From assembly GCA_010093605.1 (NCBI GenBank), contig MU004189.1, positions 317,834-381,833 of the forward strand: a stretch of DNA of 64,000 nucleotides, read 5' to 3'. Under the pieces are notes generated by a model. It was not told where the DNA came from. It ran no database searches and was given only the letters and a program-made list of their open reading frames with translations. Below, piece after piece: positions 1-64,000 of the stretch (its first letter is position 1; every line of letters begins with the position of its first letter). A program made the translations under genes and the position numbers. This DNA is from Lophium mytilinum. Taxonomy: Eukaryota.

Positions 1-50
1 AGTTTCCCCAACACCCTCACTTGTCAACTTCTCGCTCAACGTTACGCCAG

Positions 51-803
51 ATAATCCACGCAATCTACCAACGCCGCCCCTGCTTCCTCGTCGAGCCTGA
101 ATGGCTCTCCATTGCCTTCGACACAACCGCCGTCTCAGATGACGACGCCCTCTACACCGAAGTCCTCCTCCTAATGGCGCAATTCCCCTCTCTCCTCAGC
201 GCCTTCGCAGCCCTCGAATCCCCCCCCTCATCCACAAGCTACGACTCCCCCCACGCCTCCGCCCGCGCCGCCCTCCTCGCCCGCCTCCTCGACCTCAAAC
301 GCGCCCTCTACCGCCTCGAACTCGCCCTTAACCCCCGCCTCGCCGACGGCCGCGCCGCCATCGAGCTACCCTCCCTCCTCGCCACCACTCCCGTCCCCAC
401 CTCCTTCCACTTCACCTCGTGGCGCGTCGCCGTCGTCTACGCCTGCTTCTGGTCTCTGCTCCTCATGGCCAACAAACTCCTGCTGCAGATGCTGCCATCA
501 GAGGACCCGTGCTCGCTCGCGGATGTCTTCGACCTCGAGCAGGAGTGCCGCGGCGTCAGCGCGCAGATCTGCAAGATGTGGGAGGATGCGTGGGCGCGGC
601 GGCCGATTGGCGCGTTTCATACGGGGCTGAGTGCGCTGATGAGCTGGGAGTGGTGTGAGGACGGGGTTCGGGAGTGGGTGGTTGAGGGGCAGAATCGGTT
701 GTTGGAGGAGCAGATGGGGGCGGGTAGGGGGTGGAGGTGGGATGCGGAGAGTTTTGGGGCGACGGCGGAGAGGTTGGTGGGTGCAGTGGATGGGGTAAGG
801 TGA
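51..803 (+). CDS. Last exon of a probable fungal Zn(II)2Cys6-type transcription factor (C-terminal region; 5' part lies outside the window)
   Basis: CAG acceptor at 48-50, then an open frame IIHAIYQRRPCFLVEPEW...ICKMWE to TGA at 801-803. The RRPCFL..PEW pattern resembles C-terminal regions of fungal C6 regulators. The DNA-binding domain is not visible. Confidence 0.55.
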   Translation: MIHAIYQRRPCFLVEPEWLSIAFDTTAVSDDDALYTEVLLLMAQFPSLLSAFAALESPPSSTSYDSPHASARAALLARLLDLKRALYRLELALNPRLADGRAAIELPSLLATTPVPTSFHFTSWRVAVVYACFWSLLLMANKLLLQMLPSEDPCSLADVFDLEQECRGVSAQICKMWEDAWARRPIGAFHTGLSALMSWEWCEDGVREWVVEGQNRLLEEQMGAGRGWRWDAESFGATAERLVGAVDGVR

Positions 804-1431
804 GTTGAGGAGAGAGACACGGCCGGCACGTGTGTATAGCTCTATCTTCCTTCAAGACTTCTCTTTTTCCTATACATCACTATAATCTTCTCACTTGAAA
901 TAGAATATGGTTAGCTTCTGAAAACTGGAGAGGATAAAGAGCATATGTGCTTCTTAACTAGCTACTTCTTTACGATGGTAAAGCAAAGCAGTAGAGGCAG
1001 GTAATGAACAGTATCATTTACTTTATATTGGTAATAACCACTTATTAGTGGAAGTTATAATCACCATCACCACAAACCGATCAACCTAGTTAGTAACCCA
1101 TCGACCCGCTTTCTTCAATCCTTCGAATCCTCACTGGCCACTCGCAGCCTCTCGCACTAACTGCATACGTCCTCTTCGCCAGGCTCCCAAGCCTCTCTAT
1201 GATCAGATCGTCCGAGAGTAAGACCTAGTTGATCGGCAGTCGCAGTCTATCCATCTAGAGATATCTTGTCGAAGAATTACCTAATTAGCAAGAGCTCTGA
1301 GGAAAGAAGTTGGGGCACGGGTGCAGTACCGAGTGTTTAGACATAAGTTTGAGACCCGCCTACGAACTTTGATCCAGGTCACGTGTACGGCCGAGATAGG
1401 AAGGTGCGAGGAAACCGTGGAGCACAGATGC

Positions 1432-1526
1432 AAAGTTTGAACCAGAACTGCGAAAGTTTGAACCAGAATTGCGAAAGTTTGAACCAGAATTGCGAAAGTT
1501 TGAACCAGTGTTGAAGTTTGAACGAG
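1432..1526. repeat. 21-bp minisatellite (AAAGTTTGAACCAGAATTGCG), about 4.5 copies
   Basis: Units start at 1432, 1453, 1474 and 1495, with a partial unit at 1514. Confidence 0.95.
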
Positions 1527-1581
1527 ATCACGTGGAAGAAGTGCTTATTAAGACCGACCACTCATTAATGCTAGGCGGTTT

Positions 1582-1700
1582 AATCGACCCTTTAAATCGA
1601 CCCTTTCAATCGATCCTTTCAATCGACCCTCGCAATCGACCCTTTTATTCGACCCTTTTAATCGACCCTTTTAATCGACCCTTCTAATTCCCCTTCTAAT
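1582..1700. repeat. 13-bp minisatellite (AATCGACCCTTTH), about 8 copies with a decayed tail
   Basis: Repeated aatcgaccctt units read directly from the sequence. Confidence 0.92.
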
Positions 1701-2547
1701 TGTTCCTGCTAAAGCAATCTAATCGCGAGCTTAGCGGGTGTCAAGGGAATTACCTCCCAAAAAGGATGCAACACGCGAAAAGAACAGAACCCTGGCCCGA
1801 GGCTCGATTCGACCATGTACCCTCCGCGTATACGCTGCGTCTCACGGAAAATCGAGTAATGCCGTCAGATCTGGGAATGTTTTTAGTTGAAGGGGGACGA
1901 AGCGTTACCGCCTTGTGCTGACCCAGCTCCTTCACGTTTTGGGCTCTTTAAGTGGAAAGAGATACAGATCTAACCGCGTAGAAGGAGTTTACTTAGACGC
2001 TGTGTCCGCGATGCGTTTACTTATCGTACGCACGAAGTGCCTTATTGTCTGCACCATCCTCACCTCACTCTGCTGAGCCTGGCGCAACCACATCAGCACC
2101 ATCACCGTGCCTTCCCAAGTATCAACAATTCATCTCCGTTCACAATATCAATGTTCACCCGTAAAGCAGACTCAACACAAATCCCATTATCATCCAATTC
2201 ATTTCTATCCAAGGTTCATGTTTTCCTACTCCATCCCACCCATAGTCATACTCATACACCAAAAGCTCCAAAAGCCCATTTCCGTCCAGTTCCCCGTTTT
2301 GATACACCCCCTATACAACTCTCTCTCCAAAAGAATGAGCGAGTGACGAAGAAGAAGAAAAAAGACCGGCATAGCCAGTCCAGCTGCAAAAGTGGGTATT
2401 TACAGAATAGAAGAAGAAGGAAAGCAAGCTCCAGCACACATTGTCAAAGCGAATGTAATCGGTGCCTCCGCGCACACGCTCCTCGAAACACCTAACCCTG
2501 AATGTAAATCCAACAACTCCTATATGGTGCGAAGTGACTGGAGGCAT

Positions 2548-4101
2548 CTACGACGCCGCCTCAATCAACTTCCCCACTAGGCTCCTCGCATGATGCGCAT
2601 GGCCCGCTGCGAGACGCTGGCTCCGCTTCTTCACAGCATTGGAGCACGCACCCCCGGCACAGGTCTGGTACAGACTAATCGCAGCAGCGCCACCACAGAT
2701 CTCGTTCGTGTTACCGTTGCACTTCATCAGGCAATTCCCCGCCACACCCTTCACAGGCGCCCGGTCCGCCGCGATGCTGTTCCCGCAATAGCACTCACCC
2801 GAGTACTCCACGCCCGCATACTTCGAGCCCTTCCCCTTGCAAAAATCCACACACGTCTCGACGGTCATCTTCGGCCCGGAGGTCTGAGGCCCATTGAGCG
2901 TGCGGCTACCCGCGTCATCGGTGCCACAGCCAATATACTTCCAGCCCTTCGACTTCGTGAGATCCGGGACGCCGAGCGAGGCGGTAGTGACGCCCGCGAT
3001 CTTAGCGGCCGGGCAGTTCTCGACCTTGGTGGCGTAGGCGGGCCCCGCGGTGAGGGGGTTGCAGCCGGGCAGCTTCTCGAGGATGCCGGAGACGGGCTCG
3101 GCGATCATGTTGGGGAGTTTGCACGACTGCGTCTCGGCCTGGGTGCGCTTGGTGAAGACTTTATCCTCGCAGTCGGTGACGCCGTCGACGCAGGTGTCGA
3201 TGCCTTTTTGCAGCGTCGGAATGTCCCAGCCGTTGACGAAGTCGCCATGGAAGCCGTAGCCCGTCTCGTCGCCGTTGGAGAAGACGAAGGGCTGCTTGTC
3301 GGAGTACCAGTCGTTGGCGAAGTGGTTCGTGTTGTAGGTGACTTCGTAGAAGAGCGTCATCATGTGCACGGGGTGGGTGCTTGGGCAGCGTCCGCCGTCG
3401 TAGTTGCTGTTGGGGGACTTGGTTGGGTAGGACATGTGGGACTTGTGGTCAGCGGAGTCGAGGTTCTTGCCGTCCCAGCAGGAGGGCATGACGATCTGGG
3501 TGCGGATGCTGTCGCATTTGCGCGTGGGCAGGGCTTGATTGATGAAGGGGCCGCCTGCGACGTTACATTGGTGCTGCACGGCCATGCCGGCGTAGTCGGT
3601 GGATGAGGCGCGACGGAGGGGGTCGCCGGCGAGCATGCGGAAGCCCTTGGGGAAGGGGTGGAGCTTGTCGTTGTCGGGGCCTTTGCGGTTGCTGAGTGGT
3701 GTTAGCTGAATTCTCTACTTGATGGAGGCTGGGTGCACTCACAGATAGTAGATTGCCATCCCCCCCATGTCCCCATACTGGTTATCACCATTGATGGGGA
3801 CAGGGATGAAGCTACCGTTCTTGGCATGGTAGTACATCTTGGGGGTCCAGTAATTGCTCAGGTCCTCCTTGATGTAGCAGGTTGAGCAGGTGGAGGCGCG
3901 GGCCTTGTCGTAGTCCATGCTGAAGTTGAAGCCATTTCCACCAACGATGGCGTGGACGTGGCCAGCTGGTGCACCCGGGTTCACAATGGGGTCGGCGCGC
4001 TCATCGAAGAGGCGCGAGAAGCATTGCACCACGAAGGTGCTGCTAGCGGGGGTGAGGAGAGTGGAAATGAGGGGGAGAAGGATGTGGGATTTGAGAAGCA
4101 T
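2548..4101 (-). CDS. Secreted DUF1996 plus WSC domain protein (2 exons: 4101-3743, 3691-2548)
   Basis: Signal peptide; DPIVNPG..HVHAIVGGNGF, DLSNYWTP, MPSCWDGKNLDSADHKSHMSYP and GYGFHGDFVNGWD motifs; C-terminal WSC (YIGCGTD..MTVETCVDFC..YAGVEYSGECYCGN). A GTGAGT...GCTAAC..CAG intron joins the two ORFs in frame. Confidence 0.93.
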
Positions 4102-6662
4102 GTTGATGATAGGATGAAAGAGTCTAAAGTGGGAATCGTTGTGTTTTTTCAGTTGGTATCGTGGAGTCGTTTACAGACGTATGTTGCACAGCAAGCTGTT
4201 GTTTTGATATTGGGCCAAGGAGCGTGGATACTGGCAAAGAGTGACGGCGCAAAGATGGTTCAGAAGGAATGACACAGGTATCAAACCTGGAATGAAAGCA
4301 AAAGACAAAGAGAGAGTGAAGCAGTCAACTGGGACGCTGTTGGGAGTAGTGAAGAAGAGAGTGGCCAGGGTGGGAGCAACCTCATTCTTGTACTCACCGG
4401 GGCATGATCTGTGCCTCGCCCATGCAGCCAACAACCTTCACTCGGGCCAGCCCTCACAGAACCCCTTCCATTTCCCCTCGCCTACTCGCAGCAGGGCGGC
4501 GTTCAGTTGGCACCCCCTGCGGCATGCCGAAGGTGTGGCCCGACATATTCTCCAGCGAGCAACGCCGGGGCATGCGGGTTCCTGCAGAAGGGCGAAAATA
4601 TGCTTCACCCGCAGCGAAGCAGAAACGCCGGAGTCTGCTGCAGCCAGTCAGCACTCCCACAAAACAAGAAATATCGCACCTCGGCGCCCCACCCCAGCGA
4701 TGCGCGCGGGGGCATGCAAGCCGTTGGTGTTGGCGTGGCGTCCGTTGGTGGCCCTGGTGCAGGTGGTAGTTTCGAAACGTGCGTGGCGTCGGGCTGCTTT
4801 TTGCTCTCTGCTTTGGCGAGAGCGCTTTCCATGCGCGCGGCCTCATTCCATCACCTCCCACCCCAAAAAGCCACCATCCCTCAAGCATCGCCAGCGTGCA
4901 CGCCAGCTCCTTCGCCTGTGCCCGCCCCTAAGATACGCCGATACGCAGATACACAGATAAGGGCGCGCAGACCCGACTCTGACTGGGCCGGTTTGGGGGC
5001 TCTCTGCCCTCGCTCTGGCCTGCGCGCTGCTGGCATGCCTCGAAGCTGAGTCGCACTGCAGCCATCCTGCACGGCGAGACACCATTCATATCGGTACCTG
5101 CAGCGAGAGTCAGCCCCTCGACGGCCCGGCAGCGTTCTCCCCTGATTCTTTTCTAGGCCATGCTGCCCGACCTTCTGCTTTAGGCGCCCCTCCTTCCATG
5201 CAGTAGCAGCCGCCCATGGCTTTTCAAGCTTTTCTTGTTTCTCGGTAGAGAGAGGCACAGTTGGAGTGTTTACCCGCTCACCGTGTCGGTACTTGACACA
5301 GGGGAGGGATCCTTCTGCGCTTAGACGGTGGGTTCGACTCGGGAGCCACCGTGATTCCTAGCTGATCGAGCTCAATTCTAACGTCCGTGCCGTCGGTATC
5401 GCTGTTAGAGCCACTATCACTGTGCCACATGAGGGTTGGACCGGACGGCTCAGACAAGGCCGGCCTAGACGTCACTGCTATCTGCGCTGTGGCGCGCGGC
5501 TCCTTCAGGTCTCACACAGAGCTTCCTGGTGCATTCCAAAGTCGACGACGAGCAGACGAGTGTCACTAAATGAAACAGTTCTTGGTGAATGGTGATTGAT
5601 CAGTCCTTGGCTGTTGGCCTCGACTGGAGTCTCGCTTTGCGATACATACGTTCACAACGGGCGCGCTGCGCTTCGTGGCATGCGGAGTTGAACGATAATT
5701 GATGGCAAGCTAGGTTGACCATGCTAGAGTTCGCAAAATATCTCCAATTGTGCAATTCCACAGAGCCGAGTGGAGCACAAATGTGGAACGTCGGCCAAGT
5801 ACATGTTTCTCATCTTTCAGGTTTCAATTCAACTGAGGGCCAGATTCAATGCCGCAAGAGAAGTAGCAAAAACGCAATTACCACGATCTGGCGTAGAACA
5901 GCAGAAAAAACAGCGAAGGACCCCTGGACGATGTAGTTAGGCGCTAGAAAACAATTCGCGGGCAGTCCCGATGTTTATCGAAGTAGCGACAGTGTTCAAA
6001 CCGCACTCCGGGTCCAAGGATGGGTAAGTAAGAAATTCATCACACTCAAGCGCCCTGCATGATATACTCTGCACTCTATACTTGACTACTGCCAAAAGCT
6101 CCTAGATCGGGAGACACGCTTGATTAGATGCTGGCTGGGATGTGGATGGCGGATAGTACACCGAACTTTGCAATGGACTTGCTTCGAGGTACGTATTCCG
6201 ATACCGCGTTCGCATTCGACAACCGATAGGATGAATCTCCAGTCACAACGGCGGGTGAAACAATGTCCGGATCGCACCTCGCTACACTGAATGTATTCAA
6301 TGTGTCCTAGCCCCTCATTGTAGCATATTTCTCGTCATGTCTAACGGAAACCGGGACTTTGCCTTCAGATGCAGAAGCCTTTTTTCGTCTATTACTTTCG
6401 TCACCGTCGTCCTTTCGCTTCGTGGAAACAGATGTGGACTCTGCTTCAGATTAGCAACATCGTTGGGACGTGGACCATCAAACTAAACTGGTTGAGCAAA
6501 AGCCTCACATTAGAAAGACATTCGGTGTGCAAACATTTCAAGTATCAATGGTGCAATTTCATTTTCTGTCAAACTACTTAGGGTATCTAAAACAATCTTT
6601 GAACAGCCTCATCCCCCTTGCTAATCTACCGCTAGCCCCTTCTAGGGGGTTACATAGGCAGT

Positions 6663-7170
6663 TTATCCATTCTGCACGGCACTTGCTCTTACGGGATCAT
6701 ATGGCTTGCTTGAAGCTAGTGGCTGCTCAGCCAGGGGCTCGCGGGGTCGATCGGCTGGCTTGCTTGTTTCCTTGTGCGATGCAGTTCTTGCCACTGAAGC
6801 TTAACTTAGTAACAGCATAACAGCCATTATAGCATCAAAACTAACAATGGACCTTCCGCACGACTTGTGTCATGCGCCAGTCGACGACACCAACATCTAT
6901 CCTATGTACCTTCTCCTCCAGCAGTTGTTTAACTACACGCTCTTGGATGTCCGCTTGGGTGTCTGCATAGACCTGAGTCCAACGAGTCCATTCCGGATGA
7001 TCTGTGGCAAGTCTTTCCGCTTCTTGCTTTGTGATGGTCTGCCCGATCTTTGTTAACAAGGCCTACGCTAGGCTTATATCCCTGCTTACCAGAAACCGCT
7101 TCCACTCAGTCGAGTTAAGTCCAGCTCTGGCCTGTGCCTCAGTAGCCTTGGCGGTAATCTTAAGACTCAT
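6663..7170 (-). CDS. Small 3-exon hypothetical protein, 134 aa (7170-7090, 7038-6846, 6793-6663)
   Basis: ATG at 7170. Introns GTAAGC..TTAAC..CAG and GTTAGT..CTAAG..CAG give one continuous frame MSLKITAK...WKRFL/TITKQEAERL...VRKVHL/ARTASH...KPYDPVRASAVQNG*. Confidence 0.65.
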
Positions 7171-7276
7171 TCTGCGTGGTGGCGTTGAACTGTGACAATT
7201 CGTAAGATTTCGAGCGGGAGTCGTGTTGCTGAAGCGGGGCCATGGAAGGAGGGCACTGACCATATTGACCACATCC

Positions 7277-7350
7277 TCCGTTACGTCCGTCTCGTCCGTC
7301 CTGTCCGTCTCGTCCGTCACGTCCGTCTCGTCTGTCTCGTCTGTCTCGTC
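7277..7350. repeat. 9-bp tandem repeat (TCCGTCTCG), about 8 copies
   Basis: Read directly; lies about 110 bp upstream of the 134-aa orphan gene. Confidence 0.9.
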
Positions 7351-7934
7351 CCATCCACGTTCCCTTCACGTCGAAGTATCGGTTAATCAGATCGACGTTC
7401 GATACAAGCCGAATCCATTACTCCTCTCCCAGATATCTGCCTTCAAATCGTGTTACGCCCGGCGAGGCTGAGGATGCACGTTTGCCTTCAAATTCTGCAG
7501 CAGCCTTCATACATCCTACGCCTCCTTCCCACGCCGCTTCTGTGGATTCTCATTTTCCGCAGCTAGTTGAGTCCTGCTTAGGCGAACCGTGTATGTTTAT
7601 CTTTCGTTGCTCTGCTAAGTCAACAGACTCGTTATTTCTACGCAATGACCTCAGTCATTGGCTACGTTGGCTGGGGCGTCACAGCCTTCTGCTGCGGTTT
7701 CTTTACTTACGGTCATGTATCCGCTGCAAAATACAAAGAGACGAAACGCAGCAGATCAATTCAAATTGTTATCATCTGACTACTGCCAAGAGCTACCGGA
7801 ACGGGAGATTTATCTGCTTATGTATCGGCGAATTATGCGTCCTTCTCATCGAGTACGCTTTCATACCTTCGAGTCTACATTTCTGGCATCCTCTACGTTG
7901 TAGTTGAATTCAATCTTTCAACCCAGCTTCCTCA

Positions 7935-9765
7935 CTATAGAATATATCTAAACCCCTTCGGCAACCCCTCCTCCTGCTCCTTCGCCGCCATCTTCCGATT
8001 CTCCCACCCCAACACAAACCTAATCACAATCGCCATGCCCGCACACAAAAAGCACACGCACGCCAGCCCCACACCCGCGGGAACATACTGCGGCCCATCA
8101 CTCGGCGGGTACATATAGCTGCCATAAATGCCCGCCGCGTTCCCAAACATGCCGCACGTAGCCACCACGACGGCGCGCTTGCCCAGCGGCCGCGGGAACG
8201 ACGACGTGATCCACGCCAGGATCATCTGGAACGGCGGCAAGATGCCCAGCGGCATTAAATACTTGGCGAACATGCGCGGGCCGACGCCGTGGGTAGTGAC
8301 GACAAGGATGTTGCCGATGGCGCCGACGACCATGCAGCACGCGATGTGGATGCTGCGCTCGCTGGTGCGGGAGCTGTGGTAGGCGACGACGAGGGTTGCG
8401 ATGAGGGTCGCGAACCAGACGGGGACGGTGAGGAGGAGGGTGGTGGTGCGGTTGTAGCCGAGGGACTTTACGATGGTTGGGAAGAAGTAGGTGAAGGACT
8501 GTGCGAGGAGATTGCTGACGGTTTGTTAGGTACGCTGAGGAGGAGCGCGGAGGGGGTATTGGCGTACCAGTGGTGCATGATCATGAAGAGGTAGAGCCGG
8601 TAATCAGAGTACGCGAGCTTCAACGCCTGCTTCCAGGTGATGGCGTCGCGGTCGTCCTGCTCGCCTTGGACGTCCTGCGCCAGCCGCCATTGCGCAAAAT
8701 GCTTCTCTTCCGTCGACAGCCAGCGCGTCGTGTTTGGGTAGTCCGGCATGAAGAAACTGGGATCTCGTCAGCTTCGCGACACACATCACGGAGAACTTTC
8801 TGGAAAACCGAACTCACACTGCTATCATCGCAATACCGCATGTAGCGGTACCCTCAATGATGAACAACCACCGCCATCCCGCAATGCCATGCGCTGGGTT
8901 CAGATTCGCCAAAACACCGGCTGCGATCAGACCTCCAAACCTGGGATCAATCAGCACCCATACCCAATGAATCTTATTGATAGCGTCGGTGACCCACATA
9001 TTCGCCAGCGCGACTCCAGTATAAAGAATGGCAATCCGATGCGCGAGCTCGTGCGCCCGATACCAACTCGACATAAGAAAAATACATCCCCTATCCCCAT
9101 TCATTAGCTCCAGTTCTTCTTCTTTCCACATATTAATTTCACGTACGAAAAGAACGGCGCCTCCGCCGCACCAAGAAATAGTCGACACATCAGTTCTCCG
9201 ACAAACGAATGCGTCGCCGCCTGGCACGCGCTGATCATGCCCCAAATAGCCATCATACCGCACAGATACAGGCTCGGGCGGACCTTCGTCAAGAGCAGAT
9301 TAGAAGGGAGTTGGAACAAGATATAACCAATGAACAGAATCGACGTAATAGTGTTGAACTCCGTCCCCTTGAGACGGAGATCGGCTTCCAGCGAGCCCAG
9401 GCGGGCTTGGGCGAGGGCGGTGCGGTCGAGGAAGTTGGTTAGGTCTGGATGGGAGGGGGGGTTAGCGAGCTCGTACACGCACATGCACACGCTCTTGCCT
9501 TCTGGTCTTCGTAGGGGGTACTTGATAAGTGTAGATAGAGCTGGGATAGAGGGGGCGTTTCGTACGCACACATCAACACAATCCACGGCAACAACTGCAC
9601 ATCAATCTTCCACAGCAGCTCCTTCGTCTTGAACGCATGCCACTCGGCATCCCGCTGCGCGAAGTCGGCCGCGTGCGCCTGTAACTCGTCGTCTGGGTTT
9701 GCGTTCTGCTGCTTGAGCTCGTACGACTCGACGTGGTTGTCGAGGGAGGTGCGTTTGATGTCCAT
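7935..9765 (-). CDS. MFS transporter, anion:cation symporter (Dal5/Tna1-like) family, 6 exons
   Basis: KIDVQLLPWIVLM/YLTNFLDR, FIGYILFQLPSNLLLTKVRPS, RLFLGAAEAPFF, GWRWLFIIEG, MPDYPNTTRWLS and ENRK..FRYIL motifs. Five GT-AG introns splice into one frame. Confidence 0.92.
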
Positions 9766-11620
9766 ATCCGCGGTATTCCTATCCCTATCCGTATGCGTAC
9801 GTCCCACAAGAAATCAAAAATCAAAACAGAAGCCTCAACCCTCAAGACTTCAATTCTCTGACAGCGAGAATTGAGGCAAGTAAACAATCCCGGCAACCAA
9901 GGTAGCTAGTATCTGCGAAAACACGGGGTCCCCATACTACTTAAGCTTTTTCGCCAATGTGATCGCGCGCAATCCGCGACCATGGGGTAGGGAGGTGCGG
10001 AGGAGGCGAGATGGGTTTTAGGCCTTCTCGCCGACCTGGCCGCGCATGCGGCGACCAACTAAAATGGCGGCTAGGGGGCGTAGCGTGCTGTGGGGTGGGA
10101 GGGAGGTGTGTGATGTGCGCCGATCTGGTCCGTCGGGGAGAAGGCCGAGGGGGGGCGTGTGGGGAAAGGGGCTGCGTCGGGGTGGTTTCTTTCGGTTGGG
10201 GAGATATGGGTAGGGGATAATTAGAGGGGTGGTTTAGGGTTTGGTAGCTTGGATGGCTGGTGTTGTGGGTTGTGGGGGATGATCAAGTGAGGGTTGAGAT
10301 GTTGGGTTGCGTTAGGAAAAGGGCGTTTCGAATGAGGAAATGGGAAATCGAGATGGCTGCTTTGACGAGGAAAAGGGGTCTTTTGAGGTGCTGGTTAGTG
10401 TAATTTGCATGATAGGAAAGAGAGCATAAGTTGCATTGCTCCATCTGCTTGGGTTCGACCGATGTAGTTGACTGGGGACTGTCCTCTTACTCGTTGATAA
10501 GGAGACTGAAGATGAGATAGTTGAAACATCTCACTATCTAGTGGTATCAACTAGGTAAGCTTCTCCACCTCGAAAGATGAATCGACAACATGTAATACTG
10601 CATACGAGGATCCCGTATATATGTAAACGGACAGCGAAGCAGAGCGGAAATAGGTTTATTTCGTGTTCTCCTGTTGGCTTTGCTGAAAGTAAGGGATCAG
10701 AAAACGCGATATCGGCGTGCTAATAGACACAGCAACTCCTAGCCGCTGTCGGAAGAAACATGAAAACAGTGAGGGAGTCTCTTGGAAGGCGATGATACGG
10801 GGTACAAATACAAATATATCACGTGACGTGCGAAGAAACAATTCCACTTCGCCTCCAATACCAGCCTTGAACGACATCCTGTTTCTATAACAATGATGAG
10901 GGACTGCGTCCTAGTTGGTTGAGTGTTCTCCAGGATTCTGTTAAAACTGCATCAGAAGCTTGATTTACCGTCGCGATCTTCAGATTCAAAACTGAACGCT
11001 GTGCCACAATCCGCAAGGAGTGACGAAGCTACAGTTTCAGCCAAGAATGGGCGATAGTACGGGCTAAGCATGCAGTGATGAGCTCCGTAGGAACTCAAAA
11101 ACAGCGTAGAAAAGCTCATCGTCTATTGGTGCAGAGCGTCCTTGAGGAGCACCACGAGAACGGACACGGAGTCGGGACTCGCAACACCGAAATGACGATA
11201 CACAGGTATTGAAGACAAACGAGAGAATGAGAAGTGGGGCGTGTCAAAGGCAAGGGAAGGATGCGCTGTGCTTACTTCATCTAAACGTGCACATATATAT
11301 CAGTCAGACTCCCAACATACTTTCCATCTCATTCACAGCAGTCTCACCAGCCAAGAAGCGGTAGGTTCATGAAGTTTGTTCTCGTAGCTCTTTTCTGATG
11401 CTTCTACATACGCATGCACCTCGTTCCCAACCCCACTCGACCACATGTTATCAACAAACCACCCAATCACCAACCCCAAATATAGTACAAAGAAGTATTT
11501 CAGAAGGCTCCAAGATCCCGTTTGCCCCTTTTTACCGATCCCCATATAACCCAGTTCCGAAACGCTAACCCTGATACACAAGAACCCCTCAAGAAGATTT
11601 GGTCACACGCCCATTTGCGC

Positions 11621-13066
11621 TTAAGCAGAGGCATACACGGAGCCGATAGTACTGGCAGTGGTGCCGCTAACGAGCACACCATCCGCAACCATGTAGTAGC
11701 TGTACTTCTCGACGAAGTCCTGCTCATCCAACCACGGCAGCACGGTCTTGAGGAACGTGGCGACCTGGTCGTCAGAGCCGGTAGCCGCGAACTCGGTAAT
11801 CCAGACAGGCTTGCCGCTCTGGGTGTGCGCCTCGGTGACGTGGTCCTTGAAGTACTGGATGTTGGTTGCCGAGTCATACCAATGGATGTTGACGAAGTCG
11901 TAGTCGCAGCCGCCGGCGCACTCAGTGACCCAATTGGCGAGGTAGCCGAGACCGAGGCCTGAGGACGCCGCGCCGTTGGTGACGGAGGGCGCGCCGACGC
12001 GTCCGCCGGCAGCCTTGACGGGGTTCATGTATTTGATGTGGGCATCGGCGGCTTGCTTAGGAGTGAGGTTGGCCTGGGCTGGGAGTTCGGGCTCGTTGAA
12101 GGAGAAGAAGTTGGTCGTGCCGGCCTTGAGGGCCGCCTTGTAGTTGGTCTCCCAGGTGCTGGTGAACATGTCGCGGAGGTCGATCAGCATGGGGACGTAC
12201 TCGAACTTGGAGCTGAGCCCGTCGGAGACTTGGGCCCAGTTGTATCCCCAACCGATGGAGTTGTCACTCTCGAAGCAGGTGGTGAGCGATGCATCGTTGT
12301 ATGCGAGACCTCGCTTGGTGCCACTGGTGGAGGGGGTGGAGGTTGTGGACGGGGTGGCGGCAGAAGAAACGGCCGCGGAAGAGTAGGCAGCGGCGCTGGC
12401 GACGGATGAAACGGCAGCGGCCGAAGAGACAACAGCGGCAGCAGAGCTCACGGGGACGTAGACGCTGGGGACTGCAACGGCGGAGCTAACTGCCTCCTCA
12501 ACGCTGGACGCCGGGGGAGTGTATGCCGGAGCGGTGTATGCTGGAGGAGTGTACGCAGCGGACGTAACGGCAGAGCTAACAGCAGCGACGGACGACCTAG
12601 AGCTATGGCTATGGTGGTGACCATGCTGGATGTAGGCGGCGTACGAGGATGAGGAGGGCACGGCCTCAGCGGCAACAACTGACGAACTGGCAGCTTCATA
12701 ACCGCCACCAGGAGTCACAGTGACGGTGACAGCGTTGGTGGCCGTAACGGTGATGGTCTCGGGACCACAGACGTCTCCAGAGGAGACGGCCTCGGCACCG
12801 ACAGTTGCAGCTTCAGAAGTAACTGGAACCGCGCTCATGTAGACTGTGGAGACGACGGTCTGGGTGAGGTCAATGGTCGTCGTAGTCGTCGAGGTGCCTG
12901 GGTATGAGGCCGGGAAGCCGCTGCCAGTCGGGGCGTATGGCCCGGTAGTGTTCATGCCATAGGGAGCACCAGTGCCCGCTGGGTAGCCGGAAGGACGGTA
13001 GTTGTAGGGGGCCGCAATGGCAGAGGAGACCAGGGACAGGAGTCCGAACTTGGTAAAGGATGACAT
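11621..13066 (-). CDS. Secreted GH128 beta-1,3-glucanase-like (Asl1-like) protein with Ser/Thr/Ala-rich N-terminus
   Basis: Intronless 481 aa; signal peptide; KRGLAYN, WGYNW, EYVPM, FNEPE, DFVNIHWY and KPVWITEF motifs. Confidence 0.92.
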   Translation of the reverse strand: MSSFTKFGLLSLVSSAIAAPYNYRPSGYPAGTGAPYGMNTTGPYAPTGSGFPASYPGTSTTTTTIDLTQTVVSTVYMSAVPVTSEAATVGAEAVSSGDVCGPETITVTATNAVTVTVTPGGGYEAASSSVVAAEAVPSSSSYAAYIQHGHHHSHSSRSSVAAVSSAVTSAAYTPPAYTAPAYTPPASSVEEAVSSAVAVPSVYVPVSSAAAVVSSAAAVSSVASAAAYSSAAVSSAATPSTTSTPSTSGTKRGLAYNDASLTTCFESDNSIGWGYNWAQVSDGLSSKFEYVPMLIDLRDMFTSTWETNYKAALKAGTTNFFSFNEPELPAQANLTPKQAADAHIKYMNPVKAAGGRVGAPSVTNGAASSGLGLGYLANWVTECAGGCDYDFVNIHWYDSATNIQYFKDHVTEAHTQSGKPVWITEFAATGSDDQVATFLKTVLPWLDEQDFVEKYSYYMVADGVLVSGTTASTIGSVYASA

Positions 13067-16000
13067 GGTGTAGTTTGGTATGTGGTTTGATATGGACGAG
13101 GGTTTGTAGTGAACAGTTGTGTGGGAGTGCTATGGACAGGGAATTCGAGTGCAGCTGCTGGAGCGCGAAGAGAGTGGGAAGCCGACCAGGGCGTTGCGTG
13201 TTGTGGAAAAGAGAATGTGATGCGCTTCAAGGGAAGGCAAGTGAATGGAACGAGCGAATGCTCAAAAAGAATGACAGCAACAGCACTGGTGGATGGAGAG
13301 AATTGGGTGAGGAGAGAAGCAAGAGGAATGACTGGGGCGGGCCTGATATCTATTCCGAAGGGGGTGGACACAGCGCTGGCATGGGGGCGGCGGTGACCAC
13401 GCCAGCAAGCAAACCAGCGTGCAGCCTTCACAGCAGCGTTTCCCTGGAGCTGTCCGTTTCACCAGTCAGCCACGCAATCTTCGTCGTCCAGGGGGGGCTG
13501 ATGGGGCCGGCGCGCGTGGAAGCCGCCAATCGCTCTGATTCACGGCCAGCGTCTCGCCGCATCAGCCAGCACACGGCCTGCGAGAGGACGGGAGTTGCCC
13601 GCCTTGGCCAGGCGCTCCCGGTCTAGTTGCTGGCGCCGGGCTTGAAACGTGTGGTGGCCAAAATGGGAGCGCCGTGTACGGGTGAAGATCTGAGCAGGAA
13701 AAGCTTGTGCTGACAGCAGGACAGGGGCAGTAACGCCGCCGTTTGAGACGCTCAGGAACCCGCAGCCTCCCGCAGAAAAAGCGGCCAGGCACCCAGGCAC
13801 AGCGAAAAGACTGGCCGGGAGCATCAGGGGTCGTGGGCGAAGCCGCGCCGGGACTCGACACCAGGCCAACCGCGAGAGCTAGCCAAGGGCCTCAGCCGCT
13901 GTCCTTCTTGGGCAACTCCCAGCAAAGACGTACCCCATGGCTCGCCTCGTCGACTGTGCTCGAACTGGACCAGGACGTCGTCGCTTGTCAAGATCGTGAC
14001 CCGGGGAGCATCGCCATGGCCGTGCGGTATTGATTCGTGGCTATCATCTCCGCACAGGATTCTGGAGGAGTCTCCCCATGGCTTGGTTGCAATCGCCAAT
14101 CTGTGTCAAGTCCTCGCGTCGCACCTTGGGAACTAGAAGCAGTCGCATCTCCGCCTTCGCACGGTCGTCGTCGAACTGTGGTGTTGCAGTCGGACGGCAC
14201 AGCAGACAGCGTTGCGGCGAAGAATCATGGCCAGAAGGTTGCGGAGCCGGCTTACGACTCCTTTAAAAGCATGACTTGTGGGGATGCCATCAGTGGCGTC
14301 GACGGCTCTTTTCAGCCCCCTGTGCTCGGGACCGGATTGAGAACGCACCACCGAGGGGCTGCCAAGGGGCCTGGTACGTAACCTCCAAAGGGATTTATGC
14401 TGGAGGTCTGGAGAGGAGAAAGGATGCACCGGGAATTGCTTCAGCCTCATCAGTGAAGGGTTCAGGGACGTATACGAGGGGGCATGTATTCATAGAACAG
14501 CAACACCAAGATCACGGGTTCCGGAATGCTGACGTCCAAATACACCCTCATCCTGCATCCGGCACCTGCTTCGCCTCTTCTAACTCTTCCAAGCACTTGG
14601 CTGCCAACACGAACTCTCACTTTGAACCGCGTGAGAGACGCTCACTGATGCTCTGGCTCAATCTGGTTCCTATCCGTATGGACAACTCACCTTTGTATCT
14701 TCACAGTCATCCTCACTCATCTTGCAGCAACCCCTTCGAAGTATTCACACATGTAGTTCTACAATTAGACATAAGCTCCTCACAGTCTCAGCGTTTACCA
14801 CGCCTCATCCACACATACTTCGCCTCCTGTAAACCCAATAACAAGCTTCTCCTCCAACCCATCCATCCCTTCCATTGCCCACCTCCCCTCCTACCCGCGC
14901 AAAACCCCAGCGCCTCGCCGCACCCCATCACATCCCCCTCCCTACCCCAAAACCCACCCCGTGCCTCCCACCCGCATGCAACCCACTCCTTGCCGCCATC
15001 CCGCCCCACAGCGCAAAGCCAAGCAAAGCAGAAAACCCCCAAAGAAAAACTCAAACGCAAAATCCACCTTACCAACGTGCCGCATTCGCCTCAAACACCA
15101 CATGCATAACACCACCCTCATCCCGAAATCACCCCCCGCCCTCGTGCAGCCTGCCGTCCCATTGGCCGCGCCGCACGAAAATGTGTACCCCCCTTAGCCA
15201 ATCACAACTAAGTATTTAGCCCGCGCCGCCGTGTTTCAGCTCGCGAAACTCTAGAAACTTCTGTGTGACATTGGGAAACACGTTGTGCATGCTGTGTGCG
15301 ATGGCGGGTGCGACGGGCGAGCGTTTCGAGAAACAGGGCTAGACGTGTGTGGTTGAATGGAAACATGATTCATTCATGCGTGGCACGCTGAGTTGATTTG
15401 ATGGGGCGGTGGTGATGTTTAGAAACGGACTGCATGAATTTGAGACGGACGACGTGATTGGGGCGGTTGTAGGCGCTGGGTTGGGCGGTTGGGAGGGCTG
15501 TTTGCGAGGGATTGGCGGTGTTTAAGGTGTTTCGATACTTTGAGAAAACGTGGATTAGAATGGAGGATGGTAAGGTTGAGAATTAATCTCTGCCCAAAGC
15601 TATTGATTTACGCCTCGTTGGCGCTGTCTGAGGTGCCTCCCCATATTACAGGAGAGCAAAAAGTGATGCGAAATCCACCACATCGTATTTCAATACTCTA
15701 CCTAAGCTGGTGTTATCCCGTCTGTTTGGGTGAGCTTCGGCATATTGATAATGACCGAGAGGATGGCACAAAGCCCACTACACTGCAACGCACAGTTCAG
15801 CAGAGCAATAGGATGCTTGCCAACAATCACCTACACCTTCCTACATATTTCACACAAATGTCCATTTCATCGAATACCAGTATATGTCTCCCGCGTACCT
15901 AGGCTACTTTCATCACCCAACTTCCGAAAAGAAAGCTTCCCAGCCACCTACGCCTTCCCTCTACTCGTCTAACGCGTTCAAGCGCCATCATTATTCGAAT

Positions 16001-16294
16001 AGCACTTTCAACGCCTCATATAGAGTCCGTCGCTCCAAGAGATCCTGCCGCTCTTGTCCCAAAGCCAACCGAAAAAAAGGATCGCCTGCAACATGACGCC
16101 TATGGTCCAAACCCGCTGCAAAATCTTCATACCTGACGCCGTGTCGCCCATCATGCATTTCATCAGAGAGCGCCGTGTAGTGCCAAAGTCGGACCGGAAG
16201 ATCACGCGCAGTACCGAGTAGATGATCGAACCCCAAGACTCCGCTAGCCCGGCAATTTGAAGTTCGTGAAAAAGGAAATATAGGCCAGCTGTGA

Positions 16295-19020
16295 TCACGC
16301 AAGGTAGCGGTACGAGTCCACCTTCGCGTTCTCGATGCGCTCGAGGTACTCGCGCTCGATTAAGCTCTCGACGCGTTTCTTGATCATGGTGACCTCGGGT
16401 TTGAACTGCGGGGCGAGCTGGTTGAGCGTCTCGGCAACGAGTTGCTGATGCGAAAGTTCCTTGCGTTGTCTGTTGAGAGGTGTTAGTTGAGCTGAATTAG
16501 GAAAGACGAGGTTGTTACGTACTTCATTATCCTCACAATAGCCGCTTCAACGCAGAAGCTTCTCGAGTCGTCGTTCTTCTTCTCCGTCTCTTTTCTCTCC
16601 CGGTCGCTCTCCACTTTGTTCCCGTTGGACACCACACCCACCTTGATGCGATGGAATTTGCCGTTGAAGCTCGCGTTGAAGGAAAAGCGATCGGTGGGTT
16701 TGACATCCTTGCTCATAGGCTCTTTCACCAAGATCCGTGTTTTCGGAGCCACGGCCAGCGATTGAAGATTCCTCACGAGGTCGCTTGCCGGGATGTTGGT
16801 TTGCGCCTGGATCTCCTCGAATGTCAAGGAAACATCGGCCGGAATCTCGTTGAATAGCAATAGGATGACCATGCCATATGTAGAAACGTTAAGTTCGTGC
16901 CGTCTCTCCTTTAGCATGCCATCCTTGCCGGGAACCTTGGGGAACACCGCTCGGACGTCTGCGGAGCCCATAGCAGCTAGCCAGGTAAGCTGTCTTCCGG
17001 AGTGCTTCTCGCCGTAGTATTTCTCGAACCCTCGCTTTATGCGATCAATAGCAGGAGGGAAGATACACTTCAGAGTCTTTCCTTCCTCATCTCCAGAACC
17101 ACCCATTGACTCCAGTGGCCATGTCATGCTCGTCAGGACGTTGATAGCGAGCTCGATACGCTTAGGGTCAGCGTCACCGAGTTGTGCCACATGACCCTTG
17201 TACCCAGAAGTGAGCTCTTCGGAGATGGTCATGTCTTTAAACATTGCCTCTAACTTCATGGTGAAATTGTTCCCAAGCTCAATCTTCATCCTTGATATCA
17301 TCTGCTTCTCGACATCGTTACTGATCGACTTGTTCATGAGCAGTCGCCTACAGAGATGCTTCTTGTAGTACCGCTCAAACAGATCCTTGTCTTGGACGTA
17401 TCGAAGGAGGACAATGGCCTTCTCCAAAACCATGTCAATTTCGTTTTCGGTCTTGCCTTTGATGCCCTTCTTCATATTTTCGTCGATGAAAAGCGAGATA
17501 TATTCGGAGCTTCGCGGGAAAGATGAGGCGTTAATAAAGTCTGCAAAACTCCTCGTTAGAGCTGTTTGTAGGGCATTGTCCGAACTAAACGCATTCTTCC
17601 AGATAAGGTCGAATTTGTCCTTCAGCTGTAGTACATCTTCAACCCATTTGATTGCCGCGACTGTCTGTTGATTCAGACTCTTTTCTAGGGCTGGACCTTT
17701 GCCTTTGTCGGTGCCTTCAGATGGTGGAGGCGCTTGCGATGCAGCGATTGCAGCGTTGTTGACCTCTGTGCCCATCTCCACTACGCGCTTCTGCATAGCT
17801 CTCATAAGCTCGGTCTTTTTGGGATCAACACGGGCGTTGAGCTCGTAGATGAGGCTAAGCTCCTCCATACGGTCATTGTCGATCATGAACCGCACGCCGC
17901 TCTCCATCTCAATCAGCTCCTGGATCCGGTTCTTGATCAGCTCATCCTCAACCACCTTTTCGATCTTGGGTGTTGTGGATTCCGCAAGGGTAGAGCGACA
18001 CCGATCTTGCTCTTCCACAATCCTCCGCCGGGTGTGTCTGCAGTATGCTCCGGCATCCGACTCCCGCAGCAACAGCTCCGACTCGGCCCTGTAGAAGCCC
18101 CGGCTCGTCTCTAGGAAGCTACCTTCGAATGACGCGACGTAGAGTCTCGACTCGGCCGTGTCGGTCTGGCCCTCGTAGAGCCCTTCGAGCATGTACACGC
18201 AGTCCTTGATCATGTGCTTGTCGATAACATCGCCGTCCCGTTCCATACGAATCTGCTCCAAGATAACGCGATTCAGCAAGTCCAGGACCGAGACACTGTC
18301 GCCGTCCTGGGAGAATGCGTGGAGGATATCGTCGCGGAAGAGAATCATGGCTGAATTGTAGATAGAAAGCCTGTGTGTATCCTGGCAGTAAACGCGGTCC
18401 TGGTCAGAGGTCAGCCATTGACTTGCTGGAATTCGGGTTGAGATCTGGAACGTACCATATACATCAACACATCCGCCAGCATGCCCATGCACACATGGTG
18501 GTCCATATAGGCTTCCTTGAGTCCCTTCATGAACTTCTCGCCTGCAAAGCGGCGTTCATTCGCGGTTGTGCCCCCAATCGCTTGCGAGCTCATCAATAGG
18601 TTCGGGGAGAGGAGGTCCTGTATACGTAGGCGAACTTGGGTTGTAAGCCAGTCATGTTCGAAATCTCGAACTCGTTTGTACAAGTCTTCGCCCTTCTTCT
18701 TTAGCACAATCCGGTACGCGTGTCGATATAGCTCCTCGTAAGAGAGCTTCGAAGCGTTCTTTGTGTGTATTTCGTTGAACGCCGATGCAATAACCCTCCA
18801 GGTTTGCTCGAAATCGATCTCTTCACCGCCATGGATGCCCTTAGGAAATTGCATGTTAGCCAACGGTAATTCGAGAGTCCAGACGGTTGTCAAGTAGAAT
18901 ATAGGCTTGGAGGTAGCCTTGCCGGTGAATGGCGGGGCGGGGGACGACAATGTACGAATAGTGAAATTAACTCACCCTCCGAGGCGGCCGGATCTTTGAC
19001 CTTCCTCTGCCTGCGATCAT
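16295..19020 (-). CDS. cul3: Cullin-3 (4 exons)
   Basis: KIRPPRR N-terminus, NASKLSYEELYRHAYRIVL, SEYISLFIDENMKKG, DKDLFERYYKKHL, neddylation motif EAAIVRIMK/QRK, C-terminal YRYLA*. Introns at about 18975-18840, 18454-18401 and 16522-16470. Confidence 0.96.
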
Positions 19021-19401
19021 GGTTGCAGTATAAGGGTATCAACGAGAATAGGCAGAGTGTGATGGTATATGACGGTCGCTGGGCGGCGAGGGCTAGGAAA
19101 GCTACTCCGAACAGCGGGGGTGGTGTTTGGAAGCTTCAAGCGGGCGAACGGCGGGGGGGAGATTCCATGATCCGGGGGCGTGAGGTACTGCAATATGGCG
19201 GAGAGCTAGTCGCCAGCAAGAGACTGTGGTTGTAATGAAGGAGTGAAAGAGGGCTGACGATAAGTTCGGTGGTGGTTGTCGACAAGGCCGCAGACGGCGA
19301 ATTAGCGCGGCCCGCTTTCGTGGGGAGCGGTTTATGGCCGTGCTGAACTTTTGCAGCCTCACCCGGAAGCCTTCAATCCACCACAACTCCGTCTATCCAC
19401 C

Positions 19402-20091
19402 ATGAATTCACCAAGATATATTCTGCGCATGCTGGCGCGAAGGGGTGCATCGCAGACTGCCTGGACGCCCCGATCAGAGCTCAGCACAGCGTCCATACGG
19501 CTGTTTCACACGCCACGAACAGCCATTCCTCGAAGACCTCAGATACCAATCCTGTCGGAACGACCTATACTATCTAGAGCTCGATATGAATCAACAGCTA
19601 CACCCCCACAAGTACAGACCCCTGCCGTTTCCACCGAGAAGGCGCCCGAATCGCGGCTTGAGCGCGACCAAGTCCCTTCCTACGACATGACCTTCACCTG
19701 CAAGAAATGCGACACGCGCTCTTCGCACCGAATCTCGAAACAAGGCTACTTCCATGGCACTGTACTCGTTACATGTCCGGGCTGTAAGAATAGGCATCTG
19801 ATCGCTGATCATTTGAAGGTACGCCGAATCTCGCAGTCTTCTTCCCACCATGAGGAAATATTGGCTTGATAACTAGGCATCGCTCCTAACCGTTACTAGA
19901 TATTCTCAGACACGTCTGTTACCATCGAAGACTTGATGCGAGAAAAGGGGCAACTCGTGAAGCGCGGTTCTTTGACTGCGGAAGGCGACGTAGAGATGTG
20001 GCCCGACGAACCCAATGAACCTAAAATAAAACAAGACGAACGAACCTTCAGGAAAATACAATTCTTTAAAGGGGATGCGCAGGACGGCTGA
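19402..20091 (+). CDS. zim17: Mitochondrial Hsp70 escort protein, zf-DNL (Zim17/Tim15/Hep1), 2 exons (19402-19818, 19900-20091)
   Basis: Arg-rich presequence; [46 protein letters not shown] motif; GTACGC..CTAAC..TAG intron. Confidence 0.93.
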
Positions 20092-20552
20092 TATACCAAC
20101 ATACGGTTAGTATGAAGTGTACCAGTGGACAACGCAGGATCTTCTATGTGCTACGGACCTGACAGAAGAACAATCGTACGATGTGTAGTTTACCAGGCGG
20201 GTACTGTAACAAAAGCTAGGATGGAAGTTGGCGTTTGTATAAAACAACAAAGCGACGTGGAAGAAGCTCTCTAGACTTCGGGTTCCTTTCATCCATATAC
20301 CCACTCTAATGATGAAATTATGAGTTACCAAAGGCAGCCATAGGGCGTCACGTTCATGAGTAGCTACGTCTCTGCTCCCATCCTCTTCAGATCTACACCA
20401 GCAAATGATTCACTAGGTTTGATAGAAGGCGTTAAGAGTGATCGTGGAATCGAATAAACATCTTTGTGTTGGTCCCACCTGCGTATTGTTGATAAGACTA
20501 GATACCTTTTGAAGCGCTCAAGTCGATCATCCAACTCCAACTACCAGACTCC

Positions 20553-23249
20553 TCACCCGACGAACTTGCCTCCGCAATACACACAAACATCACACGCCGA
20601 GAACAAGATCCGGGCTAGCGACATCGGTTTCGAGCGCCCGTTTGCCGACTCCGGGACTCCGTCTGGTGCATTTGGCAGCTCTTGCTCTCCTTCACCACCC
20701 CGGCCGGGCCCGTCCTCGTCTCTGCTAGCTTCGTCCTCGTGGGCGATGTACTCCTCTTTCAAGTACTGCGCCCGACAAATACCACAGAACTTTGAAATAT
20801 TAGGTCCCTGAATAGCTAAGAACGAGAGACTACATCTCGCTAGAAAATTCGATTAGCCCGAGGGTGTAACAACGAGGAGAGATGGCTTACTAAATCGATG
20901 TCCCTCTTTACATCGTGCCCAGTCCAGGTTCTCCATCCTAATAGAACTGTCACAAATGGTACATCTTTCCGGTGCATCATAATCTGGAGTATCAGAGGGT
21001 ATGAGCACACCACCGCCAATCTCGTGCAGCTTGTCCAGAACGAGAGCGAAGATGGCTAGCATTCTTTGACTTAATGGACTGTTGTCGGAACTGCTCGTAG
21101 GGAGCTTGAGAACTGCTTCGGCAAGAACACGAGAGAGCTTCAGGTGTGGAAACTCGGTGGACTCATGTGGGGCGCATATCCTGGAGACTAGAATCTCATG
21201 TCGGTCTTTGATGGTTTTGGCCTTGAAGTAGACGTCTTGCCTCAGTTTCTCGATGAGTTTGGCAGTGCTTGGTACTTGAGTGACTGAGTCCGAGTCATCA
21301 TAGGTGCTGGTAACGGTAGGTTAGGGACTGAGACTTCGTCTAGTGAAGTTGATTGCAGAGACTTACTCAACCGAAACAGACGGCACAAACGGGATTGCTT
21401 CTTGGGTTTTTGCGGCTCCAAATGATTGTACCAATTGGTCTGATATATGTACAATTGCTGCAGAGGCTTGTTCGGGACTCTCTGAATTGTTCCCAAACCA
21501 TCTCTTGATACTGAGGCACGCTGCTTCGGAGCTTACATCTGCAGCCAGTCTGGTCAACATTTCGTACGAAACTCTGGAGCGGATCCACTTACGGCCCAAT
21601 ATGTCACCCGACGCAAGATTAAAATTGCCATAGCTCTCTCCTGCACTGATAATAGACAGTGAGCTTGACTGCTCCGCTACTGTGAGATATTCCATCATAT
21701 CACTTGGATGTCGCGAGGACAATGTAACGAAAAGATCTTCAAATGGTGATAGTGCGAGGCCCCAGACTTTAGTAAAGACGTTCCCTGCCAGATCGTTGGC
21801 TGCACTGAAATAGGCTTGGCTGTCCCGTAACATCTCGTGCCAAAATGGTAAAGATAGTTTCGAATCTTCGCTTATTGGGAGTCTCAATCCTACGGTTTGG
21901 GCTTCCCTAGTCGACATGTAATAAGAATAGTACATGTGAACTTCTCGAGGGGATATGAACTTGAAAGTGACGCCTAACGGCATTAGTGGCTAAAGCTCGA
22001 GACAGAGCTATAGAAGATGCATGTCGTCTCGGACGACTTACCGGAAATCAGATCCCAGGTTTGTTCGAGGGGAATGGAAGACACACTGAAGTCTTGTGCC
22101 AGACAGTTTGACACGGTAAATGAGAATGCCTCTAGTCTGGAGAATGCGACGAGATACATGTGATTTTGGTCGCATACCTTGGGACACCATCGTAACGGTC
22201 CACCATAGCGGAGAGTGATATCTTGATACTCGGTCTCGTTATCTGCAACCACAAGTTCCGGCAGAGCTTGACCATCGTCTTCAATGGTCATCACTATGTT
22301 CCTTGCGTACAGCTTGTCGTTCGACGCATATGAGACGACGGAATCCAGGCGGCCGTCGCCTCTGCGGAACCACGGACTCCACGCAAGATGAGATACACAT
22401 CGCTGCTGCTGGATGAAATCTTCGAACATGGTTGTCGAATAGGGTATAGATTCTGAGACGCTGAGTGAGAAATGTGCGATTACTGTAGCGTTCCATCTTT
22501 GATCTGATGACACCGACGTATACGGAGATTGGACGGCTACAAATAGGACTTGGTTATCATCGTTAGATACGGCCAGTATGTGAGGACCCCAGTGTAATTT
22601 AGAGCCGATGTTACTTGTAAGGCCTTTATTAGGGTTCGTGGAACACCAGGAGAACGATCGAAGGCGCATACGAAGTCTGCGCTTTTCCGTGCTCTCTTCC
22701 TCGGTGTCATATGTTTCGTTGCGGTCTAGATTTCCTAGGTATGGCTCTATGCAATCGTTGATAACGAGCCGGCGTTCCCAGCTGGCTGGAAATTTGGGAT
22801 TGCTTTCGGGAGCCCATAATGATAAGACAAGATTAGATGTGAGAACCGCGAGAGCCGATCTTCGATGTTGAGAGATACCAGGTGGTGACCACTCAAGCGA
22901 AACTACAGCGCTTGCAGAAATCTCTTCTCCGACAGAAAAAGATCCAAAGGGAGCAGGGTACTTCAATGGCAATTCCGCTAAGGTCCATAGACTTGTGGCG
23001 AGATTGATAACGTGCCACGGGCTTGCGGTTGGTTGACGAGAGTTCTGGTCTATATCTCCCTGGGGTTCGAGATTTGGTACCTGTGTTTACCAGTCAGTTT
23101 CTTATGAGCAACCTTATGGATATGTTGAAGCGAAACCTTACAAGCAGCTGGACCATCTCATTAACCGCGATGGCCATCTCGCAGTCTTGAGACCATGCAA
23201 GGCTGCCGAATGGCGAAGGCCAATAGTTAAGCTCGGTCGTCCCAGACAT
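20553..23249 (-). CDS. Transcription factor IIIC subunit (TFIIIC-delta/90 kDa N-terminal domain plus C-terminal zinc finger), 6 exons
   Basis: SLAWSQDCEMAI, SVGEEIS..VVSLEWSPPGI..RSALAVLTSNLVLSLW; C-terminal ERCTIC..ARCKEGHRF.RCSLSFLAIQ.P..SKFCGIC..CDVCVYCGGKF. Five GT-AG introns splice in frame. Confidence 0.85.
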
Positions 23250-23518
23250 TTCATCAGCCGCATTCTACATGCATGTCAAGGTTTCGTCGTTACTTCTTTG
23301 TCTTGTGAAAAGGATGTAGTGAGGAGCAGATGAAATGGTGAAGTGGTGATTCGTTAAATAGCTTTGACGCTAACCAGGTTAGGAATCAAGGTAAAATTTA
23401 CAGCATGTTCTGGTACATGTTTCACTGAAGAATAGATGATGAAGCTCAATAATTTGTCTATACGTGGAAATAATTTTCGTTTATAGTCCCTGTCCATGCA
23501 AATTCCACATAATATCAA

Positions 23519-25110
23519 TCATGTCAGCTGCTTCACGAGCAGAAACAGCTTCCCAGCAACCCCATCCCATTCCTCGTCCCAACGGCGTTCACTTTCTATG
23601 AGCGCCCCGTCCTTCAATTTACGCAAACTTAAAACGTCCTTTCCAAATAGCTCAACGAAAAGATCAGAGAGTTGTTGAGCGGTTTCAAAGCCCCGTCCAT
23701 TGACACCCTCCTGAACCAGCTCGGGCCAAGCCTGGAATTTACTCCATCCCACCACGGGCAACCCAGCCCCAAACATATCTACAACTTTCATTGGGAGGTC
23801 TACTCCAGAAGATGAGGTATGCAATGATACGCCAAGATCTGCAGATCCCAGAAGCAATGCATAGTCCTCCGGTGTGAGCCACGCAGTAAGAAGGAGCACG
23901 TTAAGCAGTTGATTCTTCTGGTTCAGAGCCCGGATCTTGTTTAGATAGTGCTCTTTGAGTGGCCCTTTGCCTGTGATGATAGCCAACACCTTAGGCAGGC
24001 CAGTCTTAGAGGTAACGAGGGCAGAATAACGTGTTAGTGCTTCGAGAAGAAGCGAGAAGTCTTCGTCGGCAGTCCAGGACGTAGAGCTAACCACAAGGCG
24101 CATGAAGCCACTTAACAGGTCTTTTGCATACTGCGCGGTTTCGGGTAGCTGGGACAGGTAGTTGGCGCGCTCTTCTGGGTTTAGAGGTTTGAATAAAGCC
24201 GCTGGACGGTCATGGAGAACCTGGGCTTTGATACCATACTTCTGCTTCAAGACGGTAGCCATGGCATCAGTGACAGCCAAGTGTGCAATTGCGGATCGGG
24301 CGAATATGTTCTCGTATAGTCTCGAAACGAGGACAAGAGGATGGCGGCGTCCAAGCTTGAGGGCCAGGATCGAATAGCCAAAGTTGTGCCAATCAATGAC
24401 GAAGTCAGTATTGCGCAGGAAGCAAACAAAGTAAGCGATAGCCAGAGTCGGAATGGAGGGAGGATTCTGAGAGTGCTCTTAGTATTCAAAGCAAAAGGAG
24501 GTGCGATAGTCAAGTAAACTCACCTGGACAAGCATCCACTTGGTGGCAGTCGCATCGTAACCCATGGCATAGTAAAGGCTCCACGCCTGCCAGAGCACCT
24601 TCAATGGGGCCACGAGGGGAAACAGTAGCTTGCTTGGTGCTTGCAACCAAGCTGGAGAAGGGTCAATCGGTACTACCTTGATGCTTGAGTTTGATACAAC
24701 ATCAGGGTGGAGTTCCGATTCTGTTTCGCCATGTAAGCTGGTTGGAAACAGTTCAGATGGTATAGAAGGCACAAACCAGTATAGCCAACTAGCTGCACCT
24801 GGCCCCCATTCTTTGCAATGCTAATGGCATGGTATTGCATGCGGGGGCTTCGTCCAATATCCCCGAGCACTACGACCTGGAAAGACGCTCCCAAATGCCT
24901 GGTCTGTTTCACCCATGTTCTCCGATTTACATATTCCGCTGGGGTCATGACTTTCTTCGTGTCGTCCACAACCTCATCTTTGGCGAAGTCTGTGGAGTAT
25001 GGGTCATACTGCGAAGGGAGCGTTACGAGGATAATAGTGACCAGGGTTGAGAAGGCCAACAAGCCATAGAGGGCGAAATCAAGCGTAGTCTTGGGGCTCA
25101 AGTCCCACAT
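23519..25110 (-). CDS. alg1: Chitobiosyldiphosphodolichol beta-1,4-mannosyltransferase, 3 exons
   Basis: [51 protein letters not shown] and [18 protein letters not shown] motifs. Confidence 0.96.
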
Positions 25111-25311
25111 GATTATGCAAAGACAATGATGGAGCGATCAAAAGTAGTTTCACTGGAAAAACTCGATTTTCTCCAGTCTTGATGTTGCGACGTTTCGTTG
25201 TGCGGGTGAATGCTTCGAAGAATCGACCTCGACGATGCACCTGCAGTTTGCGGGGGACGACCCGGACTTCCGCCACAGCCAGCGCCACAGGTGTTTCATT
25301 TATCGGGTACT

Positions 25312-25345
25312 TTAACTGGGCCGATACATTAACTGGGCCGATACA
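25312..25345. repeat. Perfect 17-bp direct repeat (TTAACTGGGCCGATACA x2) in the alg1/msc2 divergent promoter
   Basis: Read directly; a third partial copy (CAGCGGGCCGAC) follows. Confidence 0.85.
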
Positions 25346-25565
25346 ACCAGCGGGCCGACCGACATGATGGGCACTGGTGGACCCGACCCCTGATATCGAA
25401 ACATCGCAACAACACCGCCTACATATTGAATCCCCACCACACAACCAGCCTCACCGCGCTCGCTGTTGCACCGTCCTGCACTCCTCCAATCCCCATGCTA
25501 TTGGCGACCCCGACGACGGGTACCGGCTTGCCCTCGACGAGGTAGTTGCGGAGCCTGCGCCTTTG

Positions 25566-28562
25566 ATGGCCTCGTACGCCCTCCCACTGAATAGTGGCAG
25601 CACCGCACACAATCATGGCCACTCGCATTCACACAGTCGCCCAGCGATTTCCGAGCGGCCTCCCTCCTGGATTGGTCAGCTCAACGGCGGAGCCTTGAAG
25701 AAGACGCCGTCAAATACAAGCCTGCATAGCCATAGCCATTCTCATTCACACCTGGACCACCAATTGACCCACGATATGGGCACCAGCGACCACCAGCACT
25801 CTCACAGCCACTCTACTCCCGTGGATAAAGTCCTGGCACTCAACCCCTTCGTGAAAGGGCGACCTCGAGGGGAGTCTGATCTCGGGCGAGCCCCGCCTCG
25901 AATAAACAATACCTCGAAAGGATATGCCTTCGAGACTATACAAGAGGCGCCAGTGCCAGCAGGAACGTAAGAATATGCTCAAATCCAAACAATACGCTCA
26001 GTTCCGCTAACTATATATAGTTTGTGGCCCAAACCAGAAGAGCTCCTAACGGCGCTGCTCATACCTCTCCCATACCTTCTTGCCTCACTGGCGTACCCTA
26101 CCACCGTGGCAGTGCCTCCTACTACTTTCCCGGCGCTTGCAAACTCCCTAGGCGAGCCCGAATCAGCAGATGCTACATTACTAGGGACACAATTAGGATC
26201 GACTCAGTCTCCATTTGTTCTTGCATGCACGCTATCCTCGACAACATTGATACTGGTCGGCATAGTGTCCAAACTACGCTCTTTAGCGGACCCTCTGGAT
26301 CGCCGGAAGGGCTCCTTGGGCGGTTCTGATGGTCCAGGGAAGAGTCAAGACCATTTCTGGAGTCCCGCAGGTCTTCGGCGACTGGGCGGCAGGATACTCA
26401 GTGTCCTCCTGCCATTTTACGGCGCAATGCACCTAGGAGGCGTAAAGGTTGCCATCGTGTTGTTGGCAGTCGCTGCAACTGGCATTGGCAGTTTTGATAC
26501 GCGCCCAATGAAGCACTCGTTTCTGGACAGCTGGAAGAGGACATTTCGGACCAGGAAACTTACATGCGGAGTTCTGCTGCTAGGTCTAGTGGCAGATGTC
26601 CTAGATGCTTCAGTAAGCTCCAGCACGTCGCTTCTAGGTTACTTGGCCCTCGTGTTGTCCGTCTTGACGATCCCTCCTCCATTCCCGACCACAGGCTGGT
26701 CCCTGCTCACGAAATTCAAAGGAGCACCTACTTCGTCGACATCTGGTGCAGGCGCTCCGTCCGCCCCGCGGCTCTCTCTGGCGAAGCCAGTTTCGCCTTT
26801 AGTCTCGTCGGTCGAGGATACCCATCTTACTTTGCTTGCAGGTTTGATTCTAAGCGGCATGACCATGATCTCTGCGATTGCTTTATCTGCTGCCCCGTCG
26901 ATTTCATTATCTGCAATGACGTTTTCGACTCTTTCTGTAGCATCAGCGACGGCTCTTGTTTTCTTATCTATTCCATCTTCTTTACGGACGCAACGAAAGC
27001 CCGGCGTGGCACTTGGCTTTATTTTGATAGCAGCTTTTGGCTATCTGCAAAGCTCTGGCATTTGGAGGTCAACTCCCCGTATTGCCGTTTTCTGTACTTT
27101 ATGTTACGCGGCCGTTACATCTGACACATCAGCGTCTGTTATCCCACACGATGCGGGTCACCACCAGGATCACGATCATAAACATCAACACAATCATCCC
27201 TTGCATGGAAACCACTCGAGAATAACCGGCCTTCTCCTCAGAAAATGCACTCCGGGGTCTATCCTACATAGTGTTCTCATGGAGAGAGACTCTCGGCGGA
27301 TTGCATACTTTGCAGTGTAAGTTCCTCAGCATGCTTTGCCAGACTGTGCTAAACAACACTACACAGGCTCAATCTCGGTTTCATGCTCGTACAGTTCTTC
27401 TACGGTTTCGTCAGCGGTTCGCTGGGTCTCCTAACCGACAGTATACACATGTTGTTCGACTGTGCGGGTCTGGCCGTTGGTTTAGCAGCCGCTGTCATGA
27501 GCAAGTGGCGGCCGAGTGTGCGCTTTCCGTATGGCTTTGGCAAGATCGATACCATCTCTGGCTTTGCCAATGGCATATTTCTCATGTAAGTCTAAGCCTC
27601 TCAGATATAGTGACTGTGGCTGACCCAATGCCAGGCTTGTGAGCGTAGAGATTGTGTTCGATGCTTTCGAGAGACTTTGGGACGGGTCTGAGCTCCATCG
27701 TCTAAACGAGCTGCTCGTCGTCAGCGTGCTCGGCTTCTTGGTCAACCTGGTAGGCCTAACAGCGTTTGGACATGCTCACCACGGCCACGATCACGGAGGG
27801 CACGACCACGGCGGCCATGGCCATTCCCATGACAACGAGAACATGCAAGGCATATTCCTTCACATCATGGCTGACGCCTTGGGCTCCGTCGCAGTCATAA
27901 TCTCGACTCTTCTAACCAAGTACTACGGATGGTCAGGCTGGGACCCCATTGCATCGTGCGCCATCGCCGTCCTCATCTTCCTCTCGGCAATGCCTCTTGT
28001 CAAGAGCTCCGGCTTGCGCCTCCTCCTCTCTCTTTCCGCAGACGTAGAGTACGGTATCCGCAACACCCTCCAAGAGCTCAGCTCCCTCCGAGGCGTGGTT
28101 GGCTACACAGTCCCCCGATTCTGGCTCGAAGACGCCGGTGCCGCACATGCTGAATCGCACGCGCACGACCACAAGCATGATCATGATCACGATCACGACC
28201 ATGCGCACAATCATCCCCATGAAGAGCCTACCCCTACGCATACACACGGTGCTGATTGCGACCACGGCCACTCGCATGAGGAGTCGCCGCACGACCACGA
28301 CCACGACCACGACCACGATCACGGGCACGGGCACGACCATGGGCACGACCACGCCCACGACGACCACGCCCATGCGCATCGCCCCGCCCAGCCAAAGATC
28401 CTAGGCGTGATCCACATCATCGCGTCCCGCATCGCCGATCCCGAGGACGTCCGCGAACGCACGGTGCAGTTCCTCAAAGGGCGCGGCATGGACGTCGTTG
28501 TGCATGTTGAGCGCGAGGGCGACGGGCGGTGCTGGTGCGGTGGAGGGAATAAGATCGGGTGA
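25566..28562 (+). CDS. msc2: Cation diffusion facilitator Zn transporter, Msc2/Cis4-like, 4 exons
   Basis: MASYALP start; [65 protein letters not shown] and WDPIAS motifs; His-rich loops. Confidence 0.93.
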
Positions 28563-29781
28563 GCTGCGTATAGTAAACCGGCGGATAGGCCGGCTGCTTC
28601 CGAGTTGAACGGGCGATGTTGGATGTTCTCGAAGCTCGGCGAACTGGAGGGCAGAGCTCGGGGTTGGAGCGAGCGGGGGAGGTTCGGATGGGTGTAGTTC
28701 GGAAAGGAGAGGGAAGAGGCCAGATTCGCGGCTTCGATCGGAGCGTTCAGATGCAGTGGAGTGGCTTCGAGATGGTGTGGCGTGTCACCCCATCCAAGGG
28801 GCTGCTGTCACGCTTGCTGCCGGCCGGGTAAACCACGAGATGTTGCGTCTTGTCGAGATTTCCGGTTTCTGGTTCCCGAGTGTGAGGTTTTGTACTGTAT
28901 ATATAGGCAGCCGGCTGCGACTACTATGGATCTATTAGAACTGTATTACTGTTGCTGGTTGGTACGAAGTGATGTATCGTCGGATCGACTGAATGGGGGT
29001 TCCCTCCCTGGTAGACGGACTAATCGATCACGGTACAAAGGTTAGCGTAGCTTGCCGACACTCCCGTCTAATGACTCCACTCCACAACACGCTTCTATTT
29101 GTGGATAGAAGGCTAGGGTTGTCGATGATTGGGTCTGGGCCGTGTGCCTGCATGGCTTTAGTGGGAACTGTGTGTTCTCTCAGTGCTCATATTGTAGGTT
29201 CGAACTACTATGATTCTAGAGATGCCCAGTTGTAGATGCGGTTAGCTAGCCGCAGCTCCACTCTCCACGATGAAGGCATAAGCTATGAATGAACCTAAGT
29301 TTCGACGTATCTAGAATCCGAATTCGAGTCCGTTCCCAACCACCCTCGTTTCTGTTCATGAGACAGACCCATTGCGTTCCCTGCCGTACTCCCCGCTATT
29401 CTTCTTTGTCAGTCCCCCTCCTTGCGCACCTCTCCGCGGGAACCATTATGTGATCGATTTCCCGACTTCTTCCTTCCATACGGTTGGTGGGTCGACTTAC
29501 CGCACCCCCAGAAACGAAGATGTTGGGGAAGCGGCGTTGCGTTGGGGTGCTGTGATCGGCGTGTGCAACGGGTGACCCCGCAGTAGGAAGGCAGCGGAAA
29601 GGTAGCGCTTGAGGGGTGGTGGTGGTGGCGCCACGGGGTACAGGGGAGCGGGGATGACTCCGTGATTGGAACGCAGGCAGAGTACGGATATGGTTTAATT
29701 GGGTGAGAGGTGTGGTTGGTAAGGTTAGCAGGTTCTTGGTGCTCGAGAAGGGGCGTTGAAGAGGGCCTTAGTGAAGGAAGT

Positions 29782-29948
29782 TTTGAGGAAGGTTCTGGAG
29801 AGGGGTGTAAGAGTCGGAACGGTCGGATGCAGAATATCAGTTCAAGCAATCAGAGTGGAGGTTTGAGGAAGATTCTGGAGAGGGGTGTAGAGTCGCCGCG
29901 GTCGGATGCAGAATATCAGTTCATGAAGTCGAAGTGGAGATTTGAGGA
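29782..29948. repeat. About 80-bp imperfect tandem duplication
   Basis: TTTGAGGA recurs at 29782, 29862 and 29941. TTCTGGAGAGGGGTGTA and CGGTCGGATGCAGAATATCAGTTCA each occur twice. Confidence 0.9.
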
Positions 29949-30391
29949 TATTGAATCGTTCATTAAGCTCTTCGCTCTATAGATAGTGTTACAATACAGA
30001 TTTCGCTTTGCCCATTACAGCTCAGCCGTCACTGCGCCCGTAAGCTGCTTGGGTATCATGTGGTAGATAAATCTCGTAGCATGTGTCGTGAAATACGCCT
30101 AAAGCCTCCGATACGCCTAGTTTCCAAGAAGTTGGTAATACAGTTGCTTAGAAGAGAAAGACATTGCCAGTGCTTCGAAACTTGCGGCCAAGTGAAACCG
30201 GAAGAGAGACGCAGTGTTAGGAGATCCCCTCCTATAGGTGAGCTCCAAATGTCGATATTGCAGTTGTTGCAACGGTGTTGTACCTCCGCTAGACTGTTGA
30301 GAGGTGGGAAAAGACAGGCTACCATGATGCTCTGCTCGGATCGTAGCTTCCGTGCAAGGAATGAAACGATGTGGTCGTGTCGGCATCATAT

Positions 30392-30950
30392 TCAGGGGGA
30401 CTCGTGCTCGAAGTGCTCCGCGATGCTTTCAGCAATCTCGCGGTCTACGCTGCTCCTGCGTCTCCGCTGCCTCCGCATCTCCATCTCGGCATCCATCAGC
30501 CGGCCCTGGATCCAGACGCGGAACTTGTCGTCCTGCTTGACCGAATCCGTGTTGAGGAGCTCGGTCAGCGTAGCTTTGATCTGCTGGTTGATTTCGTAAA
30601 GCGAGTGGCCCTCGTCGGACTGGCCGTCGGTGCACATGCTGCGGTTGAAGGCGGCGCTGGAAGGGGTTGGGTGCGCGGACATGGGAGACGAGGAGTAGGT
30701 CTCGTTGGTGAAGGAGCTGCGAGAGACGTTGGGTGAAGATGAGAAAGAATCGGGAGTGTGGGCGGTCAGGGGAGTTGAAGAGGGGAGTTGGAGGGATAGA
30801 CGGCGACGAAGGATTTCTTGATGGTTGGAAAGACGCATGTAGTTTTGCATAGGGTCGTCCTTGAGGCTGAGTTAGTCATGATGCATTAAGAGAGATAGAT
30901 TGCAATTGAGGACTCACCATGGAAAGATTGGTTCTTGTTGGAAACGACAT
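30392..30950 (-). CDS. Small conserved-type fungal hypothetical protein (exons 30950-30918, 30859-30392)
   Basis: C-terminal helical region LYEINQQIKATLTELLN..FRVWIQGRLMDAE..RRQRRRRS, with strong codon bias. GTGAGT donor and CTAAC branch point; the AAG acceptor gives in-frame MSFPTRTNLSM/DDPMQNY. Confidence 0.75.
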
Positions 30951-32867
30951 AGTATGTTGAGGATTCTTATGGACTTGTATGGGTGATTGAGTGTGTTGGT
31001 GAGCGATGCCGTGTCAGTGTCCTCAGGCGTTGGGTGCGGGGTGCATGCAGCTTTGATATACTCTCAAACTGGCACAGGCTAACAGGCTTCTACGGTTGCA
31101 CAACCCGGTGCGGGGCGTCGAAATGTCTGGAACGTCTAGGGTTCAGCGTCGTTGTGTGGGTATTGGTGGGCCCAAAGTATAATGGGTGGGGCGAGCCAGT
31201 GAGGTGATATCAGGTTGGGTTGATGGTGGTGTGCTCGACGCGACACGTAGTAACTTGAAGCGTAAGAATGATGACAGAAGTTCGGGTTAAGCAGGGCAGC
31301 AGGGCAGTGGTGTCGGAAGAATTGGGGAGGACATGAAGGGTGCAAACAGCCTTTTATTGCTGCGACTCAGCATTGTTTCCCCGGATGACGTGAATGCATG
31401 GGAAATTAGGAGTTGCTGGCGGATTCAGCCCTGCGACCTGCTTGCTTCCTGTGCGCAAGAATAGCCTGCCCTAGCGGGTGGGTGCTGTGGAGGGCGCCGG
31501 TGGGTGCGCCATACAAAGGCCCCTTGGCCCCCAGAAATCCGGATCCTGCTTCTCGGAATGTATTCGTGAAGGTGATTGGCCGCAGAGGCCCATGACGAGC
31601 GATCCATGCCTCGCACGCCAACCCGAAACACCACCACGGTCCCATATCGCACCTGAGCTCGCTGAAAACGTCACAAGCCGTCGTCACGATCCTCAATGCA
31701 GCACTTCAGCCTGTGCGCGCTTGCAAATTCTCCCGATCCTGTCGCACCCGTCAAAGACCCGTGGCCACGGCCGACAGCTGCAGGAACACCCGTCCGATGC
31801 TGCACTGCGCAAGCTTCATCGCCAGGAGTCTCACGCGGCGACCTAGCCTCCGCTCATCAGACCAGCTCGCCAGCCTCATCGGACGCCCGTCAACCATGTT
31901 GATCACGATGGCGGTCGGAGCAGCAGTCAGACTCTCGTAGTGACCTTCTGCAGCGGCCGACGAGTCGCAGTCCTAGAGCCTCTTGGAGGTCCCAGTTTTC
32001 GACGTCATGGTAACCAGGAGCGAGGCGAGAACCGCATTGCAAAGATACCACCTCTTGGCCTCCCATCCAGATCGCCGATTGCTACTTTCGGACTGCGATT
32101 GCGTTGGTTGAAGCGTACCCAACCTACGTCGTCACATCGTTGGCCTCAACAAACGTCCTAGTGGTGTTGCTGTGGCGTCCACCTGCGAGAGACAAACTTC
32201 CAGGTTTTTTTAGCCCCGAATGTGGCTGTTCCAACTTCTCCAGCCCCATCCCGTTTGCCTTTCTTTGTTCAAGCCAGGTTTCAGTGTGCAACTCCAGCCA
32301 TGGCCCGTGGCGATCGGCCCTCTGACGTGTGGCGGAGGGAATTGGTGCCTGGGTATGATGCCATGCATGTGTGTGCTCAACTTCTGAAACAAGCAAGGCG
32401 AGGATATCCAAGCGTGCCCAGTTCCAGTTACATACATCAAATCGGGCCAATAATGGTGGAAAGAATGATCACTCCACGTGGAATTATATTCTCCTATCGT
32501 TAGCCGACCGGAGCGGAAGTCAGTGGACGTAATCCTGACATCAACTCTCGAGCTGCCAATCATCCTTCTACTTTCTGTGCTACAAGCAGAGGGACTTGTA
32601 AGCGATGCAGCAGGGCGGAACTTCAGGAGAGCCGGAAGCCGAGAAAAGTGTGTGATACATGTAATTTGTAACCTGCGGCCTTGGTATCATCCGTTCTGGG
32701 TGAGCTTTTTAAACGATATCACTTCTCCCGGCTTAGGCGCCGTTTTCCGAAGTGAAGATGCAGGATCCCGGGGAATCAGTCGTACACAGTTGGACATTTC
32801 CAGAGCTAGATCTAGACGTGGGGTAGCATGCTGCATTCCCTTCATTTATTAGTGTAGTCTTTCATTT

Positions 32868-34600
32868 CATCCAGAATCTTAAGGCTTCAAATTGAGCCTC
32901 TACTAAAAGGATATATAGAAGCCTTCGAAGTACCTCGCTTTCGAAGTTAAGTCCACCTAGTTACAAGTTCTTATGGAATCAACTGCGCGAACTCTTTTCC
33001 ATAGACGCGGCGTGACATGTTCATCCTAAATCTCAAGGTTTCAAATCAAGCGTCCGCCAAAAGGATTAACAAACGCTACTGAAGCACCTCCACCAGGATT
33101 TCAGCGCACTCAGTTGCAAGTTCTCACGAAATCAACGACGCACAACTCTTTTCTTAGACGCCGCGTGGCATGCTATCCTGAATCTCAAGGCTTCAAATCA
33201 AGCGTCCGCCAAAAGGATTAACAAACGCTACTGAAGCACCTCCACCAGGATTTCAGCGCACTCAGTTGCAAGTTCTCACGAAATCAACGACGCACAACTC
33301 TTTTCTTAGACGCCGCGTGGCATGCTATCCTAAATCTTGAGTCTTCAAATCTAGCCTCCGCTAAAAGCATATACAAGAGCTGTCGAAGCACCCTTTAAAA
33401 ACTAAGCCCCCCTTAGTTGCAAGTTCTCACAAAATCAACCGTTCAAAACTCTTACAGACGCCCCAAATCTCGAAGCTTTAAATCAAGCCTCTGCCAAAAC
33501 AATTGCCAAACACTATTAAAGCACCTCCCCTGGAAGATTAAGCCCACCTAATCGTAAGTTTTCACGAAATCAACCGCGCGAGCCCTTCCCAGTGGACGTT
33601 GGCCGGGGAGGGGGGGCAACGCGGCGTAGTTACTTCTTACTATATAACCACGGCATCTAAATTACGCCTGCGTTCCTGTTATCTCTAAAATCTTCTAAAA
33701 TACCCCTAATAAAGCCTAAGTATATCCAGATAAAAGTTCTTACAAAACCAACCACAATGTTAAATGCAGGTAGTTCTAGACGCGGCGTTCTATGTCTTGT
33801 AGCCACTTCTTTTAACAGAGGTAACGGGCTGAAGATCTAAGCCTTAGTAAAAGGTTGTTACTCTAGTTAAAAGTCACGGAGGTGCCCCCGCAAAGAGGTT
33901 AGCTTTGGTAGTTGTAAGATTTTACATATTCAACCGGGTAAAAGGGCTTTTAGTATTCGCAACCTGTACGCGAGTGCACGCAAAGGGGCATGCAGAGGGC
34001 TACGACTTGTAGTTACTGCTTGCAATAAAAGCAACGGGCTGAAGATCTCGGTTATAGTAGACGGGTATTAGGACGGCGAAACATTTCTAAGGTCGTCCTG
34101 TAGAAACGCTAGTTTACCTAGTTGTGAGTTCTCTTGGATTCAACCGTGTAAAGGTATTTTGATAGGCAGGGAGCACACGCGCTGTAGGTACTTCTTTTTA
34201 TATAAGTAACGGCCTATAGATTAGGCTCGTGATAAAAGGAGATTCTGGCGGCAAAGAATTGCTAACAGGGCTTCGGCGATGATATTAACTTGACTAGTTC
34301 CATGTTTTAACAGATCTTACTGTGTTGAAGGGTTTTTGATAGACGCGGCGTGCACGTACAGGGTAACGCGGTGTAATTGCTCCATGTGATAGAAGCAACT
34401 GTCTGCAGACAAAGACTATAGCCGGAAGGGTTTGGCGTGGAGTAGAGTTGCCGAAGCATCCCTAGGCAGGAGATATGGTCAATATGTCACAAGTTCTTAT
34501 GGAATTGACCGTATGGAAGGTAATTAGATAGACGCAGAGGGGGACACGGAGCCTACATCTCGTAGCTGTATTCTAGCACATAAGCAACAGCGCATATCCG
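32868..34600. repeat. Degenerate tandem array, about 10 units (about 150-154 bp at left, about 135-210 bp at right)
   Basis: Core AGTTGCAAGTTCTCACGAAATCAAC recurs near 32958, 33112, 33264, 33414, 33549, 33730, 33909, 34119, 34295 and 34486. Units 33024-33175 and 33176-33327 are nearly identical. Confidence 0.9.
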
Positions 34601-34846
34601 GGTTGATCGTAAAGCACTTGTAGAGATATAGCGAACATTCTTCACCTGCTACAGTCATGCGGCCTCTCCACCTTTATCATCTGCCTGAACCTCTTCCGCC
34701 ATGATACACCCGTCTAAACATTGTTCGCAGCGCCTCATTCCTCACAGCTGCATACGTCTGCTCCCTGCCCGCCTTAATCCTCATGGCAGCCCCCACTAGC
34801 TCTCCTACACCATTCCGAATGGGTCCCACCTCCTCTTCTCTTATGG

Positions 34847-35266
34847 CTAACTATCATAGTCAAATCCATATTCGTCTTCGCGCCAAGGTTGCCCATTGCG
34901 TTCTGGACGTCTTCTTCTATGGCCATGTCGGGGGACACGAAAGAACGGAGGGAACGGTGGAAAATGTGGCGGCCGTGGCTTTGGAGGGGGTTGAGCAGTG
35001 TCTCCAACGATGAGGATATTCTGAGGGTTCGGTTGGCGAAAACGATCGAGGGCACGTTCACGGAGACGGAGATGCAGGGAAGTAAGGCTTGGATCAAGAG
35101 GAGGGTATGTGGGGAGTTGGGGTAGACGAGGGAAAGGAGGAATATCAAATCTGGGAGGTTTGGTAGGTCGATAAAGGAGGAGAAGAGAGGGTATGAGGAG
35201 GGAGAAGAAGACGAAGGTGGAGAGGGCTTGGATGAGGGCGATGGTGGTGGGGGTGAGGGTAGACAT
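34847..35266 (-). CDS. Possible orphan protein with N-terminal hydrophobic anchor and Pro-rich tail (139 aa)
   Basis: MSTLTPTTIALIQALSTFVFFSLLIPSLLLLY followed by a Pro/Arg-rich region. No family recognised, and another frame is also open here. Confidence 0.35.
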   Translation of the reverse strand: MSTLTPTTIALIQALSTFVFFSLLIPSLLLLYRPTKPPRFDIPPFPRLPQLPTYPPLDPSLTSLHLRLRERALDRFRQPNPQNILIVGDTAQPPPKPRPPHFPPFPPFFRVPRHGHRRRRPERNGQPWREDEYGFDYDS

Positions 35267-35502
35267 GACGACGTTGAAGACAATAGTGTAAATCTGGATA
35301 ACATCTTTCATTTATAGGATTGAGCGGCTTGAGTTTTGGTCTTGGTAGACGGAGGCCCGTCAGAAAATGAGACGTATGAGGTGGCAGTTTGATAGTATCA
35401 AGCAGAAAAGTCGACGTCGTGGTCGAACGTCTCATTTGGTAGCTTTACAAGCGTTCGCAAACGCAGTAGTTTCGTTGGTAGGTCCGTTCCTTCGGTGCAA
35501 CT

Positions 35503-36174
35503 TCAATCATCGCCTTTCCGCTCTTCCCAAAACCCCTTGCCATAGCTCACAAGAATCTCCTCTCCGCTCTTGATACCCCTTGCCCTTGTTCCCTTCCCGC
35601 TCTTCCCTGCACTCAACACATAAACCGCTATGACTTTTTCTACCGCGCCCCCTCCCACGTCCAACCACACCTCTCTAAACTCGGCGTTTGGCCCCAGCCC
35701 TACACCGCGGTAGTCATTGATGAAGCGCGCCTCATTCCCCATTTTGGTGGCGTCCACGCCGATGGCTAGCTCGCGGTGGAGAGAAAGATCATAGTCTGAC
35801 GCTGGGTCTTCGTCGGCTTTGCCGTGGGCGTAGCCGAGGTAGGGTAGGATGAGAGTGTCTGGCTGGAGGTTTCGCGTAGCGAAGAGCCCATGTTGGTTAT
35901 GTGCAGGGTGAGTGGGAGAAGAGATGGGGGTAATGCGGACATTCGAGTAGGGAGCCGCTGATTTGATAGTCGTAGTGGCGGAGGTCGTTGCGGGTGTGTT
36001 GAGAGCTGTCAAGACTTCAGGGGTTAATTGTTTGGAGTAAGCTGGTCGCCCGATGTAGGTGGTGTCTGAAGGCCATCCTTTTGGTAAGACAGCGGTACTG
36101 GAAGTCTTGCTCGACTTGAAGCCCCTCTTTGAGACTTTTGAGTCTTTCTTCGAAGTAGATGTTTTAGGCCCCAT
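35503..36174 (-). CDS. Small stand-alone SET-domain protein
   Basis: HGLFATRNL, DATKMGNEARFINDY and IKSGEEILVSYGKGFW motifs; intronless, 223 aa. Confidence 0.88.
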   Translation of the reverse strand: MGPKTSTSKKDSKVSKRGFKSSKTSSTAVLPKGWPSDTTYIGRPAYSKQLTPEVLTALNTPATTSATTTIKSAAPYSNVRITPISSPTHPAHNQHGLFATRNLQPDTLILPYLGYAHGKADEDPASDYDLSLHRELAIGVDATKMGNEARFINDYRGVGLGPNAEFREVWLDVGGGAVEKVIAVYVLSAGKSGKGTRARGIKSGEEILVSYGKGFWEERKGDD

Positions 36175-38305
36175 TCCGTATTTCGAGTCTTATCACATTC
36201 TTGATCAGTCAACAAAGTGGTGTAGGTCCCGAAGTTCGCTTTCAGCCATATGCGCTTCCGGAATTTGGTGGCATGAGACAGGCGATTGAATAGCTATGGA
36301 GTATGCGGATGGTAATTAGACATTGAGGACCTGGCAATTAGACGCAATCCGGTGTAGCTAGCAACGTTCTCTATTATTGCTGTTCTATGCGCATTGTGAA
36401 AGCGGATTTTTGAGATTTGTGGTCTCGATTTTGGCGGTGTCGAATTCGGAGTTGTGTAGCGGCGCGGTAGCGGGGAGTCCCGTGGCGCTGAATCGGTGAG
36501 GTCTGTCTTCTACAACTCAGCCGCCGCAAGTCTACACCGAGCAAATCTATACCGAACAAGTCTGGTAGTTAGTGCTGGAATTGTGCCAGCGGAGTCCAGG
36601 AGAAGTCGTGACAGTGAGTCTGCGATGTTGTGGTCGGCAGCTTCCCTGGTCATTCCAGAAGGCGCGTGTCTGAGAGGCATTTCTTATTCAGCGGACTCCT
36701 GAGACTTCAAGGTCGTCCAACTTCGGCGAAACCTTTTTTTCCGGCGGCTCAACTGCACTGGTGGCATGGTGCGGTGTGGGGAGCGCGGGCCCTCGTTTAT
36801 CTTATGGCCTTGAGGCTCTCCTAGTGTCCGCCACCTACGACGCACCCACGACGCACCCACGACGCTTCATTTCCGAACTCGACTCGAGGCCCACTGGATG
36901 CGGTACGCGTGGCTTGCACGGGACCTGGCCAGCTGGCGACGCAGAACGTGGAGACCGCCTCGAACTGCTCCTGATGGGAGACGGGCTTGTGTGGACCACA
37001 CCCTCATGTTTAGCATGGAGAATTCGACGCCGTCAGCCAAGCGGCACGACCGCGGCGTGCGTCAAGTCAGCTCGTAGCTCACCATGACACAAGACAGAGG
37101 CTCCAGAGCTGAAGCGAGGCCGATATCGAACTGTCAACTTCCTGCAAGACAGCTAATGCTGACTACCAAGCGACCGACCGCACCGGCGGAGAGGTCTCCA
37201 CGAGCGTGTGTCAACGAGGCCTACAGTGACTAGAGAACCTTGGAGGTCGGTTGTGCGGTGGCAAACGGTGCGACTGGCTGGCCTCTCGTGTCAAGCGCTC
37301 CACTTGAGGTGCAGACGCTGCAGGAACCCGAGCCCCTTTCCCGTGTTGATTGCAGCCAATGGCGCCCTCGCAAATTTTCACCTCGATTCTGGCCTCAGAG
37401 TTCGCAGACGTTCATTTTGCACGGGACGACACCACGCAACGACAGCGCGACGTCCGCGCAACTCTCCCCAGCGGCGTCTATTTTAGGAGCATAATCAGCG
37501 CCCCCTGCTCGCGGAAAGGGCATGCAGATCGCACTCTGGAAGACCGTTGGGCGCAATCTGCGAAGCTTCCAGCCAGGCCAGCTTCTCACACGGAGCACTC
37601 GGCGCCGCGACCGTCCAAGAGACCAAGACCAGCCTGCCACACGGCAGCGGCAGCTTCGCCGGACGCGGCCGACTGGTGCAACGGGCAACAGCAGCGGCCT
37701 CAGAATGCTCGGTATTGGAGCAGTGGGCAGCGTTGCACTGGCATCTCCTGCGTCACGTCACGGAGTCATGGCTGCTGCTCCCACGCCGACACCACGACAC
37801 CAGGCCAGCTCCGCTATCAATGCCCGGAGCGCGCTGTGTGGCGTCCGGGCTGGCAGATGGGCGACACGGTTGGCAGTCGGCTGATCCGGCGGCTGCAGAG
37901 CAAGAGCAGGGTCGTAGATGAGGCTGGTCGGACCACTGATAGGCTGGGCGCCAGCAGAGTCTACGACCACCTCGACAGGTCGCCCGCGCCCCTGGTGATG
38001 AGTGAGCTCTCGATAGTGTGCAGCAATCTCGTCGAGGCGGAAATGCCCAACGCTGATAGGAAAGTCGCCGCGGGCTGGGGTGGGATCCGTCAATAAACAG
38101 GCAGATAGCGCCCCTGGCCACGCTCCACTCTCCGCTTCCGGGACGTCCCCTTTTCGTATCCACCAACGCCCACCAGCCGACAACGCGCGAGGGCGCCCAC
38201 CCTAGGCCGGCAGGGCTGCTCGGTGCGACCTCCAATCGATTCCTTGCCTGTGCAACCCCCGGGATGGGCTGCCAGCTGCACGGCCTAGTCGCCAGATGCT
38301 CCCCA

Positions 38306-38310
38306 TATAA
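38306..38310 (+). promoter_or_regulatory. Probable TATA box of the ccg-6-like gene
   Basis: TATAA about 185 bp upstream of ATG 38491, followed by a pyrimidine-rich leader. Confidence 0.5.
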
Positions 38311-38490
38311 GACCCAGCTGCTCACCACATGTCTTTTCCTCCTCACCCACATTCGCTCTCACGAACACCAACGGTCTTTGCCGATTCCACTCGTTTAATC
38401 AACGCTCCGACTTTCAACTCCTCCTCACGCCTTACCAACCAACCAACTCCATTTACCGTTTTACCAACGTAAATAATTAATACCAACAAG

Positions 38491-39045
38491 ATGCGCTTCT
38501 CCTCCACCGTCGCTGCCACCGCCGCCCTCGTGGCTGGTGTGTCCGCCAACTACGGCTACGGCAACTTCACCGCCTCCCCGGTGTCCTATGTCACCGAGAC
38601 CTACGTCGACTACACCACCGTCTGCCCGGAGGCCACCACCCTGACCATCGGCGAGTCGACCTACACCGTCACTGAGGTCAGTTTCCCGAGAACATCATGA
38701 ACTAGCGAGCAACCACTAACTCTCCTGAAGGCCACCACCCTGACCATCACCGCCTGCTCGTGCACCCTGACCAAGCCCGTCTACACCAGCCTGGTCACCT
38801 CGTGCTCCACCAGCGCTGCCAGCGCGGCGCCCCCAGCGGTCTACACCTCGGTCGCCCCGGCCTCGTCCCCGGCCCCGTACTACCCCATCGGTACCGGCTC
38901 CACCCCGGCCTACACCCCCAAGCCCACTGGCACCGGTGCCTACACCGCCCCGATCGCCACCTTCACTGGTGCTGCCGGCCAGGTCGGCGCTGCCTCCGGC
39001 GCTGGCCTTGCGGCCCTCTTCGGCCTTGTCGCTTACGTCTTGTAA
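38491..39045 (+). CDS. ccg-6: Ccg-6/Mmc-like small GPI-anchored cell-wall protein (exons 38491-38676, 38731-39045)
   Basis: Signal peptide; YVTETYVDYTTVCPEATTLT.G..YTVTE/ATTLTITAC.CT motif; FTGAA omega region and hydrophobic C-terminus; very strong C-ending codon bias. Confidence 0.88.
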
Positions 39046-40594
39046 GCGGCTGGTTCATAGGAGGCCTGTCGCGCACCAGAGCAATTTGATGTTCCACAGG
39101 CCGATTATGGATGGGCAGTTCTTGGGGATTCGGCTTCTCTCTCGGTCAATGACTACAGGCTTCCTATCTTGATTCTTACGCATTGCGATAGGCGTCTGGG
39201 GTCATTTCTCCGGCGTGCGGCGTCATCCACCTGTACGGATGGTGTTGCATCGAGTTGCATACCTTAATTTCTTGTTGACGCTTGGTACATCGAATGGAAG
39301 GGCTCCTGTCAAGATACTCTGAGGGGCGAATGTTCAAGTGGTGTGGTCTGGAGAATTCATGTTCATAATAACTCGAGCGATGTTGGATAGTTATCTTCCC
39401 GGGAAGAGTTTGGGCAAGCTTAATCACATGTTCTTTTCCACTATTCTCTGTCTTGATACCCTTTTTGAGCGTCTCTTTCTTCGGTGATCAGCCCAGGCGG
39501 TAACCCTAATGATTCAGTATATCTTTTTAGGAATTTTGTCGGTCTTGCTCTCAGTGATATCCAATGCGCAGGGCATATAGAGTCTCAGGTTACTCCAGAC
39601 GATAGCTTAGATTTATGGCCGATTCTGTAACATACGCTTTGCCTGGGAAGCCGACTTTTGGCCTAGCACTTTTGAACCCGTGCGAAACTGACCAACTGTG
39701 CATTGACATGCGACTGAGAGCAATCGGCGTGGTGTGAGCAGAGCAGGTCGAAGTCTGACGTCTGTAAGGCTGACAGCGCTCAGGGGGATGTGGTTGACCC
39801 GGAATGTAAAATTGCGCAGGTCCCACGGCAGCGCGGCGGCTCGCTATCTTTTCGGCTACACTTCCTCTTCAAAGCAAGGCTTACGCTACCACTGGTCTCT
39901 TCGTTGCTATTCCGCATTCAGGTAGTTGCACGACCAACTTCCAAGGCAATGGAGCCTGTCAGACCACGATTGCGCTCGGCTCTAGACACTCTAGTGAATC
40001 ATTGCAGCAGATGCGGTGGTTGTTTCCGGCGCAGGAACGGTGGTGCTGGCGCGAGGGGGAGATTCGGGAGGCTGTCGTGAAATAAGACTTCCAGGGTCCA
40101 CGACGACACGGCATGGCTCTTGAAACACGCTGAGATAACACAAGGAGCCTGGGTACGCGGCGCTGGATATGGAGATGCGCATGAACTGATCATAAAATGT
40201 GTACGCCCGATTTATGCCATCTTGCTATTGTTGGCGTGGTTAAACCAACATGTGATGGGTCATGGAGCGCTCGGAATCCCTCTTTGAGACTACTCACATA
40301 TTATGTACTATCCGGACTTCAAACATTCGATGAAGCTTCTTGAACAGTAAGGCGAGTGTACCGACTTTGAGCCAGACGTTGTGAATATATCATCTAGCCT
40401 TCCCAATGTGAAAGAGTTGTGGTGTTGAGTTTGAATCGGAACTACCCCGCCAAAATAAGGCTCACATCTTGGTCCACGGCTGCCGTCATTCCAGGCACCA
40501 CCACGCTGCAGCCTATCACCCACGCTTCTGCATTCCTCTTTTCGACGTCCGGTTTCTTTCTCGATACATTTCCCTCACTCTCCAACCGACTACC

Positions 40595-43246
40595 ATGACC
40601 TGCATACACGTCGACGCTCCAGGTAGGTCTCCGCCAGCTGCAGCACGGAGCTTCCACAGACTTAACATTCATCGCAGAGCTTCATGCCCCCGGGCCCACC
40701 CAGTCTGTTTACCGTGAAGACTGTACACAGTGCTTTGACTCAATAGTACGAACCATCGCAGATTCCCTTCAAGATTACGAACATGTATAGCTTACAGTAT
40801 ACCTGTTTCAGGACGACCCCTCTGGCTTAGATGTCTGCCTCTTCTGCTTCAACGGAGGTTGTACCGGCGACAGGAGTCACTCCCTCCTCCACCATACCTC
40901 GAGCAAGCATCCCCTTGTCCTCAACATCAAGCGTACCAGGAAGAAGGTCAAGCGGGACGAGCCACCACAGAAGATCTCCAAGCTTTCCATCGCCGCCGAG
41001 ACAGAATCAGACCGCTACGACACGACCACCCAAGTCAAATGCTATGAATGTGGCGTCGACGATGTTGATCGGAGCTCGGGAAAGCTCTCCAATGTCGTGG
41101 ATGCTGTGTTGAAAGCCAATACATTCGCTAGACAGGAGGAAGTGAAGGCGTGGGAGCAAGAGTTGACAGCATGCGAGCACACACTGTGCTTGGAACAGCA
41201 GCCTGCGAGAGTGATCGAATCTCAAAGCCTCGGACACTGCTCCCAGTGTGAACTGAACGAGAATCTGTGGTTATGTCTTACATGTGGCAACCTTGGCTGT
41301 GGCAGAGCCCAGTTTGGAGGGACTGGAGGCAACTCCCATGGTGTTGCACATACCCAAGACACTGGCCATCCTGTGGCGGTCAAGCTTGGTTCCTTGACGG
41401 CAGACGGCACCGCTGATATCTACTGTTACTCGTGCGATGAGGAGCGAGTGGACCCGGAGCTCCCAGATCATCTCATGCACTGGGGAATCAACATCAAGGA
41501 CAGAATCAAGACGGAGAAGAGCCTCACGGAGATGCAGGTTGAACAAAATCTGTTGTGGGAGTTTTCCATGACTACAGAGGATGGGAAGGAGCTGAAGCCG
41601 CTTTTCGGTGCTGGATTTACCGGGCTGAAGAACCTGGGTAACAGCTGTTATCTGGCAAGTGTGCTTCAGAGTCTGTTCGCCATGCCAGAGTTTTCAGAGC
41701 GGTACTATCTGCCCAATGAAACGCCCCCAAACACATCTACGCCCGCCGAAGACTTGGAAACACAGTTGCGGAAGCTGGCAGATGGTCTGCTCTCTGGACG
41801 CTACTCCAAGCCCGATAGCGATGTCATTGTCTCAGAGCACACGCCAGAAGTCCCACACCAGAAAGGCCTTGCTCCTGCTATGCTCAAGCATCTAATCGGA
41901 CGAGGGCATGCCGAGTTTTCTACAATGAGACAACAAGACTCTTTCGAACTCCTCCTGCATCTTCTAAAGCTCATCACACGGTCCCAGCACCCATCAGGCT
42001 TGAGAGATCCTGTCGAGGCTTTTCGCTTCGCCATGGAGCAGCGACTACAATGCCTCAGCTGCAAAAAAGTGCGATATCGTACTGACGAGCAGGAGAATAT
42101 CTCAATCCCTGTGCCCATCCGAAGAATTCCAAAGGACGCCAAGATGGATGTAGCCGACAGCAATGGCAAAGAAACGGAGAAAGAGGAGTTCGAACCCGTC
42201 ACTCTGAAAGAGTGCCTCGACATCTTTACAGCTAACGAGGTGGTTGAGCTCACTTGCTCTTCTTGTGGCAGCAAGGACGGCTTTTTGAAGAAATCCCTCT
42301 TCAAGACTTTCCCCGAGGTGCTGGCAGTCAACGCACGTCGCTTCGAGTTGGTCAATTGGGTTCCGACTAAGCAAGACGTTCCGGTCATTGTCGATGATGA
42401 GTCCTTCTCCTTTGATGCTTACAAATCCCAGGGACTCAGCGATGGTGAAGAGCTGCTTCCCGAGGACGCCGATGTCGGAGGTGCTCCCAAATGGGTGCCA
42501 AACGAGGCTGGCCTGGCAATGCTAGAGGCTATGGGCTTCCCGCGTGTCAGATGCGAGAAAGCCCTGCATGCTACAGGGAACGCCGATCCAGAGGCTGCCT
42601 CTAACTGGCTGTTCTCGCACATGGAAGATCCTGATATCGATACGCCTATTGACTTCAACGCGGGCGCCGGCGCTGGGGGCACAGCTTCAGCTATTGATCC
42701 AGAGAAGATCGAATCTCTAGGTAACATGGGTTTTGGCGCCCCTCAGGCGCGGCAGGCATTGAAGGAAACTGGTGGGGATGTTGAGCGGGCGGTGGATTGG
42801 CTGTTCAACCATCCTGATGCTGTCGGTGTTTTTGGTGACGACAGCGGCAGCAAGGTACGGATGACTGTTTTGACAATCTTCACTCTATTTGTTATATCTG
42901 AGGGCTTGAAAACTAATTGTGTCCACTATAGGATGCCCCATCCGCCGAACCCGCTACGAAGTCCATACCGGGCAGTGATAAGCTGCCTGCAACATTCAAG
43001 TTGGAATCTATCGTCTGCCACAAGGGAAGCTCGATACATGCTGGGTAAGTTGCCGGCCCCAGAAGCTGCCATTATGTTCAAAAGCTAACATAATCGAATA
43101 GTCATTACGTAGCGTTCATTCGAAAGAACATCCCAGAAGACAACTCCACGTCGTGGGTACTCTTCAATGATGAGAAGGTGGCCAAAGCAGGCGACGTGGA
43201 GGAGATGAAGAAGTTTGCGTATGTGTATTTCTTCAGGCGTTTGTGA
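40595..43246 (+). CDS. ubp14: Ubiquitin C-terminal hydrolase Ubp14/USP5, 5 exons
   Basis: VYREDCTQCFDS, zf-UBP (NLWLCLTCGNLGCGR), Cys box GLKNLGNSCYLAS, two UBA domains, His box CHKGSSIHAG/HYVAF, WVLFNDEKV and AYVYFFRRL*. Confidence 0.96.
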
Positions 43247-44043
43247 GACAAGTGAGCGAGTATGCATCAGACTTAGCGATTGGTGGTGATTGGCATTTGC
43301 GGCTGGCGCACAGATGGGTGGTGCATTGGTGGGGCAGCAGTGAATTGCATGGGGCATGAGGGATGAAAAGCGGTTTGATAGATAGGTTTATGCACCCCTC
43401 TCGGGATATGACTCTTCCTTCATTCTCTCTCTGGTACGGATCGGTTGATAAGGGGCTGTGTTACAAATCGAGGAAGAATGTATCTATGCTCCTTGCGACT
43501 CTTGGAGTGGATTCGTAGGACGCCAACCGGATATACTGCGGTGGAGAACGCATCGCACGGCACAACAGTGGGACATGGTTCATACAGTTCACTGTGATTA
43601 AGACCGGCAGTGCCTACGCACAGTTCAAGTCCTTCATGCTATACAGTGATACGAGACGTGGTTGCTATGTGGGATGAAAGCGGTCGTGGTGCTAGATGTC
43701 AAGTGAATAGGAAGGTACTGGGTGAATTAAGATACAGACTTACCGACACTTACCTGCAATTGGTACTCGGACATATCGGAGTAACGCAGCTTCATCCGCT
43801 TTCACCTTTCACCAGACGCAAAAACCGTGGGGCATATATGGCCCGTGCGCATTCGCCACATGACATAAGTCTGGGCGTCCAGAACCTTAAACTCCTCGGG
43901 CTAAGTGAACGAGCTTTCGCATCTCGAAGAACACCACTCGACCACCTACAACCCACCTACCACCTACATTCCATCTACGCAATCTGTTCTTGCAACCAGC
44001 CTACTGCTCCTTCACACCACACGCACATCTCCAGCCCTCCACC

Positions 44044-44865
44044 ATGTTCAGGAGGATCGCAACCACCGTCCCCGCGACCGCGGGCCGAGTTCTCTCCAGC
44101 GCTGCCAGACCCTCCCTCGCCTCTCCCATACGGACAGCAGCCGCACCCGCGAGCATCGGCGTCAACAGCCGGCGGACCTACCACGAAAAAGATGAGTTCT
44201 CCCTCCCCTTCTTCACCGCCATTATCTCGGGCAATTGGCCACCGCACCTCGGCCATAAAGCGCGGCCCCCTCAATATCTCCGCCATCTCCACCACCCCCT
44301 GCTTGTTCATCCACGACGCTCCGCTGACTAGTTATGCACTGCTCGACCACTACAACAAGCCGCGCAATGTCGGCTCTATGTCCAAGAACGATAACGACGT
44401 CGGCACGGGCCTAGTCGGCGCGCCGGCGTGCGGCGACGTCATGAAGCTGCAGATCCGCGTCGACCCCAACGACAACACCATCTCGGACGTCAAGTTCAAG
44501 ACGTTTGGGTGCGGGAGTGCAATTGCGAGTAGCTCGTATCTGACGGAGTTGGTGCGGGGGATGACGCTGGAGGATGCGGCGAAGATTCGGAATACGGAGA
44601 TTGCGAAGGAGTTGTGTTTGCCGCCTGTGAAATGTGAGTTGTGATCCTATTCTTTTGGAGATGGGAGAGGGGGGTTTGAGGGATTGATTGCTGATGATGG
44701 GGTGTTGTAGTGCATTGCTCCATGCTTGCCGAGGACGCGATCAAATCCGCTATTTCGAATTACTATACCAAGAACCCCAAGGCGCGCGCGACGGATTTGG
44801 GAGGTACTGGGGCGCCGATTCCGAAGGTGGAGATTGAGACGGTGTCCGCGGGGTCAGCGGCGTGA
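44044..44865 (+). CDS. isu1: Mitochondrial Fe-S cluster scaffold Isu1/IscU (exons 44044-44191, 44340-44633, 44711-44865)
   Basis: Presequence MFRRIATT; YHEK/VLDHYNKPRNVGS, GLVGAPACGDVMKLQI, FKTFGCGSAIASSS and LPPVK/LHCSMLAEDAI motifs. The first intron has AT-AC ends. Confidence 0.96.
44192..44339 (+). other. Non-canonical AT-AC intron (148 nt) in isu1
   Basis: 5' ATGAGT, branch GCTGAC at 44323-44328, 3' GCAC. Removal gives AAA G|TG CTC GAC CAC (K-V-L-D-H). No good GT donor restores the motif. Confidence 0.82.
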
Positions 44866-45650
44866 AGGTATCCGAGAGATGTGGGATTGGTGAAAATTTG
44901 AGTCGAGGGACAGGTGGTTGCTGATAACGTCTTTCATACCCTGGGGACTGGGTTTCTATCACTGGAGAGGCGAGGACCACCGAATTCTCCCCTTCTTGTT
45001 GCCTGCGAGTGAGAGGCCTTGATGGCGTTGGGGTTGGCGTGCTTGCTTGCGGTTCTTTTGAGAAGCGAGTCGGATTGAAATTGGTAGTTTGTAGCTTTGC
45101 CCTACGACAGACAGATCTTGAGGAATTAAGCCAATATCAATGAACCTACGATGCTGTGATCGTGATATATTAAGGCGATGGCCGCGTCGTTAATGATGTG
45201 GGGCTCAACATGAAGATAGCGAGACCGCTCAGCTCCATCACACATGGAAAAGCTCTGGAGCGAAGAAATAAGGCGTAGCGGAGGACAGGTTGCTGGTCTA
45301 TGTATGTATCAAGAAAGAACCAGAGTTCATTGGAGCAACCTCAGTTTATGCACCCCAACGGCCAAGGGCTGCAGTCCCCAAGCTCCAGTTATCTCACGCC
45401 ACTGCTCTGACGAATGGCAGACGTGGATGGGATCTGATATCGGGGTATCAGATCAGAGGGCCACTTGTGAGGACCTCAATTATCAACGAGGACCAGATTG
45501 TAATTTGAACCTCTGTGCAAAATTGTACTACGTATGTCTTGATTTAGGACCTCTAGTCTTAGATAGCCTCATGTTGTTCTGTTTTTACGCGATTCGAGGG
45601 TGGTTAGTGTCGGCGGGGCTGAATCGGGCGGAGGATTTGGGGTTCGTCTT

Positions 45651-45901
45651 GGTGTGGTGAGATGTATGAAGGGGAGCCAGTCCGTGCGATTTGCATGCGA
45701 TTTGAGCATACTATTGGTGTGCACTGTGTATTAGGCTATGGGATTGGGTTAAGTTATAGTGTGTTAAGATGTATGAACTGGAGCCAGTCCGTGCGATTTA
45801 CACTCAATTTGGGCATGTTATTGACAGAGCCTGCATCTTAGGTCTTCGATTAGAAAGATGATCTAGAGCGCGATTTATAGTTCCGTTTTAGCACGATATT
45901 G
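45651..45901. repeat. 107-bp repeat family, array A (2 copies plus a decayed partial)
   Basis: GATGTATGAA..GGAGCCAGTCCGTGCGATTT, with anchors at 45673 and 45780. Confidence 0.88.
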
Positions 45902-47088
45902 ATGGGTAGGTAGACCTCGCCTGTAGTCACGTGATGGGTAATGCTCGGTAGGCTTACTCAGCATTTTGGGTATGTCTTTCCTGCTGTCGGCTGCATAGGT
46001 AGCTAGGTTCCTCACCCTCATCGATACAACACATTGGCCTCATACCTGGACTTACAATGCTTTCGTGTTCCTTCCCCTCAAAGGTTGAGGAGAGGGACGT
46101 AAAGCATCTTCCGCGCTTACGATCTCGATGCGGCTGTTGATTAACAATGCTGTCGGAACACACGGGATGCTGTGGAGGCTGCCGGATCGCATGTGTTACG
46201 ATGGAGCGTGTTAGTCTGCCACAAACCGCCTGATTACTGATGAGTAGTCGCTGAATTAGTCGGTCAAGAAAAGGATGCAAGGCATCGATGGAATATAGGA
46301 GGTCCACACAGTATCCCACGGTAACTCCGGTACTTCTTGTACTCAGAGTAGTCCGAACTAAGATGCCCTTGAAAGCATCGATTTGCTCGCAAATACGGGC
46401 TGCGAATCATATGCCTTCTGAGGTCTAGCTGAAGAGGGCGCACGGGGCTGACCTCCCAGCTGCTGACGTCTATTCTAAGCACTCGAATTTACCAGCCGCG
46501 AGTTAAAGTAATCTACCCAAGGATAGAACCTTTCGGAGGTAAAATATTTGGTTGTTACTGTAGGCATCTACTCCAGCTGAAAGAGATCACGAAGTTCGAT
46601 GCCAATCGATTGTTTGCCTCACATGCGGTAAGACGTCTATCACAACACCGGCATGGACTTTTATATATGGGCCGCGACCAGCACTTGAATACGATGATCT
46701 AGCGATTTACAACGTCAAGAGTTGTACTGACGAAACTTTACTCAGCTGTTCTAGTAAGACGCTGTGGTCACTTGTGGTACCGTTATATTCTGACCCCGTC
46801 TCTTTTCCACCAATCATGAATCTTTACAACAACGCTCCATATTCCGACAATCTGGATGAAGAGTGCTTGGTCATTCGCGAACGATGGAGGAGTCAATAAG
46901 TACCATTTTTAGATTCGCGTGTCTTCAGTGTAGCATTCATCCTTAATAGGCGTCGGATGCGTTCCCGCTTTTCACATCTCGTCTTGTAGAGATCCACAAT
47001 AACACCTGGGGGTACAAGTACAAAGTTCCGATACACCCACTGTTCCATTTCCATTTGCGATTGGGATTCACCTCCGTTCTACTAAGCT

Positions 47089-49962
47089 ATGATGACCAGA
47101 CAGCATAGCCATGGTGGCCTTTTCACTCGTTTAGCTCTCACTTACGTTCTTTACTTCAGAACGGTCACTGCGGCTACCCCTGACACTACAACCTGTATTT
47201 CAGTTGCGGCTGCAAACGGTATTGCGAACGGTGGGTGTAGCCAGGACAATGTCGGGGTACTCCAAGATGCCATTGCCCAGTTTGACCCAACCATGGATTA
47301 TGGCGGCGTACCCGTCGTAACCTCTGTCAAACAAACAGGGAACATCTTCGCTGCAATTGAATACCTCTGCACTGATGATACGTCAAACACTCCATCAGAG
47401 CCTGGGTGGACCATTCGATCTCAGTAAGTCATGAGCTTCCACGTTGTCTTCTTGTGCCGGACTAATCATTTCTAGGCTAAGTAATATTGCTGCTTGCGAC
47501 AGCGTTTGCGGAACGTACTACGTCTCTGATTCATGCGCATTTGCGGTCCTGTTATGCGATCAGTCTAAAGGGGGTTGCGACGGTGCTACTCTTCTACCAA
47601 GCGGGACGCCAAGTGGACAGCCGACCGCAGCGGAACTCCTGTCTCTAATCAAGAGCCTTCAAGCCCAATATGCCGACCTTCAAACCGTTGTCCAGAACTG
47701 GGTCGATTCATTTTCAAGCACAAAGCTGATCAAACGCGACTCTGAAAGCCTGTATGAAATGGCAGTGTTTCGCTCTAACAACGTTAAATCCAACGTCCAG
47801 GATGCACAAGCCCCTATTGAAACAGCCTATGCAGAGAGCGTCATCACGGCCGACACCCACACTGATTTCGTAACATTAGAGACCAACGTGGACTCGGACA
47901 CTGCAGCATTGTTGGGAGCCAGTGCGACTGATGTTACCTTTGCTAAACAATATGTAAGGCTCCTTACGCCAAAAGACCTAGTGGATATTAACACGAGTCG
48001 CTAGGCTGCCGGGATTCTAGTCAATCTGAGCTTGCTTGGAATTCTTGCAGGTATACTGGCTAGCGGAGGTGGTGGCGGAGGAACTCCCCCCCCTACCACG
48101 GGTATTCCGACTCACACTGCTACTGCCACCACCACCGCCTCGTCCACCACATCGAGCTGCGTGGCAACTGGTTCGGCTACTCCCATTATCATTATCACGA
48201 AGGAAGGCACGACGGAAGATCAATTCAACGCCCTGGTAAAAAGCCTACCGTCAAACTCGGATAACATTCAACGAACCGATGCCGAGATTGACAACTGGAT
48301 CTATCTTGCGACTATCGACCAGTGTACAGCTGAGGGCCTCTGGTCGAATTCCATTGTTCTGGCTATGGCTATTGATGGCGAGATTATACAGTCGGACGCT
48401 GAGGCCACTGATCCAGTGAGCAGCGCTAAGCATAAGAAACGATCTTGGAATCCAGAGCGGGAAGCGAGACACGCGAGAAAAGCCGCGGCTAAATCATCTA
48501 GAGATGCCGATAATTCTACCGTCGAACGAGAGGCAGCTCAGGATAACTCAAGCATCGAGGCTCTCCAGAAGCGAACGGATCCCGACGATCAGACTCATTA
48601 TGTCGTGCAAGATTCCAGCCCCGGTCATCTAGCATGGATTTCGCAGCTATCGAGACAGACAGGCGTCACTGGCGCATCTTACAGTGACTTTGAACAGTTT
48701 CTCTACGATGATAGAAGCATGCGATCTGTCGACCCTGACGTTGCTGTCTACGTGATCGACACTGGCTTCCTAAATACCCACGATGTAAGTAAGAGGATCT
48801 GGTGTCCACTTGAAAATTGCTAATTTGTCTAGGATTTTGCATCGCGTGTTATCAAACAGCTTTCGGGAGATAATGCCGCTCAATCCGCGCCAGAGAACAA
48901 TCACGGAACTTGCATGGCCTCACTTGCTGTTGGTATGATATCAGAATCTTTCTATGTGCTCGCTCAGCCGCTGATTCACCGAACAGGAAGCTACTCAGGG
49001 GTGAAGAAGGATGCTAAACTTATCACGGTACAACTGAAAACGAATGACGCGAGGACTTCAAGAGTCTCCAATGCCATATTTACTTTCGTTGACATTTTGG
49101 TACATGCCAAGCAGAATAACTACAACGGCCGAGCCGTCGTCAGCATGTCCTTTGGTAAGACCACCTCGCCCGAAGCTGAACACAAGTTTCACACTTACAC
49201 TGCACAGGCGGCCCCAAGAGCCTACTATGGTACACGCCAAACGATCCGAAGAACACTGACGTCTTCTCGGTCTACCTGAACCAGTTCTGGAAGGCCGGTA
49301 TTGTCACTGTCTGTTCTGCAGGAAACTGGGGTGAGCACCCAGACGCCAACGTTCAGCGACTCGATTACCAGACGCCGCGCAGCAATGGTGGTTCTGGTAC
49401 CCCTCTCATCGTTGTGGGGAATTCGCAGCCTGATGGCACGCCAAACCCAAAGTCTCAGACATCCGACCCGGACGGAAAGGGCATTCTCTCGATCTACAAC
49501 CTGGGCACGAATGTTCAATGTGCATTCAAGTCTGCCCCGGACGCGTGGGGTAAAGACCCTGATGGCACCTCTCAAGCAACGGCTATTACGGCGGGTATGA
49601 TGGCGTACTTCCTGAGCAACGCCGACATACAGAAAGAGTGGGCTAATACGGGGATCGCTAACCTGCCAATGGCGGCTAAGAACTACCTGCTTGATCTTGG
49701 GAAGCTGCAGAAGGGACGCAAGTGGACGGATGGTATCCCAAGAGCCAGTACTGGGGACATGGTGCCGTGTCAAAATGGGATTGCTGGGCCAGTTCCGATT
49801 CCTACCTTCCAAGTACCTGGGGATGGGACGGGTTTGACTCTGCAAACGACGCCCGTGACGAATGGCGAGACGGTGGTATTCAGTCCTCTGGTAAGCCCCC
49901 AATCGTCACTTCGAGGTCCTTAAACTGACATAAATTCTTAGCCGACATGCTATGCGCTATAG
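47089..49962 (+). CDS. Secreted multidomain subtilisin-like (S8) protease, 7 exons
   Basis: Signal peptide; catalytic Asp (VYVIDTG), His (NHGTCMASLAVG), oxyanion Asn (VCSAGN) and Ser (DGTSQATAITAG). Six GT-AG introns splice in frame; the last mini-exon PTCYAL* is at 49942-49962. Confidence 0.88.
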
Positions 49963-50273
49963 TAGCCATCAGAGCCTTCTTCACTATTCGCATGTAGCTG
50001 GCCCTGAGTATAGATGCGATTTGCCTGTCTGCCTGTGTAGCATCGAGCCAGGAAATTGTAATTTATAGACCTTTAAACACATCATGTATTATACTAGATA
50101 CTAAGCATCATACGTTGCACATCTACTGACTATATGCCGTATCCCACTATATAATGGGATGTACCCTAAGGCCAATCGAATATATCCCTCTATGTCCGTG
50201 CATAGTGCATTTTGAGTTCACTCCCACCCAACGCCGTACTCTTCGGGTTAAATCAGCGAAACCCTTCCACAGC

Positions 50274-50400
50274 CCGAGGAACCCATCTCAATCATAATGC
50301 CGTCTACTTTAGCCATAAACAGCTGTCGTCGAATAAATACTCCACTTGACCGCCCGCCGCTGCGCCTGGAGCCCGGACCAAGGAAGCCGATTTACCGAGG
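50274..50400 (+). promoter_or_regulatory. Two CCGAGG (FarA/FarB-type) fatty-acid response motifs upstream of crc1
   Basis: CCGAGG at 50274-50279 and 50395-50400. CCTCGG/CCGAGG is the established FarA/FarB core upstream of fatty-acid utilisation genes in Aspergillus. Confidence 0.5.
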
Positions 50401-50652
50401 CTGGAGAACAAACCCGACGTCGGTGGCAGCTCACACTCCACATGTAAATTGATACCCGCACGCGACCTCACTTCAGGCCCGCCACTCTTTTTCGAACTCC
50501 TCTCGTTTCCATTACTCCGGCAATTTAACAACATCTTCCACAGCTTCTCGTGCGTCGAGCTCCAGCGACCTTAATACACCTCCCAGAGACCGCGCCGCAG
50601 CTTGAGCTCGGTCCCCGCAGCTCTCCTCTCCTCTCCTCCACCACCACACGTC

Positions 50653-51793
50653 ATGTCCAAGTCGCTGAAGCCCGACCACATCCCGTCAGCCGAGGAACTA
50701 AAGGAAGATGTCGTAGCCGCAACGTCGAGCACGGTGCAGAGCTTGCGCGCGCTCGCGGCGGGCGGCGTGGGTGGTATCTGCGCCGTCGTGGTGGGCCATC
50801 CGTTTGACCTGGTCAAGGTGCGGATGCAGACGGCGGAGAAGGGCGTGTACTCCGGTGCAATGGACGTGGTGCGGCGGACAATAGCAAAGGAAGGATTGAG
50901 AAGGGTAAGTGGTACAATTGGAGGGTAGAGAGGGAGGGAAACTGAAGCTGATTTCTGTGTGGTAGGGGCTCTATGCGGGTGTTTCTGCGCCGCTGGTGGG
51001 CGTGACGCCGATGTGTAGGTTCTCCCCTTCAATCCTCTACGGATTCATAAGACCTAGCTAACACAAAAACAGTCGCCGTGAGCTTCTGGGTACGCCACCG
51101 CCCCTCCCCCACCCGCCTCCCCTCTAAATTAACAAAAAACCCCAGGGCTACGACGTCGGCAAAAACCTCGTCAAGAGCGTGTCAACCGTCGAAAACAACC
51201 AATTCAGCGTCGCGCAAATCTCCGCCGCGGGCTTCTTCTCCGCCATCCCCATGACCGTCATCACAGCACCCTTCGAGCGCGTCAAAGTGCTGCTGCAGAT
51301 TCAGGGCCAGAAAGAGCTGAAGCCGGGCGAGAAGCCAAAGTACGCGGGCGGCGTCGACGTCGTGCGCCAACTGTACAAAGAGGGTGGTATCCGCAGCGTA
51401 TTTCGCGGTAGCGCCATGACGCTGGCCCGCGACGGGCCCGGCTCCGCTGCCTACTTCGCTGCGTACGAGGTCATCAAGCGCCGGCTCACGCCTAAGAATG
51501 CGGATGGCTCGCCGGGGAAGCTGAGTCTGACGGCGGTGTGTGTGGCGGGTGGAGCGGCGGGTGTGGCTATGTGGATACCGGTGTTTCCCGTGGACACGAT
51601 CAAGAGCCGGTTGCAGAGCGCCGAGGGGCGGCCGACGATAGGGGGTGTGGTGAGGGAGATATATGGGCGGGGTGGGCTGAAGGCTTTCTTCCCTGGAATG
51701 GGGCCCGCGATGGCGAGGGCGGTGCCGGCGAATGCGGCGACTTTCTTGGGCGTGGAGCTGGCGCAGAAGGCCATGTCGAGGGCGTTTGACTAG
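50653..51793 (+). CDS. crc1: Mitochondrial carnitine/acylcarnitine carrier (Crc1/AcuH), 4 exons including a 17-nt micro-exon at 51073-51089
   Basis: AGGVGGICAVVVGHPFDLVKVRMQ, GVTPM/FAVSFW/GY, APFERVKVLLQ, RDGPGSAAYF, FPVDTIKSRLQ and RAVPANAATF motifs. Confidence 0.94.
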
Positions 51794-52152
51794 AAGGGTG
51801 TGCGTGTATGATTATGATGCCGCTTCATGGGATTGTTTAGATTTTGCCAAGGCAGGTAATTCAAGCTTTGATGTAATCTTTCAGAAAGTTTGTGCTTTTA
51901 CGACTTGACGTTGGTGAATGTAGCTAGAGGGTGGGGTATACGTTGACGGTTATATCAAGGTTATATCTAGAGTATTACGCTGACATCAAGAAGTGTGAAC
52001 AGAAGCCACCCAGACGTGTGCAACTCAGCACAATCCTTTACAACATAGCCTCCAATCTAGGTCGGTCGCTTTTACCGCACCTCGATTCCACCCACTCTTC
52101 CAATGTCTTCGGCGCGAGACCCTAAATCAGACCTCGAAATCGAGCTAGATCT

Positions 52153-52536
52153 CGCGGTGTTGAGATGTATGAAGTGGAGCCAGTCCGAGCGATTTGAACT
52201 TGATTTTGGCATACTATTGCTCGACGCCCCAAATCAGCCCATAGAATTGGAGATAATCTTGGTGTGGTGAGATGTGTAAAATGGAGCCAGTCCGTGCGAT
52301 TTGATGTCGATTTTGGCATACTATTGCTTGATACCTTAAATCAGTTCATTTAAAGGGTAAGACTAGGTTGAAGCTCCGTTTCACTTCCTTTTACGATGCT
52401 ATTTGCGCGACACCTCAGATCGGACCGTGGACAGAGAGCTATTTTTGGTGCGGTGAGACGTATAAACGGGAGCTAGTCCGTGCGATTTAGAGTCGTTGTT
52501 GACATGCTATTGCTCAACGCCCTGGATCTGGCCATG
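52153..52536. repeat. 107-bp repeat family, array B (3 copies plus a truncated copy)
   Basis: Anchors GGAGCYAGTCCG at 52176, 52283 and 52469; same unit and orientation as array A. Confidence 0.88.
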
Positions 52537-52787
52537 AAAATGGGTAGTACTTAGTGCCTCCTCATCTTTGCTCACTGGCGAACATCCTTTTCCAAGGACC
52601 GGATTCAGAGTGTTACAGGACGCGCTACATGGAAAGAAGGCGTGATCAAGCCTCTCAATTCATAGTGTACGCCCCATGATAAGAGTGCAAGGAGAGAACG
52701 AAACACACAAAACCCACGCAACGGGCTACCTGTAAGCTGAGGATAGTCTCTTCGCTCGTATTAAAAGTCCGGTCGCATTTTGCCTCT

Positions 52788-54670
52788 TCATCCTCTCTTC
52801 GCATCCCTGAAAGCCACCTTCACAACCTTCGCCGGCTGCAGTACAATATCGCAATGCATCCCCGGCTCCTCCCCGCCCATCCTATTTTCTACAGTTCCAA
52901 AGCGCTGGAAAAGCCTCGTGACGGTGTACGCCATCTCGGTTAGCGCGAATTGTTGGCCGATGCAGATGCGGGGACCGCCGTTGAAAGGGATATAGCTATT
53001 GCAAGATTCAGTAAGACTTACTTAACGACCAGGGGATGCACTGGGCTAGTGGGGAAGAAGGGGAAGAAGGGGAAGAAGGGGAAGAAGGGGAAGAAAGAGG
53101 TCTTACGTCCAACTCTTCGGCGTCCATCCGTCCCATCGCTCTGGCACGAACTTATCGACGGGTGGGAACCCAGACTCTGGCGGCGGGTACAGGTCCTCGC
53201 GACGCTGCATCACAAGAGTGGAGTAGCCGACTATTATTAACATTAGTAAACATTCTAATAACATCTAAGGTATATGTTTTACCCGGAGTTCCGGCCAAGA
53301 CGCTGACGGGGGACATGCCGTCTTGGCCGCCGCCACGGGGGAGGGTAGTGTCGCGTAAAGCATCTCGCACGTTGAATGGTACGACGGGGTAGAGGCGTAG
53401 AGCTTCGTTCATGATGTGCTATGTCGGTTTATTATAAGTTCACTGTGGCCGGTTAAGGCTTTGGGGGGGAAGGGATGGCGAACCTGTAGATATTTCATCG
53501 ACTTGAGATCGTCGTAGGTTGGCCGCCTATCCAAGCCAACGACGTCCATGATCTCCTGCCTCAGTTTGGCAAGTACACGGGGATGCATTGATAGCTCGTA
53601 GGTTATCCAGGTAAGCGTGCAGGCCGTGGTATCTCGTCCAGCCAGGAGAACCGCAGCGATCTGATCCCTCAGAATTTGTCGGTCCCTAGTGTAACTCGCA
53701 ATAGCGTGCAAGAAGGTGTATCCCTCGTCGGATTTTGTCTTTTTCTCGAGCTCATCGTGAGACAGTCGAAGTGCGTCTTCGATGTAGGTGTTGATGAAAA
53801 CGTCCACTTTCTTGATAGATGTATAGAAGCCCATGCGTTTACGTGGGACGAGCCAATTCAGTGGTCTATTGATTGTTAGGTCCATGAAAGTTCCAAGATG
53901 GCCGTTGGATGATCACCCTATCCTAGCGATCATGCCCTGAATGTGCTGAGCCCTGCCGAAGGCATGCGCAAACTCCACTGCAGGATCATGAAGGCTGTCT
54001 ACGCTTCGTCCAAGGAGGAAGTCCGTAGCAGCATCGAGAGTGTATCTAGCATTAATATCAGCGCTGCACATATAGGGCCGAGGGGACCAGCATACCTGAA
54101 AAACAAATCTGCAAGATCAACCTCCTGTCCCTGCCCCCCCATCTTCTCCGCAAGTACATTGAAATGCTTCTCAAAAACGTCAATGTCGCTCAGCCGATCC
54201 TTGATGAACTGAGGACGGATCAACATGCGCGAGTCGTGCCACTTATCCCCATCAGTCGTGAAGATGCTGTCTCCTAAGAAATCATGCCACTCGCTATTAA
54301 ACCTTTCTCCTTTCCCAAAGTCTTTGAACTGAGTGGCCAGAATAGCCTTAATATTCTCAGGGTCGGCGGTGAACAGTACTCGTGTGTAGCTAGAGCCTGC
54401 CTCGATGGTCCATCTGCCCTTTCCGTAGGTCTTGAATGTACCTAAGAAAAACTCGTAGAACTTGTCGGCGAGCGAGGAGGTTACCGCTCGGTACACAAAG
54501 TCGACGCCAAAGGGAAGGTACGTTGTACGGATGGCAGCGCGCGTCCCGCCGATGCGCGAGAGCCGTCGAGTCTCCAAGGCATATGTGATCGTGTTGTAGA
54601 TAAAGCGGAAGACGAGTAGTCCAACAATGACTTTGGGAATCGTAAGGTGCGGGAGAATAACTTGAAGCAT
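52788..54670 (-). CDS. Cytochrome P450, CYP52 clan (alkane/fatty-acid hydroxylase-like), 6 exons
   Basis: [66 protein letters not shown] and heme motif [17 protein letters not shown]. Confidence 0.94.
53051..53095. repeat. (GGGGAAGAA)5 tandem repeat inside the last P450 intron
   Basis: Read directly from the sequence. Confidence 0.92.
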
Positions 54671-55702
54671 TTTGACGGCAGAAGAAAGAGTAACGAACAG
54701 AGATTCGCTCTATTGACCTCCTGCAATCAGGTGGTCGATTCGAGGTTTCCACTCGGGTTGAAGTATGGACAGACTGTAGGGAATTCGAACAAGCGCACCC
54801 CGCTCCAAGATAATCGCATTGAGAGCACTCGCAAATATATCATGTGCTTGGGTACGTCTGAGAACCCCGAGGCACGGCCTTCTTCCGTCGTAGTATCCTT
54901 TCTAGGAATGGTCTAGTAGAGTGACGCAACCATCGCAACTATCGCTATTTTGACATTAGTAACAGCCGTCGTCTCGGGCGTGTATCCTGGTCGGGCTTGA
55001 AGTTTCGAAAGGACCTGGCGAAAGTTGGGGAAAGTGGTATGCGTGGCAGACGATGCTCAGTTGGGGCTAACTAGCTGAATTGAAGGGGCGCATGCTCTTT
55101 GATGTGGTAATAGCCATCTAGAGTAGTTTATGTCGAAGTTTAGTGAGTCTCGTATCTTTCGAACTACTAGGTAGACTAATTTCTCCGGTGCGATGAGGCT
55201 GTAGTGGCACCATAATCGAGGTGTTGATGCTGCCACCAGCCACTTTCTCTTTATCCCCGAAATGCGGGGACGTACCAGGGACCTCGGAGGGGCGGGAGGA
55301 AACCAACTAGGAGGGTGCTCGGCATTGTCGACATCACCTGCCGCGTTCGAAAGGGTTTGAAGGAGGAAGAAAGAGCGCAAACGAGAGTGAGGTTTGGAAA
55401 GGCGAGGTCCTAACGCGCTCGGACAGTAATCATCTAGGAAAGAGACTAGCCACAAACAGAGATGTTTACGAGGCTGGGTAGTAGGATACCCATATTCGAC
55501 TGGGCGTGTGGATTTCCAATGCATCATACTCGAACCACATGATGGAGCCTTGTTCATATCATGGTTATACAGCTCCCTATAAGTCAAAGGAATTCCAGTC
55601 CTGATCATCCTTTAAGAGACCTCGCCCCGTTAGATTCCATTTCACACCCCAGTTTCGTCGTATTAGAAATAAAAAAGTATGCAAATCGCTTAGTTGAATG
55701 AT

Positions 55703-57627
55703 TCAGAATCCAACGCTAGGGGGGAGCGCGCACTGCGTCCCATTCATAAGACAGAAGGGCATCTGGATCGGCTCGGCCATGACACCCTTGGCAACGAGAC
55801 GCTCACGCATCATGCTCAATCTCGGACTCGCTTCGACCTGGCTTCGATTCTGCCCTTGGGCATCCTTGGGTCCACTCCAGAGGACTTCTGCAGCCGCGCA
55901 AGCACGAGGCCAGACGTTGCGGTCGAGATTGGTGGGATCTGTCTGCTCTGCCCACATGTGAACCTCGCCTCCGATGACTAGATGCGCATTCTCTTCGGGA
56001 ACACCGGAGAGAGGATCGTAGGAGTACATCAATCGCCAATTGTGAAGGGGTTGGCTAGGAATGGTTAGCTACATTGTCAACGGTTGAAGCGCAGAACTTA
56101 CCAATAGTCGTTATAAGGCCAGTACAACTTAGATGACGGCCCAATGACAAAGTCGAGCCACTGCCCGTGACCACAGTCGAGATACTACAGTCCAAGATCA
56201 GTCAGGTATATGTCTCGGCAAGTAATGAAGCCTTCTTACCCAGTAGTTGTAGTTACCAGCCAATGCTTTGTAGCCTTTGGCGACGGTATCGGCCACAGCT
56301 TGATCACTCTGCCATGTCTGAACGATCACATCTTTCCCCAGAGTAAGATTCCATTCCAGGAGCATCTCTTCCCAAACAATCGGGACAAGGCCCTGTGACC
56401 GGACTTGGTCGTGATTCCGATCCACGAACTTCTGCATTAGAGGCTGTAGGATGGCGCTGTCGTTAGACTTGACGGTATCATCTAAGGTATACGCATTCTT
56501 GTTGACCTCATCCCCGCCCGTGTGGAAGTATGCTGAGAATGGAGCAGCCCGTGGAAGGAGGTCGTCAAACAGAGCTTCTAAAAAGCTAGAGACGTCGGAA
56601 GAATTCAATTTGAGTGTCCCAGACGGTGGCTCTGCGGCGTACGTGCTCCAATCTGGTTGGATGTTGAATGCAGCAATAAGATCCGGATATGAGTGCCAGA
56701 TAGAAGATGTGTGGCCAGGCATATCAATCTCGATGATGAACTCAATACCATTCAGAGCGGCGTAGTACTGAAGCTCGCCTAAGTCTTCAGGACTGTAGGT
56801 TAAGGACGACTCGTACGCTCCTCGGGAAGCCAGGGTAGGAAGTGCAGGAATCTCCAAGGGCCATGACTGGCCATCGGTCGCGTGCATGTGGAACCGATTA
56901 AATTTATTGAAAGCCATAGCATCAAGCGTGCGCTTGATGTCCTTGACCGGAAAGAAGTTCCGTGAAACATCCAGGTTGAGACCACGGTGGGAGAACTTTG
57001 GAGCATCCGTGATTTCGACGGGGGCAAGATTGGTGTATACACAGTCGTCGGTGGTCTTGAAGAAGAGTTGGCTGAACGTCGTGAGACCGCGGACCAAGCC
57101 GATGGATGAGTTTGCAGTGATTGTGGCTTCGCCTTCCTTGGTGAGACTTAGGTTATACGACTCATCTACATCTCCGGCTAGAGCATTGACAAGGTTGTCG
57201 GGATCAGCTTCGTTTTGCTTCAACGTTAGTGCTGTGACGTAGCTCTTATCAGATTTGGAGGGCTCGAAATTCGAGTTGCTCGGGTAGAATTTCCATGGTA
57301 CGAAGTTCTTCTCGAAGATCGTAGCGTATGTCTTCTGAATGGCGTATTGAACAATTTCGTCGCCCGTGGGAGCTCCAGAAGTGGCGTTCTCGCGATAGCT
57401 GTGACTCTTCTGTAAGTGAGGATATGTTAGTGCTTTGCGACTGTGATAACATACTCTATCGGGTCACTTGGGTATCTGATTGAGCCTACATATTCAGCAC
57501 CGTTATAGGTGACTTGCACATCACCATTGATCCACAGGACTGTCTCTCCGGAGGTGTAAGTTGAAGGCTGCGGCCAAAGCGCGCCCGCGAACGATGCCAC
57601 CAGAGGGAGGAGATAGAGGAGTTTCAT
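55703..57627 (-). CDS. Secreted GH20 beta-N-acetylhexosaminidase, 4 exons
   Basis: Signal peptide plus LWPQP; DAPKFSHRGLNLDVSRNF, EIDMPGH, catalytic FHTGGDEV, YLDCGHGQW, GGEVHMWAEQTD and WPRACAAAEVLWSG motifs. Confidence 0.95.
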
Positions 57628-58109
57628 TATTCGTTTCTGGCCGGGGAAACTTCGCAGAACGGGGGGAGACATGAAAGAATTTTGCCAGGCGGCGAGAAAT
57701 TTTGTGAGTTGTTTGCCACGTGAAGGAATGTTGTTGTTAGGAGTTGGGAAGTGAGAAATGTGTACCACGTCACTCGGAGCGTCAGAGCTAGGCACGGGGA
57801 AGTAATTGGGAACCAAAGATCCAGTGCAGATGCTAAGTGAGTAAATACGAAGTGAATGGTGACCGCAGTAGCACAGAGTGAAGATTGTTGATGGTTGATA
57901 GCCGGCGTGCTAGATTGGGGAAGCGCATGGACCAACAAGGCGGACATCCACTTGATTGGTTAGTGTTATACCTGTCCATCTCCTCCAAAGTTGCCACGAA
58001 GGCTACAGGATTTCATTGCATTCTAAGCTCATTGTATATCGCATAAAGACCAAAGCATGAGTCTGGCTGATTGTTTGTAACAGTGATCTTGCTAGCAAGT
58101 GCCACTTGC

Positions 58110-60375
58110 CTATATGATCCGGACCGTCTTCTTCACATCAAACCAATCTGGCGCCGATTTGAAAATATCTCCGACTAGAATATCATGATTCACATCATCC
58201 TTGTTGATGTATCGCACCTGAGTTGCCGGGAAGATTAGACCGACACGCTCATACGAGCCCGGAACCGCCACACTGGCTTTCAACACCAGAACTGACGCGC
58301 GGTATGGTCCGACGGAATCACTGTAGGGCCCACTCAATATCCTTTCGCACTCAAGCACGAGCAGCAGCACGGGCTCTCCGTCTTGGACTTCCGTGCCTGC
58401 ATGCCCAGGAGATTTGAAATCGGGAGGGATATCGAGAGAAAAGCAATGGAAGCGTCCGTGGCGCTGCAATTCGACTAAACAGGATATTCCGCTGCCATTT
58501 ACACGGCAGTAACGAGTTTTGCTGATGGTAGCGGTGCCTGTCCATCCGTTGACGACTAAGAACCCACTCCTTACTCGACCGTGAGGATCCACACCTTGTA
58601 CTTCGCATCTCGCATCCAACGCCTCCGCTGAATCAAGAACGCCTTCTTGGCGAAGTGATCGATTGAAGTCTTCATCCAAATCAATCGGGGATCGCCAGCG
58701 TAGGTAATTGATGGGGCCCTCGACGGAGGCCCAGGAGAAGGATGGTGCACGATATTGATGGGGACGGCTAACATGGCTCGTGTAATATGGATCAGGCTCC
58801 CAATACAAGCAGTGTGGGAAATGTTGGTACCAGATGCCCGCAAGATATCCAGATGGGTTCGATTTTGCCAAACCTGACAGTACCGGAAGTCGATCTTCTT
58901 CTTTCGTGAGCCGCAGCCGGCTGCACTCCTCAACCATAGCCTGCCACGCCCAGTGGTATGCCACATCACTACTGTTCTCCAAAACTTCAATGTAAACGTT
59001 TCGAGTGCTTTGTCCCAATCGACGGCCTTGTTCTATCTGTGTCCTATCATCATCAGGGCAACATTCACAGAACAGCCCTTGGTTGCATTCCCAGTATAGC
59101 TCCATAGGCCCAAAGTGGACAATGCGCGGGCTAAGTACACGCTCTTGCAGAGCCCATGCCCTTGAATAGAGAGGTAGTCCGAGACGTACAACCGTGTCCG
59201 GGCTGCGCCGAGGGTTATGGAAGATTGTGGAATGGTCTGGCTCGAGCGCCATCCATCCTAAGCTGGATTCGAATGGCTCCCAAAGTTTGGGATGTCGTAG
59301 ATACTTGGCAACTTCCACGATATTTGGCTGCGATCTTTTCCATATATAAGAGGGTTGATGAGAGTTCGGGAAGCATCCGAACCTGCCATCAGGAGATCTC
59401 GTTGCGGCAATGGTGAGGTCAGCGTTCCTAAACACCGAAGCCATGCTCGAAGCTTCGTACTCCCAGTCGATCAACGAGTCCTGTATTATGCAGAGCGAGT
59501 CGACCCACAAGTGACAGAACCCTAGCTTTCGTGTAAGTACGACGGAATCTTGAAAGGTCTTCCCAAGGCTCTCAAATTTTATCTCCCTTTGACGATCTTG
59601 TAATGTACCCAGCGTGGTAGTCATTGTTGGATACTGACCCCAGCAGTGGCTGAGTGCAACGTATCGGCCCATTATTCCTTTGGTTTCCCGAAGTTGGATG
59701 CTCGTAGCTGTAAGATGAAGAACCCTGCTAGGAAGATGGCCTGTCCTTTGCATCTTGCATTTGTTATGAGTTTCACATTGCTGGATCCAGTTTGAGATTT
59801 TTTGAGAGACACAACTCAGTGTAGTATCGAAATCTTTGTTTGTGAAAGCCCTCTGTAGTTTGAAGCGTGCTATTATAGGTTTAGTTGAAGGAAAGATACT
59901 CTATGGCGGAGCACTCACATTCAGGCCCGAGTAGGAAGTTAATAGACGCCATGTTCTCGAATCCAATAGAGATCATCCTATTTAACCCTTCATCTTTATA
60001 AAATGGACGAATTTTTTGTTCCGGGAATGACACAGTAACCTTTGAGAGGTCTAGGTCCTCCCCTACTAACATCCGGTCTTGCAGGAAGTGATTCAAAGTA
60101 CTGAACAGCGCCTTGCATTTTCCGCAGCCTAGGTCTCGTAGATTCGCTAATGTTGTGTTGATGCTAGACTCTAGCGGTGAGGGTGCCCAGCATTTCTCCT
60201 GCCTGGAACATATTTGACAGCCCTCGTCCTGCCATACTTGGGCAAAGGGTGAGCCCGAGGCCGCAGGGGGAGCGGTGGGGAGAGCTGGAGGCGCTGCTGG
60301 GCGTGGCCCACGTATTTCGGCCTTACTTCTCCGTTGATTCCTGCTAGTGATCACCGAAAGGAAGGAGTTAGCCAT
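58110..60375 (-). CDS. HET (heterokaryon incompatibility) domain protein, 2 exons (60375-59919, 59869-58110)
   Basis: WIQQC..H..C, LPSRVL, YVALSHCWG, KTFQDSV, HLWVDSLCIIQDS, LYSRAWALQER.LSPR, DRLPVLSGLA and YRAPSFSWAS motifs. A GTGAGT..TAG intron joins the upstream ORF in frame. Confidence 0.9.
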
Positions 60376-60858
60376 AACACGGAGCTCTTTGGCGGACAAG
60401 CCGCAGTGGAATCGGGTTGATCAAGGGAAAATTTAGCTGGCCTTGTTAGTAGAGATAGGACTGCTGTGAGGTGCTGGGCTCACCGGTCGCTAACATTACC
60501 TAGCGTCATCTTCTAGGCTAGTGGCTGAGGGGAACGGACATGTAGGCACGACATGTGACCAATGCAATATGGCTACTACCAGGATTGGATATGTGCAAGT
60601 CTTTCTTCCATAACTTGACTATACTACCAAAACTTACAACGAGCAGCCATTGCAGCCATATAACGCAACCGTATACAGAGACTAAGCTGCCTCACTAGCA
60701 ACCCCGCCAAACCCAAAAGACGCCCAAACGCGCGATATGCTCCCATTCCAGACACAGTGTCTAGATGGTTTGAACCGGGCCAGCAATGCAGTTCCACCCA
60801 GAACCCCAACATAGGAAACCTCCAAGGATTTCTCAGGACAAAAACAAAGCTTATAGCT

Positions 60859-62801
60859 TCAATCAATATTCTCCGGCCGCTTTATCGGACTCTGTCTGAC
60901 CGGGCTCTCGATTCGGCTGTCAGCAACCAAGGGAGGGATATGTAGACTGTTCCTGATGCTTCCCCTCGTTCCGCTTGCTGAGGCAGTGCTAGCCCTTGGC
61001 TGATCTGGATCGTTCACTAGGACCGGCGCATATTCCTCCGCCACCAAGTGCGCCTGGAGCCTGGCATCGTCGCGCATCTTCTTAATCTTAATGTAATTGT
61101 ATGCAGCAATGCTCGCAATGGTTATGAGCAAGCCGGAAAAGTTTATGGGTGTCAGGTGGTCGTCGAAAACGATGTTGGCAGCGGAGATGGTGACGACCTC
61201 CTTGAAAATGCCGCAGATGGAGAGTGTGACTACCGATGTACGTTTAAGAAGGGCGAACTCGGACGACGTCATTAGAAAGGCGAGACAGCCGGGAAATAGA
61301 AGAATGCCGATGCCTAAAACCGGGCCTTTGGTCTCCATGAGCTGAGAGAAGCCCCCTGCGAGCGCGGAGAAGCCCTCTACTGGTATGGCAATGACAAGAA
61401 GAGATAGAAACATGACGGGTGCGAGAAAGAATATGGAGGAGAAGGGATTTGAGGTTGCGGGATTGCGAAGGAGGAGGATTTGCGTTAGGGACCAGCGGAA
61501 GCCGGAGGAGAGCGCGGATGACATAACTAGGATGAATCCTAGAGCGTTGAAGGCGGTTTCACCCGCGACCATCATTACTACGCCAACGGTCATGATGAGA
61601 ATTATGAGGACGAGTTTCCAGGATGGCTTTTCGAGCCGGAAGAGAAAAGCGAATATGAGGACAAAGCCGAGGGCGGAGGACTTGCACATTGCTGGAGTTG
61701 GTTAGTAAAGCGATACATATGGTGATGCAGCCTGATCTTACTGAAGAAGGTTAGAGTTATAAATCTCAAACTCATGTTCCCCAAGCCAATATCCATGCCC
61801 GTTGCGACTCCGCATGGCCCAAGACGTGTGAAATAAAACCACTTGGTCATAAGTGGCTTCTTCGGATCAATAGCCTCAGCAGGAGGGGGAGGACCGCGGA
61901 AGGAATGAGGGTTGCTAATCGAATCGTGTCGAGGACGAAATGCTGGTATGAGAAATAGGACCAGCGATGCGAGGGAGAATTGCACAATCATATGCAGGCA
62001 GGTCGTGAATAGCGGGAACGGGAATATGTTCTTGGTTTCTCCATCCTCCTCTTCCTTGAACATCCATTTGTTATACTGATCTAGTTAGCACCCGATACGC
62101 TGCATTGTAACATGGGAAACTCACCAGTGATATTGAGATTGAAAAGAAGTACCTATTGAGCTGTTAGCAACGCTCACCACGCAGACTCGAAACAAAGCTC
62201 ACCATAATCCAATTAACACCGCGTTTATGAGCATGGATCTTACCATGCTCTGCGAAGCCATCTTTTCCTCCTCCTTTGAAATGCTGTGGTCCGGCACAAT
62301 GCGCTCATCGAACCTGGTATGCTGCCTCTTGCGTCTCCTCCGCCGCCGCCTGTCTCTCGCCGTCAACCCCGTCTCCTCATCGTCCTCGAGTTCATCGTCG
62401 GACCGCATATCATCCAGCTCGAGATCGGTGCTCTCGGTCTTGTCGGAAGAATCCGAAAGCTCCCCGTCAGACGAAGACCCGTCCTCTTCGATGCGCGGCT
62501 GCGACTGCGTCCGCTGGTGCTTCTTCGCTGCGGGTTCACCGCCCGGGAGATTCGCAGCTCCTGCGCCGGCAAGTGATGCACTTCTTCGTCGGGCGTGGTT
62601 CGTAGGCGGCGCTTCCATAGAATCGGCGGAGGTGAGCTTTGCTACGCGTGACGAGTGGTGGTGATGGTCCTCGGGGTCGTCCGAGGCCGGAGAGGACGGG
62701 CTGGAGAGCGTTGCAAGCGGGACCGCATCAGCAGGATGCCGTGGGTCTGTATAGAGAGTGGAGGAGGAAGAGGAGGTTTGCCAGTCGTGTGCGCGGGTCA
62801 T
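60859..62801 (-). CDS. Triose-phosphate-transporter family nucleotide-sugar transporter (Ymd8-like), 4 exons including a 28-nt micro-exon
   Basis: LIGLW/YFFSISISL/YNKWMF, FPFPLFTTCLHM, DIGLGNMSL, MCKSS, SGFRWSLTQILL and TSVVTLSICGIFKE motifs. Confidence 0.93.
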
Positions 62802-63092
62802 GCTCTCCTTGGCCGCCCTTCACCAAGTGGATGTCGGGTTAGTGCCTTGGCGGGGGAGATCAGCTGGGTCGAAGAAGTGCATTAGGGGGAGCTTCGCGAT
62901 GCGGCTGGAGGTCGCGAGGTGCTGGAGTCGACAGCGCGGCGGTTAAGGGACGATATTTAGCTATTCTTTCATGGCCTAGACTGGTGTGCAGGGTGTCAGA
63001 GGTGTCAAGGTTCTCAAAACAGGTGTCCCCTTTCGTTGCTGATCGTTCCCTGCTCACGTGACTCTTAGACTGCACATCTGCATTGCTAGGTC

Positions 63093-63554
63093 TTAAGTTC
63101 GAGCAGATGGATATACCACTGCTCGCACTCCACTCTTGCTCGCTCGAAAGCGCTGTCAGGAGTGACCCAGCTAGCCCCCGGATGGTCAGTCACGGGGTAG
63201 TCGAATTGGCACCGTGTCGACCTTGACATCGCACCTAGAGTTTTGAGAACTTATAGAGGCACCCCAAATACTGGCGAACAGGAGATCGGAGTCATTCGTA
63301 GGACCAGCTGATTTCAATTGTGTTAAGTTCGGGCATACGGATATAACACTGCTCAGACTCCACTCTTGCTCGCCCGAAAGCGCTGTCAGGAGTGGCCTAG
63401 CTATTCCGCGGATGGTCAGTCAAGGGGTGGTCGAATTGGCACCGTGTCGACCTTGACATCGCACCTAGAGCTTTGAGAACCTATAGAGGCACCCCAAACA
63501 CTGGCGAACAGGAGATCGGAGTCATTCATGAGTCCAGTTGATTTCAATTGTGTT
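63093..63554. repeat. 230-bp tandem duplication, roughly 90% identical
   Basis: Copies start TTAAGTTCG at 63093 and 63323 and both end ATTTCAATTGTG. They share long identical blocks such as GTCGAATTGGCACCGTGTCGACCTTGACATCGCACCTAGAG. Confidence 0.95.
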
Positions 63555-63779
63555 GTACATCATCTCATTTTCTAGAGCCATTCAGCAAGCCCATTACTCC
63601 AAGTTCTGGACCACGCATCTTGTATCAAAGAGTACCCCCCATCCGCTTCCGATTGTGCAGCACCACCGACTATTCAATCCAGAATCCAAGGCCATGAACC
63701 CTCAATCAGCTTTGACTTGTTTCGATGCTACGAGGTCCGCCAGCAAGCCATTATCGCCTCATCGCCCCCTACCCCATTC

Positions 63780-63965
63780 TCAGAATATGTTCTTCAACAA
63801 GGCCCTCAAGAACCCATCCTCTTTCGCCGCCTCCTTGGGGAACATCCTCTTCTTCAAGTGAGTGTACCTGATCAACTGCCACTTGGTTCTGAAGAGGTGC
63901 ACCTTTCCTCCAGTACGGCGACAGTCAAGCAGGTCGCAAATGTTGACATTGACTCGGGCAAGGGC
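63780..63965 (-). CDS. Last exon of a small fungal hypothetical protein (5' part lies outside the window)
   Basis: GCTAAC branch point and TAG acceptor (63968-63966), then ALARVNVNICDLLDCRRTGGKVHLF...MFPKEAAKEDGFLRALLKNIF*. It resembles a recurrent fungal uncharacterised family. The exon has no ATG of its own, so it is absent from the ORF track. Confidence 0.7.
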   Translation of the reverse strand, partial: ALARVNVNICDLLDCRRTGGKVHLFRTKWQLIRYTHLKKRMFPKEAAKEDGFLRALLKNIF

Positions 63966-64000
63966 CTATGCACAGGAAGTTAGCACTATCATCTACCATT

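Follow-up and report, generated by a model that had tools for sequence, protein, structure and literature searches.

The window analysed here, 64,000 nucleotides of Lophium mytilinum DNA, carries the isu1 gene on its forward strand. The gene is interrupted by two introns, one with AT-AC termini and one of ordinary GT-AG type, and its parts are as follows.

44044..44191, + strand: isu1 exon 1, from the mitochondrial presequence through YHEK and base 1 of the Val codon; covered by spliced contigs
44189..44197, + strand: 5' splice site AAG/ATGAGT, 8/9 of the U2-type consensus (AAG/GTRAGT), with A for G at +1
44192..44339, + strand: isu1 intron 1, 148 nt, AT-AC ends, splitting the Val codon in phase 1; skipped exactly in 4/4 runs
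44323..44328, + strand: presumed branch site GCTGAC (CTGAC 44324-44328), the sole YTRAY match in intron 1
44329-44331, + strand: TAG, a bypassed AG 4 nt past the presumed branch A and a stop in the exon-1 frame upon retention
44338..44339, + strand: 3' splice site AC, at the contig joint; AC in 6/6 aligned introns
44340..44633, + strand: isu1 exon 2, core of the IscU/NifU-N domain, 100% identical to the public model P0008; covered by spliced contigs
44634..44710, + strand: isu1 intron 2, 77 nt, ordinary GTGAGT...CTGAT...TAG; joint 44633/44711 in runs X1, X3, and X4
44711..44865, + strand: isu1 exon 3, with the stop TGA at 44863-44865

When intron 1 is read as AT-AC, the spliced product has 198 amino acids and agrees at 198/198 positions with the public L. 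mytilinum model P0008. Exon 1 opens with the start ATG at 44044, encodes residues 1-49 of P0008 plus the G of codon 50, and ends ...TAC CAC GAA AAA G at 44191, while exon 2 opens TG CTC GAC CAC TAC from 44340. The spliced translation contains all of the conserved Cys motifs GAPACGD, FGCGSA, and LHCS together with LPPVK, and P0008 carries the precomputed Pfam domain PF01592, which places the product among the IscU/Isu1 Fe-S scaffolds. The locus is the essential Fe-S scaffold gene (IscU/Isu1) of a Dothideomycete.

Intron 1 reads ATGAGT...GCTGACTAGTTATGCAC, with terminal GCAC and the final base C44339. An enumeration of GT/GC..AG and AT..AC pairs, with donors at 44150-44259, acceptors at 44260-44399, and the frame kept open, returned 40 pairs, and YHEKVLDHY resulted from 44192-44339 only. 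The coordinates and letters given for this junction in the earlier note all hold on inspection of the sequence, as does its claim that only the excision of A44192-C44339 restores YHEK-V-LDHY. It had also described the intron as about twice the usual length, which agrees with 148 nt vs 77 nt for intron 2, and had rightly placed a retention stop at 44329-44331 in the exon-1 frame; the ORF 43909..44331 terminates at this TAG of intron 1. The frame of exon 2 is open for 348 codons back across intron 1 and exon 1 (43598-44644, + strand), and may lure ORF-based callers to an intronless mis-model of isu1.

Contigs from four public runs (X1 to X4, from four studies) all join 44191 to 44340, skipping 148 nt with AT..AC ends and no positional ambiguity (both=0). 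The AT-AC termini thus sit at an RNA-verified junction, as in a U2-type AT-AC intron. The joint is the GAAAAAG/TGCTCGAC predicted earlier from the genomic letters, found exactly as predicted in the transcript-derived contigs, and in 4/4 runs it is this AT..AC joint that is seen rather than a GT-AG or GC-AG junction used in its place, the outcome that the earlier note had named as speaking against its reading. X3 is a recorded metatranscriptome, and X1, X2, and X4 are presumed to be RNA libraries; their contigs are cDNA-like, since those of X2 lack intron 1 and those of X1 and X4 lack both introns, precisely. The X1 contigs show 0 differences from the window. Those of X2, X3, and X4 come from relatives, because many third-codon positions differ from the window; they share the exon junction, and the relatives' own intron ends are not visible in them. 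In X1, X3, and X4 a single contig removes intron 1 and also intron 2 (a skip of 77 nt, GT..AG).

No joint to 44332 and no GT-AG rival was reported among the contigs of the four runs, and no contig retaining intron 1 was listed for them, contigs being unable to show rare forms. Depth was 0 for bins 44196-44306 in all four runs, which we do not take as a sign of efficient splicing since contigs drop rare forms. Within exon 1, four 60-nt contigs of X1 over 44049-44139 had depths of 9217 and 6283 vs 5.4 and 507.5, the low-depth ones carrying one other letter; the spread hints at a variant, or at an error branch, in the presequence-coding part.

The signals within intron 1 are those of the major class. 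Apart from +1 the donor matches the U2-type consensus, as do the /ATAAGT-like donors by which Sheth et al. characterize U2-type AT-AC introns, and a strong /ATAAGT donor is reported as typical of these introns (PMC1557818). The branch A, presumably 44327, precedes the final base of the intron by 12 nt. In the window and in the orthologous introns described below, the putative branch is of U2 type, GCTGAC or GCTAAC, and lies 11-21 nt from the 3' end.

The orthologous introns came from an exon-2 scan of metagenome contigs, with 80 loci listed of 569 confirmed relatives. Among the matches listed, an intron at this codon had AT...AC ends in 5/5 loci (L002, L003, L007, L014, and L015), and no GT-AG intron at this codon occurred among the 80 loci listed of 569. 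The five introns are 90-146 nt long, have the donors AAG/ATAAGT (three), ATAGGT (one), and ATACGT (one), and carry CTAAC at 12, 12, 12, 11, and 21 nt from the intron end. When all six introns are aligned, invariance is confined to the flanking exon sequence, to +1A, +2T, +5G, and +6T, and to the AC at the end. Alignment of isu1 loci had been proposed in the earlier note as a way to look for conserved AT..AC ends and intronic motifs: the ends are conserved in 5/5 orthologues, and the motifs are not.

At three further genomic loci (L001, L006, and L013) intron 2 is kept and intron 1 is missing, so that the genomic tally over eight loci is 5 AT-AC, 3 with the intron lost, and 0 GT-AG. The exon of L015 is 99% identical to a protein of Terfezia boudieri (Pezizomycetes); because it is Terfezia-like, the intron spans Pezizomycetes to Dothideomycetes. 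Judged from these sequences, the intron is old: Dothideomycete-like loci and a Terfezia-like Pezizomycete have it at one and the same codon and in the same phase. Ancient common descent rests here on six genomic introns and on indirect signatures in protein models, in a DNA-level sample without Eurotiomycetes, Sordariomycetes, and Leotiomycetes. The Lys codon in front of it is AAA (A at -2) in 6/6 intron-bearing loci vs 9/22 uninterrupted junctions (hypergeometric p ∼0.013, the loci not being phylogenetically independent), a slight indication that donor strength is under selection. In L002 and L007 (1189-1198 in both) a CAG precedes by 3 nt the CAC at the end of the AT-AC intron, and it is a natural bypassed decoy, since its use would shift the conserved frame. 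L015 retains intron 2 at PPVK/.HCS and has an additional intron inside GAPAC/GDVMK (∼1291-1365) that the isu1 of the window lacks.

Protein models carry the trace of the same intron. Among 315 retrieved proteins there were 214 clean models, 33 read-through, 33 with an alternative N-terminus, 26 with an internal Met, 7 of bacterial type, and 2 others; ∼92/315 models are misbuilt or truncated at the junction, part of the short ones deriving from short contigs and possibly simply cut. Read-through models continue exon 1 as YHxKD..., and the invented N-termini run into xLLDHY. The first search gave 120 matches: 65 clean, 28 YHxKD read-through, 21 without upstream YHxK (some bacterial-type, the rest invented N-termini ending xLLDHY), and 6 without the motif, 3 of which are further read-through. 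A second search added 95 matches (47 clean, 28 internal Met, 19 alternative N-terminus, and 1 read-through), and 2 of its 19 alternative-N-terminus models are really clean YHER variants. All 100 new matches of a third search, which used a Eurotiales query and was aimed at read-through in Eurotiomycetes, Leotiomycetes, and Sordariomycetes, were clean; this is silent on the presence of the intron in those classes, because a query that is itself full-length and clean puts clean models at the head of the ranking. In 28/28 read-through models the Lys is followed by Asp (G/AY), and in several the branch site shows up in translation as QLT, with ∼3-4 residues between it and LLDHY, which corresponds to a spacing of ∼12 nt.

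Many Pleosporales and Botryosphaeriales are affected, along with Mytilinidion, Coniosporium, Geoglossum, Trichoglossum, and Terfezia, and the lichen-forming lineages Candelina, Candelaria, Pycnora, Lambiella, and Loxospora. Gene finders restricted to GT-AG misbuild isu1 because the ends of intron 1 are AT-AC, and a predictor restricted to GT-AG and GC-AG is unable to build the gene in many Pezizomycotina. The systematic mis-annotation foreseen in the earlier note is therefore real for the models of relatives, which are derailed (∼92/315), while the model of L. mytilinum itself, P0008, is correct. In defective models the mitochondrial presequence and YHEKVLDHY are missing or garbled, with effects on localisation predictions and phylogenomics. 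In the close relative Mytilinidion resinicola, model P0178 (178 aa) runs from the presequence straight to PRNVG with YHEKVLDHYNK deleted, a mis-splice unlike the read-through type.

Taken with the contig joint, these data make it very probable that intron 1 is a genuine U2-type AT-AC intron ('AT-AC type II', removed by the major spliceosome) and an old frozen pair of isu1; use of the major spliceosome is what we infer from the motifs and from the literature on the clade. An intron of the minor spliceosome would share the AT-AC termini, and its 10-15 nt optimum from branch to 3' end would accommodate the 12 nt seen here. The spacing alone fits. The ATATCC donor and the TCCTTAAC branch motif are absent from 6/6 introns (window plus five orthologues), so that no intron combines a /ATATCCTT donor with TCCTTAAC 10-15 nt from its end; the donor is ATGAGT or ATAAGT and the branch GCTRAC. 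The spacing was dropped as a U12 relic feature, since it is also the mode of ordinary fungal introns: in another species of Pezizomycotina, a Trichoderma, the branch-to-3' offset is reported to peak at 11-14 nt, with a median intron of 72 nt (PMC4324775). Minor introns, minor snRNAs, or the minor spliceosome are reported as missing in Ascomycota or Dikarya (PMC10639083, PMC2846911, PMC11347168). On its motifs the U12-type reading is close to refuted, and we give it hardly any probability. The earlier note had seen U2-type rather than U12-type signals (donor ATGAGT, branch CTGAC, no ATATCC) and had given as established both that Pezizomycotina are considered to lack a minor spliceosome and that AT and AC termini compensate for each other; the surveys just cited agree with the former, and the rescue of a yeast G1A donor by a last-base G-to-C change, as reported in PMC1557818 and PMC5029451, agrees with the latter.

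A canonical removal of the same region was also considered. One in-frame rival with GT-AG ends exists, GT44196...AG44331 (136 nt, product YHEKDDYALLDHY), and its use, alone or beside the AT-AC splice, would put DDYA where V stands and break the conserved YHEKVLDHY. Its donor, GTTCTC, is poor, its AG lies just 4 nt past the sole branch-site match, and its joint occurs in 0/4 runs against 4/4 for AT..AC; the pair is unconserved, and the nearby GT/AG pairs of orthologues would shift the frame. We regard it as very improbable. Removal of intron 1 in two nested canonical steps was dropped, as the 12 nt left after GT44196..AG44331 offer no second canonical pair, and the joint in the contigs, which is free of positional ambiguity, contradicts it as well. 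Apart from the rarity of AT-AC introns, nothing speaks for assembly or sequencing errors at 44192 and 44339 that would conceal true G...G ends. Two independent errors would be needed, the same AT...AC recurs in five independent metagenomic assemblies, and the Asp (GAY) after Lys in 28/28 read-through models comes from many genomes; this reading is refuted in practice.

For the U2-type AT-AC intron, the splicing reaction can be pictured as follows. U1 and U6 would recognise AAG/AUGAGU, which is consensus everywhere but at +1, and U2 would pair with GCUGAC so that A44327 attacks. The second step would then use C44339, 12 nt downstream of the branch A, since an intron that begins with A must end in C (the non-Watson-Crick first-last interaction), and this demand would explain why the UAG found 4 nt beyond the branch A is skipped. 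In L002 and L007 the CAG 3 nt ahead of the CAC would be skipped likewise. The AT...AC pair would be frozen in isu1 rather than serve as a regulator, most likely because either single reversion would break the splicing of an essential gene. The pattern of loci in which the pair is kept as AT-AC or lost, never GT-AG (5, 3, and 0 of 8), illustrates a two-site fitness valley. With a decoy AG 3 nt upstream in some relatives, the intron offers a clean system for the study of first-last proofreading and of 3' site choice by branch distance.

A regulatory role had been proposed in the earlier note, in which the intron is weak and its retention stop, followed by nonsense-mediated decay, tunes Isu1, possibly in response to iron through GATA and CCAAT cores. 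Several features invite the idea: retention does yield a premature stop at 44329-44331, the AT-AC pair has been kept very long, G1A donors are slow in yeast (as cited in PMC1557818), and the intron is ∼2x the length of intron 2, with orthologues of 90-146 nt vs a reported fungal median of 72 nt (PMC4324775). The ordinary GT-AG introns in orthologues that were to count against it did not turn up (AT-AC in 5/5), and both cores are present as described, TTATCT at 44222-44227 and ATTGG at 44234-44238. They are, however, at background frequency. The window holds 139 copies of HGATAR, where shuffled sequence gives 143.8 +/- 9.8, and 117 of CCAAT, where it gives 128.6 +/- 11.8, so that ∼0.3 of each is expected per 148 nt, and neither motif is found in any of the five orthologous AT-AC introns (0/5). 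The interior of the intron is unconserved, the splice signals alone being invariant, and the conserved intronic cis-elements of a regulated retained intron are thus missing. Fold z-scores of the six introns (+1.25, +0.85, +0.32, +1.07, -1.04, and -2.19) point to no common fold. Rfam gave 0 matches at gathering score across the 64-kb window, and a permissive scan of 43900-45000 gave 2 sub-threshold matches, neither within intron 1. Three lineages have discarded the intron entirely (L001, L006, and L013), and transcription-factor DNA motifs would not act on splicing. The iron-responsive throttle is unsupported rather than disproved, and we hold it to be improbable. An intron-hosted snoRNA was rejected as far as Rfam can see. 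A CCAAT box lies at 43759-43763 (- strand), ∼285 nt upstream of the isu1 ATG; if isu1 has an iron response of the CCAAT-complex/HapX type, the promoter would be a more natural site for it than the intron.

U2-dependent AT-AC introns were reportedly described by Wu and Krainer, and by Dietrich et al. in 1997. In animals such 'type II' introns are known from, for example, SCN4A and SCN5A (Sheth et al. 2006, PMC1557818), and the isu1 intron resembles them in its AT and AC ends, its near-perfect U2-type donor remainder, the lack of U12 motifs, and the conservation of its termini across long evolutionary distances. The donor is /ATAAGT in isu1 relatives, as in the animal introns, and /ATGAGT in the window. 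Unlike the animal introns, that of isu1 is short, has CTRAC 12 nt from its end rather than a 3' site with a polypyrimidine tract, and belongs to a fungal clade without any minor spliceosome. The same first-last pairing logic governs the engineered G1A + G(-1)C double mutants of S. cerevisiae (Parker and Siliciano 1993, as presented in PMC5029451 and PMC1557818): a +1 A is tolerated only with a last C, and AG goes unused. Those are laboratory constructs, whereas the isu1 pair is natural, fixed, and ancient, and sits in an essential gene. Yeast, likewise a fungus that lacks a minor spliceosome, splices a nested AT-AC intron in RPL30, which is reported as a 1-2% side product (PMC5029451); its donor is off the U2-type AT-AC consensus, in contrast to the productive splice and consensus-like donor of isu1.

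In filamentous fungi, AT-AC junctions were recorded by RNA-seq in Fusarium graminearum FGSG_08743 and FGSG_10073 (PMC3577648, text and supplement file 4) and at 69/14305 junctions of Trichoderma longibrachiatum (PMC4324775), make up 0.03% of SnowyOwl models (PMC4084796), and were hypothesised as type II introns in fungal xylanase genes (PMC1557818). The isu1 intron is likewise an AT-AC intron of a filamentous ascomycete that is seen in RNA. In the portions of these four surveys available to us, isu1 is not named and no conservation across classes is reported. The sizes and positions of FGSG_08743 and FGSG_10073 (CDS of 210 nt and 786 nt) do not match isu1. The accessible text of the literature on fungal and U2-type AT-AC introns yielded no prior link of AT-AC splicing to isu1, and literature on ISCU with a U12 or minor intron yielded nothing relevant. 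The class is thus known, and the deeply conserved isu1 case is apparently undescribed: a natural, productive, deeply conserved AT-AC intron of major type in organisms without a minor spliceosome.

The intron may date to the common ancestor of Pezizomycotina and may descend from a U12-type AT-AC intron that the major spliceosome took over at the time Dikarya lost the minor one and that was then locked, a scenario that we consider rather unlikely. Under such an origin A(+1) and C(-1) would be locked since a single step back to G would be lethal, and the sole escape seen is precise intron loss. If true, isu1 would preserve, as a natural fossil, a U12-to-U2 conversion hundreds of millions of years old, and would report in vivo on the first-last nucleotide rule. 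A minor spliceosome is kept in early-diverging fungi such as Basidiobolus and Rhizophagus, and animal ISCU genes may carry an intron near this codon. In Basidiomycete-like isu1 loci (L022, L023, and L028-L037) the K/V codon is intronless; these loci have introns after PRNV, after GAPA, and inside LHCS...LAEDA.
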